Virus record (IMG/VR): IMGVR_UViG_3300042566_001512
Span: 1 to 64,000 of that record
Strand: one strand, 5' to 3'
Length of the DNA: 64,000 nt
Translations under genes and position numbers: made by a program
Notes under the pieces: model-generated
The model's input: the letters and a program-made list of their open reading frames with translations, nothing else
What the model was told of the DNA's origin: nothing
Database searches by the model: none
In this document: piece by piece, positions 1 to 64,000 of the stretch
How positions within the stretch are numbered: position 1 is the stretch's first letter
Layout of the letters: each line of letters begins with the position of its first letter

Positions 1-92
1 AGTTCTTTAAACGTAACAACGATACCGATCTTGAACTTGCAGTCGCTGGTATGATTCTGTATTACGTAGACGTAAACAACATACCTATCTAA
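1..92 (+). CDS. 3' end of a gene entering the window (…FFKRNNDTDLELAVAGMILYYVDVNNIPI*), function unknown
   Basis: Open frame from nt 3 to TAA at 90-92, followed by hairpin at 136-170. Confidence 0.5.
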   Translation, partial: FFKRNNDTDLELAVAGMILYYVDVNNIPI

Positions 93-135
93 AGACGGTT
101 AATAATGAAATATTACGAAAAAGATTCTTAAATAA

Positions 136-170
136 CATAAATGGTTAGGGTTAAACCCTAACCATTTATG
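136..170. terminator. Inverted-repeat hairpin, CATA…TATG family
   Basis: cataaatggttagggt-taa-accctaaccatttatg. Confidence 0.7.
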
Positions 171-386
171 ACGTAATTATTAGCATTTTTAATTAAATTG
201 TATATACGACCAAAATAAAGAAAGCTTCATCGTGATTAACCTCAAAGTCATCAAACGACAATCTCAGCCAGATACTCTCCAGTGCCGATCCACTACTGAG
301 TTTAATATTGGCTCGACATATAAGAAAAGTAATAGTTTTCCGTTTGAACAGGTATTTGGTTTTACTAATTTTACGGAGAAACTGTA

Positions 387-2513
387 ATGATTTTGTTTTT
401 AAATGACTGGCAACGTTACCCACGAGCGGTTATTCATTGGGAGACTAAAAACACCAGTTATCTGGACATGGCCGCAAAATACAAATCAGTCGGCATAGAA
501 AATAATTTCTTTTTTCTGGCTCTACATAATCCAGAGTTAAAACATGTTAATGCACACGAGGATAATCTCCCTCTCAGAATCAAAACTTTAATAGCCATAG
601 AGTGCCGGCAAAACCCGTGGTACTACTTTAGAGAGGTAGCTAGGGCGCCAGCGATTGCGGGTACTAAATCTGGGCCCGTTCTGGCTAACCGCTCCACTAT
701 AGCCCTGTGGTGGTGCTTCTTCAATCACATTACTATTATATTGACGCAACCTCGTCAGACAGGTAAATCTTTTGCAACAGACCAGTTGATGACAGCACTG
801 TTAAACTTCGTCTGCAATAACACCCAGATTAATTTATTGACCAAGGACGATACTTTAAGATCTGCTAACATTGCTAGACTTAAAGATATATACGACGAAT
901 TACCAGGATATCTGAAATTTAAAGATAAAACGGATACAAACAATACGGAGTCCGTAACAATCAACAGATTCAATAACAAGTACATCGCCCACGTACCTCA
1001 GTCATCTCCAAAAAATGCTTATAAATTAGGACGTGGCCTTACCTCTCCAATAATACAGATAGACGAAGCGCCATTCCAGCCAAACATAGAAATATCCATG
1101 GGCTCTGCTCTTGGCGCAATGGGCGCCGCAATAGACAAAGCAAAAGAAGAGGACGAACCGTACGGCACTATAATAACCACCACCGCTGGTAAGAAAGATG
1201 AACCCAGTGGAAAATATATTTATTCTCTAATTGAAGCTTCTGCTGTATTTGATGAAAAATTTTTTGATGCCATAAATCATGAGCAGCTTAAGAGAATAGT
1301 TTGCTCTAATTCGAGAAAAGGGGCGTTTAGAGTATACGCGTGCTTCTCCCACACGCAGCTAGGTAAAGACGATGAATGGCTAAAAGAGAAGCTAAATAGC
1401 TCTATGCAGTCTCCTGATGACGCAAATAGAGACTTCTTTAACAGATGGACCAGCGGTAGCGAATATTCACCTATAGCCACTGTTTACCTGGAGTCTATGA
1501 CAAACAGCGTAGTAGATGCTAATTACCATGAGATTTTCTCCATAGGAAAATACATAGTCAGATGGTACATAGAAGAGAACAGACTTGATCGTTTCATGAA
1601 CACCAGGAAAGTGGTAATGTCAGTCGACACCAGTGACGCCAGCGGAGGAGATGACATATCAACCACGTTTATAGACGTAGAGACCGGTGCATTAATAGGG
1701 GCAGGTACATATAACGAAACTAATCTAATAACTTACGCACAGTGGCTGGTGTTTATATTAGAAAAGTATGAAAATGTTACACTGATAATAGAAAGAAGAA
1801 GCTCCGCTATAGTTATACTGGATTATCTGCTGCTTCTGTTGGTGGAGAAGGGCATCGATCCTTTTAAGAGAATATTCAATTGGATAGTGAATGAGCCTTT
1901 GGAATACAAAAGCCTATACGAAGAAATTAAACAGCCACTGAGACGCAGGTCCGATGACTTGTACGTGAGAGCAAAGAAATATTTTGGATTCGCAACGAGC
2001 GGATCAGGAAGACAGAGTAGATCTGAGCTTTATTCTACTACTTTGCAGCATGCCGTAAAACGATGTTCTGATAAAATGTACGATCGCGTATTAGTGAACC
2101 AAATTACAGGTCTAATTATAAAGAACGGAAGAATAGATCACCGTGACGGAGAAAACGACGACATGGTCATCGCCTATCTGCTAGCTCACTGGTTCATTAC
2201 CTCTGCTAAAAACTTGATCCATTACGGAATAGATCCTACCAGAGTACTGGTAGAGTCTAAGCCACAACAGGTAATAGAGCCCAAGAAAATGTATTTCCAC
2301 GCGGAGCAGCAAAGAATACGATCTCGTATACAGGAAATATACGAACGACTTCAAATTGAAAAAGACTCTAACATTTGCAAAATGTACGAAAGAGAATTAA
2401 TTTTTCTAGATTCTAAAATAGTTCTTCAAGAAGGCGAACATTATTCAGTTGATGCCATAATAAAAGAGGCAGAGAACTCCAGAAAGAGCAGAACTGTAGG
2501 TTATTCTAAATAG
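387..2513 (+). CDS. terL: Terminase large subunit (phiKZ gp25-like)
   Basis: Walker A PRQTGKS, Walker B IQIDEA, motif III TTT, nuclease motif SVDTS, C-terminal NDDMVIAY; 708 aa. Confidence 0.93.
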   Translation: MILFLNDWQRYPRAVIHWETKNTSYLDMAAKYKSVGIENNFFFLALHNPELKHVNAHEDNLPLRIKTLIAIECRQNPWYYFREVARAPAIAGTKSGPVLANRSTIALWWCFFNHITIILTQPRQTGKSFATDQLMTALLNFVCNNTQINLLTKDDTLRSANIARLKDIYDELPGYLKFKDKTDTNNTESVTINRFNNKYIAHVPQSSPKNAYKLGRGLTSPIIQIDEAPFQPNIEISMGSALGAMGAAIDKAKEEDEPYGTIITTTAGKKDEPSGKYIYSLIEASAVFDEKFFDAINHEQLKRIVCSNSRKGAFRVYACFSHTQLGKDDEWLKEKLNSSMQSPDDANRDFFNRWTSGSEYSPIATVYLESMTNSVVDANYHEIFSIGKYIVRWYIEENRLDRFMNTRKVVMSVDTSDASGGDDISTTFIDVETGALIGAGTYNETNLITYAQWLVFILEKYENVTLIIERRSSAIVILDYLLLLLVEKGIDPFKRIFNWIVNEPLEYKSLYEEIKQPLRRRSDDLYVRAKKYFGFATSGSGRQSRSELYSTTLQHAVKRCSDKMYDRVLVNQITGLIIKNGRIDHRDGENDDMVIAYLLAHWFITSAKNLIHYGIDPTRVLVESKPQQVIEPKKMYFHAEQQRIRSRIQEIYERLQIEKDSNICKMYERELIFLDSKIVLQEGEHYSVDAIIKEAENSRKSRTVGYSK

Positions 2514-2522
2514 AAAAACATA

Positions 2523-2560
2523 CGGCATATATCCCCGGTTTTATCCGGGGATATATGCCG
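2523..2560. terminator. Hairpin between convergent genes, CATA…TATG family
   Basis: cggcatatatccccgg-ttttat-ccggggatatatgccg. Confidence 0.8.
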
Positions 2561-2571
2561 CAGTGTAATTC

Positions 2572-2949
2572 TTACTTTATTAGAAGATCTATGTATGCTT
2601 TTATGACCTGTTTTTTCTGAGACTCTTTACTCGCCCAGGGGTGAAGAAACGAAGTTATCTTCAGTTCCCCTTTTAGTTTTTCTTTTATATCTTTTGGTGT
2701 ATCTTCGGTGCATACGCAAAACACGTGGTAGACAGATAGCTTTTTGTTTCTGGACCACTTGCTAATGTATATACAATCGTACACTGTTTCATGGCAATAA
2801 ATTTTTATTTCAAAGCCTTGATTAGTGACTATGGTGTACCCGTCATTTGGGGACTGGTGAGATTTTCCCAGTTTAAAATATCTATCGCCTTTGCTTTCTT
2901 CCCACCAGTCAAGTATTCTGTAAATTACGTTTTTTAGTCCATCCAGCAT
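2572..2949 (-). CDS. Hypothetical protein
   Basis: 125-aa ORF, GAGGG RBS upstream, ends at the hairpin. Confidence 0.7.
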   Translation of the reverse strand: MLDGLKNVIYRILDWWEESKGDRYFKLGKSHQSPNDGYTIVTNQGFEIKIYCHETVYDCIYISKWSRNKKLSVYHVFCVCTEDTPKDIKEKLKGELKITSFLHPWASKESQKKQVIKAYIDLLIK

Positions 2950-2969
2950 AAGACTAGCCCTCTATTCGT

Positions 2970-4202
2970 TTATCGGTTAGAGTAGTGCTGCATAGTGAAC
3001 GTACGGAGTATCACGTATAGCATAAAACCTGTTCTAGTTGCTGCAATTGAAGACGGATCTTTTATCTTAGTCGCAGTCTTTACAAGGTGTTCTGAAGCTT
3101 CTCTTATCTTAATTAACATCTCGTCGCTAGAACGAGAACTCATGTATATTCCTCGAATTTTACTTAGCAGGCCAGTCAAATCGCCTTTATTAGCCAAGGC
3201 GGATTTGTTTCCTGTTAAATACTCGAACACGTGCTCCATTATTAGTTCTACCGTTTTCTCTACCTGGTTGTCGGACAGGTGTCTGTAGTTAATGCTGCTC
3301 CATTCCAGAACCTTTACTAGATTAGACGGTGACATTGTGGGCATGACGCTACACACCACGTCGACTAACTCTTGTCTAATGAATGAATTTTTGTCGGTTA
3401 TAATGGAGTTTATGTATCGCAAGTAGTTACTCATGCTTTTTGATTTATCTTTGAGTATCATCTCACCGTCGGTTTCTACCAGTGAACTACTTCGCATTAT
3501 CTTAACACCGCGCTCCGCCATTTCGTAGTGAACAGAGGCTATGTTCTTTAGCATGTCTCTTATTCGACCCTGTACGTCATTTAGCATCTGCACTACTCGA
3601 GTGTCATTATTCATATTTTTTATTACGTCGCGCCATATAGAATCTTCTGCTATCACGGACTCTGCTCTGGCCCTAAGCGCAGCTCCCCAACTTCCGTGCA
3701 CTTTGAGTGCATATTTGTAGCTAAGAGATGAGTATGTGGCGGCAGCTATCTCGGCATCAGCGGGGTATCTAAAATGCCTAAATAATCTAGAGGTCAGAAA
3801 CTTGTACTGTAAATAAGAGCATATTCTTATTTTTCCCTCTTCTTTTAAATCCTTATCTAAATAGCTACTGTTTTCTATAGCGTGCATTATCCAAATGCAC
3901 GCTATGTTAAATATGTCACTAGATACTATTCGATGAGTTTCTATGGCGGGCAATCTATGCACTCTCTCCTCTAGATCCAAATCGTTCACTTCTAGTATGT
4001 CTATAAATAATTTATTTCTATCGTCGTCAGTAAATCTGACCACTTGAACACCAGTGAGAGCGCCACCAAAGAACTCAACATGCTCTTGTTTTTTATTTAC
4101 AAAACTAGCTTCAAGGTTAACGAGTTTCTTAATAAAATCTCGATTAATTTTTATATGAGCACATTCCTCATCGAAGATTGCCTTAATGGATTTATCTCGC
4201 AT
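2970..4202 (-). CDS. Conserved virion structural protein (phiKZ gp32-like)
   Basis: 410 aa; size and position between terminase and tubulin. Confidence 0.65.
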   Translation of the reverse strand: MRDKSIKAIFDEECAHIKINRDFIKKLVNLEASFVNKKQEHVEFFGGALTGVQVVRFTDDDRNKLFIDILEVNDLDLEERVHRLPAIETHRIVSSDIFNIACIWIMHAIENSSYLDKDLKEEGKIRICSYLQYKFLTSRLFRHFRYPADAEIAAATYSSLSYKYALKVHGSWGAALRARAESVIAEDSIWRDVIKNMNNDTRVVQMLNDVQGRIRDMLKNIASVHYEMAERGVKIMRSSSLVETDGEMILKDKSKSMSNYLRYINSIITDKNSFIRQELVDVVCSVMPTMSPSNLVKVLEWSSINYRHLSDNQVEKTVELIMEHVFEYLTGNKSALANKGDLTGLLSKIRGIYMSSRSSDEMLIKIREASEHLVKTATKIKDPSSIAATRTGFMLYVILRTFTMQHYSNR

Positions 4203-4704
4203 TTTTTACCCCATTAAGGTGCTCGACCAGTGACTCCATTCCGTATACTACTTTTATTTTGTTATTGCCAGCAATACTTAGCAAACACTCCATTACTGGC
4301 GACAGTTCTACCTGACTGTGAGGATCGTCCATGTAAACGACCATGTCGGGGTCTTTACCGTCATTAGTAGTTTCGTTTGCTGCCGCTTTAAAGTCTATCA
4401 GATCAACCGGAGAAATGGTTATTGGGTCTACTGTATAAACTACTGTGTAATACATGTTAGAATTTTCGTAATGGTCTTTTTCTTGAACCACGCCAGCGTA
4501 TATGGCTGCATTGTTGGCCTCGTCTATCTGCATACTCTCAAGAGCGTATCCAGAGGACGGATCTATTTCTTTTTTATAAACTTGTTGAAGTGCGCTAGTT
4601 ATCTGTTCGCCAATAACGCCCTTAATAGCGACAACGTTATTATTGTCCAGTTCTATTATTGCACTAAGTACCGGATGAATAATTTCTTGTTCTTTGTTTT
4701 CCAT
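4192..4704 (-). CDS. Hypothetical, probable head protein with prohead-protease sites
   Basis: Likely start MENKEQ at 4704; ALES and GMES match the S/A/G-x-E cleavage motif. Confidence 0.6.
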   Translation of the reverse strand: MENKEQEIIHPVLSAIIELDNNNVVAIKGVIGEQITSALQQVYKKEIDPSSGYALESMQIDEANNAAIYAGVVQEKDHYENSNMYYTVVYTVDPITISPVDLIDFKAAANETTNDGKDPDMVVYMDDPHSQVELSPVMECLLSIAGNNKIKVVYGMESLVEHLNGVKNAR

Positions 4705-4729
4705 GATAAATTTATCCTTTTTCACATGT

Positions 4730-5560
4730 TCATCTATTAGCGCCAACTGCAAGCTTAATAAGGCGGTGGAATGCTGGCGTGTCGTTCATCACAGATATGG
4801 CCATCCAAGACTTAAGTTTATCTTGATAATTCTGCTCGGCGTCAGCATAACTTTCTACAATTTGCTTGAACACCCCCAGTGACTGACCGCCCTGTAATTC
4901 ACCCATATCCATGTCGACAATTAATTCATTGTAAATATATGATTTTACAGCAAATTCTACTAGCTGGGCAAAGTCCCTAAAGCTCCTTGGCTGTATGTTG
5001 CTTAGGTTTTCGTCATTTTCTAAAGTACATCTTAGTACCGCAGTGGGCGGCATAGCAAACACGTCTTTTATCATTATGGTGTTTTCCGCTACCAGCTGTG
5101 CGTCAGAAGTGGAGGTTATTGGTATTCTATCCAAAGACGCCATTATTCCCAATGCGGCGTTCATGCTTGCAGTGTTTTCAGTCATGTCTATTGACGCGTT
5201 GTATCCGTACCCTGGTGCGCCGGAGTATAGGCCCGATATGCCCAAATCGTAGTAATTAACGTTGCTAACTGATATGATTGATTTATTATTAGTTCTAGTT
5301 TTAGGTATGTGAATTATGGTGATGTAGTTATTTGGTTTATCTATAGGTAAACCATCAAGCGGAATCATGGCAGTGACTCCACCTACCAAATTACAATCTA
5401 ATAAAACGCGAGGCCGTAATACCATAGTGAGCATCTGGTCATCGACGTTGGTCTGACTAGTAAATCTATAGTCAAACGTTCTTTTAATAAATGCTTTTTC
5501 TAATATATGCTTATTTATTCTTCTTTTAGTTTCCGCGATTGAATACCTGATAATATCCAT
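4730..5560 (-). CDS. Conserved phiKZ-like protein, probably virion/neck
   Basis: 276-aa ORF divergent from tubulin; synteny. Confidence 0.6.
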   Translation of the reverse strand: MDIIRYSIAETKRRINKHILEKAFIKRTFDYRFTSQTNVDDQMLTMVLRPRVLLDCNLVGGVTAMIPLDGLPIDKPNNYITIIHIPKTRTNNKSIISVSNVNYYDLGISGLYSGAPGYGYNASIDMTENTASMNAALGIMASLDRIPITSTSDAQLVAENTIMIKDVFAMPPTAVLRCTLENDENLSNIQPRSFRDFAQLVEFAVKSYIYNELIVDMDMGELQGGQSLGVFKQIVESYADAEQNYQDKLKSWMAISVMNDTPAFHRLIKLAVGANR

Positions 5561-5592
5561 GGTAGTTTGTTCTTTCTTAAAGATTGTAAATA

Positions 5593-5617
5593 TTTTTAGT
5601 CACTTATTATAGATGTG
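5593..5617 (+). promoter_or_regulatory. Putative early (virion RNAP) promoter
   Basis: tttttagtcacttattat-agatg-tg; matches motif repeated upstream of other units. Confidence 0.55.
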
Positions 5618-5778
5618 ACAATACTTAAAGCTTATTCGCTAGGTAGGTTTTCATAACATTCTTTTAAAGGAATTCCATGACAGTACCTTAATAATGGCAA
5701 TTTTTAGCCGTTGAAAACGTGAACAATCAAAGAAAACCTAAGTTTATTTTACCCATCAAATGTAAAAGGAAATAGAAA

Positions 5779-6810
5779 ATGACCACTACACAAAAAAATA
5801 CCATAAACGTTATTGGCTGCGGCGGAGTTGGCCTTAACATCGTCAATATGCTGGAGCCGGCTCGTAATTCTGAAATTACTGGGTTTGCAAAATACAAGCT
5901 GTGTTATGTAGACACTAGTAAATCCAACATGATCAGAAAGAAAATCAATCCGGACGATGTATTTCTTTTCGAGGACATGGACGGATCTGGTAAAATTCGA
6001 AAAGAAAATCACACCGCCATCGCGGCAAATACAAAAGCGATTCTCCAAAAATTCAAACCTACAGATTTCAATATCGTGGTGCACAGCGCATCCGGGGGCA
6101 GCGGTAGCGTTTTGGCTCCGAGCGTGGTGTCCGAGCTGCTCAAGGCAGGAAAGGAAGTCATCGTCATCGTAGTGGCTTCTTTTGGTTCTGTAATTGAAGT
6201 GGAAAACACCACAAAAACTCTCCAAACTTACGAATCCATCTCTGAGCTTCGAGAGAAGAATGTCAACGTTGTTTACATGCAAAACAGCGTTACTGAAAAC
6301 AATGAGTTGCAAATCAATTCTCAAGCGATGCACATGCTGTCTCTCTTGCTGGGCTTGCTGTCCGGAGAGCACGAACAGCTAGATACGGCAGACCTGAAGA
6401 CCTGGCTAAACCACAACAAGGTCACTGGCAACCCGACGTGTATCAACAACGTGCTGGTTGGTTATGGTCCGGAGCTTCGTCCCCAATATACCGAAGATCA
6501 CTTTGTAATAGAGAATCCGATATCTGTGGCCACTTTGGCAACTCGAGACATGAACACCCGGTACAGTCACACTCCGTCCATTAAATTCGAAGGATACGTT
6601 CCTTCTCAATGGTCTACCGGAGATGCGAGCGGACTCACTACTATTAAAGACGAAGCCATCCACTTTTGTGTGATGGAAGACAAAATGGAGTCTATTTACA
6701 AACACCTGGCTAACTTCCTAAAAGAGCTAAGGGCCGCAGAAGGAAGCAGAGTGCGTAGAAAATCCATTTTGGGAGACGCAAACGTTACGGATGACGGGAT
6801 GGTTTTGTAA
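5779..6810 (+). CDS. phuZ: PhuZ tubulin-like spindle protein
   Basis: IGCGGVG, DGSGK, tubulin signature HSASGGSGS, acidic tail TDDGMVL. Confidence 0.93.
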   Translation: MTTTQKNTINVIGCGGVGLNIVNMLEPARNSEITGFAKYKLCYVDTSKSNMIRKKINPDDVFLFEDMDGSGKIRKENHTAIAANTKAILQKFKPTDFNIVVHSASGGSGSVLAPSVVSELLKAGKEVIVIVVASFGSVIEVENTTKTLQTYESISELREKNVNVVYMQNSVTENNELQINSQAMHMLSLLLGLLSGEHEQLDTADLKTWLNHNKVTGNPTCINNVLVGYGPELRPQYTEDHFVIENPISVATLATRDMNTRYSHTPSIKFEGYVPSQWSTGDASGLTTIKDEAIHFCVMEDKMESIYKHLANFLKELRAAEGSRVRRKSILGDANVTDDGMVL

Positions 6811-6834
6811 TTAATTATTCGTTAAATAAATAGC

Positions 6835-6878
6835 GATCCCCCTCATCCTTTGAGATGAGGGGGTCTTATGCTCTTTTT
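6835..6878 (+). terminator. Hairpin terminator after phuZ
   Basis: gatccccctcatc/gatgagggggtc then TATG and T-tract. Confidence 0.7.
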
Positions 6879-6898
6879 CATTAACGTTTTTTAAGGCT

Positions 6899-7567
6899 AT
6901 GTTAGCAATGGACATTAATAACTTGGAAATAGAATCTACTCTTACGCTTAACGTGGAGGATTGCGCCGGCTACATAGAAACCTACTGTTGTGATTTTCTA
7001 CTTCCTCCGCCAAAGGGTATCTACAGCAATAGCAGGATCGACCCCGTAATGAGGGATGGCGGGAACTACTATACGGTGCAAATTAATAAAGGTCAGATAA
7101 AAAGAACACAGGTCACTGATCTAAATAAAGTTAAAAAGGGTTTATCTGTATATACTGAGATAAATGGAAAAGACACGGTTGTAGTTACTAGCATGCAACT
7201 GCAAAATAAAGACAGGTGTCTTGGTACTCTGCCAATCAGACCTTACCGAGGCGTCAAGATAGTGGAGCAGTTGATCAATAACCAAGTGGATGGATTTATA
7301 AAATATCGCAAAGGTTCTAAGGATCTTTACAGCGGGATAACTTGCCACATGATCGAAAACATAACAGATGAGCAACTAGAAGACGTAGTATCTGTTATAA
7401 AAGAGCAATATTCTGAAATTCGTAAAGTCTTGCGAGATTTCATGGGTAAGCACGATTGGAATTTGTATTTTGTGTCTCTAAAAAGTGGCAATGCTACAAT
7501 TCAAAAGTCCATAGACTGGAGAGCGTACGACTGGATGTGTAGGATGGAATCTAAAGAGTGGTCATAA
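6899..7567 (+). CDS. Conserved hypothetical protein
   Basis: 222-aa ORF, first gene of the operon preceding the DNA polymerase. Confidence 0.75.
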   Translation: MLAMDINNLEIESTLTLNVEDCAGYIETYCCDFLLPPPKGIYSNSRIDPVMRDGGNYYTVQINKGQIKRTQVTDLNKVKKGLSVYTEINGKDTVVVTSMQLQNKDRCLGTLPIRPYRGVKIVEQLINNQVDGFIKYRKGSKDLYSGITCHMIENITDEQLEDVVSVIKEQYSEIRKVLRDFMGKHDWNLYFVSLKSGNATIQKSIDWRAYDWMCRMESKEWS

Positions 7568-7951
7568 ATGATAGTAGCCATAGACTTTAGGGATGCATTG
7601 CAGGAGTTTTCTGACTCGCTTGGTGTTGATCGTCGTGACACTGACTCTATGTGGTACGTGGCAGATTTATTTGATATGCTTCTAAAGGCCGCACTTGATT
7701 CAAATAAAGAGTACAAAAAACAAATAGACGGGTTAGTAAGTAAACTTCAGGCCGAAACCGGAGAACCCAGATCTATTTGTCAGAGCTCGTGCGACTTAGC
7801 AATAACTCAGGTGCTTAACAAAATGGATGAAATATTCGCTAACGTAAGACACATCGATCTCTATAAAACGTCTAAGGACGTAAATAGAGCCAACGGCTCA
7901 ATGTCCGTTTACACGATTAACGTAGGCGAGCTGTCCCTAACCTACATCTAG
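7568..7951 (+). CDS. Hypothetical protein (tandem array member 1)
   Basis: 127 aa, abuts previous stop. Confidence 0.7.
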   Translation: MIVAIDFRDALQEFSDSLGVDRRDTDSMWYVADLFDMLLKAALDSNKEYKKQIDGLVSKLQAETGEPRSICQSSCDLAITQVLNKMDEIFANVRHIDLYKTSKDVNRANGSMSVYTINVGELSLTYI

Positions 7952-7954
7952 AAA

Positions 7955-8329
7955 ATGATTCTAAAGATAAGGTTTGTAGATACTCTGCATTGTATAGCGG
8001 AAATGGCCAGCGCCGACGCGGCCGACAAAGAAGCAAACGCGTTATTGGATCTATTGGTTATTTCTGTGTTTTCTGACCACGTCTATTATAAAGAAAAAAA
8101 CGTAGAAGAAAAAATTAATAGACTAATAAATACGATGTCAATAAGTCCAGAGTGTTTAGAAGAAATAACGCTGTCTCTTTTCTCAGAGATGGCCGAACAC
8201 TTTTCCATATTTGCGATACCTCAACCAGCATCCACGTATAAGTCGCCATGCGTATACAAAACATCCAAAGCAACTTACTGTCTCTTAACGAATCAGGTAC
8301 TGATAAAAATGCCCAGAATCGAGCACTAA
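7955..8329 (+). CDS. Hypothetical protein (array member 2)
   Basis: 124 aa, tightly packed. Confidence 0.7.
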   Translation: MILKIRFVDTLHCIAEMASADAADKEANALLDLLVISVFSDHVYYKEKNVEEKINRLINTMSISPECLEEITLSLFSEMAEHFSIFAIPQPASTYKSPCVYKTSKATYCLLTNQVLIKMPRIEH

Positions 8330-8778
8330 AACAACTAACAACTTGCGTGGTGCGCAGCAAAGATTTGCATAATTTGGATTTATTGCTAAAAAGCGAATTC
8401 CCTACCATCTACGAACTAATAGGCGGTGCAGAGGGGTTGCTAATGTGCGCCGATAACGGCGACAATAAAATAGTAGAAATATCTAAAGATAGAGAAAAAC
8501 TACACGATAGATTGGCCAATGAATGTTACGCGGTATTAGATGGCGCTGCTCAAAACGAAAGTTTTCATTATAATAATTACATGTTGCCAAGTGAGCTAGA
8601 CAGGGAGTACTTGAGCTGGGGTTTTACCGACACTCTTTTAAAACTAACAGACATTTATCGGCAAATAATCACAGATGACATGTCCGACGTTTTAAAAAAT
8701 GAAAAAAACATAGTAATCGTAAATATAGTTAGATCTCCAATCAGGGAGGTCTACTATGTTCAGTTTAGCAGTAAATAA
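8248..8778 (+). CDS. Hypothetical protein (array member 3; start uncertain)
   Basis: Up to 176 aa; overlaps previous gene. Confidence 0.6.
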   Translation: MRIQNIQSNLLSLNESGTDKNAQNRALKQLTTCVVRSKDLHNLDLLLKSEFPTIYELIGGAEGLLMCADNGDNKIVEISKDREKLHDRLANECYAVLDGAAQNESFHYNNYMLPSELDREYLSWGFTDTLLKLTDIYRQIITDDMSDVLKNEKNIVIVNIVRSPIREVYYVQFSSK

Positions 8779-8786
8779 ACGAGCTA

Positions 8787-9143
8787 ATGAAGATTTTAGT
8801 ACACCTTCCAGAAGTGGCAAAGTCCCTAGGCGATAAAGAATTTAACAAAACGGCACCAACGGTGGACGTGGACGCATTAGTTGACTACATATGCGGGGAA
8901 TACATTTTTAGCTCTGACATAGATAATGTCTTAATAAATTGTTTAGATTCTCTGGGCAGCGTGACGGACTACTACAACTGCGACATTTCTTACAATAAAT
9001 TGGTATCGACTATTTACGCCACGATTGTGGATATATATGGTAGACTGGATGAATACATGATACGAGAAAACGTAGCATACGGTAAAAATAATCTTCGTCT
9101 TCAATGTCGAATTGGGGATTTGTATGTATTTGAATTTCAATAA
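8787..9143 (+). CDS. Hypothetical protein (array member 4)
   Basis: 118 aa. Confidence 0.7.
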   Translation: MKILVHLPEVAKSLGDKEFNKTAPTVDVDALVDYICGEYIFSSDIDNVLINCLDSLGSVTDYYNCDISYNKLVSTIYATIVDIYGRLDEYMIRENVAYGKNNLRLQCRIGDLYVFEFQ

Positions 9144-9588
9144 ACAGCACAGTAGACGACCTCCTAAATTCGTAAACGTTAATGTTAGCGGATTTACTAA
9201 ATCCGTTTACGAGTTAGAAAAAGACACAGGTCTTATTATAGACTGCTCTGACATCTTAAAAGAGATAACCTGTTGCATAAAAGACAAAATGTGCGCACAG
9301 GTAGAGCTGGAGATGTACGGTCTTTCTTTAATGGAGAGTCAGTGTCACTCTGACAGAGACGAAGAAGTCAATAAGATAATTCGTTTATTTATAAATACGG
9401 GCAATCTGGTTTACCAGGAGTGCTTAGATCACGGTCTTTATGATGGAAACACCTTGGGATTCGTTTTCAGCAATTGTGTTAAGGATAATTTAGTATTTAT
9501 AGAAAGAACCAGTATGGTGGAGATACTTCGCGATGAATTCAATACGGTTACTACTAGATACCCGATGTTTGTTCAAGTATCTTGGTGA
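9112..9588 (+). CDS. Hypothetical protein (array member 5; likely start MYLNF at 9124)
   Basis: About 154 aa. Confidence 0.65.
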   Translation: MGICMYLNFNKQHSRRPPKFVNVNVSGFTKSVYELEKDTGLIIDCSDILKEITCCIKDKMCAQVELEMYGLSLMESQCHSDRDEEVNKIIRLFINTGNLVYQECLDHGLYDGNTLGFVFSNCVKDNLVFIERTSMVEILRDEFNTVTTRYPMFVQVSW

Positions 9589-9913
9589 AAACGAATACTA
9601 CGCCAGACTAACACCGGACGATAAAACAGAAATAATACAACAGGCATTTGATGTTTTATCAGATCGGTATTGGCACGAACAAAATCAAGGAAAGAAATAC
9701 GTAGTACTAGATTTACTTAAAACAAAACCGCTGGAGCACAAACGCTCCAGCGTAGATTCTTTATTTAATTTTTTGTGTTTTGAATTAGAGATTCTAATAA
9801 AAGAGCATCTTCGCTCAGAACTCGAACTAATAAAGCATATACAGGATTTTGCCTTGATAAATAATTTGATTGTTATACAGTTTACTAAAGGAATTAAAAA
9901 ATATGTTTTATAA
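9533..9913 (+). CDS. Hypothetical protein (array member 6)
   Basis: 126 aa, GGAG RBS. Confidence 0.7.
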   Translation: MNSIRLLLDTRCLFKYLGENEYYARLTPDDKTEIIQQAFDVLSDRYWHEQNQGKKYVVLDLLKTKPLEHKRSSVDSLFNFLCFELEILIKEHLRSELELIKHIQDFALINNLIVIQFTKGIKKYVL

Positions 9914-10298
9914 CTTAGAATTAGGAAAGTCCTACGATTTTACCTTATACGCAAGCGGTGTTCTTGGCTCCGGATTTAGGAACTCAAAAGTGGTAGGCAT
10001 AATGGACTACGACTCCGCTAAATATATACAGGATGTTTCTCCCCTGCATATTCAAGCTTATCCTCAGCTTCCTAGCGGAACCCCTAGGAACGCCAGAGAC
10101 TTAGTATATGTGAAAATAAAAACGCCACTAAACGAGCTACGTGTTATAGCCATGGATTGGATATCGTCCGTTCCGGTTCTTGTTACATCGCAGGCCGCCA
10201 GAGTTACTATTAGCCAAATAAGCTCATCTGACGTTAGCATTATTAGGGACCTTCTCGTCGTCAACGGATACCCTAATTTAGACATCCAGCTTTTGTAA
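9903..10298 (+). CDS. Conserved hypothetical protein (phiKZ gp49-like)
   Basis: ATG 9903 with AAAGGA RBS; last gene before the polymerase. Confidence 0.65.
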   Translation: MFYNLELGKSYDFTLYASGVLGSGFRNSKVVGIMDYDSAKYIQDVSPLHIQAYPQLPSGTPRNARDLVYVKIKTPLNELRVIAMDWISSVPVLVTSQAARVTISQISSSDVSIIRDLLVVNGYPNLDIQLL

Positions 10299-10311
10299 AC
10301 GTATATTGTAT

Positions 10312-10696
10312 GTGCGCAACTAATTGATGTGCGCGCCAGTTTTGCTGTTCCGTCACTCTTTTGGCTGACTTGATCCTATTAGCTCCGTTTACGAAATTGC
10401 AAATGATCCATCTGCGTCATTTTTGCTCTAAACGAGAACGCTACTGAAAGATCAACGCTCAGTTGGGAGAGTGACGGGACACATTTATGATGTTTAATAG
10501 TATGGCTAGGAAATGCGGGTCCTGGCCAATAGCATTCGACGAGTCGGCATGTTTTTTCATCTTAGTTCAAATTGGCGTTTCGGTTTCCTTTAGCTGATTG
10601 AATTGATTTGCTTTTAACCGCAGGTAAGTCGTTTGCGTCCTTTGTTGTGTTGAGTGGGTAGTAAATAGGGAGGGGCATTGCCCCTCCCTATTTATG
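10312..10696 (+). ncRNA. Candidate structured non-coding RNA
   Basis: No ORF of 60 aa or more; nested G-U-containing helices 10333-42/10569-78, 10346-59/10468-81, 10361-68/10459-66, 10370-75/10450-55, 10386-91/10429-34; ends in a hairpin. Confidence 0.6.
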
Positions 10697-10738
10697 TTTA
10701 CAACATAAATGCCCATGGCAGGCCCATGGGCATTTATG
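10662..10738. terminator. Two tandem hairpins
   Basis: taaatagggaggggca/tgcccctccctattta and cataaatgcccatgg/ccatgggcatttatg. Confidence 0.75.
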
Positions 10739-10816
10739 ACATATTTTTAAAAAATCAATATCTTTGCAAGATACTTTGAATGAGCTATAAACGAATAACC
10801 TTAAGGATGGCAGATA

Positions 10817-12964
10817 ATGTCTAAAAATCCATTTGTACTTGCAACATCGGAATATAAAAGAGACATCAATATAATAAAACACTATGTTGACCAGCAAGCA
10901 TCTTATCTTAGCATATCTACTGGTAAAGATTTAAACACGTGTATTGAATTTGTTAAATCCAGCCTAAGAAAAGGCGGACAGTTTGAATTTAAAGACCCCA
11001 AGATAAAGTATCTGGAAAGGGGTGATAACGGGGATAGAACAGAAAAGGAAGGAACTGCTTGGGCCTACATATCTGAATCTGTTAAGAACAGAGAACTGAT
11101 TTCCCCGACACTTACTACATATGTTCACCCAGACGTAAAGGGGTCTTTGCTTTCGGGATTCCTTGAGAAAAACGTGGCCCTTAGAAACAAAGCTAAGAAA
11201 GAGATGTTTGAGGCTCAGGTGAACAAAAACACAGAAGTGGCCCAGATGAAAGCCACTGAGCAAAAACAAAATAAACTATCAAACAACAGCGTATCGGGGA
11301 TGCACTGTTCCCCCGCTAATCCAATATATAACGAAACCGGGCACTCGACTCTCACCAGTAACTGCAGAAGCACTTCCGGTTATGGGAACGCTAACAACGA
11401 AAAGTTTTTAGCCGGAAATAGGCACTATTATAACCACCACATCGTCTTAAATAACATAATGTCTATCGTGACCAACGTAGATTATTCTTTAATGGACGAA
11501 GTTATAAAAAAGTACGGGCTTTGCTACCCTAGCGTGGAACAGACCCTCGATTGTATAAAATACTCATCTAACCTTTATTGGTGGGAGAGTCACTATTTCA
11601 GAAAAATAGAAGACCTAGTATGTAAACTAACCCCACTTCAACGAGCTGCGTTTGTGTACGTAGGGGACTTTTATCATTTGATGAAATTTAACGATGAGTT
11701 TGTAAGGGGCTTCTTAGGTGAACTGACAAAGAAGGTCGAGTGCAAGTTTGACGGTAATCCGGTGGATTACATAAGGTCATCTGATGAAATATACGTAAAC
11801 ATGGCTCACCAGATCTGCGCACAGGAAGTAAAGGGATTTGGTAAGAAGTACGATCAGCTAAAAGAAGAAGATGTTAACACGCTAGCGTGCACAGTAAGAA
11901 ACATAGAAAGCTGTTTTAATAATCATTCTGATCTGGTTAAAGCCTTTTGGGTAACCACTAACATGCCAAGCTCAATGGCGTACTTCCCCACTAGCTTAAG
12001 AAGAGTGGCGCTAACCAGTGATACCGACTCCACTATATTTACCGTTCAATCGTGGATACATTGGTATCGTGGATATTACACAATGGACGACGGGGCCATT
12101 GCTCTAATTGGTGCACTTACTGCATTGGCTTCATTGACGATTATTCACGTGTTAGCAATGATGTCTGCTAACTTTGGCATAGTAGAAAAACACATTCATC
12201 GAATAGAGATGAAAAACGAGTATAGGTTTGACGTATTCGTCCCTACTCAGCTAGGAAAACATTATTACGCAAACATGGGCTGCCAAGAAGGTAACGTGTT
12301 TGAAAAACACAAAATGGAAATAAAAGGAGTATATCTTAAAAGCTCAAATTTGCCTGGCATAATAAATAAAAAGGCCCAGGAAATGATGAAGCGAATTACA
12401 GATGAGGTCATGACTATAGGGAAAGAAAACCCCAGGCCTATAAGCATAAAAAAATATATTAAAGAAGTAGCAGACATAGAGCGCCTGATAGTCGATTCTA
12501 TAAAGAATGGCGAAACCTACTTTCTTAAGTCATCCAGCATAAAAGACGCTCAAAGCTATTCTAAAGAAGGTAACGAATCGCCTTATAAACATCATTTATT
12601 CTGGAACGAAGTATTTGGAAATAAGTACGGAATTGTTCCCGAACCACCATATAGCACAATTAAAGTATCTACCATAATTGAAAATAGGACAGACCTCAAG
12701 AAATGGCTAGACTCTATACAAGACCCTACAATTAAAAATAAAATAGAAAACTGGATAAGTAGGACCGGTAAGGATAGTTTTGGAACATTTAACCTTCCTA
12801 CACAGGTTCTCAAAAATACAGGTATACCGATTGAAATAACCGGCATAATCAACTACAAAAAAATCATTATTGATCTTTGTTCTATATTTTACTTAATTTT
12901 GGAAACCCTGGGCGTCTACCTTTATGATGATAAGGTAGCTAGATTGGCCAGCGATTTTTACTAG
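10817..12964 (+). CDS. Family B DNA polymerase, polymerase subunit (phiKZ gp50-like)
   Basis: Motif B KLSNNSVSG, motif C SDTDS, KHYY, EIKGV; lacks exonuclease and motif A. Confidence 0.88.
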   Translation: MSKNPFVLATSEYKRDINIIKHYVDQQASYLSISTGKDLNTCIEFVKSSLRKGGQFEFKDPKIKYLERGDNGDRTEKEGTAWAYISESVKNRELISPTLTTYVHPDVKGSLLSGFLEKNVALRNKAKKEMFEAQVNKNTEVAQMKATEQKQNKLSNNSVSGMHCSPANPIYNETGHSTLTSNCRSTSGYGNANNEKFLAGNRHYYNHHIVLNNIMSIVTNVDYSLMDEVIKKYGLCYPSVEQTLDCIKYSSNLYWWESHYFRKIEDLVCKLTPLQRAAFVYVGDFYHLMKFNDEFVRGFLGELTKKVECKFDGNPVDYIRSSDEIYVNMAHQICAQEVKGFGKKYDQLKEEDVNTLACTVRNIESCFNNHSDLVKAFWVTTNMPSSMAYFPTSLRRVALTSDTDSTIFTVQSWIHWYRGYYTMDDGAIALIGALTALASLTIIHVLAMMSANFGIVEKHIHRIEMKNEYRFDVFVPTQLGKHYYANMGCQEGNVFEKHKMEIKGVYLKSSNLPGIINKKAQEMMKRITDEVMTIGKENPRPISIKKYIKEVADIERLIVDSIKNGETYFLKSSSIKDAQSYSKEGNESPYKHHLFWNEVFGNKYGIVPEPPYSTIKVSTIIENRTDLKKWLDSIQDPTIKNKIENWISRTGKDSFGTFNLPTQVLKNTGIPIEITGIINYKKIIIDLCSIFYLILETLGVYLYDDKVARLASDFY

Positions 12965-12970
12965 TAAGGT

Positions 12971-13002
12971 CATATTGCCCGGGAATACCCCCGGGCAATA
13001 TG
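12971..13002. terminator. Hairpin between convergent genes, CATA…TATG family
   Basis: catattgcccggg/cccgggcaatatg. Confidence 0.8.
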
Positions 13003-13010
13003 CTGTATTT

Positions 13011-14123
13011 TCAATGCTTAAAAGCCGTAGGGTTAGATAGATTCTTAGCTATTGTGTCTAAGTATCCCTGGGCCTTAAAAAATAATTCTATTGGTAAATT
13101 GCTCCTGAACACGTTATAAAGGTCACCGTAATTTAACTCCATTATTATTTCGTTTATCTCGCTCTGATTTAACTTAAGTACTTCTTTATCGGCTATATCA
13201 CAAAGAAAAGCCATGTATTTAAGGCGAGCCCACATACCTGCCCAGTGTACCTGTTTAGTAGTAGATATATCCGGCATTAAAAGCACCTTGTAGGCGTTTT
13301 CTTTAGAGAACGATGGGATAGTCTTTAAAACCAAATCAAATCGCTTAGGGGCCTTTTTAATGTAGTCCAGAACTTTATCTAGCACTAAGTCTATTTGGTT
13401 TTCTAGATTTATCATGGCAAAAGGGTATCTCTGAATAACAGATATACTTTGCTGTAACCCCAAATGTTTATTTATCAATCTGTTTATTAAGCATAGGTCG
13501 ATATGGTCTTCTAGCATGTTGGGTAGAACATATTGACCCACGAAATGCATAATGGTTTTGTTATAATTTTTATTATGGTTGTTCGTATTTTCTAGATAAA
13601 AAGCGCGATACTGAATTGCAAGCAAAGGCAGGTTTATCAGTAAAACGCTACTAGAGAGTTCATTTGAATAGTCTATTGAGTTTGGTACGGATACAGAAAA
13701 GTCACTTTTATCATGCATTATAGGCCTAACCGCGACTATGTCCTGCCAGTTTTCATGCGCTTTCTTATAGTTAAACAAATCGTCAACCACTAATAGACAT
13801 TCTAAAGATTGCTTACCGTACGCCACGCCGCTGAAAAACTTTCCTCTGTAATAAGCAGAGGTCATCTGCATTGATGAACTGTGACTTAGAGCTATGTCGT
13901 TTACTGCTCTGTAGTAAGAATCTATTTCCGTATTTTTAGGAACCGGGATGGACTGTAGCAGTCTTACCAGGAAATGTTGAGACGGAACAGAAAAGGAAGA
14001 GTCCCTGTAGTATTGTTTAGCCCGTTTGACGTTTACCATCATATTTGTTTTAACATAGTTCCAATCGGGGGCTATTTGAATTGGCTGATTAGTTACATCT
14101 TCTATTCTGAATAATTTAAACAT
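13011..14123 (-). CDS. Conserved hypothetical protein (phiKZ gp52-like)
   Basis: Likely start MFKLF at 14123; lies between polymerase and chimallin. Confidence 0.65.
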   Translation of the reverse strand: MFKLFRIEDVTNQPIQIAPDWNYVKTNMMVNVKRAKQYYRDSSFSVPSQHFLVRLLQSIPVPKNTEIDSYYRAVNDIALSHSSSMQMTSAYYRGKFFSGVAYGKQSLECLLVVDDLFNYKKAHENWQDIVAVRPIMHDKSDFSVSVPNSIDYSNELSSSVLLINLPLLAIQYRAFYLENTNNHNKNYNKTIMHFVGQYVLPNMLEDHIDLCLINRLINKHLGLQQSISVIQRYPFAMINLENQIDLVLDKVLDYIKKAPKRFDLVLKTIPSFSKENAYKVLLMPDISTTKQVHWAGMWARLKYMAFLCDIADKEVLKLNQSEINEIIMELNYGDLYNVFRSNLPIELFFKAQGYLDTIAKNLSNPTAFKH

Positions 14124-14342
14124 TAGCTTTTCTCTTATAATAAAAACAGTTAGTTTGATTTGAACTATCACAGGATTCTATTTTTTGTAAAAAATGATTA
14201 CCTCGCATATGGTATAGAACTACTAGGTGTATTCTTAGTGGATTTAGATATTCTAGCATTTTTATTGCTTGAGTATCGAATGTGGGTCTATAATGTATTC
14301 TTGATTTTTTTGTCAAGGACATGTAAAAAATCCTATTGGAAA

Positions 14343-14369
14343 TTTTTATATCCACATATCACTTGTATG
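14343..14369 (+). promoter_or_regulatory. Putative early promoter of chimallin
   Basis: tttttatatccacatatcac-ttgta-tg. Confidence 0.55.
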
Positions 14370-14426
14370 ATTACACTCGCAATGTAATCGTCTAACGTTA
14401 GATAAACCGCCTTAAAAGGAACCAAA

Positions 14427-16289
14427 ATGGCAATTACCGATACCAACAAAGTCAACGCTCTGCAATCGCAACTGAGCGGCGCTAACATGAATCAACAACC
14501 ACAGCAGCAGTCTTCTGCACCGGCCCCAATGAGCTTCATGAACCTGGGGTACAACTTCGGCCTGACGCGGTCCACCACCGACGAAGCCCTTTCGCGCGCT
14601 CTTGCCGTCTTCAAGGAAGACATCAAGAAGCAATTTGAAGATCGAAAGATCGATCCCTCTTTTGAGATCAGTCTTCTGGCCGTCGATTCCAGCAAGGGCA
14701 CGGGTGTTCGTTTCTCTGGCATCGTGGTAGCCACTACCCACAAGGAAATTCCTCAGTCTGTGGCCATTCATACGGTGCTGGTGGAGGGCTCTTCTGACCC
14801 CATCGTTCCGAAGATCGAATCGGCACGCGGTGTTCAATACGAGGTCATGTTGACTGCCGGCGACACGATCGACCGCACCTACGTCGAGGAAGTTCGACGG
14901 ACGGTGGAAAAGGCCTACCCTGGCTATCGCGTGATCAACGCCGATGCTCAAGTGCTGCATCGCGATTTCAACTACGAAGACAAGAACCAGGTGCGCACAT
15001 TTGTGCAAAACTTCGTTCTTCCCACCACCACCATGCTGGTGACCAGCGCACAGGGCTTCCAAGACCTGAACCTGGGCCGCATTGAACGAGACACCTCTAT
15101 TGGTGTTCAGCGCTCCTTCAACGAAAACCAGATGCTGGACTACTCCGGCCACCCGGTCCGTACAGACATCAAGGTTACGGTGAGTGCGTATACTGGTCAA
15201 AAGGGACAGAGCGGTTCGCTAAATACCCAGGAGCAATCTCGGGTGCTGGCTATCGTGGGTGGTTATATCGACACGGTTTGGTCTGACGAAGCCGTATCCC
15301 CGATGACGAACATGATGATGGGCCCGAAGCCCAAGTTCAGGGCTCGCCTGGTGATGACTGCGCTGGAAAACCAAGCAATGCAGACCATCCCTGCTCAGCT
15401 GTTTGCGCTTTCGGGTTCCATGATCCTTCGGGAAGGTAATAACTGGTTCTCCTACTTCACTCCTCGTCGCCTTGCGGCAGGTGCGCATCGTGTCGATAAG
15501 CGTGACGTCGGCGCTCTCAACATCGAGGGAAATATTTCTAATGACCCGAGCGGCTTTGATAAGCTTTTCGATACAAAGGATTCTGGCTTTGACGGAATGG
15601 CTCTTCAGCGTTACATCACCAGCCTGTTCATCCCCGGTATGTACTTTACTCTTCGTGTCAGCGAAGCTGGAGCAGATACCTGGTACAACAGCGTCTTCAA
15701 AGCGGCGGCAGACGGTAACCCGAGTGCCATTTCCGCCATTCTGGCAGGTGCCAACACTCTGACCAACGGCAACTTCCAGAAGTTCTACACTTCGGGCTCG
15801 TCGCCCGTTCTGAAGAACGAAGATCGTGTTCACATGGGCTACTACGTAGACGCCAACGGTGTTAAGTGCGACATCGCTGACATCGACTACATCGCCATCA
15901 TGAATCTGGTTGGCCGAAACGACCCCAGCGTCGGTGCAGCTTGGTCCAATACTTTCTATGCAACAAACGAACCCCTTAACGTTCGTATGGCCGCACGCTG
16001 GAAGATGATCAATGAAGTTGTCGGCGGTACCGCTGTCCTCACCGGATACGGTCGTCTGGTGACCTTCACCAACGAGTTCATTGAAGCCTTTAGCAAGGCA
16101 GTAGCAGCCACCGGCCTGACCATTCGTCAGATTGGTAACAACGATAGCGCGCTGTTCCAACAGCGCGCTGGCGCGAGCTTCCTGGCTGGCGCTGACGTTG
16201 CACCTGGTCAGACCGGGCTGTTTAACTACGGTTCGGGCATTCCTGCACAGCAGTCTGGTGGTTTTGCGTTTAACCAACGCACCTACTGA
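14427..16289 (+). CDS. chmA: Chimallin, major phage nuclear shell protein
   Basis: 620 aa; strong RBS; GC-rich codon usage suggesting high expression; directly upstream of nvRNAP beta'-N as with phiKZ gp54; GHPVRTD and RVHMGYY motifs. Confidence 0.85.
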   Translation: MAITDTNKVNALQSQLSGANMNQQPQQQSSAPAPMSFMNLGYNFGLTRSTTDEALSRALAVFKEDIKKQFEDRKIDPSFEISLLAVDSSKGTGVRFSGIVVATTHKEIPQSVAIHTVLVEGSSDPIVPKIESARGVQYEVMLTAGDTIDRTYVEEVRRTVEKAYPGYRVINADAQVLHRDFNYEDKNQVRTFVQNFVLPTTTMLVTSAQGFQDLNLGRIERDTSIGVQRSFNENQMLDYSGHPVRTDIKVTVSAYTGQKGQSGSLNTQEQSRVLAIVGGYIDTVWSDEAVSPMTNMMMGPKPKFRARLVMTALENQAMQTIPAQLFALSGSMILREGNNWFSYFTPRRLAAGAHRVDKRDVGALNIEGNISNDPSGFDKLFDTKDSGFDGMALQRYITSLFIPGMYFTLRVSEAGADTWYNSVFKAAADGNPSAISAILAGANTLTNGNFQKFYTSGSSPVLKNEDRVHMGYYVDANGVKCDIADIDYIAIMNLVGRNDPSVGAAWSNTFYATNEPLNVRMAARWKMINEVVGGTAVLTGYGRLVTFTNEFIEAFSKAVAATGLTIRQIGNNDSALFQQRAGASFLAGADVAPGQTGLFNYGSGIPAQQSGGFAFNQRTY

Positions 16290-16332
16290 CCCGAAATGGG
16301 CCCTTTAGTGGCCCAATGACGACACACACACC

Positions 16333-16366
16333 TCAGGGGCGCTTGGCGAAGGCTAAGCGCCCCTGA
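16333..16366 (+). terminator. Hairpin after chmA
   Basis: tcaggggcgcttggc/gctaagcgcccctga. Confidence 0.7.
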
Positions 16367-16407
16367 TTGTGCTTTGTATTTTTAATTCCAATGCAAAAGG
16401 AAAGACA

Positions 16408-17655
16408 ATGGGTGTACATTTAGAGCACGTGAACTTTGATGACGAGTTCAGTAGGCTAAACTTTAGTCCTATCATTATTAATGACTGCCCAACGGTAACT
16501 TCTCAGCAAAAAGATTTTTTGGACAATCTAATCTATAAACGATTTGAAAGCGATCTGCTTTCAAATGAGCCAAAGTGCGAATGCGGGGAAATGACTGGCA
16601 GATACAGACTAGGTAGCGTTTGTCCAAACTGCCAAACTGCCGTACAAGACGAAATGGAACAGGAGCTTCGGCCGATGGTCTGGATCAGATCTCCTGTTGG
16701 CGTGCAACGTTTAATTAATCCTATAATTTTGTTAAAGCTCGTCAGACATTTTAACAAGAGTAACTTTAGTCTGATCGAGTGGCTAATTAACACCGACTAC
16801 GTATCAAGCGGACAGAAGCCAGCTTATCTTGACCATTTGCTATCTATGGACGTTAAGCGCGGTTATAACAACTTCGTGTCCAAAATTGAAGAATATATAA
16901 ATCTAATATTTGACATCAAGACATTTAAGCCTAAAAAGGGAAGTTACGATCCGCTTTACTATCTGGTGATTAAGGCACTCAAAGAAGGCACCCTACTAAG
17001 TCACCATATCCCTCTTATCAACAGGAGCCTGTTGGTTATTGAGGAGACCAAGGTGGGTAAGTGGGTGGACCCTATAGTGATGGGCGCCATAGATGCAATC
17101 AGGACGGTATCGAGCATAGACGACCCGATTATGGCGTTTACGTCTAGGCAAAAGGAAAACAGAATAGCAAAGTCCTTACTCGCCCTTAGTAACTACTACC
17201 GGGACATGCTGGATGAAGTTCTATCTGGAAAGCCAGGAATGTTTCGCAAACACGTGTTTGGCACGCGTACAAACTTTGCGATGCGAAACGTTATTGCTTC
17301 TCTGACAAAGAATCACAGATACGACGAATTGCATATTCCATGGGGTGCGGCAGTAACCACATTTAAACTGCACCTAATTAATAAATTGCTAAAAAGGGGG
17401 TTTACGTCAAACCAAGCAACCGCTCTGCTAAACCAGTGCGTATATACGTTTGACCCTTTGGTAAAGCAATTATTCGATGAGCTGTTTTCCGAGTCTAGGG
17501 ATGGCGGCTTTGCTTGCATATTTCAACGTAATCCTAGCCTGAGCAGAGGATCTGCGCAACGGATGTGGATAACGAAAGTAAAGACGGATCCTGACGATCC
17601 CACAATTTTGTTGAGTATCCTGTCAACAAAATCGTACAATGCCGATTTTGACGGT
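16408..17655 (+). CDS. Non-virion RNAP beta' N-terminal subunit, exon 1 (phiKZ gp55-like)
   Basis: Zn finger CECG…CPNC, GKPGMFRKHVFG, QRNPSL, ends YNADFDG; spliced product about 490 aa. Confidence 0.9.
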
Positions 17656-18379
17656 AAACCTAAATTGCCGTATTTAAACCTTTTTAACTGCGGGAAAGCC
17701 CTTAGAGCTTCGTCTACCAAGCCAGAGCAGAAATGTATCTGGTGGCCAGCGTAATTAACTGGGTATGGTAAAAATGGCGAAGATTGGGTAATCCGCAGCG
17801 AAGTCTCACGTATTCAGTATTGGTAACATAGCAAAGGAGCAAAAGATGACTGTAATCCAAATCAATACTGAAGATCAACTGTATAGTGCAATTCAGAACT
17901 CAATAGGTAAAAGCCGTTGCAAAAAGGTGCGAGTAATGGAGAACGGGAAGTCATACGAGGACTATTCCATCAGCTATACTCTTGCTCCAGTAAAAGCCAT
18001 TGCTAACTTCACTATCGATATTGAAGACGGTAACGTCGTCATTAAGAAGAAAGCAAAAACCAGCACACGGCACGTCCTGTTCAAAGCGGGGTCTATGGTG
18101 GAGATAAGTATAGCGAACAAAAAGGCACCTTATCTGAAAGTAAACGTGCTAAACGAGGTTCGCTACACAGACGGCACGCACCGATATCAAAAATGAAAAG
18201 CACTGAATCCGTGAGAAACGTTCAACGACTAGACCGTAAGGTCGTACACTCAAGTGAGTGGAAATGGAAGGTACGTCGCAATTCTAACTGCGACGTAAAG
18301 AGATAGTCTGGACTGTGCGGAAACGTACAGAAGCTGAAAAACAGCTCAAGTAGATTAACGACCTATTTGTAACTTATCG
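17656..18379 (+). mobile_element. Group I intron (IA2-like) inside the catalytic NADFDG|D motif
   Basis: P1 acggtaa/ttgccgt with U-G at splice site; P AACTGCGGGAAA 17686; Q AATCCGCAGC 17790; R GTTCAACGACTA 18220; S AGAGATAGTC; P7 GACTA/TAGTC; P7.1, P7.2, P8, P9; terminal G 18379; splicing restores NADFDGDQMN. Confidence 0.93.
17846..18196 (+). CDS. Intron-encoded 116-aa basic protein, no recognisable homing-endonuclease motif
   Basis: AAAGGAG RBS; lies in the P6 loop closed by tctcacg-attcagt/actgaat-cgtgaga. Confidence 0.8.
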   Translation: MTVIQINTEDQLYSAIQNSIGKSRCKKVRVMENGKSYEDYSISYTLAPVKAIANFTIDIEDGNVVIKKKAKTSTRHVLFKAGSMVEISIANKKAPYLKVNVLNEVRYTDGTHRYQK

Positions 18380-18604
18380 GATCAAATGAACTTAACTTTG
18401 TGTTTGGATAATGAAGCGGCCGATCAGGCAGAGCCACTTTCCCCTCACAAAAACCTACTGGACATTCACAACCCCAGAAAGCTAAGCGGAATCGCGGCTC
18501 TGCCGAAACCGGTGGTAAGTACCATTGCCCATTGGCTACACAGGCCAAGGGATTTGCCGGTTGAAGAAAGACACACTTCTTTCTTAAATAGCATATCGAC
18601 GTAG
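18380..18604 (+). CDS. nvRNAP beta' N-terminal subunit, exon 2
   Basis: DQMNLTLCLD…LSPHKN completes the catalytic motif. Confidence 0.88.
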   Translation, partial: DQMNLTLCLDNEAADQAEPLSPHKNLLDIHNPRKLSGIAALPKPVVSTIAHWLHRPRDLPVEERHTSFLNSIST

Positions 18605-18614
18605 AGGGAAACAA

Positions 18615-19232
18615 ATGCACTCATTTACAGCCGATGATGCGTTTAACGCATTCATTTATCCAGAGAAAAACGCTGGAGGTCTGCAATACCTGAAAAATCA
18701 ATTCAATAATTTTACCGGAGTGATGACTAACACCGCTCAGGACTTTATAAAGAAGAGTCGTGAGCAGTTTGAGCGCTTTAACAGTAGCGCGGCCATTGAG
18801 TTTGCCAGAAACATGGTGAAGTCCGTAATCGGAACCGTGGACGTTAGTACCGACAGAATTACTACGTTATGGGAAGTCAATCATTTTCAATGCGCGTCGA
18901 TCCCTATGCAGCGGTGGGTTATGGCCAATCCTGAGGTACGAGAACTGTATCACCGGCAAGGCTGTGAAGGCTATAGCGACACGTACGTCGATATGCAACC
19001 CAAAGTAAAGGGAGAGGAACATTATGACTACCGAAGGGTCATGGATGGCGTAATGCGGTTTGACGACGATAAGGGATGGTTTGCCAAGATATACGTAGAG
19101 GATCTGGTAGATGGAGACAGAGACCTGACTCACGGGGAAAAGCAGGACGTTCTGCAGACTTGGTCTAAACTCGAGTACCTTATTGCGATTGGAAAAGACG
19201 ATCCTACGAGTCCGGATGGCGGATATCTGTAA
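18615..19232 (+). CDS. Conserved hypothetical protein (phiKZ gp59-like; possibly Imp3)
   Basis: 205 aa with YDYRRVMDG and DDPTS; synteny. Confidence 0.55.
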   Translation: MHSFTADDAFNAFIYPEKNAGGLQYLKNQFNNFTGVMTNTAQDFIKKSREQFERFNSSAAIEFARNMVKSVIGTVDVSTDRITTLWEVNHFQCASIPMQRWVMANPEVRELYHRQGCEGYSDTYVDMQPKVKGEEHYDYRRVMDGVMRFDDDKGWFAKIYVEDLVDGDRDLTHGEKQDVLQTWSKLEYLIAIGKDDPTSPDGGYL

Positions 19233-19247
19233 ACAATGACGACAAAA

Positions 19248-19290
19248 AATGCCGGTATGGAAACACCATACCGGCATTATTAAATTTTTT
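19248..19290 (+). terminator. Hairpin terminator
   Basis: aatgccggtatgg/ccataccggcatt followed by T-rich tract. Confidence 0.65.
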
Positions 19291-19314
19291 TGTAAAGAAA
19301 GGCTTTGAATTAAA

Positions 19315-19740
19315 ATGGTTAGTTTCCCAGTAACACCGGTGCCAACTTTGTCTACACAAGGATGGGTAACTGATCCGTCTACAAAGTTCGATAAACTATT
19401 GTCTGATTTCTTTTTAGCGGATCATAACCAGACATACATCTATAAAGGTAGCGTAAGAAGCCTTCAGGGCCTTATAGAAAAACACGGATCTTCTATACAG
19501 GGTCTAATTGAAGATCTTACCTCTAGTCTAAAAGTGTACCTCGAGAGATACTACGATCTTGTGGAAATAAGTATATTGCCGGCCAATGACGTTTACCTTG
19601 ACCCCAGAGCCAGGATGGAATTGAAGATCTCAATTGGTGTAAATGACAAGGGTACTCAAGCACAGTACTCCAAGTTATTGCAGGCAAAAGACAGCGCCAT
19701 GCAAAGTATATCAAACCTCAACGATGGCGTTTCTCAATAA
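19315..19740 (+). CDS. Conserved hypothetical protein (phiKZ gp62-like)
   Basis: 141 aa, PTLSTQGW N-terminus. Confidence 0.6.
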   Translation: MVSFPVTPVPTLSTQGWVTDPSTKFDKLLSDFFLADHNQTYIYKGSVRSLQGLIEKHGSSIQGLIEDLTSSLKVYLERYYDLVEISILPANDVYLDPRARMELKISIGVNDKGTQAQYSKLLQAKDSAMQSISNLNDGVSQ

Positions 19741-19867
19741 AAATACAAAAAACACTTAACATATGGTGAAAAACGGTGGAGTAAGTGGTAAAGAAAATAC
19801 GTCTCTAACACTTAACGCTCCGTTTACATTGTTTTATGACATATTTAAATTCTTAGGAGATCTACAC

Positions 19868-20431
19868 ATGGAAAACCCCGCTTCCAAAAGCATGAACGAA
19901 ATACAGACCGAAATGCTCAAAGGTCAGATTAAGACAATAAAAGAGCAATTTCAAAAACTAGATAAACTGGATGTGAGAACTATACCTGAGGCTATTTTTG
20001 TTCATCATTTCTTGCCGGTGTTTAGCGGAGAGAGAAAAGAGAACGCTCAAGAATCTCTTGCCATGTGGGTAAATATTGCTGGCAGTAACTTTCATCCAGT
20101 AAATATAGTAAACCCAAAGGGTGAGGTGGTTGCACAAGTCCCCCCTTTGCAAAATAACGCTGTTCTGGACCCTTCGTCCAGTAAAAGTAACCTAAGTTAT
20201 GCAGTACAAGAGTCTAACGCAAGGGCTGGGCTGTCTCCGTTGGGATCGCAGACAATTCTAACTAACCAGCTTACAAATAAATTAAACGCGTTAACTTCCG
20301 AAATAGACGCCAAAAATGTTCCACATGAAAAGATGTGGAAAGACTTGCTAACAAAATACGGCAAGGAACCTAAAAATACCCAACAAAAAGAAATCAATAA
20401 TCAGGCAGAAGGAGACCCTTTTGGTTTCTGA
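19868..20431 (+). CDS. Hypothetical protein
   Basis: ATG 19868 with AGGAG RBS. Confidence 0.7.
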   Translation: MENPASKSMNEIQTEMLKGQIKTIKEQFQKLDKLDVRTIPEAIFVHHFLPVFSGERKENAQESLAMWVNIAGSNFHPVNIVNPKGEVVAQVPPLQNNAVLDPSSSKSNLSYAVQESNARAGLSPLGSQTILTNQLTNKLNALTSEIDAKNVPHEKMWKDLLTKYGKEPKNTQQKEINNQAEGDPFGF

Positions 20432-21560
20432 TCAGATAAGAATAGCCTCTATAAGCGACATACATTTATTACATAAAAACAATAAGACACCGGCTATACT
20501 AAGCAATCTAGATAAGTATCTATGCACAGATGAGCTACTGAGTAAGGTAGATATACTTTTCATAGCCGGTGATTTATTCGACGGACCTGTTCCTTTTTCA
20601 AATGAATACATTGGCCTAATAAATGTATGGATAGCTAAGTTACTGCATAAGTGTAAGAGATACAACGTATGCCTTAGGATATTGGAAGGAACACCCTCCC
20701 ACGACATGGGGCAATCAAAAATATTTTGTAATATAAACGAGATACTGTTCAAGGAAGGCGAAACGGTAGATCTTCAATATGTAAAAACTCTAAGCGTTGA
20801 ATACATAGAAAGGTTTGGAATTAACGTCTTATATGTTCCAGACGAATGGAATCACGATACAAACGACACTTACATAGAAGTAAAAGAAATATTAAACACA
20901 AAAGGTATAACGAAAGTAGACTTTGCAGTAATGCACGGTCAGTTCGAGTATCAGTTGTCAGATGTAGTAAAAAGCCACGTAAAGCACGACTCTTCTTTGT
21001 ATTTAAGTTTAGTTAATTATCTAATCTTCATTGGGCATATTCACAAATACTCAAAGAAAGATAGAATATATAGTCACGGCAGTTTTGACCGGCTAGCCCA
21101 TAATGAGGAAGAGTCAAAAGGATTCATATATGCTACCGTATTTAAAGACGGTAGCCACACATGCCAATTTATTGAAAATAAGACTGCCAGAATATACAAA
21201 ACAATAAATTGCACAAGCCAGGACATGGAATTAAACCTTAAACGAATAGAGGCAGTGGTAAAAAAACTACCAGACGATTCGTTTGTAAGGATAATAGCCG
21301 ATCAGGATAACTCAATAATGAGCGCGGCGGAGACCATAAAGAAACGTTGGATAAACATAAATTGGTCTTTTGCAAAAGCAAAAGAAACCAGTAAAACCGA
21401 CGTAGCCAGCGCATACAGTCAAGAAGAAAAATATACGCCTATAATCATAAATAAAGATAGCATAAGGAACTTAATATATCCAAGGATTAGTAAGGTTTCT
21501 ATGCCAGAAGACGTCATGAATAGATGTCTTTACTATATTAGCGAAATGGAGAAAGGGTAA
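20421..21560 (+). CDS. sbcD: SbcD/Mre11-like metallophosphoesterase nuclease
   Basis: SDIH, AGDLFD, GTPSHD, MHG and GHIH motifs. Confidence 0.88.
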   Translation: MVSDQIRIASISDIHLLHKNNKTPAILSNLDKYLCTDELLSKVDILFIAGDLFDGPVPFSNEYIGLINVWIAKLLHKCKRYNVCLRILEGTPSHDMGQSKIFCNINEILFKEGETVDLQYVKTLSVEYIERFGINVLYVPDEWNHDTNDTYIEVKEILNTKGITKVDFAVMHGQFEYQLSDVVKSHVKHDSSLYLSLVNYLIFIGHIHKYSKKDRIYSHGSFDRLAHNEEESKGFIYATVFKDGSHTCQFIENKTARIYKTINCTSQDMELNLKRIEAVVKKLPDDSFVRIIADQDNSIMSAAETIKKRWININWSFAKAKETSKTDVASAYSQEEKYTPIIINKDSIRNLIYPRISKVSMPEDVMNRCLYYISEMEKG

Positions 21561-22427
21561 ATGATTACTTCTACACTATCGGATAGGACAATGAGTGCTT
21601 TTATGCTGAGCATAGGCACTTCTCTGTCTTTTGAATCTCTTTTTCCTGGTACTCGTCCTCCGTATGACCCAGATAGACCTATACCAAATAAAATAGATCT
21701 GACAGAATACGACGAGATGTGGATTAATATTTTTACACTATTTAGAAACATTGTTAGTTCTGTTCCCAGTATTAAGGTACCCACACTCACACCAGAGAAC
21801 GTAGGGCATGTGCTGGGGGAGGAAGTAGAGCTAATAAGAGACGTTGTTAAGATGTACACTCAAGACAGAGTAAAGGTAGTTTTTTACTCTAGCTCTTATC
21901 AAAAATTAAAAAGTAAATTTCCACACGCAAACGTAAGAGTGGACAATACAGAAAAACAGAGGCAAATGACAGAATTGCTAACTGGGTCAGTTAGTTACTT
22001 TTATAGAACGCAGACAAAAAGCGATTCTTTAAAGCATTTTAATTTATACATGGAACCGGGAAAAGGCTCTTCTACTAAGAAGGTTCTTTTGTTGACTAAT
22101 TATGCTTTTGATTTATTAAATCACGTGAATTTCTACAGAATGGATTTATTGGAATCACATACTGGCATTTTAAAAGAAAGATCAAAGTGGAGCACCAAAT
22201 ACACCGACGGAAAAAATCTTGTTAGAATGCCCTTTAACAAGGTACTGCTTCAGGTATTTGGTGATTCTCAGACATTTTATCCAATGGATAAAAATTTAAG
22301 AAAAGAAATAATAGATCTATCCGAAGCGGCAAAATGGAACCCGCTTACCACCGATGAACGGGTACGATTTACAATCGAGCAAATAAAAAACCCTTACTTT
22401 GTAAGCGTACTTAAATCTATGTTCTAA
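21561..22427 (+). CDS. Conserved protein (phiKZ gp66-like), possible PIN/FEN-like fold
   Basis: 288 aa; WINIFTLFRN, LLESHTG; synteny. Confidence 0.55.
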   Translation: MITSTLSDRTMSAFMLSIGTSLSFESLFPGTRPPYDPDRPIPNKIDLTEYDEMWINIFTLFRNIVSSVPSIKVPTLTPENVGHVLGEEVELIRDVVKMYTQDRVKVVFYSSSYQKLKSKFPHANVRVDNTEKQRQMTELLTGSVSYFYRTQTKSDSLKHFNLYMEPGKGSSTKKVLLLTNYAFDLLNHVNFYRMDLLESHTGILKERSKWSTKYTDGKNLVRMPFNKVLLQVFGDSQTFYPMDKNLRKEIIDLSEAAKWNPLTTDERVRFTIEQIKNPYFVSVLKSMF

Positions 22428-22514
22428 TGTTATTACCGATGTAATAAATTACATTTTAAACCAATGGAGTGCAGGCTCCTAAACCTAACCTTTTTAAGTA
22501 GAAAGAATAGAAAA

Positions 22515-23237
22515 ATGGAAAACACCACCCAACGACCAGAGCGCAAGAAAAACGCATTTAGTAATAGTAAACTAACGCTTTCAGCTCCGTGTCCAACAGC
22601 CAAAGGTAAATACTCCACTTTGGGATTTGAGTTCCACAATAACAACCCCGCAATCGTTGTTAGAACAAACGATCCAGCAGACATGGATCCCAGCAGAAAC
22701 TATGGCCGAATTATGGCCAACATGGACACTCCTGCGTTTTTCGCATTCATTGTACATCTAAAAGACGCAGTGGCTGCCACAGGTGAATTCAAGAAAAAAT
22801 GCGAAAACCATAATCACGATTATGTAAACGGTCGCAGAAGTGACGACCCCGTGCACATCTCCGATCTTTGGGTAGGTAAAGATAAGGACGGGTGCGTATA
22901 TATTTCTGTGGTGTCTAAGAAAGACGAAAGGGCCGTTATCAAGTTCGTGTTTGGCCCGGGAGATTCCCGTTGGCATAAATATTTCCATTCCGATGGGCAG
23001 CCCTTTACAAAGGGCGATCTCTCCATGCTGTATGCTAAGGCGTGGATTATGATTTTGTCTGAGGTTACTTCCAACCTAGTTGTAAACGAATACGTTGCAC
23101 CGGCTCCTCGTAAACCCTTTGGTGGACAGCAAGGCGGACAGCGACCCCCGTACAACAACAGACAAGCCAATAACGGTGGCTATAGTAAACAAAACGCCGC
23201 CGAAGCTCCTCTCGCAGAAGAAGATCTACCATTTTAA
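22515..23237 (+). CDS. chmC: ChmC-like nucleic-acid-binding protein (phiKZ gp67-like)
   Basis: Position before gp68/gp69 homologues; G/Q/N-rich disordered tail ending EEDLPF. Confidence 0.6.
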   Translation: MENTTQRPERKKNAFSNSKLTLSAPCPTAKGKYSTLGFEFHNNNPAIVVRTNDPADMDPSRNYGRIMANMDTPAFFAFIVHLKDAVAATGEFKKKCENHNHDYVNGRRSDDPVHISDLWVGKDKDGCVYISVVSKKDERAVIKFVFGPGDSRWHKYFHSDGQPFTKGDLSMLYAKAWIMILSEVTSNLVVNEYVAPAPRKPFGGQQGGQRPPYNNRQANNGGYSKQNAAEAPLAEEDLPF

Positions 23238-23247
23238 AATAGAGAAA

Positions 23248-23305
23248 TAAACCCCTTACCTGACTGTAGCTAAAAATATAGCTACGGGTCGGTAAGGGGT
23301 GTTAT
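23248..23305. terminator. Long imperfect hairpin
   Basis: ataaccccttacc-tgac-tgtagcta…tagctacg-ggtc-ggtaagggg-tgttat. Confidence 0.65.
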
Positions 23306-23402
23306 TTCCATTTAGTATAAATATACATTTAGTTAATTTCGATCTTATATCCAAGACCAAGTGTAAGATTGGGCAGTGGTGTTAGCCACCGAAAGGGAAA
23401 CA

Positions 23403-23669
23403 ATGGGACAAGCTAAATTGCGAGGCTCTTTTGAGCAACGACAAGCACAAGGTATTCTTAAGCGGCAAGCAGAAGAACAAATTACAGCAGAAAAAGTTCG
23501 ACTGGCAAAAATCGAACAAGCCAAACGCTTTGCCGACATGTCGCCAGAACAAAGATCGCGAGCAATAAAAAGTCGAAGCGCACTTGCGGCATTGTCGGCA
23601 GTGATAGCGGCAAGCCAAGCGCAAAAAGTTGATTTTGCAAATGCGGTTGAGCGCTTCAAGGCAGGCTAA
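23403..23669 (+). CDS. Small helical hypothetical protein
   Basis: ATG 23403 with AAGGG RBS; MGQAKLRG N-terminus. Confidence 0.7.
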   Translation: MGQAKLRGSFEQRQAQGILKRQAEEQITAEKVRLAKIEQAKRFADMSPEQRSRAIKSRSALAALSAVIAASQAQKVDFANAVERFKAG

Positions 23670-23693
23670 AAGCTATAAGCTTTTTGAAAATAA

Positions 23694-23717
23694 TTTCAGA
23701 CGCATATTACCACTATG
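23694..23717 (+). promoter_or_regulatory. Putative early promoter
   Basis: tttcagacgcatattac-cacta-tg. Confidence 0.65.
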
Positions 23718-23749
23718 TCAAGCACTCAAACGCTGTTAAGGAAAACTAA

Positions 23750-25276
23750 ATGAAGATGTACGTAGATCCGTTGTCAATGAAGACTACGACTGCGCAGCTT
23801 GTTCTGGAGCACAATGAAAACAAGCTTTATTGGTACGTTAGTACATTAAACAAATCTGCCTTTGAAACCGACGAAGTGTGTAAACACATTAACGGTTTCT
23901 GGGAAAGACTACCTGGCTATAAACAACAGTTAATATTCAACATTTATGAAGAAATTAAAGATGTTCTTCAAGACGTATACGACACCACTCAGTTAATCAC
24001 TTCTCTAATACCTCTTGTCACTAAACTATACGAAGAACACGACATGAGTGAAATGTCCACGTGGATTAGTTTTCACTCCGACATCATCTTGCCTAGCGAC
24101 ATGGTAGAGAATTACGTCGAGTCCGATGACGACGTACGAACCAGAGAGAAAACATACGTCAGAGAAGATTACAAAGGACTGATTCTTCTTAGTCTAGCCC
24201 TTAGGCCAATGATTCCTATTTGGGGTGAGTTTATTTACAAGACTCGCCCAGACACCGGTACAGGATTTAAAGAATTCTACGCGGTTAAGCTTATCAACAG
24301 CACCCACCTGATGGAGTCCGAACCCATGGTGAAGCTGCGAACTTACGTTTCACACAACATCAAGGCCGATAAGCCGATGTATTCAAACATCCTAAATAGC
24401 GTCGGAACCGAAGATTTCCCACTGTGGCTGCTCAGTCACGTCCTAGTACGAAAACTTTGCATAAGTGATTTATCGTGCACAAGTAACGAGACAACACTAA
24501 TATCGTCCATTTTCAACTTCATCAGCCAAAAGGTCATGGGTAACCCCCCAAGCTCATTGGCGGAAATGGTCTCGTCTAAGGACTTTAACAGAAGTAGCTC
24601 TAACGACGAAAACAATATTAGTAGACTAGAAGCTTTTAAAATAAAGCAAAAAATAGCACCGGGGGACATCGCCGTAATCGAGCACGTTTTAAACGATCCA
24701 TTTAACGTAGCTCGAGCAATAAATCCAAACGTTTCTTTTGATCTGCTCGGTCAATTTTTGTCATCGTCCAGGGCGCTTGAATTACATGAAATCTCTGTAT
24801 GTCAGGTAGTCATGGCGCAGTACGTGCTCAAGAAAGTGATTCCGCCAAGAGGACTGATGCACGTATCTAAGCAAAAGGTAATAAATGCAATAGCGATTGC
24901 CCAGACACTGATCTGGGATAACTATAAACCGATCTCCGCCATGATGAGCGCAATCGTCACGGGTGACTCAGAGCTACAGACTAACGGAATAGATTCCAAA
25001 GTTAGAATCCCGCCAGAATTAATGAAACGGCTAGAGCTCGTTTTCCCATACACAAAAGTATCCATTTCCAAAAAGAAAGGCAAGGTACAAAACAACGTAC
25101 TTAGCTCAATAGACGAAATCTCTAGTCTGTTCTCGTCTAGAGACTGGACGCTAACCATACCCGACCATATGGTTCAGGAGGTAACCGGCCAACCAAATCT
25201 TAGAAGGTATAGTTGCCCACATGACATAAAGATTCTTTTAGCTGAACTCATATTGGAAACAGTTACTCCCAAGTAA
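23750..25276 (+). CDS. nvRNAP promoter-specificity (sigma-like) subunit (phiKZ gp68-like)
   Basis: 508 aa; LRPMIPIWGEF; position in the gp65-gp75 block. Confidence 0.75.
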   Translation: MKMYVDPLSMKTTTAQLVLEHNENKLYWYVSTLNKSAFETDEVCKHINGFWERLPGYKQQLIFNIYEEIKDVLQDVYDTTQLITSLIPLVTKLYEEHDMSEMSTWISFHSDIILPSDMVENYVESDDDVRTREKTYVREDYKGLILLSLALRPMIPIWGEFIYKTRPDTGTGFKEFYAVKLINSTHLMESEPMVKLRTYVSHNIKADKPMYSNILNSVGTEDFPLWLLSHVLVRKLCISDLSCTSNETTLISSIFNFISQKVMGNPPSSLAEMVSSKDFNRSSSNDENNISRLEAFKIKQKIAPGDIAVIEHVLNDPFNVARAINPNVSFDLLGQFLSSSRALELHEISVCQVVMAQYVLKKVIPPRGLMHVSKQKVINAIAIAQTLIWDNYKPISAMMSAIVTGDSELQTNGIDSKVRIPPELMKRLELVFPYTKVSISKKKGKVQNNVLSSIDEISSLFSSRDWTLTIPDHMVQEVTGQPNLRRYSCPHDIKILLAELILETVTPK

Positions 25277-25319
25277 AGTTTTTACTGACTAAAAGTAAAC
25301 AGTAACATAAAAGGATACC

Positions 25320-26804
25320 ATGCAATACCAAAATAACGCCAATGCAGCTTACGGATACTCCTCTGTAGAGATTGTTCGTATAATTATGCAAGAAACCGGC
25401 ACTTATAACACTATGATGCGGCGGCCATTTGAATCGCATCTCACTGGCTCAGTGCAAAACACCATTGTGGAAAACTGCGAAATGGCAGGTAGAATTACTC
25501 CAAATCTACTTACTGGAGTAGCTGGGCAGTTCATTCGACCAAGTGCGACTCCAGAGCGACCCATTAACATTGTAAACGGCTGGGAAACTAGGCGGTTTAA
25601 GTTTTTCATGGAGGTGCGGTCGACCAGTCACATGGGGAACGTTATCACCCAGTTCATCACTGGCTACACCGATCAACTCGGCAGCAGTGTATTTGGAAGC
25701 CTCGACCCTGATATGGAGTTCTTCATTAACACTGTTAATATTGCGAAAAATGCAATTAGGACAACTCCTATGGGTTCACAAAACATCCAGAGTATCGTCG
25801 ATTGCTCTCATCTTCTTTATCAAAACGACTATAACGGCGTCCATGGTCTTAACAACGGATACAAGATGAGGCCGGAGGACGTTTTCGCTTCAATGCAAAA
25901 TGCTCAATTGGAAGAAGCATCTAACCTGTATGGAGGCAGCAGTGAGTTTGTGGACACGCGAACACATCTGACTAGAAATCCCGTTAAGGCGATGAGGAGA
26001 TTTAATTCTTCACCTGTGTTTGTATCTAGTGTTCTAGACAGCTACGTCCAAACCAAGCGTGCGGCCATAGGAGGCTCTAGCGAGCTAGAGATCACCGACA
26101 GCGCAGCTGCTTCCGTAGCTTCGGCAAGAACAAACGAAGACCCTTTCTTGAGAACACTAAAAGGAAGAACCGACTCTAATGGTGGCAGCTTTCGATTGAG
26201 GGATCTGCTTAATATTGACCCCACGGTAAAGAGCAGAATTGTAGTAACGCCAATGACCCCGGCCCTGAGGGCAACTCTGCCCGCTGCCGGTCAAAGTCAG
26301 CACTGGCAAAACAGCGATTACGACACACAGTTTGCCACGGCATTGAGTCAAGCCGTGCCCGGTTACATGCTGGACAACTGTTTGCAATCGGTCAAGTTTC
26401 GTGCAACGAACATGGAAATGGGCGGTGCCATTACGGTCATCCTGGTAGATTTCGGTTCATTGCTTCAGGGTATTGATATCTCTCCTTATCTTGCTTCTTT
26501 TAGTTTTTCCATAGAGAAAACCGTGTTGTCGGATCTATCTCACAACAACATGATACCGTTTAGCCTGGAGATGTCATGCAACCTAATGAGTGAGAGCACT
26601 GTAAATCTTTCTGTAAACGGATCGCCCTATACCCTGTTCGTTTCTCCGTGTTTCTGCGACGGTCTGATGTCCCCATTGGTAACCGCGGATAAGAACAGGC
26701 TAAATCTACTGGCAAAAGATATATCTACGGTAGTCGACTATCTAGGCGATGCAACCGGTTCTGTGATGGGCTTTGCAGAAACGACAACCGAAAACTTCAT
26801 TTAA
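25320..26804 (+). CDS. picA: Nuclear-shell protein importer PicA/Imp1 (phiKZ gp69-like)
   Basis: 494 aa; ETGTYN…RRPF, IVNGW…RFKF, TGYTD, RPEDVF; synteny. Confidence 0.72.
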   Translation: MQYQNNANAAYGYSSVEIVRIIMQETGTYNTMMRRPFESHLTGSVQNTIVENCEMAGRITPNLLTGVAGQFIRPSATPERPINIVNGWETRRFKFFMEVRSTSHMGNVITQFITGYTDQLGSSVFGSLDPDMEFFINTVNIAKNAIRTTPMGSQNIQSIVDCSHLLYQNDYNGVHGLNNGYKMRPEDVFASMQNAQLEEASNLYGGSSEFVDTRTHLTRNPVKAMRRFNSSPVFVSSVLDSYVQTKRAAIGGSSELEITDSAAASVASARTNEDPFLRTLKGRTDSNGGSFRLRDLLNIDPTVKSRIVVTPMTPALRATLPAAGQSQHWQNSDYDTQFATALSQAVPGYMLDNCLQSVKFRATNMEMGGAITVILVDFGSLLQGIDISPYLASFSFSIEKTVLSDLSHNNMIPFSLEMSCNLMSESTVNLSVNGSPYTLFVSPCFCDGLMSPLVTADKNRLNLLAKDISTVVDYLGDATGSVMGFAETTTENFI

Positions 26805-26817
26805 AGGAAATAGAAAA

Positions 26818-28116
26818 ATGAGCAAACTAAACGACTTTTACAAGCAGATACTAAAGCTCGGCGGGTTAGTGACCGACAAAGACGGGCTAGTCTCCGCTAC
26901 CATCGACGACTCCACTGTCCCTTTTACAGTAAAAGGAAAAAGACTAGCTCTCCCCACCAAAGAAAACATGGGCAAGACTGCAGACTTGGTCATCTTCCAT
27001 CCTCTTAGCGAAAACTTTTTGCGAGGAGAATCCGAAGTCATGCAAAGGTACAGGTCCGCCATTAACACTCGCCTGAACTATGTACTCGGTTGCCTAATGG
27101 AGGAAATGCTCACGCTAATCACTAGCGCGGGAGAACATCAGAAACTAACTCCGGAGCAAAGTGAGGTACTTTCTGTAGCGCACGAGGCCGACGAAGGCAC
27201 TCTAACCCGCTTTACTCAATTGCTAAAAGCAATGGGCCTTGGCGACAAAGAGAAGTCATTTGTAAACATCTACCTCAAAAAGACGGCCAGTATCAAAGGC
27301 AAAGTTTACAAAAGAGGCGCCATTGTAACATTTCCGTTTTACAAAGAGCTTATCAAAAAAGAGAAAAGCGTATACGGAGTGACGCTAAGAATTAAAGACA
27401 GAGAGGCTATCCAAAAGCTCTTGGAATTCATTATTCCTGGAATCGGAGAAGACGACGCTTATAATCAAGGCAGCTCCGGTGACGTTAGCCCGTTCTTGGA
27501 GTCCTTGCTAAAAGGCCTCATTGGAGTCGCTGCAAACATTAATTCCATTGCTACTTCATACAAGGACTTTCTTGCTCTGTACGATAACTATGTTTACAAC
27601 GCGGACTGGGTGGACACCATGGAAAACATCCATCTGCTGGAAACGGAAATCAGACTAGTGCCAATGCAGGCTGGAAACGAAGGTAGCATAATGTCTACCA
27701 ACCCATCCCCACCGCAACTATCTGTTGCACCACCCGTTCAGGAGAGCGTACATTCTCAGCCACAGCAAACGTACGCAGCCAATACGGCTGCTATGCGGCA
27801 AAACGTAGCGACGCCTGTACAGCAGAGCCAGGGACGTGATCCTAGTAAGGTTAGCTTTTCTGATCTGGATCAACGAAATCGACAAACGACGCCGATGCAG
27901 CAGCAAATAAACCCCGCATGGGGTCATATGCCAATGCAGCAGAACGTATGGCAACAATACCTTCCGCAGCCAGTTAGCGGACCCGTGGCCGCGCGGCAAA
28001 GCATCTCTTCACTAAGCGTATTGGCAAGCGCACAACCTCCCAGCTTGCCCATTAATCAAGTCGCCAATAACTACGGGTGGGGTAATCAGCTACAAAGTCA
28101 AAATTCTTTCATTTAA
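26818..28116 (+). CDS. Conserved protein (phiKZ gp70-like) with Q/P-rich disordered C-terminus
   Basis: ATG 26818 with AAAGGA RBS; FHPLSEN motif; synteny. Confidence 0.7.
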   Translation: MSKLNDFYKQILKLGGLVTDKDGLVSATIDDSTVPFTVKGKRLALPTKENMGKTADLVIFHPLSENFLRGESEVMQRYRSAINTRLNYVLGCLMEEMLTLITSAGEHQKLTPEQSEVLSVAHEADEGTLTRFTQLLKAMGLGDKEKSFVNIYLKKTASIKGKVYKRGAIVTFPFYKELIKKEKSVYGVTLRIKDREAIQKLLEFIIPGIGEDDAYNQGSSGDVSPFLESLLKGLIGVAANINSIATSYKDFLALYDNYVYNADWVDTMENIHLLETEIRLVPMQAGNEGSIMSTNPSPPQLSVAPPVQESVHSQPQQTYAANTAAMRQNVATPVQQSQGRDPSKVSFSDLDQRNRQTTPMQQQINPAWGHMPMQQNVWQQYLPQPVSGPVAARQSISSLSVLASAQPPSLPINQVANNYGWGNQLQSQNSFI

Positions 28117-28136
28117 AAACTTTTTGAAAATATAAA

Positions 28137-28334
28137 ATGTCAATTATTAACCAAACCAAATGCTACTTTGACGGCTACCTTAAAAGCCCACCCGGAGTCA
28201 GTGAAGACCGACTTAGGGCATATCAGCTACCTAGCATGGTAAACGGTAAACGACAAAAACCCACAAACTCAAAATACACTGTACTTGGAAACACGAAGCA
28301 ACAAGCAGGCGATAATAACCAGCACATTAAGTAA
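28137..28334 (+). CDS. Small hypothetical protein
   Basis: 65-aa ORF ending before a hairpin. Confidence 0.55.
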   Translation: MSIINQTKCYFDGYLKSPPGVSEDRLRAYQLPSMVNGKRQKPTNSKYTVLGNTKQQAGDNNQHIK

Positions 28335-28348
28335 AACTTAATAGACGT

Positions 28349-28389
28349 CATAATAGGCTATGGATGTTCAGGCATCCATAGCCTATTTA
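28349..28389. terminator. Hairpin between convergent genes
   Basis: aataggctatggatg/catccatagcctatt, preceded by CATA. Confidence 0.75.
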
Positions 28390-28402
28390 AGGCATTTTTG
28401 TT

Positions 28403-28744
28403 TTAGAAATTAACAAGCCCGCTGTTAATAAAGCTTGACCTTATTTGTTCTATCTCTTCTGTGCTAGGCACTATTAAAGAATCTACATTCGGTTTAAAAT
28501 CAAATGGAGACAGGTAACCATTTACTCTGAGATAAATCCAGTGGTACTTTTGTTGAACGCCTCTGTAATTCAAGTATCCAAAGAAATCACCCTGGTAGAC
28601 CTCTGCAATATTTTTATCCACTATAAAGCTGCTAGACTTACTGCTGTTTCTCAAGTAATCTAAATGCGATTCCATGACATCCATGAAATTTTTAGAATAA
28701 TAAACCGGACTTCCCTCTTGTATAGATAGTCTGTTAACGTTCAT
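28403..28744 (-). CDS. LysM-like baseplate wedge protein (T4 gp53-like)
   Basis: YQGDFFGYL…HWIYLRVNG…P pattern. Confidence 0.55.
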   Translation of the reverse strand: MNVNRLSIQEGSPVYYSKNFMDVMESHLDYLRNSSKSSSFIVDKNIAEVYQGDFFGYLNYRGVQQKYHWIYLRVNGYLSPFDFKPNVDSLIVPSTEEIEQIRSSFINSGLVNF

Positions 28745-28770
28745 TGATTACTCGTTTCTTTTTAAATAAA

Positions 28771-28796
28771 TGTCAGACACATATTACTAAATAGTG
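28771..28796 (+). promoter_or_regulatory. Putative early promoter
   Basis: tgtcagacacatattac. Confidence 0.6.
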
Positions 28797-28856
28797 AGAC
28801 TGACTAATGGGACTATTTACCGTTAAGAACCACATCATTTCTCTAAAGGAAAAGTA

Positions 28857-30992
28857 ATGAATAAAGAAAGACCAAACGAACTACATCGGGAACTGCTAAG
28901 CGTGTGCGGTTTAAACCCCTGGCACCAACACGTGTCCAGTGCGCGGGTTGCGATGTTCACTTCGCATTTGGGTCAGATGTTGCAAATCCAAGGTGCCACA
29001 GAAAGAACCTTTCAAACTGGAATGGAAGCGGAGTACGGAAAATACACATTTAACGTACAAATGCCATGCAACGGAAAAATTGTAAAAATAATTGAACGAT
29101 ACAGACCCGACCTAGGTAAGGACAGCATAAAGGAGAACCCGGAAACTGTGGTTATCTACGAAGACGTTGACACCAAGGTAATCGGGCACTTTAGTTTAAC
29201 TACCTATAAATCAAATCACCAGTATTTCGGTTTCAGATACGTAGCTAAAGACGGCCTTCGTCATCTCAGGGAAGGTCAGCATATTCCAAAAGGTACCGTT
29301 TTCTTGGATTCGCCATCTGTCACCGATGACGGCGGGTACAAGTACGGTATACAGGCTAACGTAGCAATGATGAGTCATCCCGCGGTGGCTGAAGACGGGG
29401 TAATGATAAGCGAGGAGTTTGCGGAAAAATTGAAATACAATACATACGAGACTCGCGTTATTGAATGGGGTACTGAGGAATTTGCGCTAAACCTATACGG
29501 CGACGTTAACAACCACAAGGCATTCCCTGACATCGGGGATCCGGTAAGGCCCGATGGCTTGCTGATGGCCCTTCGTAGCTGCGAGCCGGGTATCTTAGCT
29601 GGGGTGGAGCAAAATATCTACGACATAATGCAGGTGGATTTTACTTTTGATAACACGGTTTACGCCAACGGTCCCGGAGGAAAGGTTGTGGATGTCAAAG
29701 TACAGCACGACTTCAATAACTCTAATTTTTCAGACAAGAACATGGACAAGCAGGTCCAGAAATACGACGCTGTTCGTAGAGCGTATCACCAGAAAATTGT
29801 AGATTTCTACAATAGCATGGTCAAGCTAAGAGGGCAGTCATTGCATATTACTCCGGAGTTTAGTAACCTGGTGGTGCAGTCTTTGGCCGTGGTTAACGAA
29901 GGACCCGGGCATCAGCGCGTCACGAAGCTTTACAGAAAAGTTCCGTTGGATATTTACAGGGTAGAGATCGTAATCGAGTACACACACAGACCGGGAATTG
30001 GCGGAAAACTAACAGACTGTCATGGCGGCAAGGGTGTCATATGTCAAATAGAGCCAAAGTGCAACATGCCAGTAGACGAGGAAGGAAACGTTGCTGACAT
30101 TGTGATGGACGGGGGCGCTACCGTTAACCGAATGAACGTTAGCAGACTTTACGAACAATACTACAACTCGGCCAGTAGACAGGTTCACAACACGGTATGT
30201 AAAATGCTAGGCGTGGACCCTTATACCAATGAGGTAGCGGCAAATGACATCATAAGTTCGCTAGAATCGCATCGGATAGAGGATGCCTATAATTACTTAC
30301 TGGGCTATTACGGGATAATGTACGAGCCGATGGTCAAATGGGCCAGTGAAAGGCAAGAGTCTCTATCTGAGTTCATGGCGACGATTGTTAGCAAAGGCGT
30401 ATACATATATCTACCTCCTGATAATCCTAAAGAATCTGTGCAGATTTTAAAGGACATAGAAGCTAGTAAATATCGACCACACATCGGAAAAGTTAGCTAC
30501 GTCGGAAACAGTGGTAATAGAGTAACCACAATCGACAACGTTAGAGTTGGCGGAATGTATATTTTGCTTCTAGAGAAAACAGGGGATGACTGGAGCAGTG
30601 TTTCTTCCGCTAAGCTTCAGCATTTTGGGGTTATCGCTCCACTTACCAAGCAAGATAAGCATTCTAATCCCGCAAGACTACAGGGCGTCAAGAGCGCAGG
30701 CGAGGCGGAAGTTCGCATTTTTAAGTCATATACCAAAGGCAACTTCACTGTAGAGTTGATGGACAGAAACAATAATCCAAAAACACATAAACACATATGC
30801 AATGCAATACTCAGCGTACCGTATCCAACCAACGTCGACAAATTTGTAGACAGAGCAGCAATGCCGTATGGCGGTGTAAAACCACTTACCTTGATCAGAC
30901 ACATAACTGAATGCGCGGGGTTTAGATTCAAGTACACGCCGTACGACGCCACTAAGCCCAGTAGCTACGTGGACGACGGTGAGACGGATTAA
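28857..30992 (+). CDS. nvRNAP beta C-terminal subunit (phiKZ gp71/73-like), uninterrupted
   Basis: SSARVAMF, AEDGVMIS, GGKLTDCHGGKGVI, NRMN, GEAE motifs. Confidence 0.9.
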   Translation: MNKERPNELHRELLSVCGLNPWHQHVSSARVAMFTSHLGQMLQIQGATERTFQTGMEAEYGKYTFNVQMPCNGKIVKIIERYRPDLGKDSIKENPETVVIYEDVDTKVIGHFSLTTYKSNHQYFGFRYVAKDGLRHLREGQHIPKGTVFLDSPSVTDDGGYKYGIQANVAMMSHPAVAEDGVMISEEFAEKLKYNTYETRVIEWGTEEFALNLYGDVNNHKAFPDIGDPVRPDGLLMALRSCEPGILAGVEQNIYDIMQVDFTFDNTVYANGPGGKVVDVKVQHDFNNSNFSDKNMDKQVQKYDAVRRAYHQKIVDFYNSMVKLRGQSLHITPEFSNLVVQSLAVVNEGPGHQRVTKLYRKVPLDIYRVEIVIEYTHRPGIGGKLTDCHGGKGVICQIEPKCNMPVDEEGNVADIVMDGGATVNRMNVSRLYEQYYNSASRQVHNTVCKMLGVDPYTNEVAANDIISSLESHRIEDAYNYLLGYYGIMYEPMVKWASERQESLSEFMATIVSKGVYIYLPPDNPKESVQILKDIEASKYRPHIGKVSYVGNSGNRVTTIDNVRVGGMYILLLEKTGDDWSSVSSAKLQHFGVIAPLTKQDKHSNPARLQGVKSAGEAEVRIFKSYTKGNFTVELMDRNNNPKTHKHICNAILSVPYPTNVDKFVDRAAMPYGGVKPLTLIRHITECAGFRFKYTPYDATKPSSYVDDGETD

Positions 30993-33015
30993 CAAAGGAT
31001 TAGCTGTGAAAGTACACGTAAGAAAACTACTTGGTTTAACAACGGATACTCTATGGGAAAACCTCAGGGGTGACTTCACCTTGGTGTTCGATGACGACTC
31101 TTTCATTAATACCAATGAAAAAGAATGCATTTATTCCAGTTACTGCTGGGAGCTGTTCAGGGAATACCCCAACACAACAATAAAAACAGATCATCACATC
31201 AGAGGTGTAATAAAAGACGGCAGAATGACTGCCGATACGCACAACGACCTTATTTCCGCAATATTGTTTGACATCTATGACAGCTATGCTGAGCTTGTTC
31301 CTAACAAGACTCATCTGCTGGACAGACTAACCAAAAGAGCATATGAGATCATTAATCTCATGTACAACGAATTTAGCTACAAGTTAGAGGCGTACGTAAC
31401 AACTCTTGACATCTTGGACTTTCTTGAAATAGACGAGCATCCAGATATAGCTAACGCAGAGAAAAATCTACAACAAACACAAGAAGGCATTGATGCTTTC
31501 TATACTCTAATCAAGAAAACAATCAACAACGACAGTAGATTAGAAAACAACCAGTTGGCCAAAGCAGTAAGAAGTAAGCTGGTTAAAGTGGATCAGACTT
31601 TGCAATGTGTAGGCCCGAGAGGCTTCCTGACTGACGTGGACTCTTACATTTACAAGAAGCCAATCGTCACAGGCTACTTCAGAGGCATTCGCACACTAGA
31701 GGACTCCATGAAAGAGTCCAGGTCCGCAGCCAAGGCTCTGATGTTCTCCGTCGATCCAATGAAAAAGGCGGAGTATTTTTCTCGACGCCAGCAGTTCGTT
31801 TGCCAAAACGTAAAAAACCTACATCACGTGGATTGCGGAAGCCAGCACTACTTGCTATGGCAAGTCAGAGGGGAAGAAGTAGTTGAGGGCGTGGTAACCA
31901 GAGAAAGTGACCTTAAAACCATTTTCGGAAAATACTATTTGGACGAGGCTACAAATACGCTTAAGTGTATAAAGAAAACGGACACACACTTGATAGGCAA
32001 GACTATCAAAATGCGAGACCCTGTAGCTGGCTGCCAGCATCCCGACCCATACGGAATCTGCGAAGTGTGTTTTGGTGACGCTGCACTTACAGTGCCAGAA
32101 TTCACTAACCTGGGGCATATGGCGTGCGTATCCATGACACAAATCGTTACCCAATTGGTACTGTCTACAAAGCACTATGATGGCTCTAGTGTAGTGGAAG
32201 GTATTCGTCTACAGCCACACGACAAAAAGTACCTAGCAGCGCCAATTAATGGTAATGACTACTATCTAAGTGGTGATCTGAAAAACAAAAAGGTATATAT
32301 AAAAATAGATTCAAAAGACGCTAAGGGTCTTGCTGACGTTTCCATGGTGGACGACGTTAACAAGCTTACGGTATCGAGAATATCTGAAATTAATGAAATA
32401 CAATTAATTATCGACAATTCTAAAGGAGTAATAGACGAGATTCCTATTGAGGTAGCTGTCAACAAGAGACTCGCTAACATGACGCATCAGCTTTTGCGTC
32501 ATTGTAAAAAGCACGGATGGGAGATTACCGACGACAACAAGTACATAATTGACATGACGGGTTGGGATTGGTCACTTCCTATCTTGACGCTACCGCTTCG
32601 CCATTTCAACATGATGGACTTCGCTACCGAAATTGCAAAAGTTCTAGAGGCCACAGTGAAAGACATGAAAGCCAGAGATACGGTAGTAGACCCGGCTGTA
32701 ATGTTGACGGAGTTTCATGACCTAGTTAATAAACGAATTACGGTGAATCTTTCCATACTTAGCATTATCATCTATAGCTCTATGGTGGTGTCGGCCACTG
32801 ACGGGATGTATTCTCTACCGAAGCCATGGACGGGATCCGGTATGGGCGTGATGAAGCTTATTATGGAGAACAGGTCGCTTTCGGCAACAATGGCCTATGA
32901 GAGACAAACTAATACTGTTTTGTCCCCCAATAGCTATTTGATGACCAACAGGCCAGATCATCTGTTCGATAGCTTAGTATGCCCCAGTGAGATGCAACAA
33001 CTGGGTTTGCTATAA
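30979..33015 (+). CDS. nvRNAP beta' C-terminal subunit (phiKZ gp74-like)
   Basis: ESRSAAKAL, DCGS, C…GICEVCFG Zn site, TQLVLSTKH trigger-loop region; start may be GTG 31006. Confidence 0.88.
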   Translation: MRRINKGLAVKVHVRKLLGLTTDTLWENLRGDFTLVFDDDSFINTNEKECIYSSYCWELFREYPNTTIKTDHHIRGVIKDGRMTADTHNDLISAILFDIYDSYAELVPNKTHLLDRLTKRAYEIINLMYNEFSYKLEAYVTTLDILDFLEIDEHPDIANAEKNLQQTQEGIDAFYTLIKKTINNDSRLENNQLAKAVRSKLVKVDQTLQCVGPRGFLTDVDSYIYKKPIVTGYFRGIRTLEDSMKESRSAAKALMFSVDPMKKAEYFSRRQQFVCQNVKNLHHVDCGSQHYLLWQVRGEEVVEGVVTRESDLKTIFGKYYLDEATNTLKCIKKTDTHLIGKTIKMRDPVAGCQHPDPYGICEVCFGDAALTVPEFTNLGHMACVSMTQIVTQLVLSTKHYDGSSVVEGIRLQPHDKKYLAAPINGNDYYLSGDLKNKKVYIKIDSKDAKGLADVSMVDDVNKLTVSRISEINEIQLIIDNSKGVIDEIPIEVAVNKRLANMTHQLLRHCKKHGWEITDDNKYIIDMTGWDWSLPILTLPLRHFNMMDFATEIAKVLEATVKDMKARDTVVDPAVMLTEFHDLVNKRITVNLSILSIIIYSSMVVSATDGMYSLPKPWTGSGMGVMKLIMENRSLSATMAYERQTNTVLSPNSYLMTNRPDHLFDSLVCPSEMQQLGLL

Positions 33016-33025
33016 TCCAACTATA

Positions 33026-33054
33026 AGACTGTCGGGAATAAAACCCGACAGTCT
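33026..33054 (+). terminator. Hairpin after the RNAP genes
   Basis: agactgtcggg/cccgacagtct. Confidence 0.65.
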
Positions 33055-33074
33055 CTTTATTTAAAAGGATAAAA

Positions 33075-33341
33075 ATGCAAATTTTAGCAGAGGTAAGTTT
33101 TTGCGATCTGCGTGTTGGGGATAGGGTAAAATCAAAAAACACAGGCAGAGAGGGGTTTATACGAAACCTTATAGATATAACCGAAGCGCGCCGACGAGAC
33201 GACAACGAAATAGTCATATATTGGGAAAACGGGAACGTGTCTTATCATTGGCAATATATGTACGTTAATGTATGGTTAATGTTATTCTATCTTATATATA
33301 AAACTAAAGGAATATTACCGTATAACTACCTACCGACTTGA
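33075..33341 (+). CDS. Small KOW/SH3-like hypothetical protein
   Basis: AAAAGGA RBS; DLRVGDRVKS…G…G pattern. Confidence 0.55.
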   Translation: MQILAEVSFCDLRVGDRVKSKNTGREGFIRNLIDITEARRRDDNEIVIYWENGNVSYHWQYMYVNVWLMLFYLIYKTKGILPYNYLPT

Positions 33342-33370
33342 TACATACGTCAAGTCGGTAGGTAGTTATA
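33321..33370. repeat. Perfect 21-bp inverted repeat
   Basis: tataactacctaccgacttga-N8-tcaagtcggtaggtagttata. Confidence 0.85.
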
Positions 33371-33491
33371 AACGGTTTAGTTTTTACATATTTATAATTT
33401 GTTTGCCGCAGATAGTAAATATATAAAAATTGCAAATAAAGTAAGTGGATGTTTGTTTAAGAAAACCTAGTCGTCGCTTTTTTGACGATTT

Positions 33492-35051
33492 ATGAAAAAC
33501 GCAAGGTACAAAACTGTGACTAATATACATTTTTTGATGACTGTATACAGTCACCATTTCAGTTTATCGAGATTATCGCCGGTAGGCAGGATGCTTGCCA
33601 TAAAGTTTGCTAACAGATATGTGCAATTTGGATTAGTACCAATTGCGGGTCAAATGCGGAAGAAGGCACTGAAAGTATTTGGAGTTGCTAACGCAGATAG
33701 AACCGAGTTTAGGTTTCACATTAATCAGCTTCCTGAGTTTTATAAATTACTCTCTCAGACCGGCTACGATAATCCAAATTTACATAAACGAGTAGAAGTT
33801 TCAGTAAAACCCACTCCTTCTGTAGATCTGATTGTGGATAGTAAATACGTCCCTAGGGATTATCAGGTTCCCATTGTTGAGTACCTCATTAAGAAGGAGC
33901 CTAAGTGTAAGCTGGTGGGGCTTCAAACGGGCGGCGGGAAATCTTTAGTCTCCATGTTGGGTATATCTAAACTAAAGAAAATACCTTGCATAATAGTAAA
34001 GCCGGCATATATTGAAAAGTGGACTGATGATCTAGTAAAAACCTACAATCTCACGATTGACGAGATCATGGTAGTCCAAGGCGGTAAGCACCTCATGGCG
34101 CTATTGAATCTAATGAAGGAAAACAAGCTAAACTATAAAGCGGTAATTGTAAGTAATAGGACTATGCAAATATGGCTTACTGCCTATGAGAGAAACAAAG
34201 AGTACGCACTTGAGCTAGGATACTGTATTCATCCTCAGGAGTTCTTTGAGCATATCGGGGCAGGCATCAGGTTGATAGATGAGGTCCATCAAGACTTTCA
34301 CTTTAACTTTAAATTAGATTTGTATACAAACGTAGAATACGCGATGAGTTTGTCGGCTACGTTGATTACGAATGACCCCTTTTTGAGGAGCATGCACGAT
34401 GTAGCATATCCAATAAAGGATAGATACTCTTCCCCACCTTTGAACAAGTACATCAATAGCTTTGCCGTCCATTATAGGTTTAATAAACCGGATAAAATTC
34501 GCACTCATGAATACGGTAGTAAAAACTACTCACATGGGGCGGTAGAGCAATCTGTGATGAAGCACACGCCCACTATGCACGGTTATTTAAACCTAATAGA
34601 TTATACTCTTAGCATCGGGTATACCCAGAGTAAGAAACAGGATAAGAAATGCATAGTGTTTGCTTACTCGGTTGACATGTGTACCCGAATAACTAAGTTT
34701 CTTGAATCAAAGTATCCGCAGTACGACGTAAGAAGATATGTGGCCGATGACCCTTATGAAAATCTGATGCAGGCAGACGTAATCGTATCCACTTTGGGGT
34801 CGGCAGGAACTGCCGTGGACATACCAAATCTAACTAACGTGATTTTGACTACTGCCGTAGACAGCATACAGAGCAACGTACAATCGTTAGGCCGTCTACG
34901 TAACCTGGACAGCGGAAATACTGCAACGCAGTTTCATTATTTCGTATGCGACGACATACCAAAGCACGTAGAGTACCACAGTAGAAAAAAAGAAATGTTA
35001 GGACAAAGAGCTAAATCTTTTATAGACGTATATTCTGGATTTGTGCTGTAG
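33492..35051 (+). CDS. SF2 DExH helicase (phiKZ gp75-like)
   Basis: QTGGGKS, DEVH, SAT and QSLGRLR motifs. Confidence 0.9.
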   Translation: MKNARYKTVTNIHFLMTVYSHHFSLSRLSPVGRMLAIKFANRYVQFGLVPIAGQMRKKALKVFGVANADRTEFRFHINQLPEFYKLLSQTGYDNPNLHKRVEVSVKPTPSVDLIVDSKYVPRDYQVPIVEYLIKKEPKCKLVGLQTGGGKSLVSMLGISKLKKIPCIIVKPAYIEKWTDDLVKTYNLTIDEIMVVQGGKHLMALLNLMKENKLNYKAVIVSNRTMQIWLTAYERNKEYALELGYCIHPQEFFEHIGAGIRLIDEVHQDFHFNFKLDLYTNVEYAMSLSATLITNDPFLRSMHDVAYPIKDRYSSPPLNKYINSFAVHYRFNKPDKIRTHEYGSKNYSHGAVEQSVMKHTPTMHGYLNLIDYTLSIGYTQSKKQDKKCIVFAYSVDMCTRITKFLESKYPQYDVRRYVADDPYENLMQADVIVSTLGSAGTAVDIPNLTNVILTTAVDSIQSNVQSLGRLRNLDSGNTATQFHYFVCDDIPKHVEYHSRKKEMLGQRAKSFIDVYSGFVL

Positions 35052-35071
35052 ATATTTATAATTTAGTAATT

Positions 35072-35413
35072 ATGAAAAACATTAACAAATGGAAGCTGTT
35101 CTTAGAAGATGAAAGGCATCCTGTTAAAACACAAGATAAAAGCATAGTAGTGTGCAGGTCAAGCCAACATGCAATAAACGAATGTGTTTTAAGGGGCTGT
35201 TTGCCTGACGAGATCATGTTTGATCACGATCTAGGTGGCCAAGACACGTCTATTAATTTCATACGCTGGATGATAGATGCTTTATTGGGTGATTTTGGTA
35301 ATAGTTACTTTTTGCCTGAAGACTTTTCTTACAGCGTTCATAGCCAAAACCCGGTTGGTGCTAAAAACATCAAGTCTTTAATGGATGGGATTATTTTAGA
35401 GTTTAAGCAGTAA
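35072..35413 (+). CDS. Cyclic-phosphate-processing receiver-like (cREC) domain protein
   Basis: LFLEDER, FDHDLG and VHSQNPVG motifs. Confidence 0.75.
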   Translation: MKNINKWKLFLEDERHPVKTQDKSIVVCRSSQHAINECVLRGCLPDEIMFDHDLGGQDTSINFIRWMIDALLGDFGNSYFLPEDFSYSVHSQNPVGAKNIKSLMDGIILEFKQ

Positions 35414-35415
35414 GT

Positions 35416-35453
35416 CATATAGCCCTAATGGATTAATCCATTAGGGCTATATG
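35416..35453. terminator. Perfect 38-nt palindrome, CATA…TATG family
   Basis: catatagccctaatggatt|aatccattagggctatatg. Confidence 0.75.
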
Positions 35454-35473
35454 CTTTAACTGATCTTATTTAT

Positions 35474-35497
35474 TTTCAGTCACATATACTAAAATAG
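35474..35497 (+). promoter_or_regulatory. Putative early promoter
   Basis: tttcagtcacatatac. Confidence 0.55.
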
Positions 35498-35669
35498 ACA
35501 ACTGGTTCATTCTGCTTAAAGGACTTTAATTATGATGGACAAGAATATTTTGCCAGGATAACAAACGTTTTTGTTCGCTTTTGTTGCTGCGAATACTCAA
35601 CGAAACGTCTTGGGGCTGGTTCTGTGGGTTCCTGACGGTAAAGCAAACTAATTAATGTAAGGATTTAAT

Positions 35670-36131
35670 ATGTCAACCAAAGAATTTCAAGAGTACGAAA
35701 AACGCCACAGCGAATTGAAGCGTCGGCTCACGCAAGCGCCAGATTGTATAAGTCACAGTGACAAAGGGTACGTAGTATACAGCAAGCAACAAATGGACCA
35801 GATGTTCTCATCTGGAAAAACCAGGTTTAGTGTTATAAGTTATAGAAATAGCAATCACTGCTTATCTGTTTACTTCTACGTAAGCGACCATCTGTTTGGG
35901 TATGGGGTACTGCCAAAAAGTTTTGTTACGTGTAGTACGGCAATCCCCAATTACGTAGTTCCAAGACCTACATTGCCTTCAGGCGTTATTAAAGACAGGA
36001 AGGACTACGAAAAAGTATTCCAGGAATACGATTACTGCATCGAGACAATCGATGAACTGTGTGACTTCGTAATCAAGATCGAAGATATTGAGAAACGTAA
36101 AATCTCGGCTTCTGTAGAAAGTCGAGACTAA
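35670..36131 (+). CDS. Hypothetical protein
   Basis: 153 aa, TAAGGA RBS. Confidence 0.7.
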   Translation: MSTKEFQEYEKRHSELKRRLTQAPDCISHSDKGYVVYSKQQMDQMFSSGKTRFSVISYRNSNHCLSVYFYVSDHLFGYGVLPKSFVTCSTAIPNYVVPRPTLPSGVIKDRKDYEKVFQEYDYCIETIDELCDFVIKIEDIEKRKISASVESRD

Positions 36132-36151
36132 AAAGAGAGTTAACAACTAAA

Positions 36152-36439
36152 ATGAGTATCTTTACCGCCCCATTGGCCGACGACAGTCCGTCTATTAAGC
36201 AATTTCTTGTTTTTAACAATTCTCACGACATGGAAGAATTTGTTAAAAACAAAGACTGTAAAAAGGCCACCCACAAGATCTTTTTGCTAAAAAACGGCAT
36301 TGGCACTTGGAACATCGAAATTCGTTGTTGTTTGACAAACTCCGTAGTATTCGAAGACGAGGACGTTGCACATGTCTGGTCTTTTGCTCTGCTCTTGGCT
36401 AAAGAGAAGTTGCCTTCTCTTATCTTGGTAAACAATTAA
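36152..36439 (+). CDS. Hypothetical protein, paralogue of 37600..37935
   Basis: 95 aa; shared motifs with the paralogue. Confidence 0.7.
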   Translation: MSIFTAPLADDSPSIKQFLVFNNSHDMEEFVKNKDCKKATHKIFLLKNGIGTWNIEIRCCLTNSVVFEDEDVAHVWSFALLLAKEKLPSLILVNN

Positions 36440-36734
36440 CTTGAGGGGTCTTTTCGAACAGGCGAATGCTTTATTGGCGCTTTTGTAAACACAAGTGCGT
36501 CAATAAAGTAAATTATTAATTTCTATTTTTGTATTTGAAAACTTAAAGTAAAATCATCAAAAATAGAGTAAACAAGTTCATTAAAAATGATTATTTTTTT
36601 CAAAGGTGTTTTGTTGTCCGATTTAAATTCTGAAAAATATATTACTGGGCACCGTAACGGGTATTTCAAGTTCAAGTAATAAAAGATTTGAAAATTGTAA
36701 CTAAAAAATAGCAAAAGAAAATCGCTAAACAAAA

Positions 36735-37049
36735 ATGAACGATTTTAAAAATAAACCAAAACCCGACACACTGATTAACTCCGGTGCTCTTTGTCTGGCC
36801 ATCAACGTGCTGCGAATGGCGGGTAAAAACGAAGTGGCTGATGAGCTCGAATCTTCGGCTGTCCGATTATCCGAAATACCGACTAGCGAGATTCATTACT
36901 ACAGGGTCTTGGCGGAAAAAGACCTGGAGATTAAAATGCTACAGGAGAGTTACAAAGCAGCAAACAAGATGACCATTAGCTATATGAAAGAATTTCAAAA
37001 CAGAGGGGTAGTTTATGCCCCCTTGATTAATGATATTGAACAAAATTAA
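36735..37049 (+). CDS. Hypothetical protein
   Basis: 104-aa ORF. Confidence 0.65.
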   Translation: MNDFKNKPKPDTLINSGALCLAINVLRMAGKNEVADELESSAVRLSEIPTSEIHYYRVLAEKDLEIKMLQESYKAANKMTISYMKEFQNRGVVYAPLINDIEQN

Positions 37050-37064
37050 ATTGACAAATTAATT

Positions 37065-37568
37065 ATGACTAAACACGAAATTCCTGAGTTCGATGACACC
37101 GTCATCCTTGGTTCCATTACCTGTCCCGACGACAAAGAACTTCTGATTTTGACGATATCGTATCAGACCGATAGTGTATATCTGTTCAAAGAAAGTTTCT
37201 CAAAAGACTACAATTTCAAACCTCTATTGGAGTTTACTTCCAATTCGGTGGTGTTGGATGTTCGTAACTTGGAAGAGGTAAAGTGCATTGGCTATATTCG
37301 TACTCCTGCGGGAGTTGAGTTTGGATCAGCACTGATGTTTGAGTCTACCCTCTGTAAAAAGGGAACACCTGCATTCAAGATCCACTACGATAAACCACAC
37401 GTTGAGATGTTTATTAATTTTGAAAAAGAAATTTGTAAAATGCTAGTGGCAAATGGAACCGACGCACTATATAAGTTCTTGGATCAGGATTGGAATAATT
37501 TAAAGTCAAGTCACGATAAATACCATCTAAGTGGAAATCATCTCACGATTGAATTTGTCCAGGATTGA
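37065..37568 (+). CDS. Hypothetical protein
   Basis: 167-aa ORF. Confidence 0.7.
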   Translation: MTKHEIPEFDDTVILGSITCPDDKELLILTISYQTDSVYLFKESFSKDYNFKPLLEFTSNSVVLDVRNLEEVKCIGYIRTPAGVEFGSALMFESTLCKKGTPAFKIHYDKPHVEMFINFEKEICKMLVANGTDALYKFLDQDWNNLKSSHDKYHLSGNHLTIEFVQD

Positions 37569-37599
37569 AAAATTATTACCAAAGAAAGGTTTATTAAAA

Positions 37600-37935
37600 A
37601 TGTTTGCATTTTCTGAAATCCATGACGCCGATAACGAACCGGCAGTTAAGCAAATACTGGTGTTTTCTAGCGAACAGGAAAAGCAGGAATATAACCCTGA
37701 GACGGGACCCAATACAAGTTCGTATAAGCTACGCGCAGTACTAAATGGCCAAGGGCGTTGGGATGGTGTGATTCGGTCGGGAAGAAATGGTCAGCTTCTA
37801 CTTGATCAGAAAAACTTGGGCGATAGCTGGCAATCTGCCATGGTGAGCGTTCACGTTATGTTCAACGGTTTTATTACCGAGTCCATTAATAAAAACTTTA
37901 GAAGTGTTCTTTTGGAAACGAAAAAGGACGAATAA
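37600..37935 (+). CDS. Hypothetical protein, paralogue of 36152..36439
   Basis: ATG 37600 with AAAGG RBS. Confidence 0.7.
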   Translation: MFAFSEIHDADNEPAVKQILVFSSEQEKQEYNPETGPNTSSYKLRAVLNGQGRWDGVIRSGRNGQLLLDQKNLGDSWQSAMVSVHVMFNGFITESINKNFRSVLLETKKDE

Positions 37936-38048
37936 ACCACGATTACCATGGCGTAATAATCGGAGTACTTAATATTTGATTGTCTTTTACTGTTTGACTA
38001 CGACCAGTAATAACATCGTATTAGATGCTAAGACTTCTAATTATTCGA

Positions 38049-38104
38049 CATATATCCCTGTGTATTATACACAGGGATATATTATCTATTTTTTATTTTA
38101 TTTT
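38049..38104 (+). terminator. Hairpin plus T-tract
   Basis: atatatccctgtgtat/atacacagggatatat. Confidence 0.7.
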
Positions 38105-38125
38105 AAAAAACCCGATTCCAAATAA

Positions 38126-38149
38126 TTTCAGTCACATATATCTAAGGTG
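38126..38149 (+). promoter_or_regulatory. Putative early promoter
   Basis: tttcagtcacatatatc-taagg-tg. Confidence 0.65.
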
Positions 38150-38199
38150 AATAGAAGCAATAGTGTTTCTATTTCATTCAAAAATATAGGAGTATTCTC

Positions 38200-38343
38200 A
38201 TGTCCAATTCCAACAAATCTTCGTCCAAGGCGATTGACACGGTGGCACGTGTGGCTGCCACCGTGGTAGTCCAAGTCGGCGTGATCGCTGTCGGCGTGGC
38301 CGGCGGCATCGCTCTGATTGGCCTCTTGAAAAAGAAGGACTAA
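38200..38343 (+). CDS. 47-aa membrane peptide MSNSNKSSSKAIDTVARVAATVVVQVGVIAVGVAGGIALIGLLKKKD
   Basis: TAGGAG RBS; GC-rich codons; hydrophobic GxxxG helix and basic tail; absent from the ORF track. Confidence 0.75.
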   Translation: MSNSNKSSSKAIDTVARVAATVVVQVGVIAVGVAGGIALIGLLKKKD

Positions 38344-38349
38344 TCATCC

Positions 38350-38575
38350 CTCTTACGATCGCCCTGTAAGGGGCGATCCAGTGTGCGTTATTATGGAGCT
38401 CATACTGGATCGTCGCTCTTAAACATAACACTATCGCACGCACATTGAACTCGGCCGCCTGAATTTGCATTTTTCCGTCACGGGTGTCATGGACAACACG
38501 GAAGCCAAGTTGCAGGCTGTCAGGACAGTGGTAAAAAGCACGAAGCTTCGTTTGAAAGCACCCCGTGCAGCTTAA
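38350..38575 (+). ncRNA. Structured intercistronic RNA element
   Basis: Several helices, some mutually exclusive; see findings. Confidence 0.45.
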
Positions 38576-38601
38576 CATCGATTCATTTTTTAGGAAAAGT
38601 C

Positions 38602-38745
38602 ATGTTCAAAGTCATCGTTACTCTTTTCGCAGCAGCGGCTATTCTTGGCACCATTATCGTTAGCGAAGATGGCCCTAGCGACCACGATGCAGCAGTGGCC
38701 ACAGAGCTGGCCAAACAAGACGCCATCAACGCGGCTTCTAAATGA
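38602..38745 (+). CDS. 47-aa signal/TM peptide MFKVIVTLFAAAAILGTIIVSEDGPSDHDAAVATELAKQDAINAASK
   Basis: TAGGA RBS; N-terminal hydrophobic helix; followed by hairpin. Confidence 0.75.
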   Translation: MFKVIVTLFAAAAILGTIIVSEDGPSDHDAAVATELAKQDAINAASK

Positions 38746-38748
38746 AAA

Positions 38749-38800
38749 CATAATAGGACTGGCTTAAAAAGCCAGTCCTATTATTATAGATATTTTTTTT
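38749..38800 (+). terminator. Hairpin terminator
   Basis: ataataggactggctt/aagccagtcctattat. Confidence 0.7.
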
Positions 38801-38816
38801 AAATTAAATTTATAGA

Positions 38817-39101
38817 ATGACTAAAATGTTAAACTTTAGCAAAAATTTGTTATCTCAAAAACAAACTGAAATGGGTGCCACTGAATTAAAAGAAGAGGAT
38901 AGATGTATTTTACTAGAATTACTATCAGCTGGAGATTATTTAAGTAAAGGAGATCTGCTAACACTCGCCATCGACGTATCGTCTATTGCTAGTAGAAATA
39001 AAGCAAATGCTGTTATTCTAGAAAAAGATCACCCTTTGTCTTCATTTCTTAAAATCATTTTTGATAGTAAATCTATATTAACTATATACGAAGACACTTA
39101 A
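38817..39101 (+). CDS. Hypothetical protein
   Basis: 94-aa ORF, weak RBS. Confidence 0.5.
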   Translation: MTKMLNFSKNLLSQKQTEMGATELKEEDRCILLELLSAGDYLSKGDLLTLAIDVSSIASRNKANAVILEKDHPLSSFLKIIFDSKSILTIYEDT

Positions 39102-39115
39102 CCAATTTAAAACTA

Positions 39116-39139
39116 TTTAAAACGCATATAACATACTTG
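39116..39139 (+). promoter_or_regulatory. Putative early promoter
   Basis: tttaaaacgcatataac-atact-tg. Confidence 0.5.
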
Positions 39140-39180
39140 AGTAGGTTTACTCGTGTTAACAGCAATTAAAGGAATTATAA

Positions 39181-39702
39181 ATGAGTACGATATTCGTGAG
39201 TAGCGGAATTTCTATTACGAAAAATATTCTTCTCGGTTGGTGTATTCTTGCTGAGTTTGATGTGGGCGGTTATGCTTATACTCAGTGGGTACCCATAGAT
39301 ACACTTGATTCTTTTGACCTAGATGGAACTTTAAGAAAAATAGCAGGGGATCCTTTGATTCCTATTGATTTTTATTCTGAATTGTCAAAGCTAGCTAATA
39401 TCCGCAAAGATGATCGCAATAAAGCAAACGAGACTGAGAAAGTTTTAAACGATTTAAATGTGAAAGAATCAGAAAACGCCATTACAGCCACAAACAGGGA
39501 CTCTGACAGGATACATTTACTTAAAGACATTTTGCAGAAAATGTTAGTGGTGAACAATGTTGCGGTATCTGATTTGGGTTATGCTAAGGTAAATCGGCAA
39601 AATGGAGGCAACTGGGTGCTAACCAAAGGGCAAGAATCTACCTGTGAATCGTTTAGTTCGTTGGACGACACACTTGAACATTTGCTAAAAAGGTACTATT
39701 AA
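39181..39702 (+). CDS. Hypothetical protein
   Basis: 173 aa, TAAAGGA RBS. Confidence 0.7.
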   Translation: MSTIFVSSGISITKNILLGWCILAEFDVGGYAYTQWVPIDTLDSFDLDGTLRKIAGDPLIPIDFYSELSKLANIRKDDRNKANETEKVLNDLNVKESENAITATNRDSDRIHLLKDILQKMLVVNNVAVSDLGYAKVNRQNGGNWVLTKGQESTCESFSSLDDTLEHLLKRYY

Positions 39703-39749
39703 AAAGTAATAAATAAATATATTTATTAAAGATAAAAAAGGAGTAATAC

Positions 39750-39932
39750 TTGAATAAAAGCACTAAATTATTGCTAGTGGGCGTTTTCTTAATTGTTCTA
39801 TTTTCATTCTTCTTAAGAGGGGTCTCTGAGAAAGAAACTGAGAAAATCATCAACGCCTGGAAACTGGAATTGTTAAAAATGGCAGAGCAAGATAGGGAGT
39901 CTCTTTTTAAAGCGGGAGCTTTTACTAAGTGA
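39750..39932 (+). CDS. Small membrane protein
   Basis: AAGGAG RBS, TTG start, N-terminal TM helix. Confidence 0.65.
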   Translation: MNKSTKLLLVGVFLIVLFSFFLRGVSEKETEKIINAWKLELLKMAEQDRESLFKAGAFTK

Positions 39933-39935
39933 CGT

Positions 39936-39971
39936 CATAATGCCCTCTGGAATCATCCAGAGGGCATTATG
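39936..39971. terminator. Hairpin between convergent genes, CATA…TATG family
   Basis: cataatgccctctgga/tccagagggcattatg. Confidence 0.8.
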
Positions 39972-39972
39972 C

Positions 39973-40467
39973 TTATCTTTGAGCTTTTTGAATTTCTTCT
40001 ATTGCTTTTATATCCGAATTAACCTTTGCGGTTAATCTCTTTTGACTATCTTTTAAAATGTAGTCGCATATTACACGAGGATATTGTAAAAACTCTTGTA
40101 AGTTTATACCGTAAAACTCCTTAACATTAGAATCGGCAAAAGCTTTTATAGTGTCAAAAGTTTTACTATATATAAAAGTGTCCTCTCCATTCTGATAGGC
40201 AACGGAGGATAAGGGGCGCACATCGTCTAAGCTAGATGGGTTTGCATCCAGGCTGGCTTGCTTTAGGTAGTCAAATACACCAGAAGACTGCTCATAGGAC
40301 TGAACTAGGAGCTGTTTAACCCCTATGTATGTATCTTTTTTTGCAGTTCTGAGTATCTGAACCAGTAATTCGTTTTGATTTGCTCTAGTACAGAAATCGT
40401 GATCTGTTACATGAGCAACTATCGTTGCTCTATCCGACGAATCTTCTGTACGGCTAATATAAAAAAA
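39973..40467 (-). CDS. -1 frameshift extension (gpT-like) of the 40419..41894 gene
   Basis: 164 sense codons open from the T7 run; no ATG/GTG/TTG in the first 82 codons; FYGINLQEFLQYP motif. Confidence 0.7.
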   Translation of the reverse strand, partial: FFYISRTEDSSDRATIVAHVTDHDFCTRANQNELLVQILRTAKKDTYIGVKQLLVQSYEQSSGVFDYLKQASLDANPSSLDDVRPLSSVAYQNGEDTFIYSKTFDTIKAFADSNVKEFYGINLQEFLQYPRVICDYILKDSQKRLTAKVNSDIKAIEEIQKAQR

Positions 40468-41894
40468 TTAGACATTACCTCGATTGGGATTAGTCCTTGC
40501 ATGTGATGATTTTCTCTTAGCTCTCTTTGCTCTTTTCCGCAGGAGGGGCATTTATAAGTAGGTATTGCAATGAGCGATACCGTAGAATCATCGATGAATT
40601 CTTTTATTTTTGTTTGAAAAGTCGTTCGAAGCTGATCATCTGCGGATACGTCTCCGACCACGTTTTCAATTTCTTCTCTTTCCGAATATTCGGTGTCTAA
40701 GTAGTTTATTGATTTTACGAAATGCGCATATTGCCTCATCACGGTAGCCTTAGCCTGCTTAATGAGATATTCGTCTCGTTCCTTCTCGTCCTGTATTAGA
40801 ACTTTAGGATAAGTCTCTTCTATTTCAGAAATCCACCTATAACCGGAATCTATGTGTTCTTGCGCAGTATCTATGGCTATAGTAAAGCTCAAATCTTCGC
40901 TTAGCTTAATAGCCCTGGGATGACCATTTAAGAATTCGTCCTTATAGATGCTCAACGATTCCACCGAGACGCTTGCCTTGTCGCGTTTTGCCATGTGTGC
41001 GATTTGTCTTGCCGTAAGACGTGTCTTGTCAACAAAAAGCAACTTAGATGGATCTAAAAGCTCCGTTACCACATGGCTGCACCTCTCGGGATCACTGGTA
41101 CATGCTCTTTGGTATTGAACCCCGTTTGGCCAAATGGCGCAAACCATCCCCCAAAAAAGGGTTGGCATATCCAGTACATTCATATATTTTTTTATGCTGT
41201 CCCCGTCTGGCAAAATAAGACTAGTGCTCAATATGTGATCTTCGCAGAAGTTCAACATTGCTGCAGAAGAAAAAGAGGTATTGTTGGAGAAGATTAAACC
41301 ATAGGTTGCTCTTCCTAGGCTAACCTTCTCCTCGGTCAAGGCCCTGTACAGCTCCAAAATAGCAGACTCTGAAGGGGCTTTAAATCTAACCCAGAATCCA
41401 GAATGCCACAACGGAACATTAAATGTACCGCCCAGATCAAGGGACTGCCTGATCATCAGGCGAAGGTTTTCACCAGTGAGTTTTTGATTTGGGCCCACCT
41501 TGGCTTTTGCCATCCCTAGGAAAAGAGGCCCTACCGAGGAATCTATCTTCTGTTGAAAATGTGCATCTGCTCTACTTACTGTTGGTACAAAAGCACTGCC
41601 ATAGGCCACAGATTCCATAGACCCCTGCAAAACAGACAGCCAGTGGGAATTAAAGTCAGATACTTTATTGCCCACTTTTGTAACCCGGTCTCTAACAGAA
41701 TCGGACAGATCCGACGGAAGCACGATATTTTCTTTTTCAAAATCTATGCCGTCCTGTAGAGGTTTGCTATATTCTCCATCCAACGTGAAATTAGCAGGAA
41801 GTGGAGTTACTACTTTCGGTTGTTCGGAATCAAACTTTTCAGAATCGTTTTTTGGTTCTGGAATTTCTGGTAAAAAGTCTTCTACGATTGACAT
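40419..41894 (-). CDS. Conserved protein (phiKZ gp77-like); putative baseplate-hub/tail assembly chaperone with CPSCG Zn finger
   Basis: VPLWHSGFW, C-x6-C, CPSCG; ends in the slippery NFF sequence. Confidence 0.7.
   Translation of the reverse strand: MSIVEDFLPEIPEPKNDSEKFDSEQPKVVTPLPANFTLDGEYSKPLQDGIDFEKENIVLPSDLSDSVRDRVTKVGNKVSDFNSHWLSVLQGSMESVAYGSAFVPTVSRADAHFQQKIDSSVGPLFLGMAKAKVGPNQKLTGENLRLMIRQSLDLGGTFNVPLWHSGFWVRFKAPSESAILELYRALTEEKVSLGRATYGLIFSNNTSFSSAAMLNFCEDHILSTSLILPDGDSIKKYMNVLDMPTLFWGMVCAIWPNGVQYQRACTSDPERCSHVVTELLDPSKLLFVDKTRLTARQIAHMAKRDKASVSVESLSIYKDEFLNGHPRAIKLSEDLSFTIAIDTAQEHIDSGYRWISEIEETYPKVLIQDEKERDEYLIKQAKATVMRQYAHFVKSINYLDTEYSEREEIENVVGDVSADDQLRTTFQTKIKEFIDDSTVSLIAIPTYKCPSCGKEQRELRENHHMQGLIPIEVMSNFFILAVQKIRRIEQR
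40461..40467 (-). promoter_or_regulatory. Slippery heptamer T TTT TTT (-1 programmed frameshift site)
   Basis: In-frame AAT TTT TTT ATA; GAGGT SD-like sequence 9 nt upstream. Confidence 0.65.
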
Positions 41895-41898
41895 TTGA

Positions 41899-42435
41899 TT
41901 ATTCTCCTTTAATCACTGCGTCTGATATAACGTTGACGTCGGTAATATCGTTTTGTTTATTTTGAATGAGGGCGGCCATGGCTTCTTGCGCAGGAGCAAT
42001 CTGTTCCAATATGTGGCAAATTACAGGAACGATATTGGCATCGTATATTTCCACGATTTCCTGATATCTACCATTAATCTGAATAACCTCAAGACCTTCT
42101 TCTGGGCTGGAAATCCCCCCAGTTTTGTCTTTGTGATTTTCATGGACGGCGTTAAGTCGCTGCACGTGCTCCATGATGTCTTTATTCAAAAGACTTACGT
42201 TATCTGCCAGTTTTTGTGGATCGTTAATTAGTACGGCAAGTTCTGGCGTGTCCACGATTACTGCCAACTGAGCAGCAAGCTGCCCTTCTACGTTGTGTAT
42301 GGCCTGGGTGGCTACTTCGTAGTGTTTATTGCAGTCATCCCAAAAACCGTTATTTTTTAACGATTTTTTATTTTGTATTGCATCAATTACGCGCTGGTGA
42401 CCTTTGCTGGGTCCTTTGATTTTGTGAGAGCTCAT
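41899..42435 (-). CDS. Hypothetical helical protein
   Basis: 178 aa, AAAGGA RBS. Confidence 0.7.
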   Translation of the reverse strand: MSSHKIKGPSKGHQRVIDAIQNKKSLKNNGFWDDCNKHYEVATQAIHNVEGQLAAQLAVIVDTPELAVLINDPQKLADNVSLLNKDIMEHVQRLNAVHENHKDKTGGISSPEEGLEVIQINGRYQEIVEIYDANIVPVICHILEQIAPAQEAMAALIQNKQNDITDVNVISDAVIKGE

Positions 42436-42599
42436 TTTTGATTTTCCTTTGATTATTAAATAAATGGATAAAATATTTTTTGTTTAAAAAATAAGTGGAC
42501 GTAAATAATCTGACAACGTACTCGGCGAGCTTCGTTCAAAGTATGTTAAGATATAATATCATTTTTAACAGTTTACACTAACACGAAAGAATATCTAAA

Positions 42600-43493
42600 A
42601 TGATTTATGAAGAGCTTAGGAACCTGATATCTCTAACACGCGCAGATAACACGGTAGATACTTTTGATTCAGCAATACGGCTATTTGAAACCATGGGTCA
42701 GGATGACTACATGGATATTTTTTCAGCAACTATTAACTCTTCACCAAACCTAACAGAAGAAGAATTAATACTAGAATTAATAAATGACTTAACTTTGTTA
42801 ATCAACAACATATTCTCTATACAGGGCGTTGTTCTGGCAGAGGAAGTAATTCTTAGTGACAAGGTAAAATTGGCCAAGGGACTTATTGACATCTTTGACT
42901 ACTCAGACCGTCCGACCTTGGTAAGAATAGTAGAGACAGACCTTAACCCAGAAGAACAGCTTTCTGAGCTACTGGGCCTGGTTACAGAATACAACGTCGA
43001 AACTATTTTTTCTTTTATTCAGGAAGTAAATCCGGGATTACCGCAAAGACTGAAAGATACAATTTTAGAAGAAGCAATAGACCAGATTTACTCCGAGGTA
43101 ATGAAATCAATAATAACTCTATATTTATCTTTTAAAGAAAAACTGATGGAAAACCGTCCGTTTTACACAGATAAACACGTGTCTGAAATAAGCACAATAG
43201 GTAGACAATATTCGTTTTATCTTGATGATCTGCTTAAGAACAAAGACTTCGTTGACCTGTTATCTAAATTAGATAATGTTGGTAAAATAGGCGGCGATGA
43301 TATTTTTGAGGAAGTTAGTAAATACCTAATAGGAATAGCGTGCCTGTCAGAAGACGGATTTACTAATATACTTGAAGTCATCAGGTCTAATATGGATAAG
43401 ATAACCAGCAACATGACCACCAATTCTAAGCTGCAAACTTATATATCTAAATATCTAATTAAACTAACTAGCACAGGAGCGGTTAATGAATAA
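42600..43493 (+). CDS. Conserved hypothetical protein (phiKZ gp79-like)
   Basis: 297 aa, acidic; precedes the vRNAP subunit. Confidence 0.6.
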   Translation: MIYEELRNLISLTRADNTVDTFDSAIRLFETMGQDDYMDIFSATINSSPNLTEEELILELINDLTLLINNIFSIQGVVLAEEVILSDKVKLAKGLIDIFDYSDRPTLVRIVETDLNPEEQLSELLGLVTEYNVETIFSFIQEVNPGLPQRLKDTILEEAIDQIYSEVMKSIITLYLSFKEKLMENRPFYTDKHVSEISTIGRQYSFYLDDLLKNKDFVDLLSKLDNVGKIGGDDIFEEVSKYLIGIACLSEDGFTNILEVIRSNMDKITSNMTTNSKLQTYISKYLIKLTSTGAVNE

Positions 43494-44781
43494 AAGAGAT
43501 CTATTCATAAAGGCAATGAAAAATGGCCTTTATAAAAAACTAGAATGGGTAATATCCGCTTTCTCTATTTCACAAGACACGGATTCGGCTTTTGCTTATA
43601 AAATAAAAACTGACCCTACGGGACATTATTACTTAAATCCTGATAATTTAAAAGAATACATTAAAATAGAGGATGGTTTACCGGGCCAACCTCTGTACAA
43701 AGCTAAAGATACACTTACGATCTCAAACGAAGACATAGTAAATCTAAATGAAGAGCTGGTAACGACTTACGGGAATCTTCTAGCTAACTATGTTTTACTG
43801 GTATATCCGTTTGGAAAGAAAATACCTTACATTAATAAGAAAATAGAACTTGGAAGCATAGAGAAATTCATTCTCCCTATATTTAAAAGTAATCCACCAA
43901 ACGGGGCAGAAAGAGACCCCAAATACATTTACGTTGACGAATATATAGCTTTAGGAAATGCTGTTATATATTGCTGCAGCTTTTCGCAGCTATTTACTTG
44001 GGGCCTCACTGAGAAAATAGTAATACCCCCAGACTGGGTGAAGAAAGAAAAGGCTAAGCTGCTTGAGCAGTATAAGGATCGACTAAACGAGGCCGCCGTG
44101 GTGGCCATTATAGATTCTGAGCTTGTAAAAAAATATAAAGAATATATAAAAGACGACCCCGGGGCAAATTTTCTCATAAGCTCAAAGTCTACCAATACGG
44201 TAGCAAAAAAGAAGTACTTGATGGTGGGTGGCGAAATGGGTCTAAACGAAGACACAGTAAACGTCGATCTTATTCAAAATTCTCTAGCAGAGGGCTGGGA
44301 CCTTGATAAATTTCCAGTAATGTTAAATACCTTAAGAGCCGGCTCATATAACCGAGGGGCGCAAACGGTTTTAGGCGGCGTTGCAGTTAAGGGTCTACTC
44401 AGAGCCTCGGCTAACCTAAACGTAACCGAGGATGACTGTGGCTCCAATCTAGGTATGGTTGCAGACATAGAGCAGTCAAATCTAGAAAAATTTGTAGGCC
44501 TTAGTGTTATTACAAAAGAAGGCAGTCTGTTAATGCGGACAAAAGAGGATGTCGGCGAATACATGGGTAAGCGTATATTGGTTAGATCGCCGATGTATTG
44601 TAAACTGGATAAAACAGATTACTGTAAAGTATGTCTGGGTGAACGCTTAGCAAATAACCCCGAAGGTTTAAGTATTGCGGTCTCGGAATACGGCAGCACG
44701 TTTCTAGGAATATTTATGTCTGCTGCGCACTCAAAATCTTTACAACTAGCAAGAATGAATTGGAAAACGGCAATAAAGTGA
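43486..44781 (+). CDS. Virion RNAP beta' middle subunit (phiKZ gp80-like)
   Basis: SLAEGW, RAGSYNRGAQT, EDDCGS, VRSPMYC…YCKVCLG, FMSAAH. Confidence 0.85.
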   Translation: MNKRDLFIKAMKNGLYKKLEWVISAFSISQDTDSAFAYKIKTDPTGHYYLNPDNLKEYIKIEDGLPGQPLYKAKDTLTISNEDIVNLNEELVTTYGNLLANYVLLVYPFGKKIPYINKKIELGSIEKFILPIFKSNPPNGAERDPKYIYVDEYIALGNAVIYCCSFSQLFTWGLTEKIVIPPDWVKKEKAKLLEQYKDRLNEAAVVAIIDSELVKKYKEYIKDDPGANFLISSKSTNTVAKKKYLMVGGEMGLNEDTVNVDLIQNSLAEGWDLDKFPVMLNTLRAGSYNRGAQTVLGGVAVKGLLRASANLNVTEDDCGSNLGMVADIEQSNLEKFVGLSVITKEGSLLMRTKEDVGEYMGKRILVRSPMYCKLDKTDYCKVCLGERLANNPEGLSIAVSEYGSTFLGIFMSAAHSKSLQLARMNWKTAIK

Positions 44782-44881
44782 TATTTTTATTATTAAATGG
44801 ACTTCTAAGATTTTCTTTTTTGGGTGCCGTTACTAAAGAATGATCTGAGTAAATCCTTTTATATCAATAAGGTAATTATTT

Positions 44882-45625
44882 ATGTCCAGGAAAACAAAAT
44901 TTAAACCACAACCAAAGGTAAGCGAAATGAAACAAGATGCAAACGTCGAGATACAAGAATCCACATCCGGGGTCGTTCAAGAAGACCAAAAGATTGAACA
45001 AGTGACGACAAACGAAGTGGTCGCCGGTGAAGAGCAAGTAGCCAAGGAAGTCATTGAGCTCATCGCGGTGAAAGATATCCCGGTTCAAGAAAAACCAACT
45101 GTGCAAGAATCGGCTCCAATTAACACAGTGGCAGAGAAAGAAAAAGAAGTAAGTCCTTACTCCGAGGGTCTTACCAAACTGCTGGATCTTTGTAAACAAA
45201 CCAAAAACGTTTCTCTCATTAACTACGTGAATGAGTTGCTGGACTACGCGCAGAAAATGGCGCCGGACCAGACGATGACGCGTGAACTTGGCGCAGCTAA
45301 TCAGGCCGCCTTTTATAATACACTGGTGTGCATTATCGACCACACGGGCAAAGACTTCCGTCTTGGTTTTGCCACCATGTTGGCGATTTTTAACGAATAC
45401 AAAAAAGGCGCTTTTAGTGGAACACACGTATTGCGTTTTATGGAAGACGTTCCGCTTAACAAAAACAAGCGAGACGCTTTTATTAAAATGGTCAACTTGT
45501 TCAGCATGACGGCCGACTCCAAGACCAGAAAAGCCGCACTGAAGCACGTTGATCTAAAGCGCGAACTAACCAACGGCGTCAGTGACGAGGGCAAGGCCCG
45601 CATCGCTAGCTTTTACTCGGTCTAA
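44882..45625 (+). CDS. Hypothetical protein with acidic disordered N-terminus
   Basis: 247 aa, TAAGGT RBS. Confidence 0.7.
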   Translation: MSRKTKFKPQPKVSEMKQDANVEIQESTSGVVQEDQKIEQVTTNEVVAGEEQVAKEVIELIAVKDIPVQEKPTVQESAPINTVAEKEKEVSPYSEGLTKLLDLCKQTKNVSLINYVNELLDYAQKMAPDQTMTRELGAANQAAFYNTLVCIIDHTGKDFRLGFATMLAIFNEYKKGAFSGTHVLRFMEDVPLNKNKRDAFIKMVNLFSMTADSKTRKAALKHVDLKRELTNGVSDEGKARIASFYSV

Positions 45626-45645
45626 TACCGACTAAAAATAAACAA

Positions 45646-45676
45646 ATACACCCCCGAATTACTTCGGGGGTGTATG
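45646..45676 (+). terminator. Hairpin ending in TATG
   Basis: atacacccccgaa/ttcgggggtgtat. Confidence 0.65.
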
Positions 45677-45743
45677 CCGATAATAAAAGTAAGATGTTGT
45701 CGATGATATGTGTCCCTCAATTAAACAATAAGGCGACGTTTTT

Positions 45744-46085
45744 ATGATTATGTCAGATCTGCCCATTTCCCCGTCCCCAGTATCGGTCACCGGAATAGAG
45801 AGAGGGGAATATTTTGCAGTAGACGTACTAGGTCACGCGATGATATACTTGTGCAGGACATGCGCTCACGGGGTTGTGTTTGATGACAGACAAGAACCAA
45901 AGCCATTTAGGGCAACGGAATGTTACTGCATAAGAAGAGAGGCCTATTCGAACATAGAGAAATTAAAGTATCAATGTATCACCGATAGAAACAATGCACT
46001 AGGAATAAAAGAAAAACATAAAACTTATGTAGAGGACCGATTGGAAAAACTTGCTATTAAATACAATAAAGATAAGAGAAATTAA
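45744..46085 (+). CDS. Hypothetical protein
   Basis: 113-aa ORF bounded by hairpins. Confidence 0.6.
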   Translation: MIMSDLPISPSPVSVTGIERGEYFAVDVLGHAMIYLCRTCAHGVVFDDRQEPKPFRATECYCIRREAYSNIEKLKYQCITDRNNALGIKEKHKTYVEDRLEKLAIKYNKDKRN

Positions 46086-46090
46086 AAACA

Positions 46091-46128
46091 CGTCATATAG
46101 CCCCGGTTTTGTCCGGGGCTATATGACG
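46091..46128. terminator. Hairpin between convergent genes, CATA…TATG family
   Basis: cgtcatatagccccgg/ccggggctatatgacg. Confidence 0.8.
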
Positions 46129-46133
46129 CAGAC

Positions 46134-46455
46134 TTAAATATTTTTATTGAACGCTTCTAACATCTGATCCAGGTTAGGCATTCCCAACAGATTAGTGCAA
46201 ATCTCTACTGCGTTTACGTGTCCAGCGGAAAGATTTATGGTGCACATTCTTTTTGTATGTTCATCTACTCCTTCTACTGAGGATAACTCTTTTTTAGTAG
46301 TTTCCTTTGAGATGTTTAATGCTATCCCTCCATTAGGGTAAGACCCAGCAACGTCAAGGTCAACGGCACCGATTCTTATATTAGTCCTTAAATTTGGGTT
46401 TTCTTTTATTAAACAAATCCCATTATCATCAACCAGATATGATTGTAACATAACA
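46134..46455 (-). CDS. DNA polymerase exonuclease/motif-A subunit, exon 2
   Basis: PolB motif A DLDVAGSYP, ALNISKET. Confidence 0.82.
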
Positions 46456-46858
46456 CTATATTGTTCAGACAGATTCGCTACTACCTATCCCGCATTTCTA
46501 AATGCGAAAGCTACATGTCTCCATGTAGAACAGACCATATCTTCGCCCATTTATGGCGGATACCTTTTCCACTTGGCTTCAAGTGTACTCCCTGGGATGG
46601 GATGGTCGTTGAACCTTACGCGTATCCTGCTTCACAGCGGTATTTAGCGTCTTGGCTGCTGATTGTCTCTATTCAATTAATTTTCAAACCTTTTCGCATA
46701 GACTTTCGTCTTTCGTTTTGGTCTAATTGACTTGGCGAGAGTTTCCAGCAATTAAATATCTTTTTCGATGCGAATTTCTGCGCAAAGGGACTGCTGGATA
46801 AAAACAAAAAAACATTCTATTTAAAAGAAAGTTTTTCATATGTTTTTATACCGATTTA
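46456..46858 (-). mobile_element. ORF-less group I intron (IA2-like), 403 nt
   Basis: Minus strand: P AATTGCTGGAAA, Q AATCAGCAGC, R GGTTCAACGACCA, S AAGATATGGTCT, P7 GACCA/TGGTC; exon GGAT|T pairs with AGTCC (plus 46788-92) giving a U-G pair; terminal G 46456; splicing restores GWIVMLQS. Confidence 0.88.
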
Positions 46859-48198
46859 ATCCACCCTGATAATTCAGGAGTAAGGCTATCTAGCTCCGTG
46901 GTCATTTCGCTAGAAACAGAACCTACTACTCTATCGTTGTTCAAGCAAAAATAATGAAGTTTATCAGATGTTCTCTTAGGTTGAGATTTAAAATCACTAA
47001 AATCACTGCAGCCTGTGAATGTTGGCAATGAAAGCGATAGATCGTTAGTTATTTCGTCCAACACCTCCATGGAAATACAGTCGAACATGTTGTAAACTAC
47101 GTATTCTAGAGGATACTTTTCTTGCATTACTTGGTGCCACATTAGGCCGGTATATTCCTTTGTTTGCTCGAACTTTAATTTAGTTATCCCCGCTTTTAAC
47201 TGAAGGATAGAGTCTAGAGCATAGCTGGGCTCTTCTGGTTCCCCGGTCCTCACGTGCTTGTAGGTACACATTGCATCTATCCACGTAAAGGAAGCCGGAG
47301 AGGTAACAGAGTGCCACCTGGCGGCTGGGGGTATGGACATTGTAAGGCCGGACGCTGTAGTCTTTTTTGCTGGGCCCTTTTTAAAGTTAAAAGTCCTGTA
47401 TCGAGCAGGCACCTTTGGATCGTTTAGAATGTCTGCTATGTTTACATTAGCTCTTTCGCAAGCCGATATGATCTTATCCATATCGAATTCGATATTCCAA
47501 ACAGCCAGAAAGTCCGGCATCCACTCGTGCGCTTTGGCCATCGTCAGTTTAACAATATCTATTTCTTTATCTACGACGGCTATCTCTATTTGTATATTTC
47601 TTTCTTTAATGTATTTTTCTAAAATTACATTAGCAATATCTCGTATTCTCTGAACTGCGTTACTCTGACCAGTAAGGAATTTCCTCTGAATCACCGTAAT
47701 TAGCCTGGTCTTATACGAAACAGTGGCCATTACTATTTCACCGGTACCGTGAACGACATCAGTCTCAGTATCAAAAACTGCTACCGAGTACTTAGTGCGC
47801 TTAGTCCATTTATCTGCATATGACTGTTTTATCATAGCGGTTGAACTAATGTCGGTTCCGTAGACATATGGAGAGGCTTGGAGCTTCTTCAAATTACCCT
47901 TAAACCAGGGTGTGCCAAGTGCCGCCGCCACTGACCTAGTTAAATCCGACTGAGTGGATTTGAATTCATTTAAATTTTCAATGTGCTCCCACTCTTTCTT
48001 ATCCTTATGGTTTTGCATTCCCTTTTTAGTAATGAAAAAATTTCTTTTATAATCTATAACCGACCTCAAATTAGGCGCGGTGACTCCATTTTTATAATGC
48101 ACTATTTCTTTGATAAGGTGATAATCGCTATAATCACCCTCTTCAGTCGAGCGACTGTATGTAGCAAATCGGCATTCAATTGCTTCGATGTCGGACAT
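46859..48198 (-). CDS. DNA polymerase 3'-5' exonuclease subunit, exon 1 (phiKZ gp82-like)
   Basis: ExoI FDTETD, ExoII WNIEFD, ExoIII YNMFD; start MSDIE at 48198 with AAAGGA; spliced product about 553 aa. Confidence 0.85.
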
Positions 48199-48281
48199 CG
48201 GGGATCCTTTGTATGAAATGTCTATGACTGAACTCATCAAATTTATCAGGATATATATATATTTAACTTAACAGAGGCGAT

Positions 48282-49595
48282 ATGGTAAACAATACGGGAC
48301 TCGAGAGCATTAAATTTCAGAACAGCGACCTCTTTGACGGAATAACGGCATGCTTAGACAATATACGCAAAAAAGATAACATAAAAAATAAAACTTTTTA
48401 CAGCGACGGTGAAATAGACGAATTGTCAAAGGTTATACAAAAACATACAGGCATAGACTTTAGTTTTAGGGATGGTAATTTTGGGCCGGCGGTATATATA
48501 CCTAGATTAGACCAGCACATTTTTGACGATGCTAACGAACTAAAAGAATACCAAGAGTACATGAAGAATTTTGATCTTCACTACGACATGCGAAGAACAT
48601 TAAACACTCTGGATTCTGATCTTATAGCCGGTAGTGTTAGTTTAAAGGAATCTAAGGTAACTGGATTTTTTACTAAAATAAAATGTAAAATGTTTCTGCC
48701 CAGGTCTTATTTGAAAGACACCACTTTAACTAATGAAGAATTGGCAGCAATAATACTGCACGAGATAGGCCACGTATTTACGTCGTTTGAATATATGGAC
48801 AGGTCCGTAACCACCAATCAGTCGCTTAGTTTAATGCTGCGAGTGATGGACAGGTCCGTAAACTTTGAAGATAAAAAAGTTATATTTAGAAAAGCTAAAG
48901 ATAAACTCAGTCTGGACGACGATTCGTTTAAACTGATTATGGGGTCTAATGACAAAGAGTTTGTTACTTTAGTGGTAATGAACCAGAGAATAGAGGATTG
49001 CAAAAGTGAGTTGGGTGCCAGTGTATATGACGTTGTTTCTTGCGAATACCTAGCCGATCAATTTGCAGCCAGGCACGGAGCCGGTCGATACCTTATAAGT
49101 GGACTAGATAAAATACTAAGAAGGGGCATGAGTCCTGCTTCCAGCATATACTTCTTTGCCACGCTTAATTCGATTTTAACCGTTACTTCAGCGCTTCTGA
49201 TGGTTCCTGGTTTCGCTGGAGTGATTTTTGGCATATTGACCTTAATTGCCGTCGGCATCAGCTCCATGTTTACAGCCAGCAAGAGCGACACGGAGTTCAT
49301 TTACGATAACAATTTAACCAGGCTAAGTAGAATAAAACATCAGATGATTCAGCGGCTAAAACAGACGGACGCGCAAGAAGATGAGAAGAAGTACATTTTA
49401 AATTACTTGGATGAAGTAGAGCCAATTATTAAAAAATATTCCGATGATAATTCTTTAAAATTAAGAAATAGAGTAGCTTTCTTTTTTAGCAAAAAACACA
49501 AGTACGACTTTGAATACATGAGTCTTCAAAAAGATCTAGAACAGATGGGTAATAGCGATTTATTCGTAATGAGTGAGAAACTTAAACGCATTTAA
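48282..49595 (+). CDS. Virion protein with zincin HExxH motif and TM hairpin
   Basis: ILHEIGH, EYLADQFA, two hydrophobic helices; in the structural cluster. Confidence 0.7.
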   Translation: MVNNTGLESIKFQNSDLFDGITACLDNIRKKDNIKNKTFYSDGEIDELSKVIQKHTGIDFSFRDGNFGPAVYIPRLDQHIFDDANELKEYQEYMKNFDLHYDMRRTLNTLDSDLIAGSVSLKESKVTGFFTKIKCKMFLPRSYLKDTTLTNEELAAIILHEIGHVFTSFEYMDRSVTTNQSLSLMLRVMDRSVNFEDKKVIFRKAKDKLSLDDDSFKLIMGSNDKEFVTLVVMNQRIEDCKSELGASVYDVVSCEYLADQFAARHGAGRYLISGLDKILRRGMSPASSIYFFATLNSILTVTSALLMVPGFAGVIFGILTLIAVGISSMFTASKSDTEFIYDNNLTRLSRIKHQMIQRLKQTDAQEDEKKYILNYLDEVEPIIKKYSDDNSLKLRNRVAFFFSKKHKYDFEYMSLQKDLEQMGNSDLFVMSEKLKRI

Positions 49596-49615
49596 ACTTA
49601 AAAAGGAAATACAGA

Positions 49616-50059
49616 ATGAACACTAATCTTTTACCAATAGCGCAATACACTCAGCAATGTGCAGTGGGAATCGATGCGGTATCTATAGCCGCAGGTATGG
49701 CGGTTTCTAGATTTGTAAACCTGCCAAGCTCAGAAGTTGAGTCCGTCAACGTACACTACGTGGAGCAAGCGCAGGCAATTATCAATCAGTATTTATCCGC
49801 CATAAACGAGGATATACCTCTAGATATAGATAAAGCCACTAAGATTGCCCGCAGCTCTTATCTTCTCAGATATTTTTCGGCTTTTCCTAAATCTGACGGC
49901 TCCGTGGTGTTGCCAAGCGAAGGTAATTTCTTTGAGAAATATTTATCTATCAACATTTACTTTGACACGCCGACCAAAGAGTATGTTGACGGCAACGCGG
50001 AATTGCTTATTAATCTAATAAATCGTTTTCTGGTAGTATTGCCTTGCCTAGTTAAATAA
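49616..50059 (+). CDS. Putative virion protein (phiKZ gp85-like)
   Basis: 147 aa, AAAAGGA RBS; synteny. Confidence 0.55.
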   Translation: MNTNLLPIAQYTQQCAVGIDAVSIAAGMAVSRFVNLPSSEVESVNVHYVEQAQAIINQYLSAINEDIPLDIDKATKIARSSYLLRYFSAFPKSDGSVVLPSEGNFFEKYLSINIYFDTPTKEYVDGNAELLINLINRFLVVLPCLVK

Positions 50060-50066
50060 CGCGGAA

Positions 50067-50097
50067 CATATGCCGGCCTATCCATAGGCCGGCATAT
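50067..50097 (+). terminator. Hairpin, CATA family
   Basis: atatgccggcctat/ataggccggcatat. Confidence 0.7.
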
Positions 50098-50114
50098 TTC
50101 CTATTATAAATAAT

Positions 50115-50137
50115 AATAGTAACATATGACTAATATG
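50115..50137 (+). promoter_or_regulatory. Putative early promoter
   Basis: aatagtaacatatgac-taata-tg. Confidence 0.45.
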
Positions 50138-50208
50138 GATCGCGTCGTAATAGTGCGAACGACCAATAGTCTCCTATGCGGGGACGCAACTCATAAAGGG
50201 CATTCATC

Positions 50209-50913
50209 ATGGCTAACAAGAAAAACGCTAAACCCGAAGTTAAAAAAGCAGTGGAAGTCAAGCCTAAAGGCCCTAAGGTAGACTACACTCCAAAGAACGG
50301 CAATCCCAAGAAAAACAAGATCGTCGAAAAACCGGCGGTAGTGTACTATGGGGAAAGCACGTTCACCGTAACAGAGGAAGGTGCTACATGCTCCTGGAAT
50401 GAGGCCAGTCGCCAGTTGTGTCTGCACGCTGCACAGGAGATGATTAGCGGCTACAAAGAAGCCGCCCGCCCTGCTCTCTTTAAGTTCGCTCAAAACGCTT
50501 CTCTAATTGAGAACGCTAAAGAACTGACCAATGCCGAGTATCTGTATTTCGGTGGTCAAGTTACGATGGGTAGCCACATGAAACGTCAGCGATTCTGGAA
50601 ATTCGTAGGATACATTGGAAACGGTCGAATCCCCAGTGACCTTTCTCTTTACACCGGCGATACGACGGATCACGTGACTGCGGAGAAAAGAGCAGTGGCC
50701 ATGGTTGAGATGTCCAACGACATTAAGAAAAAGGCCGCCGAAATGGTCTCTCTGGGTCAATTCAAAGAAACTGAAATGTTCAGGGTTTCTTGTTTGCTGA
50801 TTTCCTGTGTGCATTGGCCCGATTTTACCACGAACTTCGAAGCAGCGCCTCACAACTACACTCCAGAAATGAAAGGCTACAAAAGCCTTAAAGATTGGGC
50901 ATTTCGTCCATAA
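50209..50913 (+). CDS. Hypothetical protein with Lys-rich N-terminus
   Basis: 234 aa, stand-alone unit within the structural cluster. Confidence 0.7.
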   Translation: MANKKNAKPEVKKAVEVKPKGPKVDYTPKNGNPKKNKIVEKPAVVYYGESTFTVTEEGATCSWNEASRQLCLHAAQEMISGYKEAARPALFKFAQNASLIENAKELTNAEYLYFGGQVTMGSHMKRQRFWKFVGYIGNGRIPSDLSLYTGDTTDHVTAEKRAVAMVEMSNDIKKKAAEMVSLGQFKETEMFRVSCLLISCVHWPDFTTNFEAAPHNYTPEMKGYKSLKDWAFRP

Positions 50914-50925
50914 TCAATAAGACCT

Positions 50926-50957
50926 CATATACCCCCGGAATATTCCGGGGGTATATG
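50926..50957. terminator. Perfect 32-nt palindrome, CATA…TATG family
   Basis: catatacccccggaat|attccgggggtatatg. Confidence 0.8.
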
Positions 50958-50972
50958 TTGTTTATTTTTTCT

Positions 50973-53900
50973 TTAAAGTCCGTGTTTAATAAACTCTATT
51001 GTAATGTCCTCTTCTACCGTTAAACTGTTGTCAGGAAGAGCAGCAAGTCTCTTTCTTATGCTGCATCTATTTGAGTTATCGAGAACGGTGAATGTGGTAT
51101 GTGTATTGAGTCCGCCGAGGCCATAAACTTCAGCAGCAATAACGTCGTTTCCGTAAGCGGCAAGTAAACTGCTTTCCATGTTAGATACTGATACAGTTTT
51201 ACCCTGTAGACTAGAATCTATAGTTTTTGTTGTTATTTCTCTTAACGCGGATAACAGTGCACTATCGTTGTAGACGTTAGGAGAAACGAGTAATTTTACA
51301 ATGAAAGATTGACTGGCGGATATGGTCGTAACTTCGTTACTATCAGTCAACACATCTATGTCTCCGGCCGTCACCTTCGGATAAAAGTATATCTCTGTTT
51401 TGTCCAGAAGTCTTTCATTGAATGAAGGTATGTCTTCTGTAATCCACTTATTTAGAGTTTTTGCTATTATGGCTCTGTAATTGGTGGTCGAGTTAAAATC
51501 CTCAGGTATGGCAAAATAGTAAGGTGCTTCGACAGTCAAAATGTCTATCAGTCTAAGCAGGTCCCTTTCGTAACCTGGCACTATGGACGGGTTACCGTCT
51601 TCGTCGTATATAACTTCGCCTTTTCTATGTTCGTATACCGGGTCACCGTTTGTATCCAGTATAGGGTCGCCTCGTTTGTGAAGAATATTGTAAACTAAAT
51701 TTCCTTGATCGTCCACCGTAAACGCGGCACCTGTTAACGGGTCCACTTCATAGACGTCTGCTTTGTAATAAGCCGGAATATCGGTTAGGTACACTTGATA
51801 AGGGGCGGCGTTTATGTTGCTTCTAGATAGAGACCATAATCCCTTTAGTCTATAGCCGAACGTTACATTCAATCTCTCGTTGGATATTGCGTATGCACTC
51901 TCAGGTAGGCCAAAGGTTTTTATCTCGTCGTCTAGAGGTGAATAAGTCCAAGTATTTGAAACTTGCGCAGTGGTGCAAAAGTAAATATCGCAATCTAGAT
52001 TTAAAGATCCTTTAATGTCTACTGCTGATTCCGATCCACTGGTATTAGTAAACACCATTTTATCATCAAGATCGATATCGTAGTTTGTATTCAGTTCAAA
52101 AGAGTATAGTCTTTCGTTTGAACTGGTTTTTCCTTTTAGGCTTCCTATCAAATAAACTTTTTGAGTTTGGTTATGAGGCTTGAAAGCCAATCTAACGTGC
52201 ACATTTGAATCATCCAGATTCTTAAAATCGTCTGAAGATTTTGTCACTATGTCTACAACGTACCCGGATTCGTTTTTAGATATGCTGTAGCTGGAGTCTA
52301 TTGATACCTGATAACCCGCAGAGGCGTTTTCCGAAACGAAACTTTTATTGTTTATAAATGGATTATCTATAAAGTAAGCCCTGGCTTCAAACGTTGAAAG
52401 GGTGGCGTCTAACACGTAAGTAAAAGGACTGTAATAGTAATTACCAGCAGTTACGTCTAAGCTTTTTTGCAACACCGGTAAGCTATTTAACGAATTAAAT
52501 TCTATTTCGGTTAATGGCCTAGTAATACCTTCTTTGTTCTGGTAAAGAGTTTTAGAAGTGAGAGTTACCCGCTTTCCATTGTCTCGAGCCCCATATATGT
52601 TGTCTGCCTCTTTTAGTGTCATCTGAACCCTGGACACCGTAGACGCAGCCGCAGTAAGTATGGTCTCATCGGTAGGCTTTGGTAGGGCTCTAGTGGCTAG
52701 ATATATTCGGTTAGTTATTGTGTCTACGTTCTTTGTGATTTCATAGCCTTCCTGTAAAAGCTCGTCTTCTAGTTGAACGTTTGTTATTGGTACATTAAGG
52801 GACCCTATGGTGTTTCTTATTACTTTATTTTTTAATTCAATAAAGCTGGCAGCAGAAGACCCGCCATTGACGTCGGTAGTAGAATATATTACCATTGACC
52901 TAAAGTTAGATATAGCCGTGCTATATATGTCGTCGTCGTTCTCATCCAGATTTATCCAATCCGCTTTAAAATCTTCTGCTTTATAGGTGCCTAATGAAGT
53001 GGTTAGGGAGCCTTTGGTTTGGTAGACGTCCATCCTGAGTTTACCTGTAATTTTACCAGTGGTGGTGTATACACTAGGTATAGTTACCTGAACAGTATTC
53101 TCCAAAACTTTAACTACCGCAGTCACGGTAAACGGATCATATACCTGCGACGTGTGTACTACTTTTATTTCAGTGTATGTGTTGTCGTTATTTTGAACAA
53201 AGCAACGAAGATGATAAAAAGAGTCGGTTAGTGGAATTTCTGTTGTAAGTCCAGACACCGCACTAACGTCGTTAGTTCTTTGCTCAACAAAGAACTGATC
53301 TACTTCTAACTCTATTTGAATGTAGGAAGCGCCGTCTGAGCTTCTAAGCTCTAAAACCTCTATTGTGTTAGTTGTTAGAGTTTTTAATGGAGATACTTTA
53401 TCGACAACGTAAGACGCCTGAAGACCTCCGTGTGCAGGTTGCCTAATATCAACAGGGTACTGTAGACTAAACGGAATATCTGAAGCGTAAAATACAGTGT
53501 TTCTAGGTATTCTAATTTTTTTGATGCCGGTACTTGAATCCAGAATCATTCTGCTCAAAAGCTCAGTTTTGTTCAGCAGTAGTTTAAAAGTAGCCTTGCT
53601 AGGAGTTGCGTGCTGGCCGATGTGGTCTTTATCGCTCATGTGCAAATAGAGATCGTCCATTGTTACGGCTGCCGCACTATAGAGCCTTCTAGTGGTGGCT
53701 TCGTTTTGAATCATGAAAGCAGCTGTATTTACTGCAGTAGCTTCCATGCAGTAAACGAAAGGATTTGTAGCATCTACTATATCGATGTTGCCGTCGTAAA
53801 TGTTTCTTAGTACGTCCAAACCCACTCGCTGTATAGCAGGCGGGTTAAACTTATACGTTTCCAGTTTATCTAAGTAGTCTGTTATTTTAACGTCTGCCAT
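50973..53900 (-). CDS. Large virion/baseplate wedge protein (phiKZ gp87-like)
   Basis: 975 aa; DATNPF, DLYLHMSD, DTITNRIYLATR; synteny. Confidence 0.7.
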   Translation of the reverse strand: MADVKITDYLDKLETYKFNPPAIQRVGLDVLRNIYDGNIDIVDATNPFVYCMEATAVNTAAFMIQNEATTRRLYSAAAVTMDDLYLHMSDKDHIGQHATPSKATFKLLLNKTELLSRMILDSSTGIKKIRIPRNTVFYASDIPFSLQYPVDIRQPAHGGLQASYVVDKVSPLKTLTTNTIEVLELRSSDGASYIQIELEVDQFFVEQRTNDVSAVSGLTTEIPLTDSFYHLRCFVQNNDNTYTEIKVVHTSQVYDPFTVTAVVKVLENTVQVTIPSVYTTTGKITGKLRMDVYQTKGSLTTSLGTYKAEDFKADWINLDENDDDIYSTAISNFRSMVIYSTTDVNGGSSAASFIELKNKVIRNTIGSLNVPITNVQLEDELLQEGYEITKNVDTITNRIYLATRALPKPTDETILTAAASTVSRVQMTLKEADNIYGARDNGKRVTLTSKTLYQNKEGITRPLTEIEFNSLNSLPVLQKSLDVTAGNYYYSPFTYVLDATLSTFEARAYFIDNPFINNKSFVSENASAGYQVSIDSSYSISKNESGYVVDIVTKSSDDFKNLDDSNVHVRLAFKPHNQTQKVYLIGSLKGKTSSNERLYSFELNTNYDIDLDDKMVFTNTSGSESAVDIKGSLNLDCDIYFCTTAQVSNTWTYSPLDDEIKTFGLPESAYAISNERLNVTFGYRLKGLWSLSRSNINAAPYQVYLTDIPAYYKADVYEVDPLTGAAFTVDDQGNLVYNILHKRGDPILDTNGDPVYEHRKGEVIYDEDGNPSIVPGYERDLLRLIDILTVEAPYYFAIPEDFNSTTNYRAIIAKTLNKWITEDIPSFNERLLDKTEIYFYPKVTAGDIDVLTDSNEVTTISASQSFIVKLLVSPNVYNDSALLSALREITTKTIDSSLQGKTVSVSNMESSLLAAYGNDVIAAEVYGLGGLNTHTTFTVLDNSNRCSIRKRLAALPDNSLTVEEDITIEFIKHGL

Positions 53901-53927
53901 GATTTTTTAAATTTCTCTATTGTTCGG

Positions 53928-54992
53928 TTACGGTTGTGCGGTAGCCTGAGCAAGGGCCGCTGCGTGTCTATTGTAAGCTAGTTTTACTCTATTGTAATCG
54001 CCAATTGGTACATACCACTGAAGTTCTTTTGTATTTGGATCTATCCTAGGATACCCCAAATTGTTAAAGAATTGAAGCTCACTAATATGTACTTTAGCCA
54101 TTTCTTTGTTCTTTGACATGTCCGGGCTTCTCATTTGAGGGTTAAATATTCCCACCACTTTATTAAAGTCGTGTACAACTATTTCATCCATGTACCTCGC
54201 GCCCAATGACTTAAATTGTATAGTTATTTCTTTATTAGCCATGTTAAGTGGCGCGTCTGTTTCAAAGTTAAAAGAATTTCCTATAGGCACATTAATAGGA
54301 AAAGACGCTCCGGTGCAAGCGATCTTTTGTACGTACTGCTTAGTGTGATCTAGGACTAGTCTATAAATCCTAGTATTGTAGTCTATTTCATTTTGAACCA
54401 GAAAATCCGGGTAGGGCAATAATTTACCCTCAAAAACCGCCGCTTGATAAAACTGCCAAATAAGCATCAGTAACATAATAGGGTCCCCTGGCATGCTTCT
54501 GAACGTCGCGGAGATATCGTATGTCGTGTAGTTCTTAAACACGCCATCCGTTTGAGCATACACTTCTCTGTATGCGCCAGGCTGACTAGTATATGTATCA
54601 AGTAATACGTCTTGCCAGCCAGTGCAGGAGATACAGTGGTTTGTCAGTAAAGACATAAAAGCATTTTTGTTGTCCACGAAAGGAGATACTAGTGCCTGAT
54701 CGCTTGCGCCCAATCTAGGATCTAGATACATGCGAATTATCCTCTGAATACTGGCATCTTGTTTCGTCAACAACGGGCCGAGAAACCTTTCCGCCCTGAT
54801 GTTTTCCGTAGACAAATTCAGTTGAGGTCTAGTAAAAAACACTAAGCCATAATTGTCTTTGTTATATGGAATGGGGGTGGGGGTTTGTCTGTGATTTATG
54901 CCGTAAAAAACAGACCCCATTGCGTTGTCCAAACCACCTATCGGACCGTTGCGCAATACGTCCTCTACAGTTGTGTTTATTCTTTGAGCCAT
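53928..54992 (-). CDS. Virion structural protein (phiKZ gp88-like)
   Basis: FFTRPQLNL, IDYNTRIYRL; synteny. Confidence 0.65.
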   Translation of the reverse strand: MAQRINTTVEDVLRNGPIGGLDNAMGSVFYGINHRQTPTPIPYNKDNYGLVFFTRPQLNLSTENIRAERFLGPLLTKQDASIQRIIRMYLDPRLGASDQALVSPFVDNKNAFMSLLTNHCISCTGWQDVLLDTYTSQPGAYREVYAQTDGVFKNYTTYDISATFRSMPGDPIMLLMLIWQFYQAAVFEGKLLPYPDFLVQNEIDYNTRIYRLVLDHTKQYVQKIACTGASFPINVPIGNSFNFETDAPLNMANKEITIQFKSLGARYMDEIVVHDFNKVVGIFNPQMRSPDMSKNKEMAKVHISELQFFNNLGYPRIDPNTKELQWYVPIGDYNRVKLAYNRHAAALAQATAQP

Positions 54993-55029
54993 ACTGCCTT
55001 CTTTCAATCTTTTATAAGGAAAATTAAAA

Positions 55030-56127
55030 ATGGTTTCAACTTCAGTTCAAGTCGCGCATGCCGTAAAGGATACGGTCAGCGCAATCGCTCAGTTTAAGTC
55101 CATTGTGGATGGGTTGAGTTCCGAGAATTCTTTGGTGGGCGCCACCTCGATTGCTCGGGTTGAGCCTCTGTGCATAGTCGATTCCGACGTGGTGAACCTA
55201 GAGTACCTTCCAGACACTCTAAACGTTCTTCAAAACATTTTCTCTGGCTACTATTTACAAGCACTACAACTGATGACCAATTTGGGTTCGGTTAGCGTGT
55301 CAAAGACGCTTGGTAGACTAAACCCGGGCCGTAGTGGCGGGTTTGAGTCATACGGTAATTACGTGGCACCTAACCTTGGCATGGAGTCTTACAAGTACAA
55401 ACTCCCTAGCTACGTAGGGATGGAGAGCGGCGATAAAGACGGATCGAAATCTGGGCAATTCAACGAATTGAGCAAAAGCGTCTACGGTGAGTCTAGCTTG
55501 GTTACAGGTAAAATGTACAACGTAACCATTAAAGACGGTAACAACGAAGCCACCGTTCCCGTCGGAATTAAACTTCTAGTAAATACGATACCCACCAGTG
55601 TGATGGTCAGCCTTATGGGGCTTCAAAGCCGTCTAGATTATGACTTCGTTGAAAGATTTCATTCCTGGAGATCTGGCCGTATTCAGTTCGTAAGAGATCT
55701 GATCCTTTGTAAGGATCTAATAGACAAGCACCGTAATACGCTAATAAAGGACCCAACTGGTGTATATTCCGAAATAATAAATCGTCAGAATAAGAATATT
55801 AAGTCAGGCCTGTTAAACAACACTCCTTCTTTAGCAACTTCGTCTAATCTTGCCATAATCTCCAGTGAGACGGCAGAACTGATTGAGCAAAAGCTTGACG
55901 GTAGTCTAGACAATTTCAAAACTAGACATCCTATTTTTCAGACTACTAACCTGATGATACTGGTGGTCATAGATAAAAGCTGGGAGCAGATCACATTTTA
56001 TCACCGAGGAATTAACGCGTTTAGCAAAGTGTCCGTTAAGGACCTAAAGGCTTCTAGTAAGAAAGACGGCGGAGACGTGAATGCCATTCTAAAGGCATTC
56101 ATCGAAGGAAAAGCCCCTACCATTTAA
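55030..56127 (+). CDS. Head/inner-body protein (phiKZ gp89-like)
   Basis: ARVEPLC, FSGYYLQA, GFES/GMES cleavage sites, SGRIQFVRDLI. Confidence 0.72.
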   Translation: MVSTSVQVAHAVKDTVSAIAQFKSIVDGLSSENSLVGATSIARVEPLCIVDSDVVNLEYLPDTLNVLQNIFSGYYLQALQLMTNLGSVSVSKTLGRLNPGRSGGFESYGNYVAPNLGMESYKYKLPSYVGMESGDKDGSKSGQFNELSKSVYGESSLVTGKMYNVTIKDGNNEATVPVGIKLLVNTIPTSVMVSLMGLQSRLDYDFVERFHSWRSGRIQFVRDLILCKDLIDKHRNTLIKDPTGVYSEIINRQNKNIKSGLLNNTPSLATSSNLAIISSETAELIEQKLDGSLDNFKTRHPIFQTTNLMILVVIDKSWEQITFYHRGINAFSKVSVKDLKASSKKDGGDVNAILKAFIEGKAPTI

Positions 56128-56152
56128 TAACAAAACAGAAAGAGGCGTTATC

Positions 56153-57052
56153 GTGAATCTTTACAATTTTGTAAAATCTTTATTTCCAACTTTTAAGCGA
56201 GACGAGCTGTTGGACGGAGTAGTTGCCATAAGAAAAAGCATTATGGAGCACTCTGTACAGGCTTACAGAAGCGCAGACCAAGTCTGGGGTAGCACTGAGC
56301 TTATAAGTAAGCAAGCAAAGGCAATGGAGAAGACTTACAAACTGGAAGTCGGTCTTCCTGGTCGTCAAAGTATGATCTCCAGTATTTACGCAGCAATGAG
56401 TAATGCTTTAAATGTACTGGACATGGTGGTTGAAAAAGGAAAAGTGGTATACGGAAACAACGAGGCCAGCATGGGCCTCACTTTCCAAAAAGCAACTATA
56501 CTTCGCCTGGTGACCGTTGCCGAGTTTGCTAACAAATATAGTTTAGATCTGTTAAACTACATATACGTGGTCGAAGCTCAAGCCACCAAGGGTGGCGAGG
56601 GTATCGACATGGTGTCCAAGGCGGAAGAGGACATTTTAGTTAGCCAGTTTCAAGACTTCTGTACCGCTATAAACGTTTTAAAGGTAAACGTAGATTCCTT
56701 GGAAAAGGCACTAAACGATCTTCCCGATGCGGTAGTTAGCGAACTTACAGAAAACACTTTTGTTGCTACTATAGGTTCTAAGAAAATAGATCCGCTAAAC
56801 ATCAGAAATTTTAGCGTTAAACAAAACCCATTCTACGTACTTGGCATGATGATTGCCGAGAAACAAGAAAAAAAATATAAAGCGAAAAAGGAAACAGTGG
56901 AGCTATTGCAGCTTCGACTGATGCACCTTAGAAAACTTCGTGACAAAACACAGGACGCCTCTCTTGACAAAGAGATAAACTATTACCAGGACCGCGTAAC
57001 CAGTTTAAACCACGAACTTGAAAAGCTCAACAAAGACTATGGACTCCAGTAA
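56153..57052 (+). CDS. Head/inner-body protein (phiKZ gp90-like)
   Basis: 299 aa, NPFY and C-terminal coiled coil; synteny. Confidence 0.65.
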   Translation: MNLYNFVKSLFPTFKRDELLDGVVAIRKSIMEHSVQAYRSADQVWGSTELISKQAKAMEKTYKLEVGLPGRQSMISSIYAAMSNALNVLDMVVEKGKVVYGNNEASMGLTFQKATILRLVTVAEFANKYSLDLLNYIYVVEAQATKGGEGIDMVSKAEEDILVSQFQDFCTAINVLKVNVDSLEKALNDLPDAVVSELTENTFVATIGSKKIDPLNIRNFSVKQNPFYVLGMMIAEKQEKKYKAKKETVELLQLRLMHLRKLRDKTQDASLDKEINYYQDRVTSLNHELEKLNKDYGLQ

Positions 57053-57650
57053 CACACTCTTGAAAATCTATCCCAGTGGTTTTCTGGGCTCGGCCAGTTT
57101 GATTCAAACAGAACCAATTGACATGATTGTCAATGTTAAGAATCTGCTAAATCTGAACAGAGTAAATAAAGCCACCCCTTACACGGCGAGTCAAGAAATT
57201 GTACTAATGTGGGAAGAGGCCCTTGTTAACAATAAAGACTTTAAGAGCTTTGAATACAAGGAAAAAATACTTGTAATTGCGATGAAGGCCTTCGGTACCA
57301 GGGTATTTAAGCACTGGGTAGACGCTCAGGTGGACAATCCTTTATCCGGCGACACGCACTATAGATGGATAGACGAGACCTTAAATTACGTAATAGAAGG
57401 AACTCCTCGTTCTTTTCAATATAACACATGGTTAACTGTCCTAAGTGCAGCTAGGCCGGACACGGAAGCTAAGGGATATAGTAAAGTAATGCATAATTAC
57501 TTTGGTGCGGGTCGTCCTTCTATATTGATGAGCACCGATAAAAACCCCAGGATAATGTCTACCGTCGATTTCATTAGAGCCTGGGTCTCCAGAGAAAATG
57601 GAATAGAGGACTTGACTGCGTCACTTAACGTTTTGTTTGGTAAAAGGTAA
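57039..57650 (+). CDS. Putative virion protein (phiKZ gp91-like)
   Basis: LKIYPSGF; synteny. Confidence 0.6.
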   Translation: MDSSNTLLKIYPSGFLGSASLIQTEPIDMIVNVKNLLNLNRVNKATPYTASQEIVLMWEEALVNNKDFKSFEYKEKILVIAMKAFGTRVFKHWVDAQVDNPLSGDTHYRWIDETLNYVIEGTPRSFQYNTWLTVLSAARPDTEAKGYSKVMHNYFGAGRPSILMSTDKNPRIMSTVDFIRAWVSRENGIEDLTASLNVLFGKR

Positions 57651-57656
57651 TTGGAC

Positions 57657-59108
57657 ATGACTCAAGACGATGCTTTTATTAATCCAGAATTAGAGTTGCA
57701 AATACACCAGTCTAACATCGCGGCAGGCGCTAGCTACGACGCGGTGCAGCTGCAGCAGAGCATCGACCGCACCGACGGCTTGCTTGAGTGTATTAAAACA
57801 GATACTGAGGCGGCCGCATCACTGGAGGCCATGGGTAAATTCATAAAGGACAAGAAAGTGGATAAAACATCTGCTATTTTGTTCAACATTGCAAGTGAGA
57901 GTTACGGTAATCTTCATACCCTAAACTCCCCAAAAATAACTTTTGCTCTTGAAGATTTTAAAATCGAAGATCATCTATCACAGAGGCAAGTCGATGCCGC
58001 GATTGAGAACTTAAAAATAAACTCACAAGAAATTATTGCCAGAATAAACTCGCGCATAAACGAAACAATGGTATCTTTAGGTGACATTGTTCATGGTTTT
58101 GATAAAAACCTACTAAACGTAAAGAAAAGGGTTTCTTTTTTAGAAAATCTTTTAGAGGAAATAAAAAATAAAGAGGACCTGGCTTATAATTACGTAAAAC
58201 CTGAAAACGAGTACACTTACCTAATGTATACGCAGGAAGGCTTTGCCAATGGAATGGGTCCTGTGATTGATGACATAGATTGGCTTTTGTCCGAGCACGC
58301 GGATATGGTTGGAGATTCCATCGGTATATACAAGCAATGGTTTAATGATCATAAAAAAGATATGACCAACCCTGCGGTCATCAATGGCCTGGAGTTTGAT
58401 AAAAAATATTTCATTATTTCGGGATCCACTGTATTTAACAAAAGTGTAGGGGATAGACTGCCATCTAAAGGAAATTCTTTTTATAGAACTAAAGAAATCC
58501 CCGGCGGCAAATGCTTATATTGCGAGGTCAGAACCGAGAATCAGCACGGCACCCAGGCAATCGACGCTTTGTTAGATGTTAAATATTTTATGGACTATTT
58601 CCAGCCCGACTCTTTCAATATTACAAAAAAACGTCTGTATGGGGCTGCAGCCCTAGGTACTTTAGCGTGGGCGTCTTTAATGGTGGCGAGCCCCCTACCT
58701 ATTGCACTGTATGGCCTAGCCGCAATGAAAATATCAGACAGTACCAAAACTGTAGATATTAAAAAGGTAAGAATAACGCCAGATACGGTCTTCCCTGTTC
58801 TCGATAAGGATCAGCTACAGGGACTTGTATTGGATCTAAAGAAAATCATAATTACCCTAGAGAAATGGAACAAAGCCGTCTACCTTAACGTTTGGAAAGA
58901 CAGGTCCATTCAAGAAGCTCTAAGGGAGCTATCGAACATCAAGAAAGAAGATAATCAAGATCTTAATGGTCTTGATAACATCAGACATCTTGCCATAGCC
59001 ATAATCTCCCTAATGGGTAAATCGTATACAAAAGTACACTCACACTCTTTCCACGTAATAAACGCGGCTCTAAGTTACGCAGAAAAGTCAGCAAGGCAGT
59101 ACAAATAA
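57657..59108 (+). CDS. Head protein with propeptide and TM-like segment
   Basis: SLE/ASE/ALE/AIE sites; hydrophobic LYGAAALGTLAWASLMVASPLPIALYGLAAM. Confidence 0.6.
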   Translation: MTQDDAFINPELELQIHQSNIAAGASYDAVQLQQSIDRTDGLLECIKTDTEAAASLEAMGKFIKDKKVDKTSAILFNIASESYGNLHTLNSPKITFALEDFKIEDHLSQRQVDAAIENLKINSQEIIARINSRINETMVSLGDIVHGFDKNLLNVKKRVSFLENLLEEIKNKEDLAYNYVKPENEYTYLMYTQEGFANGMGPVIDDIDWLLSEHADMVGDSIGIYKQWFNDHKKDMTNPAVINGLEFDKKYFIISGSTVFNKSVGDRLPSKGNSFYRTKEIPGGKCLYCEVRTENQHGTQAIDALLDVKYFMDYFQPDSFNITKKRLYGAAALGTLAWASLMVASPLPIALYGLAAMKISDSTKTVDIKKVRITPDTVFPVLDKDQLQGLVLDLKKIIITLEKWNKAVYLNVWKDRSIQEALRELSNIKKEDNQDLNGLDNIRHLAIAIISLMGKSYTKVHSHSFHVINAALSYAEKSARQYK

Positions 59109-59113
59109 TAAAA

Positions 59114-59156
59114 AATACTTTAGTGCGTTGACTATGTCGCGCACTAAAGTATTATG
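59114..59156 (+). terminator. Hairpin ending in TATG
   Basis: aatactttagtgcg/cgcactaaagtatt. Confidence 0.6.
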
Positions 59157-59180
59157 TTTAACAAAAAAGAAAGAAACTAA

Positions 59181-60476
59181 ATGAGAAAGCTAAACATTGC
59201 GATTTTATCAGAACAAGTCACGATACCCAGCAGCCCAGAGCAGGTCCACGTAACTTCGGGTTCTATCATCGACTATGACGCCGCCGATGAACTTGGCGAT
59301 TTGTCAATAGCAATGACGGACTTAAAATACATAGACGACGTGATAGGGCAGGCCGTAGACGCTGCACAGGAACTAATAGAAGAGGAGCAAGCGGTTGAAC
59401 AAGTAAGTCAGGATGGCGCCAGTCAAGCGGCGCTAGAGAGCCTACAACGAAACGTAAACTGTCTATTAAAACAGGTTGGATTCGAGCAAGGCGCCACGTT
59501 TGCTATCGGGGCTTACTCTAATAAAAAACACAACAAAATAGCACTAGAATCGGCAAAGGCGGAAATAAAAAGCTTCTTAATTCGTATATGGGAAGCCATT
59601 AAGGCTGCTATTAATAAAACAATGGAAATGGTAGATGCCATTTTCAAGAATATTTTTGACCTGTCTAGAAGAATAAAAAAATCAAGCGAAAGAGTCAAAG
59701 AAATCGCTTCTAGTAAAAAGGGCAAAGTGCATCTAAGTGAAACTAAAGTTGGATCGCATACTCTAGCAAAATACGCTAGATTTAATAATAAGCCGCTGCT
59801 GCCCGGCGACCTAGTGAACAACTTTGACACGTGGACTGCTCACAATTACAACTTTATTGAATCTCTGGCTGGAAAAGAATCCCTTCAGGAATACAAAAAA
59901 TTCATTGAAATGGCGGCTGTTCTTTTCAATAAACTCGGTGTCTCTCCAGAAGACGCACAGCCTCTAAAGAAAGAAACCGATTCCATGGGGGATCTCTTTC
60001 TAAAGCGATTAATAGATAATTTTGATTATCACAAAGAAGGCATACATACTACCAAGCCGTTTATTGGCGATGTGCATTATAAGTTCAGTGAAGTGGACTT
60101 GTCTTTTGAGATAGAAAAAGAAGACAAGTACGTCACCATTAAAAGTGAAGGTACGCATTTACCTTTCACGGCAGAGCAGGTTATTGAAATGTGCGAGAAA
60201 CTTAGTTCACACATGGACACTTATAATAGCATAAATAAACATTTTGACGGTCTAGACAAAATAAAAAATTCTATTAATAAAATCGCAAACGAAGTAATTG
60301 CCGAAAAGAACGACTCTTCTTTAGTAAACAGAAAATTAATAAGCTCCAGCGTGTCATTTGTAGTTAAGCTGTTTATAGACGCCATTCGTAAAGTGGGAGT
60401 TGGTGCAAGGGAGTACGATTTGCACATGTGCAATGCTATTCTGCAGTGGTGCGGTTTATCCATTAATTCACTTTAA
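59181..60476 (+). CDS. Internal head protein (phiKZ gp93 family paralogue)
   Basis: Acidic propeptide, ALES sites, IWEAIK motif. Confidence 0.72.
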   Translation: MRKLNIAILSEQVTIPSSPEQVHVTSGSIIDYDAADELGDLSIAMTDLKYIDDVIGQAVDAAQELIEEEQAVEQVSQDGASQAALESLQRNVNCLLKQVGFEQGATFAIGAYSNKKHNKIALESAKAEIKSFLIRIWEAIKAAINKTMEMVDAIFKNIFDLSRRIKKSSERVKEIASSKKGKVHLSETKVGSHTLAKYARFNNKPLLPGDLVNNFDTWTAHNYNFIESLAGKESLQEYKKFIEMAAVLFNKLGVSPEDAQPLKKETDSMGDLFLKRLIDNFDYHKEGIHTTKPFIGDVHYKFSEVDLSFEIEKEDKYVTIKSEGTHLPFTAEQVIEMCEKLSSHMDTYNSINKHFDGLDKIKNSINKIANEVIAEKNDSSLVNRKLISSSVSFVVKLFIDAIRKVGVGAREYDLHMCNAILQWCGLSINSL

Positions 60477-60676
60477 TAATCAATGAACTTGTAGGTTTTT
60501 GTTTTGTATTCATTACAGAAACTTGTGGATTTGAGTAATTTAAAATAAGCTTTTTTCAAAAATCGTGACAACAATATTGTGTAAATATTTTTAGACACAT
60601 AAGTAACCATATATTTTTTGTTGATATCCAAATTAATCTATACTTTTATCTTTAATTTTTGCACAGGAGAATGCAC

Positions 60677-61624
60677 ATGGCGCGTTTAAATATAGCAATG
60701 CTGGCAGACGATACTCAGGAAGAAACTTTACATATTGCAGAAGACCATCTAGACGTTTTAGGGCAACAGGTTGAAGACGACATGTTGCAATTGCAGCAGC
60801 AGCAAGCACATTCCGACAATGTGCATGTGGCCATAGAAGACGCAATACAGGCCACTGAAGACCTTATGGATGAGCAGCAGGCCGCTGAGGAACTTCTTAC
60901 TCGTAAAGAAGAAGCTACTCAGGCCGCAATGGAATCTATTGGAAGAAACGTCAATAACATCCTTAGAAGCATAGGGATGGAGGCTAACCAAGTAAGCACT
61001 TATGTTAGTTCTGGCGAGGGGAAAAAAGCGGAAAATAAAGACACCGAGGAGGCCGCTAAAGTAACCTCGACCACAATCGGTGAATTCATAAAAAAGATTT
61101 GGGAAAAGATCAAAGAAGTCTGGCTTCGCGTTGTAGATGCGATTAAGGGTTTCTTTAAGAATCTATTCAATGCGTCTGTAGGTCTTAAGAAACGCGCCAT
61201 GGCGATAAAATCCGCTGCTAAGGGCATGAAGGGAAAGTCTATTCCGTCAGATGCTAAATTTGAGGCCCCTGAGAGCGTTATCAGCAATATGCGCTTGGGT
61301 CACCGAGCTATTCCCGCCGCAACAATCGACAAGGGGCTGGCTCGTCAAAATGAGGAAATGTCTAAATACAAGAACCTTGACGCCCGCGCAGATGACTTTA
61401 AAAAGTTCTCAAAAGAAATTGAAAAAATTCAAGCACAGTTAATAGGACAAAACAAAGAAGTATCTTTTGCAGTGCGTAAAATGCAATCTATGGTTGCTGC
61501 AGCAGTTGTTCGCTTCTTTATGAACATCGTAAAAACAGTTGCCACACAGGCAAGAGTAATAGACATGCAGGTAAACAAGGCAGCCATAGACTGGTGTGCC
61601 GCTTCCTTGAAGCTGTATAAGTGA
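60677..61624 (+). CDS. Internal head protein paralogue (shortened)
   Basis: MARLNIAML start, AMES/GME sites, FIKKIWEKIKEVW. Confidence 0.72.
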   Translation: MARLNIAMLADDTQEETLHIAEDHLDVLGQQVEDDMLQLQQQQAHSDNVHVAIEDAIQATEDLMDEQQAAEELLTRKEEATQAAMESIGRNVNNILRSIGMEANQVSTYVSSGEGKKAENKDTEEAAKVTSTTIGEFIKKIWEKIKEVWLRVVDAIKGFFKNLFNASVGLKKRAMAIKSAAKGMKGKSIPSDAKFEAPESVISNMRLGHRAIPAATIDKGLARQNEEMSKYKNLDARADDFKKFSKEIEKIQAQLIGQNKEVSFAVRKMQSMVAAAVVRFFMNIVKTVATQARVIDMQVNKAAIDWCAASLKLYK

Positions 61625-61764
61625 TAGAACATCTAACCTATCAATATAGCCACGCAATAATGTTGTGTAGGTTATCTTGGTCGCGCTAGCTGACTTAAGC
61701 AGTTTAGCGCACAACAAGGTCATTTTGACTTACTTTTTTTAAATTTCTGTACAGGAGTATACAC

Positions 61765-63093
61765 ATGGCACGTTTAAACATCGCAATGCTGGCCCAGGAA
61801 GGCCAACAAGAAACCCAAGCTGTTGAGCAGCAGACCGAACTGGACGTCATTGGTCAGCAGGCCGAAGACGCAATTGCTGAGGCTGCTCAGTACCGCGAAG
61901 AAATCGAACAAACCCAGCAAGCTATCGACGATACCGAAGAAGTTGTCCAAGAAGTAGAAGAAGAGCGCCAAGTCCTTCAGAATTCGCAACAGCAAGGCGG
62001 CGCCGAACCGGTTGCAATGGAAGCACTGCAGCGCGCAGTAAAGCGCTTTGAAAAGCGAACCGGCGTTGCTTGCTCTGTCGGCGCAATGGGCCTGGAATCC
62101 TTCTCTTCGAAGGCCAGCCGCATGCAGTCCACAAGCATTGCACTAGAAGGCGCAGTAGAATATATCAAGAAGCTGATCAAGATGCTTACCGAAGCCATGG
62201 CGGCTGTCTGGGAAAAGGTCAAGGCTTTCTTTGAAAAGATTATGGTGGGTGCCGAGCGCCTGGCCAAACGCGCAAAACAAGTGGAAGCTGCAGCTAAAGC
62301 CGCACAGGGTAAAACCGCTGCGGCAGACGCAAAAGTCACCACTGGATCCGTGCTTGCCTTTGCTCGCAAGGAAAACAAGGTTGTTGAAGGCAAGGCCTTT
62401 GCTGACCAGTACGTCAAGCAAACCTCACAGGGTTTTGTATCTAGAAAAGAACTGGCTAAGGAAGTCGATTCCCTAATCAAGGGCGACGATTTCCGCGCCA
62501 TCATCACGGCGGCTAAGGTCCCCGATAATACCAAGCAATTGTCGCAGGCTATTTTGGCCGTGGCAAGCGTCGACGGCGGCAAAGAGCAAGAAGGTCTTAT
62601 CACCGACAGTATGGCTTCTCCGCTCTTGGGCGATTACGTGGCGACTTTCACTGCGTTTAGCAAGAACGCCACTTGGGAACAGATCTCTGCCGGTTATACC
62701 AAGCTCAAGTCTACCCTAAGTATGGCCGAGAACGCCAAGCCCGATCTGGCAAAAGAAGTCTCGCCGCTGTCTCCTGAAGATGCGCGCAAAGTGGCCAGCC
62801 ATGCAGCAGGCCACATGATCTCGTATTCGGACATGAGAAAGCAGCAACAAGATCTGGACGCCGGTCTGAAGAAAGTGCTGGCAGAGGCTAAGAAGATTGA
62901 AACCGAGAAAGATGCTCCGGTTGATCAGCTGCGGGTCGCTACCGGCGCTCTTCGCTCGGCAGTCAACATGGCTATCCAGGGTATGGTCGCCGACCGCTCT
63001 TACGACGTCAGCCTAACCAAGGCCGCACTGGACTACGCTGCCGCGTCTGTTAAGTTGGCCGGTGGTAAAGGTTCTACCGCCACCGGTAGTTAA
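61765..63093 (+). CDS. Internal head protein paralogue, probably highly expressed
   Basis: AME/GLES/ALE sites, WEKVKAFF, GC-rich codons. Confidence 0.75.
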   Translation: MARLNIAMLAQEGQQETQAVEQQTELDVIGQQAEDAIAEAAQYREEIEQTQQAIDDTEEVVQEVEEERQVLQNSQQQGGAEPVAMEALQRAVKRFEKRTGVACSVGAMGLESFSSKASRMQSTSIALEGAVEYIKKLIKMLTEAMAAVWEKVKAFFEKIMVGAERLAKRAKQVEAAAKAAQGKTAAADAKVTTGSVLAFARKENKVVEGKAFADQYVKQTSQGFVSRKELAKEVDSLIKGDDFRAIITAAKVPDNTKQLSQAILAVASVDGGKEQEGLITDSMASPLLGDYVATFTAFSKNATWEQISAGYTKLKSTLSMAENAKPDLAKEVSPLSPEDARKVASHAAGHMISYSDMRKQQQDLDAGLKKVLAEAKKIETEKDAPVDQLRVATGALRSAVNMAIQGMVADRSYDVSLTKAALDYAAASVKLAGGKGSTATGS

Positions 63094-63130
63094 GTTGCGG
63101 TAGTCTAATAGATTCGTGTGAATCTTATAT

Positions 63131-63165
63131 AAAAAAGCGGCGGGGTAAAAACCCGCCGCTTTTTT
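63131..63165. terminator. Canonical bidirectional intrinsic terminator
   Basis: aaaaaagcggcggg-gtaaaaa-cccgccgctttttt. Confidence 0.85.
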
Positions 63166-63198
63166 GATGTAAACTTTTAAAAACAAAGGAATAGTAAA

Positions 63199-64000
63199 AT
63201 GGCGCGTTTAAATATAGCTATGCTGGGCGAACCATCGAACCAGCAGGAAACGATCGATCCGAATAACGAATCGTTGAAATCCGACCAGGACATGGCTCAG
63301 ATTGAACAGCAGGGTTCTGAAATTCAAGAAATTTCTCAAGTGGTTCAAGAGACAATCGATTCGTCGGAGACTATTTCGGCTATGGCTGACAAAATTGAGC
63401 AATCCGAAACAGTCAGTAAAGACACAATAGCTGTCGCACAAGAGGCCATATCCTATTTTGCCAAGCGCACGGGTTTAAAAATGGCCGGCCTTAGTTCCTC
63501 CATGGAATCATTCTGCCTTACTTCAGATAAACAAATCGTGTTAAACGAGATGCGGCTAGCTTCGGATAACCTCAACGACTGCGTGGCCATAGCTCAAGAA
63601 GGCATTATTGATCGTATAAAAAATCGATTTAGTCTTATATTCACTAGCTCGGATAGGCTGCGTAAAGAGCTAAGAGAAGTGTCTGATCAATACGATAAAA
63701 ACGGCCCTAAACAGGGCGTGATTATCAATCCCGCGTTTGCAAGAAGACTCAATCGTGAAGAAAAAACACTTCTAAAAGAAATAGACGTTATAAATCTGGC
63801 TGGCGAGATCGATAAAAAGGTACACGACCCAAAACTAATCGACGCAATAAATGGATTGACTGCGTCTATAAACGGAGTTAGTCGCGCTCTGAGTAAGTCG
63901 GGCATGGTATTTACAGATAAAGAGTCTATAAAAGAGATAAATGCTGAATACGACGTTATCTCCGGGATATACGAAGAAGTGGCAGCCCAATTCGTTGTAG
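63199..64000 (+). CDS. Internal head protein paralogue, runs off the window end
   Basis: ATG 63199, MARLNIAMLGEPS…SMES…AQEGIIDRIK; not in the ORF track. Confidence 0.72.
   Translation, partial: MARLNIAMLGEPSNQQETIDPNNESLKSDQDMAQIEQQGSEIQEISQVVQETIDSSETISAMADKIEQSETVSKDTIAVAQEAISYFAKRTGLKMAGLSSSMESFCLTSDKQIVLNEMRLASDNLNDCVAIAQEGIIDRIKNRFSLIFTSSDRLRKELREVSDQYDKNGPKQGVIINPAFARRLNREEKTLLKEIDVINLAGEIDKKVHDPKLIDAINGLTASINGVSRALSKSGMVFTDKESIKEINAEYDVISGIYEEVAAQFVV

What the first reader, a model, noticed from the sequence alone, without database searches (positions are those of the whole stretch)
7568..9913. Six tandem ~120-150 aa genes with one layout: possible diverged family of nuclear-import adaptors
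Seen: each begins with a short hydrophobic strand followed by a helix (MIVAIDFRDAL, MILKIRFVDTL, TCVVRSKDL, MKILVHLPEV, KFVNVNVSGF, IRLLLDTRCL). Each has a helical-looking core and ends in a probable beta-hairpin (…SVYTINV, …ATYCLLT, …EVYYVQF, …DLYVFEF, …NLVFIE, …NLIVIQF). Sequence identity is not obvious by eye. From recollection, phiKZ genes at this position (gp47/gp48) were reported as accessory nuclear-import factors. Inference: a paralogue array giving cargo specificity to PicA/Imp1, or a hetero-oligomer.
Basis: inference. Interest (0 to 1): 0.6.

Follow-up and report, generated by a model that had tools for sequence, protein, structure and literature searches.

The report
Fast-evolving small-gene array beside phage DNA polymerase
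Six small genes of a nucleus-forming jumbo phage sit where phage phiKZ keeps its accessory nuclear-import factors; three are clear paralogues of a large unnamed protein family, but common origin of all six and an import role are not shown.

Summary
The window is the first 64 kb of an uncultivated chimallivirus (nucleus-forming jumbo phage). It encodes PhuZ, chimallin and an Imp1/PicA homologue.

The six ORFs at 7568-9913 are real, tightly packed genes under purifying selection. They fill a slot that is conserved across the family: gp43-like gene, then small genes, then SH3DP, then DNA polymerase. In phiKZ this slot holds gp44-gp48, including Imp2 (gp47) and Imp4 (gp48).

- **g4, g5, g6:** paralogues in a large family with no Pfam, PHROG or NCBIfam model covering it (731 cluster representatives at E<=1e-3). 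No solved structure resembles it.
- **g1:** only a weak link to that family. g2 links only weakly to g1.
- **g3:** unplaced; its model failed (pLDDT 54).
- **Link to Imp2/Imp4:** rests on synteny plus weak fold hits to Imp2 homologues. Profile comparisons were negative.
- **Binding to Imp1:** the complex prediction gave no verdict.

The array evolves faster than its flanks and varies in gene number; g6 is absent in seven relatives.

Most likely these are lineage-specific accessory factors of the phage nucleus, as import adaptors or co-imported proteins. That function is inferred, not shown.

The parts
5779..6810 (+). PhuZ tubulin (context; left end of the conserved block)
   Evidence: tblastn hits annotated 'tubulin PhuZ' in 137 phage records at about 32% identity.
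6899..7567 (+). g0, a conserved 222-aa gene; left anchor of the array and gp43-like
   Evidence: 62-76% identical in close relatives and found in distant loci. The family HMM hits phiKZ gp43 residues 47-147 (E 2.5e-4), RSF1, LucasX, Xoo-sp14 and Eowyn.
7568..7951 (+). g1, 127 aa
   Evidence: 15 orthologs at 59-72% identity. pN 0.16-0.18 against pS above 0.85. Weak profile link to the g5 family: P 1.6e-3 and 6.6e-3, below all 54 null alignments. Weak link to g2: P 2.8e-3.
7955..8329 (+). g2, 124 aa; the fastest-evolving member
   Evidence: Orthologs are 31-47% identical and the gene is cut to 64 aa in L002. No link to the g5 family (P 0.33). Its HMM hits the array protein L005_2 at E 4e-4.
8347..8778 (+). 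g3, 143 aa from GTG 8347 (longest ORF from ATG 8248)
   Evidence: Ortholog alignments start at the GTG. No profile link to any other array gene. The AF2 model has low confidence, pLDDT 54.
8787..9143 (+). g4, 118 aa; paralogue of g5
   Evidence: hhalign against the family profile built without the window clade gives P 3.1e-6 over 90 colinear columns and P 2.4e-5. The reciprocal HMM search hits family representatives at 6e-5 to 6e-4 and no decoys.
9124..9588 (+). g5, 154 aa; best-defined member of the family
   Evidence: Its profile finds 731 cluster representatives at E<=1e-3. AF2 gives pLDDT 80.8 with a strand, four helices and a hairpin. BFVD hits are almost all chimallivirus proteins.
9533..9913 (+). 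g6, 126 aa; paralogue of g5, present or absent among relatives
   Evidence: hhalign P 6e-5 over 95 colinear columns. The reciprocal HMM hits family members at 5e-4 to 6e-3. Absent in L026-L032 and present in L002, L034 and L035.
9903..10298 (+). g7, SH3DP domain protein (phiKZ gp49 equivalent); right anchor
   Evidence: Pfam PF20287 at E 3.4e-22. 72-84% identical in relatives.
10704..10748 (+). Terminator-like hairpin (15-bp stem) with a T-run, closing the PhuZ-to-SH3DP block
   Evidence: Goslar and LucasX carry annotated terminators at the same position.
10817..12964 (+). DNA polymerase (phiKZ gp50 equivalent)
   Evidence: Its orthologs in the close relatives (715 aa, same position after SH3DP) carry Pfam PF20286 divDNApol. 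45-80% identical in 13 metagenome loci.
14427..16289 (+). Chimallin (phage-nucleus shell protein); context
   Evidence: Pfam PF25677 at E 3.7e-27.
25320..26804 (+). Imp1/PicA homologue (putative partner); context
   Evidence: tblastn finds matches in 157 records. Over 95% of its length it is 26.5% identical to phiKZ-like phages (E 7e-38). The 201phi2-1 hit lies on gp125, annotated 'similar to phiKZ gp69'. gp69 is Imp1 and 201phi2-1 gp125 is its homologue.

Best explanation
The region is an operon-like array of six small, fast-evolving genes in a chimallivirus. It fills the family-wide slot between the gp43-like gene and the SH3DP/DNA-polymerase pair. In phiKZ that slot holds gp44-gp48, including the cargo-specific import factors Imp2 and Imp4.

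g4, g5 and g6 arose by tandem duplication. They belong to a large, unnamed family found almost only in chimalliviruses, built as an N-terminal strand, four helices and a C-terminal hairpin. g1 and g2 are probably a further diverged pair. g3 is a separate or unrecognisably diverged lineage.

The most likely role is inferred, not shown. Each protein would be a lineage-specific accessory factor of the phage nucleus. It would bind one cargo or partner and pass through, or assist, the Imp1/PicA import route encoded at 25320-26804, acting as an adaptor or co-imported escort. Duplication, loss and rapid divergence would then retune which proteins enter the nucleus.
For: **Shown**
- Chimallivirus identity: PhuZ, chimallin and an Imp1 homologue are present.
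- The genes are real and under purifying selection.
- Synteny of the slot holds in phiKZ, PhiPA3, 201phi2-1, Psa21, PS119XW, Goslar, RP12, RSF1, Eowyn, LucasX, Xoo-sp14, pVa-21 and 10 metagenome loci.
- g0 matches gp43 and g7 is an SH3DP gene, the gp49 equivalent.
- Paralogy of g4/g5/g6: hhalign P 3e-6, 2e-19 and 6e-5, against a minimum of 0.03 in 54 null alignments. Reciprocal HMM searches agree.
- A genome-wide scan of 406 ORFs ranks g5, g6, g4 and g1 among the top five.
- Distant genomes carry three clear paralogues side by side, for example L009 genes 3 and 4 at E 1e-9.
- The array evolves faster than its flanks: 31-73% identity against 62-84%.
- Gene number varies among relatives.

**Literature**
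- Imp2 and Imp4 are needed for import of Nlp1 and TopA, and Imp2 is itself imported through Imp1.
- Neither gene tolerates transposon insertion in phiKZ.

**Weak**
- The g5 model hits the Imp2 homologues PhiPA3 gp044, Psa21 (183 aa) and PS119XW (264 aa), and other Psa21 proteins that match array genes by length, at TM 0.27-0.40.
Against: - No sequence or profile similarity to the Imp2 family, even with a 40-sequence profile (P 0.34), nor to the Imp4, gp45 or gp46 groups.
- The fold hits to Imp2 homologues lie below the usual same-fold threshold (TM under 0.4).
- g2 and g3 are not linked to the family.
- No localisation, interaction or genetic data exist for this phage.
- Sitting next to the DNA polymerase fits a replication role equally well.
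Confidence: 0.45

Rival explanations
1. The array proteins are themselves nuclear cargo with a job in replication or transcription, for example accessory subunits or regulators of the adjacent DNA polymerase/SH3DP module. They would not be import adaptors.
For: The array is co-oriented and tightly packed with the SH3DP gene and lies just upstream of DNA polymerase in every genome examined. One terminator follows SH3DP. phiKZ Imp2 is imported into the nucleus, so these proteins may act inside it.
Against: Core replisome accessories are usually conserved. These genes are among the fastest-evolving in the block, and their number varies. No match to any known replication family in Pfam, PHROGs, NCBIfam or PDB. 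The phiKZ genetics ties two slot members to import of unrelated cargo, Nlp1 and host TopA.
Confidence: 0.22
2. The array is a host-takeover or counter-defence cassette. Small, rapidly diversifying paralogues would each neutralise a host factor, unconnected to nuclear import.
For: Rapid divergence, duplication, loss (g6) and truncation (g2 in L002) are typical of arms-race genes. There are no known domains.
Against: The slot is kept at one fixed place across the whole family, next to core nucleus and replication genes, whereas accessory cassettes usually move. In phiKZ, imp2 and imp4 lack disruptive transposon insertions even in a laboratory host. Their mutant phenotype is loss of import.
Confidence: 0.13
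3. Only g4-g6 are related. g1, g2 and g3 are unrelated small ORFan genes that happen to share size and a common alpha/beta pattern, so the 'family of six' is partly an illusion.
For: g2 and g3 give null-level hhalign P values (0.33 and 0.077). g1 reaches only 6.6e-3. In distant genomes, position-1 and position-2 proteins form their own groups, not linked to the g5 family. The g3 model lacks the N-terminal strand.
Against: g1's P value is below all 54 null alignments, and its match is colinear from the first strand. g1 and g2 align from residue 1. L002's g4 ortholog hits a position-1 protein, L006_1, at E 4e-4. Structure was not tested for g1 and g2 and failed for g3.
Confidence: 0.3

Closest known systems
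phiKZ Imp2 (gp47/orf47) and its homologues (PhiPA3 gp044, 201phi2-1 gp79, Psa21 gp042)
   Same: Second-to-last gene of the small-gene array upstream of SH3DP and DNA polymerase, the position of g5. Similar size. Read by eye from the alignment, it has the same order of a short N-terminal strand, helices and a C-terminal hairpin. Three homologues appear among the top 36 BFVD fold hits of the g5 model.
   Different: No detectable sequence or profile similarity. Fold scores are weak (TM 0.33-0.38). Its function, Nlp1 import and its own import through Imp1, is known only for phiKZ and PhiPA3.
phiKZ Imp4 (gp48/orf48)
   Same: Last array gene before SH3DP, the position of g6. About 127 aa. A Psa21 protein of the same length as its Imp4 homologue (126 aa) is a weak BFVD hit.
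   Different: No profile similarity to any window gene. The role in TopA import cannot be tested here.
Unnamed chimallivirus family typified by Ralstonia phage RP12 ORF008/ORF009 (small PHROGs 31369 and 35374)
   Same: g5, g4 and g6 match its profile. RP12's 180-aa protein is the best fold hit (TM 0.61, E 8e-5). It lies at the same array position.
   Different: Identity to the window's genes is only about 10-19%. No function has been described for any member, and the family is not recognised as one unit in Pfam or PHROGs.

Membership tests
Chimalliviridae (nucleus-forming jumbo phages) | Encodes chimallin, PhuZ and Imp1/PicA | tested here: met
   Chimallin PF25677 at E 3.7e-27. PhuZ. Imp1 homologue at 25320-26804.
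g5-type array family (unnamed) | Significant profile match to a family profile built without the window's own clade | tested here: met
   g5 P 2e-19, g4 P 3e-6 and g6 P 6e-5; the minimum over 54 null alignments is 0.03. g1 is inconclusive at P 6.6e-3. g2 (0.33) and g3 (0.077) do not meet it.
g5-type array family (unnamed) | Fold of strand, four helices and C-terminal hairpin | tested here: inconclusive
   Met for g5 (pLDDT 80.8). The g3 model is unusable (pLDDT 54). g1, g2, g4 and g6 were not folded.
g5-type array family (unnamed) | Located in the array between the gp43-like gene and SH3DP/DNA polymerase | tested here: met
   No clear member elsewhere in the 209-kb genome.
phiKZ Imp2 (gp47) family | Sequence or profile homology to gp47 | tested here: not met
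   A 40-sequence Imp2 profile against the family gives P 0.34 and against each window gene P 0.14-0.56. tblastn of gp47 finds Pseudomonas phages only.
phiKZ Imp2 (gp47) family | Same genomic slot (array upstream of gp49 SH3DP and gp50 DNA polymerase) | tested here: met
phiKZ Imp2 (gp47) family | Shared fold | tested here: inconclusive
   The g5 model against PhiPA3 gp044 gives E 0.048, TM 0.33. Against Psa21 (183 aa) it gives E 0.074, TM 0.38. Against PS119XW (264 aa) it gives E 0.094, TM 0.35. Targets other than PhiPA3 gp044 were identified by organism and length only.
phiKZ Imp2 / Imp4 import adaptors | Required for import of a specific cargo; imported through, or acting with, Imp1 | not testable with these tools
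   This needs genetics and microscopy. The one complex prediction (g5 with the Imp1 homologue) gave no verdict.
phiKZ Imp4 (gp48) family | Sequence or profile homology to gp48 | tested here: not met
   The gp48 group against all window gene alignments gives P above 0.02, and against the large family profile P 0.28.

The most novel reading that the evidence does not exclude
Imp2/Imp4-type cargo adaptors are not a Pseudomonas-phage speciality. They would be the phiKZ representatives of an ancestral, family-wide array of rapidly duplicating and diverging small alpha/beta proteins at a fixed locus. Each chimallivirus lineage would use its own set to define which phage and host proteins enter the phage nucleus. 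This would be a diversifying family of import receptors or adaptors encoded next to the replication genes.
Probability: 0.3. Interest if true: 0.75.

Novelty: new variant of a known kind. Interest (0 to 1): 0.55.

Why it matters
How the phage nucleus chooses its cargo is an open question. Published genetics names Imp2, Imp4 and Imp5 as cargo-specific factors, but reports them as restricted to phiKZ-like Pseudomonas phages.

If the conserved, hypervariable array described here is the family-wide counterpart of those factors, two things follow. Every chimallivirus would come with a short list of candidate adaptors. And rapid turnover of the array would explain why import signals differ between species.

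Even without that link, the work defines a large protein family (at least 731 cluster representatives) with a predicted fold that has no solved relative. It is confined to one genomic slot of nucleus-forming phages.

Tried and rejected
- **Complex prediction, g5 with the Imp1 homologue:** no verdict (score 0.00). This is not evidence either way.
- **AlphaFold2 of g3:** pLDDT 54, unusable. Its BFVD search returned only unrelated viruses.
- **ESM Atlas:** the feature search for g3 gave eukaryotic 'hypothetical' clusters and the Atlas holds no model of it. The shape search with the g5 model gave TM no higher than 0.38.
- **Family libraries:** Pfam, PHROGs and NCBIfam gave no credible hit for g1-g6. 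The g6 hits, a PHROG 'tail assembly chaperone' at E 0.003 and Pfam UCR_UQCRX at 17.6 bits against a cut-off of 27, were dismissed as noise.
- **Shallow profile comparisons:** hhalign among the six ortholog-group alignments showed only g1~g2, P 2.8e-3.
- **Position-1 and position-2 groups of distant loci:** not linked to g1/g2 or g3.
- **phiKZ-group profiles (gp43 to gp48) against window genes:** nothing at P below 0.02.
- **Deeper Imp2 profile:** negative.
- **megablast of the region against phages:** no match.
- **IMG/VR scans:** gave one relative only.
- **Reading g1 and g2 through the intervening TAG to fold both at once:** considered and not done, because nothing in the genome shows another genetic code.
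Full report
**What the window is.** The window is the first 64 kb of a 208,807-bp IMG/VR virus record, estimated 76% complete. It encodes a PhuZ tubulin at 5779-6810, about 32% identical to known PhuZ proteins. It also encodes chimallin at 14427-16289 (Pfam PF25677, E 3.7e-27) and multisubunit RNA-polymerase pieces. A 494-aa protein at 25320-26804 matches 157 phage records, including 201phi2-1 gp125, annotated 'similar to phiKZ gp69'. gp69 is Imp1/PicA and gp125 is its homologue (paper 10.1101/2024.03.27.586873). So this is an uncultivated member of the Chimalliviridae, distant from every sequenced phage; megablast found nothing.

**The observation.** Six co-oriented ORFs lie at 7568-9913, packed with spacings of -56 to +17 nt.
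- g3's conserved protein starts at GTG 8347, not at the upstream ATG 8248, because ortholog alignments begin there.
- g5 most likely starts at ATG 9124.
- Orthologs of g1 found in the 5.8-billion-protein collection led to ten further contigs carrying the locus, besides one IMG/VR relative.
- Against the three nearest relatives, non-synonymous differences (pN 0.16-0.38) are far below the saturated synonymous ones (pS 0.63-0.98) for all six. They are real genes under purifying selection.
- They diverge faster than their neighbours. Identity to the window is 31-73% for g1-g6, against 62-76% for g0 and 72-84% for the SH3DP gene.
- Gene content varies. g6 is absent from seven relatives (L026-L032), where the g5 stop lies about 95 nt from SH3DP. 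g2 is cut to 64 aa in L002.

**The slot is conserved across the family.** The order in phiKZ is PhuZ (gp39) ... gp43, gp44, gp44.1, gp45, gp46, gp47, gp48, gp49, gp50 DNA polymerase ... gp54 chimallin.
- The same order, a gp43-like gene, then 5-11 small genes, then SH3DP, then DNA polymerase, is seen in RP12, pVa-21, RSF1, Goslar, LucasX, PS119XW, Eowyn, Xoo-sp14, PhiPA3, Psa21 and 201phi2-1.
- It is also seen in ten metagenome loci whose polymerase is 45-52% identical to the window's.
- The window's g0 family HMM hits phiKZ gp43 (E 2.5e-4), RSF1, LucasX, Xoo-sp14 and Eowyn. g7 is an SH3DP protein (PF20287).
- A strong terminator-like hairpin follows g7 at 10704-10738, where Goslar and LucasX have annotated terminators.
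- So g1-g6 are the positional equivalents of phiKZ gp44-gp48, which are also six genes.

**Are the six related to each other?** Pairwise blastp shows only g1~g2, 24% over 110 aa.
- *Paralogy in distant loci.* In distant loci the last three array genes are plainly paralogous, for example L009 genes 3 and 4 at E 1e-9. They share a C-terminal motif with a nearly invariant tyrosine.
- *Size of the family.* An HMM iteration seeded on g5 gathered 28 array proteins, including the L002 ortholog of g4. A profile search of 1.84 billion representatives found 731 proteins at E<=1e-3 and 181 at E<=1e-10.
- *Profile tests.* I built a 148-sequence profile without the window's own clade and compared it with each ortholog-group alignment:

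| Gene | hhalign P | Aligned columns |
|---|---|---|
| g5 | 2e-19 | 144 |
| g4 | 3.1e-6 | 90, colinear |
| g6 | 6e-5 | 95, colinear |
| g1 | 6.6e-3 | 36, from the first strand |
| g3 | 0.077 | 34 |
| g2 | 0.33 | 1 |
| g0 / g7 (controls) | 0.17 / 0.14 | 57 / 9 |

- *Null and reciprocal checks.* Fifty-four reversed or column-shuffled versions of the six alignments gave a minimum P of 0.03. Reciprocal HMM searches from g4 and g6 hit only family members, at 6e-5 to 6e-3, in a pool with about 400 decoy ORFs.
- *Genome-wide scan.* Scanning all 406 ORFs of the genome with the independent family HMM put g5, g6, g4 and g1 among the top five.
- *Conclusion.* g4, g5 and g6 are paralogues. g1 is a weak candidate, and g2 ties only to g1 (P 2.8e-3) and to one distant array protein. 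g3 is unplaced.

**Structure.** Only two folds were allowed.
- g5, folded with a 29-row alignment, gave pLDDT 80.8 and pTM 0.69. It has strand 16-20, four helices, a hairpin at 113-127 and a short extra helix.
- Against BFVD, the hits are nearly all chimallivirus proteins. They are led by RP12's 180-aa array protein (TM 0.61, E 8e-5) and RP31's 131-aa protein.
- g3 gave an unusable model (pLDDT 54). Its BFVD list was random viruses, which shows that the g5 list is not a database artefact.

**Relation to Imp2 and Imp4.** The literature confirms that orf47 is Imp2. It is needed for Nlp1 import and is itself imported through Imp1. orf48 is Imp4, needed with Imp5 for TopA import. Both are reported as conserved only among Pseudomonas phiKZ-like phages and are later called cargo-specific adaptors. 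Neither tolerates disruptive transposon insertions.
- *Sequence tests were negative.* The phiKZ-group alignments (gp43 to gp48) against the window genes gave nothing at P below 0.02. A 40-sequence Imp2 profile against the family gave P 0.34.
- *Fold evidence is weak but not random.* PhiPA3 gp044 (Imp2 homologue, E 0.048, TM 0.33), a 183-aa Psa21 protein and a 264-aa PS119XW protein are in the top 36 BFVD hits. The last two match the Imp2 homologues by organism and length. Three other Psa21 proteins with the lengths of array genes (305, 165 and 126 aa) are in the top 50.
- *Binding.* The complex prediction of g5 with the Imp1 homologue returned no verdict and is not used as evidence.

**Interpretation.**
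- *Established:* a conserved, hypervariable small-gene array, partly made of demonstrable paralogues of a large unnamed family, at the Imp2/Imp4 locus of a new chimallivirus.
- *Inferred:* the proteins are lineage-specific accessory factors of the phage nucleus, acting as adaptors or co-imported escorts through Imp1/PicA.
- *Rivals:* replication accessories of the neighbouring polymerase; a counter-defence cassette; or a mixed array in which g1-g3 are unrelated ORFans.

The region is not a member of the Imp2 or Imp4 sequence families, because that test was run and not met. It may still work like them.

Noticed in passing
L027:464-3241 (also L028, L031); window PhuZ 5779-6810 for comparison: In three close relatives PhuZ is split. 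Residues 2-99 and 119-343 are separated by an HNH/NUMOD4 endonuclease gene (L027:1215-2441). This is probably a homing-endonuclease intron or insertion. The window's PhuZ is intact.
   Followed up: partly
window 10299-10816; L026:6987-8243, L027:6961-8217: Some relatives carry a 418-aa gene between SH3DP and DNA polymerase; in L027 it has Pfam phiKZ_IP (PF12699). The window has only a 519-nt spacer there, with a strong terminator-like hairpin at 10704-10738.
   Followed up: no
window 9533-9913 against L026-L032: g6 is present or absent among close relatives. It is present in the window, L002, L034 and L035 and absent in seven contigs.
   Followed up: yes
L002:10138-10332: The g2 ortholog in the IMG/VR relative ends after 64 aa. 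This is either a pseudogene or a sequencing frameshift.
   Followed up: no
phiKZ NC_004629 223379-223849 (gp220); locus L041:2880-3350: phiKZ gp220, far from the array, is a weak hit to the g5-family profile: E 2.6e-4 per genome, but only 0.009 with the larger profile. It may be a dispersed family member.
   Followed up: partly
window 9729-9752: A palindromic hairpin with a 9-10-bp stem (7 G-C pairs) lies inside the g6 coding region and is scored terminator-like on both strands. Its significance is unknown.
   Followed up: no
window 6899-7567: g0 is homologous to the N-terminal part of phiKZ gp43, a 357-aa protein. The family shares a C-terminal D-W/Y-R-x-x-x-W motif, seen by eye across phages. 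The g0 HMM also gives a weak hit to g4 (E 0.034).
   Followed up: partly
window 4730-5560 (-): A conserved 276-aa gene lies divergently upstream of PhuZ. Its orthologs at the same position in the close relatives carry Pfam DUF7484 (PF24302).
   Followed up: no

What the first reader, a model, noticed from the sequence alone, without database searches (positions are those of the whole stretch)
10312..10696. About 380-nt structured ncRNA candidate upstream of the DNA polymerase, with an anti-Shine-Dalgarno-like 3' domain
Seen: an ORF-free gap in a densely packed operon. It starts at a promoter-like tatattgTATGtg and ends in a 16-bp hairpin. It can fold into a long bulged rod (10346-59/10468-81, 10361-68/10459-66, 10370-75/10450-55, 10386-91/10429-34, 10399-406/10417-26), a side hairpin (10503-11/10520-28) and a closing helix (10333-42/10569-78). 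The G-U pairs favour the plus strand. The U-rich 3' part has TTTTTCAT, TTTCCTTTAG (10584-93) and GTCCTTTG, complementary to AUG and AAAGGA RBS contexts. 10584-93 is the exact complement of the nvRNAP beta RBS region (28843-52). Inference: a 6S-like RNAP decoy or a trans-acting translational/mRNA-routing RNA.
Basis: partly seen in the sequence, partly recalled or inferred. Interest (0 to 1): 0.72.

Follow-up and report, generated by a model that had tools for sequence, protein, structure and literature searches.

The report
Conserved structured RNA beside jumbo-phage polymerase
The gap upstream of the DNA polymerase gene of this nucleus-forming jumbo phage encodes a real, evolutionarily conserved, highly folded non-coding RNA that no database lists, and its most conserved exposed loop mimics the part of the ribosome that recognises messenger RNAs.

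Summary
Window 10299-10816 is an ORF-free gap between the SH3DP gene (phiKZ gp49-like) and the divergent DNA polymerase (gp50-like) of a chimallivirus-type jumbo phage.

Sixteen related metagenomic phages (polymerase 63-87% identical) carry the same element. Paired columns keep pairing through compensatory changes: rod 19 of 30 pairs, 3' domain 26 of 52, and 0 of 500 shuffles reach the observed score. G-U cells outnumber A-C cells 112 to 9, so selection acts on a plus-strand RNA. Rfam has no match. No ORF on either strand is conserved.

There are two domains. The first is a ~140-nt bulged rod ending in a U-run plus TATG. The second is a ~205-nt 3' domain with invariant exposed elements and an intrinsic terminator. 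Many other chimallivirus lineages have a 250-855-nt gap at the same place, and it usually presents a pyrimidine-rich, anti-Shine-Dalgarno-like apical loop.

A 6S-like identity is not supported. The match to the nvRNAP beta RBS is real but only the generic complement of this phage's SD consensus. Function is inferred; a trans-acting RBS-pairing or decoy RNA is my leading guess. I found no usable expression data.

The parts
9870..10298 (+). Upstream flanking gene: SH3-fold protein associated with phage DNA polymerases (phiKZ gp49-like). No terminator lies between its stop codon and the element.
   Evidence: Pfam PF20287 E 3e-22; phrog_3235; synteny in all relatives
10304..10313 (+). P1: conserved TATTGTATGT motif right after the stop codon. 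TATG is at 10309-10312, so G10312 would be +1 by the phiKZ late-promoter rule.
   Evidence: Conserved in alignment. TATG is intact in 6 of 8 relatives aligned; two have TGTG. Rule from PMC4666361. Activity not tested.
10312..10336 (+). H1: small 5' hairpin, present in all relatives with different sequence.
   Evidence: MFE
10343..10483 (+). Long bulged rod (about 60 bp), apex near 10410-10413. The lower half covaries; the apical half varies in length and sequence.
   Evidence: Covariation: 30 pairs, 95% paired, 19 with double changes, score 0.523 vs 0.277 in shuffles, 0/500. G-U 35 vs A-C 2.
10367..10375 (+). 5' strand of the sequence-invariant core helix of the rod (GACTTGATC). It pairs with 10450-10460.
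   Evidence: Invariant columns; pairs
10450..10458 (+). 3' strand of the core helix (GATCAACGC). AACGC is invariant; C10456 and C10458 are single-nucleotide bulges.
10483..10492 (+). U-run after the rod plus a second TATG (10486-10489). This is the same hairpin-TTATGmyrT module that recurs in other intergenic regions of the window. Likely terminator of the upstream unit and promoter P2 of the 3' domain.
   Evidence: TATG present in 8 of 9 relatives. Function inferred.
10503..10528 (+). H3: 9-bp covarying stem with an invariant 8-nt loop AATGCGGG (10512-10519).
   Evidence: 99% paired, 4 of 9 pairs with double changes; U-G pairs valid only on the plus strand. Loop unpaired probability 0.63-0.80.
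10532..10636 (+). H4: long irregular hairpin whose arms covary.
10577..10593 (+). Apical loop of H4 with the invariant GTTTCCTTT(A/G)G (10583-10593), the anti-SD-like element.
   Evidence: Invariant in 9 sequences. Unpaired probability 0.46-0.97. Complement of the phage SD consensus AAAGGAAA.
10635..10658 (+). Invariant stretch GCGTCCTTTGTTGTGTTGAGTGGG just before the terminator. It is unpaired in the consensus structure.
   Evidence: Near-identical in most relatives; L023, L030, L031 and L018 carry variants.
10661..10696 (+). T1: 15-16-bp GC-rich hairpin followed by a U-rich run. It is the intrinsic terminator of the element, and its base overlaps a TATG (10693-10696).
   Evidence: 100% paired, 10 of 15 pairs with double changes in 16 sequences
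10704..10738 (.). T2: symmetric hairpin that reads as hairpin+TTTATG on both strands. TATG 10734-10737 is the likely polymerase promoter. T2 is absent in three relatives, and in five a 418-aa gene lies between T1 and T2.
10738..10816 (+). Polymerase 5' leader with SD AAGGA at 10803-10807.
10817..12964 (+). Downstream flanking gene: divergent family B DNA polymerase (phiKZ gp50-like).
   Evidence: PF20286 E 8e-243; phrog_2927

Best explanation
This is a previously undescribed family of plus-strand structured non-coding RNA. It is encoded at a fixed place, between the SH3-fold protein gene and the divergent DNA polymerase gene, in a clade of nucleus-forming (chimallivirus-type) jumbo phages.

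It has two independently folding domains. Domain A (about 10312-10483) is a small hairpin plus a ~60-bp bulged rod with a sequence-invariant core helix carrying two bulged C. It ends in a U-run, so it can terminate the upstream operon and may be a protein or RNase III site. Domain B (about 10489-10700, ~205 nt) starts at a TATG promoter-type motif directly after the rod and ends at the intrinsic terminator T1.

Domain B holds three invariant elements: the loop AAUGCGGG, the apical pyrimidine loop GUUUCCUUUGG, and GCGUCCUUUGUUGUGUUGAGUGGG, which is unpaired in the consensus structure.

My committed mechanism, which is inferred, is that domain B is released as a free small RNA that acts in trans. 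Its exposed anti-Shine-Dalgarno-like pyrimidine elements would pair with purine-rich ribosome-binding sites (AAAGGAAA-type) to damp or time translation. A closely related variant is that it soaks up a factor that binds such pyrimidine tracts.

Shown: conservation, structure, strand, absence of coding, terminator. Inferred: promoters, the transcript ends, release as a separate RNA, and trans action.
For: Structure far beyond chance.

Same gap and same fold in 16 relatives whose sequence has diverged.

Covariation with both controls:
- Rod: covariation score 0.523 vs 0.277 in shuffles and <=0.13 when the partners are slid.
- Domain B: 0.453 vs 0.278 and <=0.17; 0 of 500 shuffles reach the observed value.
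- With 16 sequences, 33 of 52 pairs show double changes.

Strand: 112 G-U cells vs 9 A-C cells. The plus strand also folds better than the minus strand in 26 of 27 further lineages.

Non-coding: the plus-strand ORF from the post-rod ATG is 5-50 codons long with frame changes between conserved blocks, and the minus-strand ORF start is not conserved.

Free-standing unit: in five relatives a 418-aa internal-head-protein-like gene sits between T1 and the polymerase promoter, so the RNA is not simply the polymerase leader.

Exposed invariant loops.

The pyrimidine loop is the complement of the phage's SD consensus.

The loop recurs elsewhere. A hairpin loop with at least 7 pyrimidines including CCU is found in 15 of 26 lineages of SH3DP-polymerase gaps, against 2.1 expected from shuffles and 0 on the minus strand. 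The loops read CCUCC-type in GC-richer phages and UUCCUU-type in AT-rich ones.

TATG with G as +1 is the phiKZ nvRNAP late-promoter rule (PMC4666361). Hairpin+TTATG modules recur in the window's intergenic regions.
Against: No expression evidence. One metatranscriptome contig of depth 2 touches 10363-10396 as a strand-switched chimera, and no RNA run was listed for the element itself.

No specific target. Duplex energies of the three conserved elements against 204 crude translation-initiation regions of the same genome are no better than for shuffled seeds.

An anti-SD complement is generic, so it would hit phage and host messages alike. The CCUCC versus UUCCUU trend is confounded with GC content.

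The 24-nt invariance of the 3' stretch exceeds what SD pairing needs, which points to a more specific partner.

P1 and P2 are each imperfect in some relatives (TGTG in two, CATG in one).
Confidence: 0.4

Rival explanations
1. The element is purely cis-acting transcript architecture. The rod is an oversized terminator or RNase III processing and 3'-stabilising hairpin for the SH3DP operon. Domain B is a long leader, or a prematurely terminated 5'UTR fragment, that tunes read-through into whatever gene follows. On this view it has no trans function.
For: No terminator lies between the SH3DP stop codon and the rod, whereas phiKZ, PhiPA3 and 201phi2-1 have an ordinary terminator+TATG at that spot. 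The rod is followed by a U-run in most relatives. Terminator-then-TATG modules are the normal punctuation of this phage. phiKZ has 17 reported 5'UTR-derived short RNAs made by premature termination (PMC10914365).
Against: A 12-16-bp hairpin suffices elsewhere in the window. Termination does not explain a 60-bp rod with an invariant bulged core, nor three invariant elements that are unpaired in the consensus structure. The downstream gene differs among relatives, being either the polymerase or a 418-aa gene. T1 is immediately followed by that gene's own promoter motif.
Confidence: 0.22
2. The RNA is a protein-binding decoy or scaffold. Possibilities are a 6S-like trap for a phage or host RNA polymerase, a sponge for ribosomal protein S1 or another pyrimidine-tract binder, or a platform recognised through the bulged core helix and the AAUGCGGG loop.
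For: Sequence invariance inside a helix (core of the rod) and in loops is typical of protein recognition. The invariant 3' stretch is longer than a seed needs to be. The rod-like shape superficially recalls 6S.
Against: For 6S specifically: no Rfam hit, and no central open-promoter-like bubble. No candidate protein was tested.
Confidence: 0.18
3. The RNA belongs to the replication module. It could be an origin or primer transcript, or a regulator bound by the polymerase or by the SH3-fold partner protein, as T4 gp43 binds its own mRNA operator.
For: It keeps strict synteny between two genes that Pfam describes as a functional pair across very diverse lineages. The 3' element is G/U-rich and lies next to an AT-rich stretch.
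Against: The evidence is positional only. Cumulative GC skew shows no extremum at the locus, although the contig is about 76% complete. Some chimalliviruses have only 3-100 nt there. A 418-aa structural gene can be inserted between the RNA and the polymerase.
Confidence: 0.12
4. The functional product is on the minus strand: either a leader for the 33-codon ORF (10560-10459) or a CsrA/RsmA-type sponge with GGA loops.
For: On the minus strand the pyrimidine elements read AAAGGAAAC and CAAAGGAC. T2 is symmetric and carries a minus-strand TATG.
Against: G-U 112 vs A-C 9 in paired columns. The minus strand folds 33 kcal/mol worse. The ORF start is not conserved and lies 28 nt from the GGA. Pyrimidine loops score 0 of 26 on the minus strand.
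Confidence: 0.02

Closest known systems
Short non-coding RNAs of phiKZ and 201phi2-1 found by ONT-cappable-seq (PMC10914365; PMC11512511, e.g. sRNA005 upstream of the tail gene)
   Same: Jumbo-phage intergenic or 5'UTR units bounded by a phage promoter and an intrinsic terminator, conserved by genomic position, function unknown.
   Different: Those are mostly under 250 nt and lie at other loci. None is reported in the text of the two papers read (their supplementary tables were not held) for the gp49-gp50 gap. The CM built here does not hit phiKZ, PhiPA3 or 201phi2-1. This element has two domains and about 390 nt, and is supported by covariation but not by expression data.
6S RNA
   Same: Roughly 150-190-nt irregular rod-shaped RNA.
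   Different: No central bubble, no Rfam match, and the conserved part is a short helix with two bulged C. Polymerase binding is untested.
Base-pairing sRNAs with C/U-rich loops that occlude Shine-Dalgarno sequences (Staphylococcus RNAIII and RsaE, Bacillus RoxS; from my own knowledge)
   Same: Pyrimidine-rich apical loop complementary to the SD, presented on a stable hairpin, followed by a terminator.
   Different: Those use UCCC motifs, are cellular, and have defined regulons. Here the motif is UUUCCUUU or UUCCUCCUU with U-rich flanks, the RNA is phage-encoded, and targets are unknown.
RNase III processing hairpins between phage T7 early genes (from my own knowledge)
   Same: Long bulged hairpins in intercistronic regions of a phage operon, with a conserved internal loop.
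   Different: T7 sites are about 60 nt, whereas this rod is about 140 nt. Cleavage is untested.
CsrB/RsmZ-type sponges
   Same: Repeated short motif displayed in hairpin loops.
   Different: They would need GGA on the transcribed strand. Here GGA is on the strand that is not under structural selection.

Membership tests
Any Rfam 15 family (4227 models) | Covariance-model match at or near the gathering score | tested here: not met
   In the window, the best hit is 27.7 bits against a cut-off of 43, and all hits lie on the terminator hairpins. Seven relatives give no hit at E<=0.01.
6S RNA | Match to the Rfam 6S models | tested here: not met
   E<=10: none
6S RNA | Large central bubble flanked by long helices, mimicking an open promoter | tested here: not met
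   The rod 10343-10483 has only 1-4-nt bulges. The conserved internal feature is two single C bulges.
6S RNA | Binds RNA polymerase and templates a product RNA | not testable with these tools
   Needs biochemistry
Conserved structured ncRNA (generic criteria) | Base pairs maintained by compensatory changes above shuffled and slid controls | tested here: met
Conserved structured ncRNA (generic criteria) | No conserved ORF on either strand | tested here: met
Intrinsic (Rho-independent) terminator, T1 | GC-rich stem followed by a U-rich run, with the stem conserved by covariation on the transcribed strand | tested here: met
   Note that the consensus scan lists T2 (10704-10738) but not T1.
phiKZ-type nvRNAP late promoter | TATG with G as +1 (PMC4666361) | tested here: inconclusive
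   The motif is present at 10309-12, 10486-89, 10693-96 and 10734-37 and is mostly conserved. [quoted passage not shown]
Trans-acting base-pairing sRNA | Discrete transcript with its own promoter and terminator | tested here: inconclusive
   Sequence signals only. The read data are uninformative.
Trans-acting base-pairing sRNA | Conserved accessible seed | tested here: met
Trans-acting base-pairing sRNA | Specific, conserved complementary target | tested here: not met
   Only the generic SD complement was found. Energies are not better than for shuffled seeds. Relatives' genomes were not available for target conservation.
5'UTR-derived attenuator of the polymerase gene | Always directly upstream of, and co-oriented with, the regulated gene | tested here: not met
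   In 5 of 16 relatives a 418-aa gene lies between T1 and the polymerase promoter.
CsrA/RsmA sponge | Multiple GGA motifs in loops of the transcribed strand | tested here: not met
   Selection is on the opposite strand.

The most novel reading that the evidence does not exclude
A large subgroup of nucleus-forming jumbo phages keeps, between its polymerase-partner gene and its DNA polymerase gene, a dedicated structured RNA. Its hallmark is an exposed mimic of the 16S anti-Shine-Dalgarno tail.

The RNA would capture ribosome-binding sites, or the factors that read them, giving the phage an RNA-based global control over which messages are translated. This would be an RNA counterpart of the T4 RegA protein. 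Alternatively, the RNA could be a cofactor of the SH3DP and polymerase replication pair.
Probability: 0.3. Interest if true: 0.85.

Novelty: new variant of a known kind. Interest (0 to 1): 0.7.

Why it matters
Non-coding RNAs of jumbo phages have so far been seen only as short transcripts in two or three model phages. A 2026 review says only that they 'suggest potential roles' (PMC13282480).

This locus has several advantages:
- Its position is fixed by synteny.
- Its structure is supported by covariation.
- Its invariant exposed motifs give a concrete hypothesis that can be mutated.
- It appears to extend over many chimallivirus lineages, including cultured ones such as Burkholderia phage FLC9.

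If the anti-SD loop is functional, it would be a new way for a phage that separates transcription from translation to govern translation. Even if the function is different, the element needs annotation. In 201phi2-1 the equivalent 544-nt gap is currently annotated with a hypothetical minus-strand ORF.

Tried and rejected
**Database and sequence searches**
- Rfam on the window and on seven relatives: nothing.
- tRNA and tmRNA scan: none.
- BLAST of the region against 50,697 phage records, near and distant modes: no match.
- Exact 18-mer scan of IMG/VR: only L004 plus one chance hit inside an ORF.
- A looser pattern scan returned over 119 unspecific hits and was not followed up.
- No paralogue of either domain in the 208.8-kb contig.

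**Expression data**
- Sequencing runs: the only RNA run touching the area gives one 197-nt contig of depth 2. It joins 10128-10290 to 10396-10363 on the opposite strand, which is uninformative.
- A 484-nt contig spanning 10307-10790 comes from a run of guessed DNA type.
- Supplementary tables of the two cappable-seq papers are not held, so I could not see whether a short RNA was recorded in the phiKZ or 201phi2-1 gp49-gp50 gap.

**Function tests**
- GC skew as an origin test: monotonic, uninformative.
- Target search by duplex energy: not above shuffled seeds.
- Plus-strand small ORF from the post-rod ATG: not conserved.
- Minus-strand 33-codon ORF: not conserved.
- Long-range closing helix: not conserved.

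**Reach of the model**
- The CM of domain B does not reach the FLC9 clade, L019, L020, phiKZ, PhiPA3 or 201phi2-1.
- It gives only marginal syntenic hits in L169 (E 0.005) and L172 (E 0.045).
- The 'superfamily' therefore rests on synteny, strand bias and the shared loop type, not on demonstrated homology.

Full report
**Context.** The window is the first 64 kb of a 208.8-kb IMG/VR contig, estimated at about 76% complete. It encodes chimallin, nvRNAP beta and a divergent family B DNA polymerase, so it is a nucleus-forming, phiKZ-like jumbo phage. The nearest cultured relative is Burkholderia phage FLC9, at only 49.5% polymerase identity. The finding lies between the SH3-fold gene PF20287, 'associated with phage DNA polymerases' (9870-10298, phiKZ gp49-like), and the polymerase PF20286 (10817-12964, gp50-like).

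**The observation.** The 518-nt gap has no ORF above 49 codons.
- The plus strand of 10312-10696 folds to -142.8 kcal/mol (z -7.2); the minus strand folds to -108.7.
- Among 14 intergenic gaps of the window, this one is the clear outlier in folding z-score.

**Relatives.** A protein search with the polymerase found many metagenomic relatives at 63-87% identity. I fetched 12 contigs plus IMG/VR and JGI loci.
- Ten carry an SH3DP gene, then a 380-575-nt gap, then the polymerase.
- In five others a 418-aa phiKZ internal-head-protein-like gene lies just upstream of the polymerase. A profile search shows that the 3' end of the element, with its terminator, sits directly upstream of that inserted gene.
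- The element is therefore present in all 16. It is a free-standing unit, not simply the polymerase leader.

**Structure and strand.** The sequences have diverged greatly in the helices but fold the same way.
- Rod (8 sequences): RNAalifold plus pair counting give 30 pairs, 95% of cells paired, 19 pairs with changes on both sides, and a covariation score of 0.523. Shuffles give 0.277 and slid partners at most 0.13.
- 3' domain: 52 pairs, 89.5% paired, 26 double changes, score 0.453 against 0.278 and at most 0.17. In both cases 0 of 500 shuffles reach the observed value.
- With 16 sequences aligned to a covariance model, 33 of 52 pairs show double changes. That alignment is fitted to the model, so it leans towards the structure.
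- In paired columns there are 112 G-U cells and 9 A-C cells. A DNA-level palindrome or a minus-strand RNA would not give this asymmetry.

**Not coding.** The ORF that starts at the post-rod ATG is 5 to 50 codons long in different relatives, and the conserved nucleotide blocks fall in different frames. The start of the minus-strand 33-codon ORF is absent elsewhere.

**Anatomy, in window coordinates.**
- **P1 motif:** TATTGTATGT (10304-13).
- **H1:** 10312-36.
- **Rod:** 10343-10483. Its invariant core is GACUUGAUC paired with GAUCAA-C-G-C, where two C are bulged.
- **U-run plus TATG:** 10483-92.
- **H3:** 10503-28, with invariant loop AAUGCGGG.
- **H4:** 10532-10636, with invariant GUUUCCUUU(A/G)G in its apical loop.
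- **Invariant stretch:** 10635-58, unpaired in the consensus structure.
- **T1:** 10661-96.
- **T2:** a symmetric hairpin at 10704-38.
- **Polymerase promoter-type TATG:** 10734-37.

Folded alone, 10484-10700 adopts the family consensus. In the full-length fold a window-specific long-range helix competes with H4, and that helix is not conserved.

phiKZ late promoters are TATG with G as +1 (PMC4666361). Hairpin-then-TTATGmyrT modules recur in other intergenic regions of this window. The rod plus its TATG is a giant version of that module. Domain B is therefore most simply a separate ~205-nt unit. This transcript model is inferred from sequence only.

**The anti-SD element.**
- The loop motif is the exact complement of AAAGGAAA, which is the extended SD consensus of this phage. 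In 204 crudely called RBS windows, the 8-mer occurs in 14, AAAGGAA in 30 and AAAGGA in 47.
One of the two extra positions is not conserved.
- Duplex energies of the three conserved elements against all translation-initiation regions are no better than for shuffled seeds.
- Across the family, the H3 and H4 loop motifs are mostly unpaired (0.46-0.97, against a mean of 0.31-0.35 over all positions). The 3' stretch is variable in this respect.

**Breadth.** With the FLC9 polymerase as query, 46 further IMG/VR loci were fetched.
- In about 27 of them (polymerase 46-92% identical to FLC9) the SH3DP-polymerase gap is 250-855 nt. A more distant group has about 100 nt, and one locus has 3 nt.
- The plus strand folds better than the minus strand in 26 of 27 gaps.
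- The FLC9 clade has its own conserved fold: 100 predicted pairs, 24 with double changes in six sequences, and invariant loops CCUCCUCC and UUUCCUCCUUGUUU.
- By a strict criterion (an MFE hairpin loop with at least 7 consecutive pyrimidines including CCU), 15 of 26 lineages qualify. Shuffles predict 2.1, and the minus strand gives 0.
- The domain-B covariance model does not detect these distant RNAs, apart from marginal syntenic hits in two lineages. I therefore call this a shared design at a shared locus, not proven homology.
- phiKZ and PhiPA3 have only about 200 nt there. That gap holds a terminator, a TATG, about 100 nt and a second terminator, and the two phages share a 21-nt motif. 201phi2-1 has 544 nt, annotated as a minus-strand hypothetical ORF.

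**Interpretation.**
- About 0.9 confidence: this is a real, conserved, plus-strand structured non-coding RNA absent from Rfam.
- About 0.6 confidence: domain B is a separate small RNA.
- About 0.3 confidence: it acts in trans through the anti-SD-like loop.
- The rivals are cis-only punctuation or processing, a protein decoy or scaffold (a 6S-like role is unlikely), and a replication-linked role suggested only by synteny.

**Expression.** Public reads gave nothing usable. The literature held here reports other short RNAs in phiKZ and 201phi2-1, but none at this locus in the text I could read.

Noticed in passing
L023, L025, L027, L028, L030 (about 113-1400 in each locus): In five close relatives a 416-428-aa gene is inserted between terminator T1 of the RNA and the T2/polymerase promoter. 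The copy tested, in L025, matches Pfam phiKZ_IP (internal head protein). The gene uses the TATG at the base of T1 as its apparent promoter.
   Followed up: partly
window 133-170, 10704-10738, about 28325-28357, about 39912-39944: Recurrent module: a 12-16-bp hairpin whose base runs into TTATGACGT-like sequence. Two copies are symmetric and read the same on both strands. It looks like combined terminator and promoter punctuation of the phage transcription programme.
   Followed up: partly
window about 46475-46500, inside the 394-nt gap 46452-46845: A 10-11-nt exact complement (CCCGCATTTC) of the invariant H3 loop region lies in another long non-coding gap, within a small palindrome that also contains AAATGCG. 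About 0.1-1 such matches are expected by chance. It could be a kissing partner or could mean nothing.
   Followed up: no
window 1-386, 18197-18614, 23238-23749, 33016-33491, 39703-40418: Several other intergenic gaps of 390-716 nt have moderate folding z-scores (-2 to -6). They were not examined for conservation and may hold further non-coding elements.
   Followed up: no
L013:1959-2494 (Burkholderia phage FLC9), L006/L158, L155, L156, L165: The FLC9 clade has its own ~500-nt conserved structured RNA at the same locus. It has an invariant 5' block (CCGUAAUGUUCUGAAGAGAA), invariant loops CCUCCUCC and UUUCCUCCUUGUUU, and compensatory changes. It is unannotated in the FLC9 record.
   Followed up: partly
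L035:12378-12578 (phiKZ 40377-40577) and L034:1796-1979 (PhiPA3): The short gp49-gp50 gaps of phiKZ and PhiPA3 each hold a terminator+TATG, about 100 nt and a second terminator. They share ATGTGAATGTAA(G/T)TTGATGTG. This may be a miniature counterpart of the element.
   Followed up: no
L033:1548-1985 (201phi2-1 gp82): The 544-nt gap of 201phi2-1 is annotated as a 145-aa minus-strand hypothetical protein. Given what occupies this locus elsewhere, that annotation deserves a check. Plus and minus strands fold about equally there.
   Followed up: no
L018:100-300: One relative has an extra ~190-nt highly structured insert between T1 and T2. It contains no tRNA.
   Followed up: partly
window 10307-10790 in run X3: In a low-coverage wastewater run of guessed DNA type, the longest contig on the 5-kb stretch (484 nt, against about 150-230 nt for the others) spans the element from just before P1's TATG to about 50 nt beyond T2. 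If that library contained RNA, this would be an expression signal. It cannot be told from the data given.
   Followed up: no
All loci, just upstream of the polymerase gene: The sequence TTTATGCCGT (or TTATGACGT) after a terminator, 70-100 nt before the polymerase start, is conserved from the window clade to the FLC9, L166, L170 and L172 lineages. It is a deeply conserved polymerase promoter motif.
   Followed up: partly

Follow-up and report, generated by a model that had tools for sequence, protein, structure and literature searches.

The window analysed here is a 64,000-nucleotide stretch (positions 1 to 64,000) of IMG/VR record IMGVR_UViG_3300042566_001512, a 208.8-kb genome of an uncultured chimallivirus from a lake metagenome. 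It contains a group I intron within the gene for the beta' subunit of a non-virion RNA polymerase (nvRNAP), and this intron carries a 116-aa ORF of unknown fold. Positions of the features and their evidence are given in Table 1.

Intron and host gene at the locus

The nvRNAP beta' gene lies directly after a nuclear shell (chimallin) gene, as phiKZ gp55-type non-virion RNAP beta' genes do, marking the genome as that of a nucleus-forming jumbo phage. The homologue in phage Noxifer is annotated as nvRNAP beta', while the closest cultured relative, Burkholderia phage FLC9, is only 43.5% identical in this protein. The two exons match contiguous positions of one PHROG profile and the joined protein reads ...YNADFDG|DQMNLTL, so that removal of the intron restores an uninterrupted reading frame that matches intron-less alleles in FLC9 and in two related loci, L034 and L023 (numbers with the prefix L denote loci of other phage sequences compared here). 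The intron is thus inserted between the Gly and the last Asp codon of the Mg-binding NADFDGD motif. We infer from the frame and the motif that an active polymerase needs splicing.

A permissive Rfam scan aligned the full group I model (RF00028, positions 1–253) at 49.6 bits and E 2.1e-11, only 0.4 bit under the gathering score of 50. The shortfall is due to a 389-nt insertion in the P6 hairpin, which is why a scan of the whole window at the gathering score reported only a second intron elsewhere. Homologous introns in relatives score up to 58 bits. The core structure P3–P9 is present with canonical J8/7 and P7, and the pairing of exon ACGGU with the guide GCCGU gives the expected U.G wobble at the 5' splice site, as in nine related introns. 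A 31-nt insert with two small hairpins follows GACUA between P7 and P3', resembling P7.1/P7.2, but assignment to the IA type (the sequence-only reading had proposed IA2-like) rests on reading the sequence alone and does not settle the subgroup. The arms of a long P6 stem (duplex dG −25 kcal/mol) hold the two ribozyme halves together and present a loop with the ribosome-binding site and the ORF. The same arrangement, with different stem sequences, was found in all ten other introns examined, with duplex dG of −24 to −35 kcal/mol, 2.5–7 sd below shuffled controls.

Table 1 Features of the window and of the related loci, with supporting evidence.
Sequence	Positions	Strand	Feature	Evidence
Window	14427..16289	+	Nuclear shell protein (chimallin) gene	PHROG 4795 'nuclear shell protein', E 1.9e-81; homologues in relatives carry PF25677 Chimallin_Phikzvirus
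Window	16369-16407		Start of the listed open frame (GTG 16369); Met 16408 is the more likely start	Family profiles align only from Met 16408
Window	16408..17655	+	Exon 1 of nvRNAP beta'-like subunit, ending ...NADFDG (GAC GGT)	PHROG 2987 (RNA polymerase beta subunit) positions 1-421, E 5e-129; Pfam RNA_pol_Rpb1_2 at the C-terminal end
Window	17603-18330		Match to RF00028	49.6 bits, E 2.1e-11
Window	17651-17655		Exon bases ACGGU paired in P1; GGT codon at 17653-17655	Sequence
Window	17656-18379		Group I intron	RF00028; exon profiles
Window	17656..17845	+	5' half of ribozyme: P1, P2-P5, 5' arm of P6, loop leader	RF00028 alignment; alignment with 9 related introns; duplex analysis
Window	17667-17671		P1 guide GCCGU	Sequence
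Window	17711-17780		70 nt of the P5 extension, replaced in one DNA run	Contig of run X2
Window	17803-17817		5' arm of P6	Duplex analysis
Window	17833..17839	+	Shine-Dalgarno AAAGGAG, 6 nt before the ATG	Sequence; equivalent site in all related introns, AAGGAG-like upstream of every homologue
Window	17846..18196	+	116-aa ORF, ATG start	Homologues, conservation, predicted structure
Window	17866-18140; 18184-18313		Exact contigs in two RNA libraries	Depth 2-4
Window	18197..18379	+	3' half of ribozyme: 3' arm of P6, P7, two small hairpins (P7.1/P7.2-like), P3', P8, J8/7, P9, two further 3' hairpins	RF00028 alignment; sequence; alignment of related introns
Window	18203-18216		3' arm of P6	Duplex analysis
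Window	18213-18267		P7-P3'-P8 core segment attracting unrelated contigs	Depth spikes of 18-85
Window	18220-18231		P7 GUUCAACGACUA	RF00028 alignment; sequence
Window	around 18301-18309		J8/7 AGAUAGUCU	RF00028 alignment; sequence
Window	18379		Terminal G of the intron	Sequence
Window	18380..18604	+	Exon 2 of nvRNAP beta' subunit, starting DQMNLTL...	18380-18601 matches PHROG 2987 positions 422-475, E 1.4e-9; the same exon follows the intron in 8 relatives
Window	18615-21560		PHROG 3254, PHROG 3294, a 222-aa ORF, SbcD-like nuclease subunit (PHROG 100)	Same order in all related loci, including L023 and L064
Window	46511-46836	-	Second group I intron, 326 nt, without an ORF	RF00028 72 bits, E 2.6e-16
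Window	46849-48240; 46137-46451		Exons of the DNA polymerase gene split by the second intron	PHROG 3011 positions 6-462 and 464-567
L021	3342-3344		GGT codon before insertion site GNKG|VV, RNAP beta
L011	2793-2795		GGT codon before insertion site GGIIG|RMNI, RNAP beta
L024	3361-3363		GGT codon before insertion site LVEG|DSAGG, GyrB/topoisomerase II
L062	~2352-2354		GGT codon before insertion site LHAG|GKFD, topoisomerase II large subunit
L016	2617-2619		GGT codon before insertion site GTSCG|KST, primase-helicase
L062	2021-5339		Topoisomerase II large-subunit gene in at least five pieces	Three strong Rfam hits of 85-98 bits plus the ORF-bearing intron
L016	2914-3300		Open frame of the family ORF, in frame with the helicase exon if spliced at 2919	P-loop restored only by the distal site 3308|3309
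L002	3524-4536		Introns around the catalytic motif of nvRNAP beta'
L008	2435-3559		Introns around the catalytic motif of nvRNAP beta'

The observation made in the sequence-only reading, of a group I intron in the RNAP catalytic motif with an intact, probably beta-rich ORF in its P6 loop behind a strong ribosome-binding site, is confirmed in every element. The same intron with the same ORF, stem, and Shine-Dalgarno sequence recurs in eight related loci, which is more than chance. Two RNA libraries hold exact contigs over the ORF and the 3' part of the intron but none over the exons, and no spliced joint was seen; at this low depth and with DNA carry-over not excluded, these data do not prove expression or splicing. 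Mapping of DNA runs with near-identical sequence revealed no intron-less joint. One such run (X2) holds a contig in which 70 nt of the P5 extension are replaced by 37 unrelated letters, suggesting a structural polymorphism of the ribozyme periphery between strains. The P7-P3'-P8 core segment attracted many unrelated contigs in every run examined, indicating that closely similar group I intron cores are abundant in these freshwater and wastewater samples.

The intron ORF and its predicted structure

Searches for relatives found 14 homologues at 52–100% identity and about 25 more distant cluster representatives down to about 34% identity. The ORF is conserved over its full length (115–118 aa) across loci whose synonymous sites are saturated, while pN is 0.11–0.37. 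A dN/dS near 1, together with lack of expression, had been named in advance as refuting the proposed readings; we found 0.087 against the closest relative and 0.09–0.2 in the other pairs for which it could be computed, indicating purifying selection. Invariant residues are E38, K68, Y107, D109, G110, R113, and Y114, and near-invariant residues are R29, E32, S36, D39, S43, N54, and H76. Motifs of the family are RVxExGKSYED(Y/F)SISYTL, KKAKxSTRH, and YTDGTHRY. The window protein has one Cys, two His, and a pI of 9.6, and the other members are likewise basic (pI about 9.4–9.8) with one exception.

A confident hit to a homing-endonuclease family, or to a DNA-binding remnant of one, was the other outcome specified beforehand as contradicting the proposed readings, and none was obtained with Pfam, PHROGs, PADLOC, a profile search of PDB sequences, Foldseek against PDB, AFDB, and BFVD, or VIA-align. 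No Pfam, PHROG, or PADLOC family matches the window protein or, consistently, any of 28 members, and PADLOC shows no defence-related family. The profile search of PDB gave nothing below E 0.1, with a best hit of E 0.11 to plasmid Rep proteins that we take as chance. A single-sequence AlphaFold model was unusable (pLDDT 39), but a model built from the alignment is confident (pLDDT 85, pTM 0.77) and consists of one helix and about ten strands. It has no neighbour in AFDB clusters or the ESM Atlas, where feature and structure searches returned only unnamed clusters. A prediction of the homodimer gave no answer. Weak phmmer hits to two ~1,900-aa surface proteins with MBG repeats (E about 1e-5, in several short stretches) were judged to be beta-hairpin or compositional similarity. 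A barnase/T1-type RNase, suggested by the C-terminal TDGTHRY motif, was rejected because no such fold appeared in any structure search.

Features of the established endonuclease classes were examined in turn. No Pfam HNH family was found in any of the 28 members; one of the only two His is not invariant, and the model has no beta-beta-alpha-metal element and no fold hit. GIY-YIG, LAGLIDADG, and His-Cys box endonucleases are likewise not supported, given the absence of Pfam matches, the single Cys, and a predicted beta-rich fold that gives no Foldseek or VIA match to them. For PD-(D/E)xK and EDxHD enzymes (I-Ssp6803I, I-Bth0305I), no motif lies in register, as invariant K68 is preceded by hydrophobic residues, and neither the PDB profile search nor the fold searches gave a hit. 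The only named fold that recurs is the B3/EcoRII-N/BfiI-C DNA-binding pseudobarrel, which is small, basic, mostly beta, and not catalytic. These hits are weak (TM 0.3–0.4; best E 0.05, probability 0.92, TM 0.37) and serve as a lead only, leaving membership in this seven-stranded, two-helix barrel class undecided. Decay of a known homing endonuclease to, for example, its DNA-binding module, or a chance ORF, might be suspected from the small size and lack of a catalytic motif. Such an origin is very unlikely, being contradicted by the full-length conservation, the conserved Shine-Dalgarno site, and the absence of any NUMOD, IENR, HTH, or other endonuclease module by Pfam or of a fold match.

The one significant structural hit is BFVD entry G4KKB2, which we take to be g173 of Yersinia phage phiR1-37 (CCE26197.1) because both are 277 aa, an inference not checked further. 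The family profile matches the N-terminal ~125 aa of g173 at E 3.5e-7, and the predicted structures match at TM 0.63. This is the only relative found in a cultured phage; tblastn of the ORF and of a distant member (P0024) against 50,697 phage records gave no match, and g173 was found only by a profile search of phiR1-37. The gene is free-standing and unannotated beside polB and an HNH gene, and its product has a helical C-terminal half and lacks several of the family-invariant residues.

Distribution of the ORF family in phage genomes

Whether homologues occur in other introns or free-standing had been raised as a check on the ORF, and both were found. In eight loci from relatives (L001–L008; RNAP 64–89% identical), the same intron with the same ORF occupies the same G|D site. 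More distant members sit in group I introns at GNKG|VV (L021) and GGIIG|RMNI (L011) of an RNAP beta subunit, at the Toprim motif LVEG|DSAGG of a GyrB/topoisomerase II gene (L024, L013–15), at the ATPase motif LHAG|GKFD of a topoisomerase II large subunit (L062), and at the Walker A loop GTSCG|KST of a primase-helicase (L016). Together with nvRNAP beta', these are six catalytic-motif sites in four kinds of gene. Scans of IMG/VR, metagenome contigs, and prokaryote genomes with family patterns added only L016/L060/L061, L062, and L064. The family is phage-only, with no member found in 185,579 prokaryote genomes.

At the first five sites the ORF lies in the P6 loop of ribozymes that can be aligned with one another and that share a 3' hairpin with a UAACGA loop. 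At the primase-helicase site the ORF lies instead in the 3' tail, after P9, of an intron that gave no BLAST match to the P6-type cores. A splice at the internal P9/G position of this intron would join the helicase exon in frame to the ORF, which we interpret as coincidence because only the distal site restores the P-loop. All six insertion sites directly follow a Gly GGT codon, whereas intron-less alleles of the beta' site mostly read GGC|GAC instead of GGT|GAT. This fits retention of a GCC-type guide sequence and may reflect guide-sequence constraints or the mechanism of transposition.

Free-standing copies occur in three contexts. In L023 the ORF sits immediately after exon 2 of the nvRNAP beta' gene, overlapping the start of the next gene; there the G|D site is empty, and the beta' gene has two introns at nearby sites. 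In L010 it lies between helicase and primase genes with no intron detected within 3.7 kb, and in phiR1-37 it is g173. The conserved order of genes downstream of nvRNAP beta' is what identified the locus in L023 and L064.

In relatives, the same nvRNAP beta' gene carries two to five group I introns within about 40 codons around the catalytic motif (L001, L002, L008, and several in L003 and L004), some with HNH/NUMOD genes. In L002, L003, L004, and L008 the intron upstream of the ORF-bearing one leaves a micro-exon of only 9–12 nt (DFDG or FDG) between two introns. The topoisomerase II gene of L062 is likewise broken by four or more group I introns. HNH genes sit in adjacent introns in L001, L004, L021, and L023, while the beta' gene of the window has only the one intron and no HNH neighbour.

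Recent mobility was not seen within the clade. All eight close loci carry the intron and ORF, ORF and RNAP identities track each other (Pearson 0.81), GC and GC3 of the element equal those of the host gene, and the nearest intron-less allele found is only 53% identical in protein. The element therefore looks fixed and mostly vertically inherited, though with no closer intron-less allele to compare, these loci do not decide whether it still moves. Long retention hints at a use to the phage or the intron.

Candidate roles of the intron-encoded protein

Occurrence in self-splicing introns at conserved sites of several unrelated genes, at two positions within introns, and free-standing beside the same kinds of genes is the distribution expected of homing-endonuclease genes. 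The invariant or near-invariant acidic residues (E32, E38, D39, D109) beside K68, H76, R113, Y107, and Y114 in a basic protein fit a metal-dependent active site better than simple binding. We hypothesize that the protein is the mobility protein of the intron, a small, basic, site-specific DNA endonuclease or nickase of a so far undescribed fold, and consider this the best reading, although about as likely as not. In a mixed infection it would cut the intron-less NADFDG/DQMN-coding DNA of a related phage, and recombinational repair would then copy the intron and gene into that site. It could also harm competitors that cannot repair the cut, as shown for PhiPA3 gp210 (PMC11620839; review PMC12908238). 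Our analysis demonstrates the intron, its exact site, the gene, purifying selection upon it, its lack of any known domain or fold, and its spread across introns, sites, and free-standing positions, whereas nuclease activity, the DNA target, homing, and any role in competition are inferences. Neither cleavage, DNA binding, nor splicing was assayed, no nuclease motif or fold was recognized, and at 116 aa the protein would be smaller than any homing endonuclease of which we are aware.

A splicing factor (maturase or RNA chaperone), which would bind its own ribozyme and be needed for efficient splicing of the polymerase pre-mRNA, appears unlikely but is not excluded. Loss of such a factor would be lethal, which would explain its long retention. 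Purifying selection with apparently vertical descent, the shared P6 position in alignable ribozymes at five of six sites, the basic character of the protein, and the free-standing L023 copy next to a gene with two introns are consistent with a protein co-evolving with the RNA. However, the ribozyme cores match the group I model through P3–P9, one member sits in the 3' tail of a dissimilar intron, and the L010 copy has no detected intron nearby. Phage group I introns studied so far self-splice, the known group I maturases derive from LAGLIDADG proteins, and invariant acidic residues are unusual for a pure RNA binder.

A non-nuclease cargo riding on mobile introns, such as a small B3-like DNA-binding protein or an inhibitor acting on a competitor phage, the host, or a defence system, is also doubtful, though somewhat less so. 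The intron would then move by other means, for example a neighbour's HNH enzyme in trans or reverse splicing guided by the GGU/GCC P1 pairing. The lack of a recognized catalytic motif, the weak but repeated B3 hits, the GGT preceding all six sites (which fits site choice by the ribozyme guide), the HNH genes in adjacent introns of four loci, and the altered, tail-fused domain of g173 are in favor of this alternative. Against it, the window's gene has no HNH neighbour, and a passive cargo would not be expected at two different places within introns and also free-standing next to the same classes of target genes. The interpretation offered by the sequence-only reading (a new endonuclease fold, a maturase or RNA-binding factor, or a retained effector) is thus partly supported, in that comparative data favor the first option without deciding among the three.

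Several known systems provide context. Phage group I introns with homing-endonuclease genes in loops (T4 td/I-TevI and nrdB/I-TevII, SPO1/I-HmuI, Bacillus phage 0305phi8-36 recA/I-Bth0305I) share a ribozyme with IA-type features (in our case read from the sequence alone) at an active-site motif of an essential nucleic-acid enzyme, an ORF with its own ribosome-binding site in a peripheral loop (P6 here), and free-standing relatives beside target genes. Our protein differs in matching none of the LAGLIDADG, GIY-YIG, HNH, His-Cys box, PD-(D/E)xK, or EDxHD families by sequence or predicted fold. PhiPA3 gp210 is also intron-borne within a multisubunit RNAP gene of a nucleus-forming jumbo phage and gives a plausible model for retention through interference with co-infecting relatives, but it is an HNH nickase in the virion RNAP gene (PMC11620839). 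The sequence-only reading had stated that introns in phiKZ-like nvRNAP genes usually encode HNH nucleases, some used against competing phages; this requires the small correction that the weaponised enzyme studied lies in a virion RNAP gene. HNH or NUMOD genes do occur in nvRNAP beta' introns of Goslar and of relatives of this phage. Goslar (MK327938, Goslar_00186-00188) carries an annotated group I intron with a NUMOD1/HNH_3 gene in the same catalytic motif three codons upstream (NAD|F), with the ORF downstream of the ribozyme core. For phiKZ itself, intron endonucleases were predicted at gp56, gp72, and gp179, but no splicing was seen in long-read transcriptomes (PMC10914365). We found no description of the present family in the literature.

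A bolder form of the hypothesis, tentative and rather less likely than not, is that the protein founds a new homing-endonuclease family beside these six. It would be the smallest known, with an all-beta fold unrelated to any solved nuclease, specialised on group I introns that colonise GGT-ending codons in the catalytic motifs of jumbo-phage RNA polymerases, topoisomerases, and helicases, and kept long-term because it also acts as a weapon against co-infecting relatives. Only a handful of homing-endonuclease families are known, each new one has yielded new DNA-recognition chemistry and genome-engineering tools, and a 13-kDa site-specific nuclease or nickase would be attractive on size alone. 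Should the protein prove to be a maturase or a non-nuclease cargo, it would to our knowledge be the first such cargo in a phage group I intron, and just as informative. Biologically, the family marks a set of introns that repeatedly hit the active sites of the transcription and replication enzymes of jumbo phages, which bears on how nucleus-forming phages compete and speciate.

Follow-up and report, generated by a model that had tools for sequence, protein, structure and literature searches.

A conserved candidate for a hidden -1 frameshift near the end of a jumbo-phage gene

Does a run of seven T's near the 3' end of a 491-codon gene of a phiKZ-like jumbo phage mark a place where one gene is read in two frames, or is it simply the coding of two adjacent phenylalanines followed by an unrelated or poorly annotated ORF? 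The question arose from a preliminary description of a 64,000-nucleotide stretch of DNA (positions 1 to 64,000 of the IMG/VR record IMGVR_UViG_3300042566_001512, here called the window), which proposed that a hidden programmed -1 frameshift yields products of 491 aa and about 640 aa that act as tail or baseplate assembly chaperones of the G/GT type in a nucleus-forming jumbo phage. Our analysis indicates that the gene, a remote relative of the T4 baseplate-hub assembly chaperone gp26, very probably makes a short and a long protein by a -1 slip in reading frame, although there is no direct evidence (peptide, western blot or ribosome profile) for the fused protein in any phage, and literature searches found none. 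The assignment of the phage to the phiKZ-like nucleus-forming (Chimalliviridae-like) group was borne out by a homologue of gp54 (chimallin; E 8e-17), a gp55-like gene (E 2e-67), an RNA polymerase beta subunit gene and a gene order, gp80-gp79 / gp78-gp77, that matches phiKZ. The coordinates of these and the other features considered are collected in Table 1.

Table 1. Features of the window that bear on the proposed frameshift
Position	Strand	Feature	Remarks
40419..41894	-	0-frame gene, 491 aa	Orthologue of phiKZ gp77 / 201phi2-1 gp136 (phrog_4585); remote T4 gp26-like baseplate-hub assembly chaperone; C-terminal CPxCG zinc ribbon followed by an FFxL tail; TAG stop at 40421-40419
40461..40467	-	Slippery run T TTT TTT, register X XXY YYZ (codons AAT TTT TTT ATA)	At the conserved Phe-Phe codons (F477, F478), 14 codons before the stop; proposed -1 shift site
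39973..40461	-	-1 frame extension, 162 codons plus TAA (39975-39973)	Disordered linker of about 17 aa, then an all-alpha domain of about 145 aa (phrog_12109); no ATG/GTG/TTG for 80 codons
40468..40470		TAA of the -1 frame directly before the run	-1 frame open from 40467 (164 codons counting FF, 162 from the codon after the slip)
40221		GTG, first canonical start in the -1 frame	Codon 83 of the open frame
40419..40461	-	Dual-coding overlap between the shift site and the 0-frame stop
40390..40413	-	HVxxPxFG-type motif of the extension (here HVTDHDFC)	Begins right after the 0-frame stop; upstream of any start codon
40477..40481	-	SD-like GAGGT, 9 nt upstream of the run	Possible local enhancer only
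40388..40451	-	Predicted local stem-loop starting 9 nt after the run	-23.8 kcal/mol, z about -3.8; contains the 7-bp hairpin
40413..40430		7-bp hairpin GAGCAAC/GTTGCTC	TAG in its loop and 3' arm
39936..39971	.	16-bp hairpin directly after the stop of the -1 ORF, between convergent genes	Likely terminator of the gp78-gp77 unit
41899..42435	-	gp78-like gene, 178 aa	Ends 5 nt before the ATG of the 491-aa gene; same operon
14577..16124		gp54 homologue
16408..17652		gp55-like gene
43486..44781		RNA polymerase beta subunit gene

The observation itself held in every particular: the gene, the in-frame heptamer, the stop codon immediately before it in the -1 frame, the long start-less frame that follows, the SD-like element and the 7-bp hairpin were all found as stated, and the predicted products are 491 aa and 478+162 = 640 aa. 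The window comes from a metagenome assembly, and a T8 in place of T7 would give exactly the fused frame as a single 640-aa gene; a homopolymer error had been named in advance as something that would overturn the proposal. The probable source run has one contig over 39700-42200 with 0 differences, and a contig from an independent freshwater metagenome of another study covers 40071-42200 with 5 substitutions and no indel, so that the T7 is real (X3 and X4, two others consulted, do not cover the run). Decay of a recently frameshifted pseudogene is likewise disfavored, because all 75 other loci examined, including finished isolate genomes such as phiKZ, need the same -1 shift and because the 0-frame tail after the run is itself conserved (L480 in at least 90% of sequences). 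We regard artefact or decay as effectively refuted.

A megablast search of the region against phage records found no close relative, but homologous loci were numerous, and their layout provided the comparison that had been proposed beforehand as a test, namely whether relatives keep the T-run and an open -1 frame at the Phe-Phe codons or encode these residues as TTC TTC. All 76 loci examined (phiKZ gp77, 201phi2-1 gp136, and Ralstonia, Erwinia, Klebsiella, Xanthomonas and Bacillus jumbo phages, ranging from 25 to 59% GC) have a T5-T8 run at these codons, with the downstream ORF in the -1 frame. For the first 63 loci, which fall into 32 clusters at 50% identity, the run lies 13-21 codons before the stop (39 codons in one group), and the -1 frame between the run and the 0-frame stop contains 0 stops in 1,025 codons, as compared to 2,323 of 26,648 (8.7%) in the gene body and 53 of 978 for the +1 frame of the overlap. 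With one representative for each cluster, the probability of a stop-free overlap is about 1e-27. Only 2 other runs of T>=6 occur in 79.9 kb of gene bodies, and the site keeps TTT even in loci above 50% GC, where phenylalanine is encoded by TTT 54 times and by TTC 302 times. A canonical in-frame heptamer is present in 53 of the 63 loci (T TTT TTT in 40, T TTT TTC in 12 and T TTT TTG in 1), whereas the other ten have only a U_UUY tetramer. The 13 loci added later, which include a Bacillus phage and 8 close relatives of the window phage, all show the same layout.

The start-less stretch evolves like coding sequence. Its substitutions fall 17/9/41 on codon positions 1/2/3 of the -1 frame, and synonymous codon identity is 0.73 in the overlap as compared to 0.43 elsewhere, the highest of 451 intervals compared. 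The likely terminator hairpin follows the -1 ORF rather than the 0-frame stop, so that the transcript covers the whole extension.

An ordinary, separate downstream gene, initiated at a non-canonical codon or by termination-reinitiation after the 0-frame stop, would leave the T-run as no more than the coding of a conserved Phe-Phe, and an initiation site of its own for this ORF had been named at the outset as evidence against a frameshift. There are some indications in favor of such a gene: databases treat the domain as a separate small protein family (phrog_12109; 1,775 clusters), phages RP12/RP31 have an ATG and 201phi2-1 a TTG near the 0-frame stop, where independent initiation may coexist with the shift, and the window has an ATA two codons before the conserved motif. 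However, the HVxxPxFG motif lies upstream of any ATG/GTG/TTG in 57 of 62 loci, about half of which also lack CTG/ATT/ATC/ATA there, and in three groups the motif lies inside the overlap, upstream of the 0-frame stop. No alignment column holds a conserved start, and the starts chosen by gene callers for 122 database representatives scatter over profile positions 1-60. Nor does this explanation predict the stop-free -1 frame back to the T-run, the constant -1 phase (63 of 63) or the TTT TTT in GC-rich genomes. We consider it very unlikely. A natural in-frame fusion of the two parts was not found among the 150 best small-domain representatives or 120 gp77-like proteins, the one 671-aa protein among them being longer at its N-terminus.

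The proposed stimulators fared less well than the site. The GAGGT element (-7.3 kcal/mol, rank 0.06) is present in 8 of 9 members of the window's own clade but not across the family, where the median rank is 0.56, and the 7-bp hairpin is not kept even in the closest relatives. The local stem-loop that contains this hairpin is strong in the window, but the family-wide mean z is -0.37, z ranges from -2.7 to +1.9 within the window's clade, and the consensus fold has no covariation support; a search of Rfam found nothing relevant. A conserved downstream RNA structure and a family-wide SD-like element are therefore rejected, neither element is shown to be a stimulator, and the strong signals in the window set against their lack of conservation across the family leave it undecided whether the site has a stimulatory element at all. 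It also counts against the proposed shift that U_UUU_UUU and U_UUU_UUA are much weaker shifters in E. coli than A_AAA_AAG (PMC5009743).

The absence of a conserved ribosomal stimulator, together with a conserved element that is a pure homopolymer (T7-T8 in 49 of 63 loci), raises the possibility of transcriptional slippage, in which RNA polymerase, possibly the phage's own multisubunit enzyme, would add one extra U at the run in a fraction of the transcripts, so that standard translation yields the same 640-aa fusion. Runs of UUUUUUU are avoided in E. coli genes, partly because of transcriptional slippage (PMC4066793), and these phages bring their own RNA polymerases, which could explain conservation across hosts from Bacillus to Pseudomonas. 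Programmed slippage by bacterial RNA polymerase typically takes a homopolymer of 8-9 nt or more. The runs observed are T5 in 5 loci, T6 in 9, T7 in 40 and T8 in 9, so that 14 of 63 would be short for productive slippage and none exceeds 8, although longer runs would slip better; the behavior of phage RNA polymerases on such runs is not known, and the lengths alone do not decide the matter. In all 63 loci an in-frame U_UUY is kept, as ribosomal slippage requires, although conservation of the FF residues confounds this observation. RNA-seq runs for phiKZ-type infection were located, but an extra base in RNA was not looked for in them, and transcriptional slippage, while not excluded, seems unlikely to us. 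Equally unlikely, but also not ruled out, is a bolder form of it, in which the T-run is a programmed transcriptional recoding signal that the phage carries with its non-canonical polymerase into any host; this would be the first recoding signal tied to these polymerases, and would imply that other homopolymer runs in jumbo-phage genes may be read in two frames.

What might the two proteins do? An AF2 model of the 491-aa protein (pLDDT 86, pTM 0.86) matched, in a Foldseek search of BFVD, models named baseplate hub subunit, hub assembly protein or chaperone at E 2.4e-5 to 1e-3 (probability 1.0, target-normalised TM 0.42-0.54), and clusters carrying PF12322 (T4_baseplate) appeared among the Atlas feature hits (rank 15, score 0.93) and structure neighbours. 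The C-terminal CPxCG zinc ribbon and FFxLL tail are shared with T4 gp26, which ends in CPECGKTHAHVIRGLKEFFELL (FFELL being the last residues): hhalign gave a local match at the ribbon (E 0.0017), and BLASTP of the tails gave 41% over 39 aa (E 2e-5). T4 gp26 is listed as a hub assembly chaperone (PMC3004832). The relationship is nevertheless remote, since a Pfam search found no hit for either part of the window gene, only 2 of 53 relatives matched PF12322, at best E = 0.0077 and below the curated threshold, and PDB sequence profiles and PDB fold searches gave no match for either part, so that no solved virion structure contains them. Profile comparison of the extension domain with T4 gp25, gp26, gp28 and gp51 gave nothing. 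The alignments used for structure prediction contained no rows from GenBank-record loci, and the 640-aa protein was not searched or folded as one chain. A requirement for hub assembly was not assayed, and absence from the finished virion has only indirect support, in that the phiKZ and 201phi2-1 records flag the neighbours, but not gp77/gp136 or the downstream ORF, as MS-detected virion proteins.

Our preferred explanation, which we hold with fair confidence, is that most ribosomes translate the 0 frame and stop at the TAG, whereas at U UUU UUU a fraction slip back one base, because both tRNA-Phe can re-pair perfectly, and read 162 further codons. The last 13 residues would thus be replaced by a flexible linker and the all-alpha domain, which has no initiation codon of its own and in this view can be made only in this way, and the arrangement would be ancestral to phiKZ-like jumbo phages, including phiKZ gp77. 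The sequence comparisons directly establish the site and its register, the open -1 frame, the lack of starts, coding-type selection on the start-less stretch and conservation in all of the loci examined, whereas we infer that the shift is ribosomal rather than transcriptional, that its efficiency is probably low (by analogy with lambda G/GT, since it was not measured here) and that the two forms cooperate in hub or tail assembly as lambda G and GT do. We are highly confident that a trans-frame fusion is made, think it more likely than not that the shift is ribosomal, and consider a role as hub-assembly chaperone about as likely as not. The interpretation in the preliminary description is thus supported in its core, a recoding site that fuses a start-less ORF to a gp77-like gene, and its suggestion of a relationship to T4 gp26/gp51 is borne out for gp26, but its stimulators, its G/GT label (an analogy only) and the choice between ribosomal and transcriptional slippage are weaker.

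Full-text literature searches found no description of a frameshift in phiKZ gp77 or in Chimalliviridae (the "gp77" hits refer to the numbering of other phages), and in each of the 12 GenBank records inspected the ~500 nt after gp77 is annotated as empty or as a truncated small ORF, although phiKZ-like nucleus-forming phages are a major model system and candidates for phage therapy. If the shift is real, hundreds of genomes need a joined CDS, and the family of ~145-aa domains is a C-terminal extension rather than a free-standing protein. The strategy of a chaperone and its frameshift-extended form, already known from lambda G/GT, would then exist in an unrelated, gp26-like protein family, which would be an independent origin of the same strategy and would offer a handle on the poorly understood role of T4 gp26-type hub assembly factors, as well as a natural U7 shift site that works without an obvious stimulator across very different hosts.

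The closest known system is the lambda gpG/gpGT pair and the conserved -1 frameshift of tail assembly chaperone genes (Xu, Hendrix & Duda 2004; reviewed in PMC5009743), in which, as proposed here, a -1 shift near the 3' end of a tail-morphogenesis chaperone gene adds a second C-terminal domain that has no start codon of its own, to give two products in a fixed ratio from one gene. The lambda-type site works without an obligatory strong stimulator, and none is conserved across the family here. As far as the record notes for phiKZ and 201phi2-1 go, the products resemble the lambda pair also in not being flagged as virion components. The proteins are unrelated, however: no Phage_TAC Pfam hit was obtained, Foldseek hits named tail assembly or pre-tape-measure chaperone appeared only at E 1.0-2.5, and the Atlas TAC cluster appeared only at rank 90, score 0.83. 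The upstream part is 480-600 aa rather than about 140, the slippery site is U UUU UUU rather than G GGA AAG, and the binding partners are unknown. Nor does the locus lie between tail tube and tape measure genes; its neighbours are gp78-like, gp79-like and RNA polymerase beta subunit genes and, across a terminator, small unknown ORFs, as in phiKZ.

T4 gene 26 also makes two products, but gp26 is 208 aa, less than half the length of the jumbo-phage proteins, and ends 3 codons after an FF coded TTC TTT with no slippery run; its second product, 26', is an in-frame internal-initiation fragment (a separate CDS in the T4 record) rather than a trans-frame extension, and the next gene, 25, has its own ATG. 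E. coli dnaX (gamma/tau), from which the model of an SD element plus hairpin is drawn, likewise has a -1 shift on a homopolymeric heptamer inside a gene, but at A AAA AAG, where the shift leads almost at once to a stop and shortens the protein, and it depends on an upstream SD and a downstream hairpin of the kind not conserved here. In the orfA-orfB transposase fusions of the IS3/IS911 type, the downstream ORF similarly sits in the -1 frame without an initiation codon and is expressed only as a fusion through a heptamer near the end of the upstream ORF, but these are mobile-element transposases, usually with A AAA AAG and defined stimulators, and have no relation to the phage gene in protein or biology.

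Reading of the minus strand and of the ORF table bore out every statement about the sequence made in the preliminary description, so that the observation itself holds. The 491-aa gene ends ...GAG GTA ATG TCT AAT TTT TTT ATA ... CGA TAG, the -1 frame is closed immediately before the run of seven T's and open after it, and a slip at the run would give a product of 478 + 162 = 640 aa. The positions of these and the other features discussed here are collected in the table.

Positions of the features discussed in the window and in related phage loci
Sequence	Positions	Strand	Feature
Window	41894-40419	minus	491-aa gene
Window	40467-40461	minus	Run of seven T's, in the register T TTT TTT
Window	40470-40468	minus	TAA of the -1 frame, immediately preceding the run
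Window	39975-39973	minus	TAA that ends the open -1 frame
Window	40221	minus	GTG, the first ATG/GTG/TTG of the -1 frame, 80 codons after the run
Window	40481-40477	minus	GAGGT, 9 nt upstream of the run
Window	40430-40413	minus	7-bp hairpin GAGCAAC/GTTGCTC, with the TAG in its loop and 3' arm
Window	39936-39971		Perfect 16-bp hairpin with a 4-nt loop, one base after the stop of the -1 ORF, between convergent genes; probably a bidirectional terminator
Window	41853-41847	minus	Second in-frame heptamer, A AAA AAC, at codons 14-16 of the 491-aa gene
Window	41899-42435	minus	gp78-like gene
Window	42600-43493	plus	gp79-like gene
Window	43486-44781	plus	Virion RNA polymerase beta subunit gene (phrog_2962, E 2e-127)
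Window	14577-16124	plus	Homologue of the phiKZ gp54 nuclear shell protein chimallin (22% identity over 558 aa, E 8e-17)
Window	16408-17652	plus	gp55-like non-virion RNA polymerase beta subunit (30%, E 2e-67)
L059 (Klebsiella/Serratia jumbo phage group)	3877-3995		0 frame continuing 39 codons past the T-run
L070 (Bacillus phage vB_BspM_AgentSmith)	2642-2648		T TTT TTA site
L069 (phage T4)	7803-8429	minus	Gene 26
L075 (close relative of the window phage)	2949-3450		Extension, without any called gene
L076 (close relative of the window phage)	2955-3463		Extension, without any called gene

A homopolymer error had been named beforehand as an outcome that would dispose of the proposal, and the run proved not to be an assembly error. 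The window is part of IMG/VR contig 3300042566_001512 (208.8 kb), and four metagenome runs hold the stretch. The probable source run has one contig over 39700-42200 with no difference, whereas an independent freshwater sample from another study has a contig over 40071-42200 with five substitutions and no insertion or deletion. From the reading frame we worked out by hand that two of these substitutions fall in the -1 ORF, of which one is synonymous (CTG to CTA) and one is conservative (Val to Leu). The other two runs do not cover the T-run, but near-identical sequence to 39700-42200 occurs in independent freshwater, wastewater and faeces metagenomes (shares 0.91, 0.34, 0.35), so the lineage is widespread.

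A tblastn search finds the 491-aa protein in 225 jumbo-phage records, all below 60% identity, and the -1 product matches the DNA immediately downstream of those genes. The orthologue in phiKZ is gp77 and that in 201phi2-1 is gp136. In phiKZ the codons are ACT TTT TTT ACT and the -1 frame is open for 171 codons, of which the annotated PHIKZ076.4 (80 aa) represents only the C-terminal half, with 219 nt left unannotated. We collected 63 loci and later added 5 diverged isolates, including the Bacillus phage AgentSmith, and 8 close relatives of the window phage. Conservation of the run and of the open -1 frame had likewise been set as a test, and every one of the 76 loci has a T5-T8 run at the homologous Phe-Phe (once Phe-Leu) codons and a -1 frame open from the run for 150-209 codons, with one locus running off its contig while still open. 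The AgentSmith locus, from a jumbo phage of a Gram-positive host, has a 171-codon -1 frame, and its gene is annotated "putative baseplate hub assembly protein". In one group of Klebsiella/Serratia jumbo phages (loci L058-L060) the overlap of the two frames amounts to 37 codons and reaches into the conserved domain of the extension, making this the longest dual-coding stretch in the family.

This conservation is more than might be expected by chance. Among the 63 loci, the -1 frame carries 2,323 stops in 26,648 codons of gene body (8.7%), but 0 in the 1,025 codons between the run and the 0-frame stop, where the +1 frame, taken as a control, has 53 in 978. With one representative for each of 32 clusters at 50% identity, the chance of a stop-free overlap is about 1e-27, and the chance that all downstream ORFs share one phase is 3^-32. 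In 22 of the 63 loci, the window among them, a -1 stop lies within 13 nt upstream of the run, and the open frame therefore begins at the run. In loci above 50% GC, Phe is coded TTC 302 times and TTT 54 times, yet the site keeps TTT. Only two other runs of T6 or longer occur in 79.9 kb of these genes, and UUUUUUU is generally avoided in E. coli genes (PMC4066793). Of the 63 sites, 53 are canonical in-frame heptamers and the other ten keep an in-frame U_UUY. The second heptamer of the window gene, near its 5' end, differs in that the -1 frame there stops after two codons, so that a slip would only abort translation; its conservation was not checked.

The possibility that the downstream ORF has an initiation site of its own, also specified in advance as a way in which the proposal might fail, finds little support, and the downstream part is very unlikely to be a free-standing gene. 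The -1 products align over their whole length, and a conserved motif, HVxxPxFG, lies 15-32 residues after the run. Only 5 of 62 distinct loci have any ATG/GTG/TTG between the run and the motif, about half also lack near-cognate codons there, and in three groups the motif lies inside the overlap, upstream of the 0-frame stop. A profile search of 1.84 billion representatives finds 1,775 clusters of this domain; among the best 150, all are called as small proteins of 97-182 aa, but their called starts scatter over profile positions 1-60, and 63 of 122 start after the motif. In two close relatives of the window phage (L075 and L076) the public gene calls leave the whole extension, about 500 nt, without any gene. 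Between close pairs, substitutions in the start-less stretch fall 17/9/41 on codon positions 1/2/3, which indicates that it is translated. In the window's own clade of nine genomes, synonymous codon identity is 0.73 in the 15-codon overlap against 0.43 elsewhere, the highest of 451 windows, as expected for two functional frames. The 16-bp hairpin, moreover, follows the -1 ORF and not the 0-frame stop.

The simplest reading of the mechanism is tandem slippage of two tRNA-Phe on U UUU UUU/C, which in this view needs no further element. The interpretation offered in the preliminary description, a hidden -1 recoding site, is strongly supported by the comparative evidence but still lacks protein-level proof, and the stimulators that it proposed do not hold up as general features. 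Downstream folding is not conserved across the family (mean z -0.37), nor even within the window's clade, and the upstream anti-SD pairing is average (median rank 0.56). Locally, GAGGT is kept in 8 of 9 clade members, although GAG and GAA are used about equally (161:182), and the window also has a stable stem starting 9 nt after the run; both may tune efficiency in this lineage. U_UUU_UUU is a weak shifter in E. coli compared with A_AAA_AAG (PMC5009743), which would fit a low ratio like that of lambda G:GT (30:1). Transcriptional slippage would give the same protein and is not excluded: the pure homopolymer and the phage-encoded polymerases speak for it, whereas the T5/T6 runs in 14 loci and the absence of runs longer than 8 speak against it. 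RNA-seq runs of phiKZ-type infections exist, but reads were compared at the DNA level only.

AlphaFold models of both parts are confident, with pLDDT 86 and pTM 0.86 for the 491-aa part, and pLDDT 81 for the extension, which is predicted to be all-alpha with a long terminal helix and a disordered first 17 residues. Neither part matches any solved structure. Against predicted viral structures, the large part hits its own family first and then T4-like "baseplate hub subunit / hub assembly protein / chaperone" models at E 2e-5 to 1e-3. Its Atlas neighbours carry PF12322, although Pfam itself stays below threshold. The C-terminal tails correspond, in that both have a CPxCG zinc ribbon, with 41% identity over 39 aa. 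T4 gp26 ends ...EFFELL, the same FFxLL as here, but in T4 the FF is coded TTC TTT, there is no slippery run, and a stop follows three codons later; gene 25 follows in the -1 phase with its own ATG (TAATG overlap). T4 gp26 is listed as a hub assembly chaperone (PMC3004832), and the T4 record also annotates a second CDS, 26', within gene 26 that shares its stop. The extension domain matches none of T4 gp25, gp26, gp28 or gp51, and its partner is unknown.

The window phage itself is phiKZ-like, with a chimallin homologue and split RNA polymerase genes. The chimallin homologue is followed by the gp55-like gene in the same order as in phiKZ, so that the "nucleus-forming" label given in the preliminary description is reasonable, and the gp79-like, virion RNA polymerase beta subunit and gp78-like genes are arranged divergently, exactly as phiKZ gp80-gp79 / gp78-gp77. 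Full-text literature searches found no report of this frameshift, and none of the 12 GenBank records that we opened for this gene joins the two ORFs.

By analogy, the arrangement works like lambda G/GT, as a -1 extension of a morphogenesis chaperone by a start-less domain, and the strategy is in that respect already known. It is not, however, a member of that family, since there is no sequence or fold relation, the upstream protein is much larger, and the locus sits beside RNA polymerase subunit genes rather than between tube and tape-measure genes. What would be new, if the shift is real, is such an extension on a protein that is instead a remote member of the gp26 lineage.
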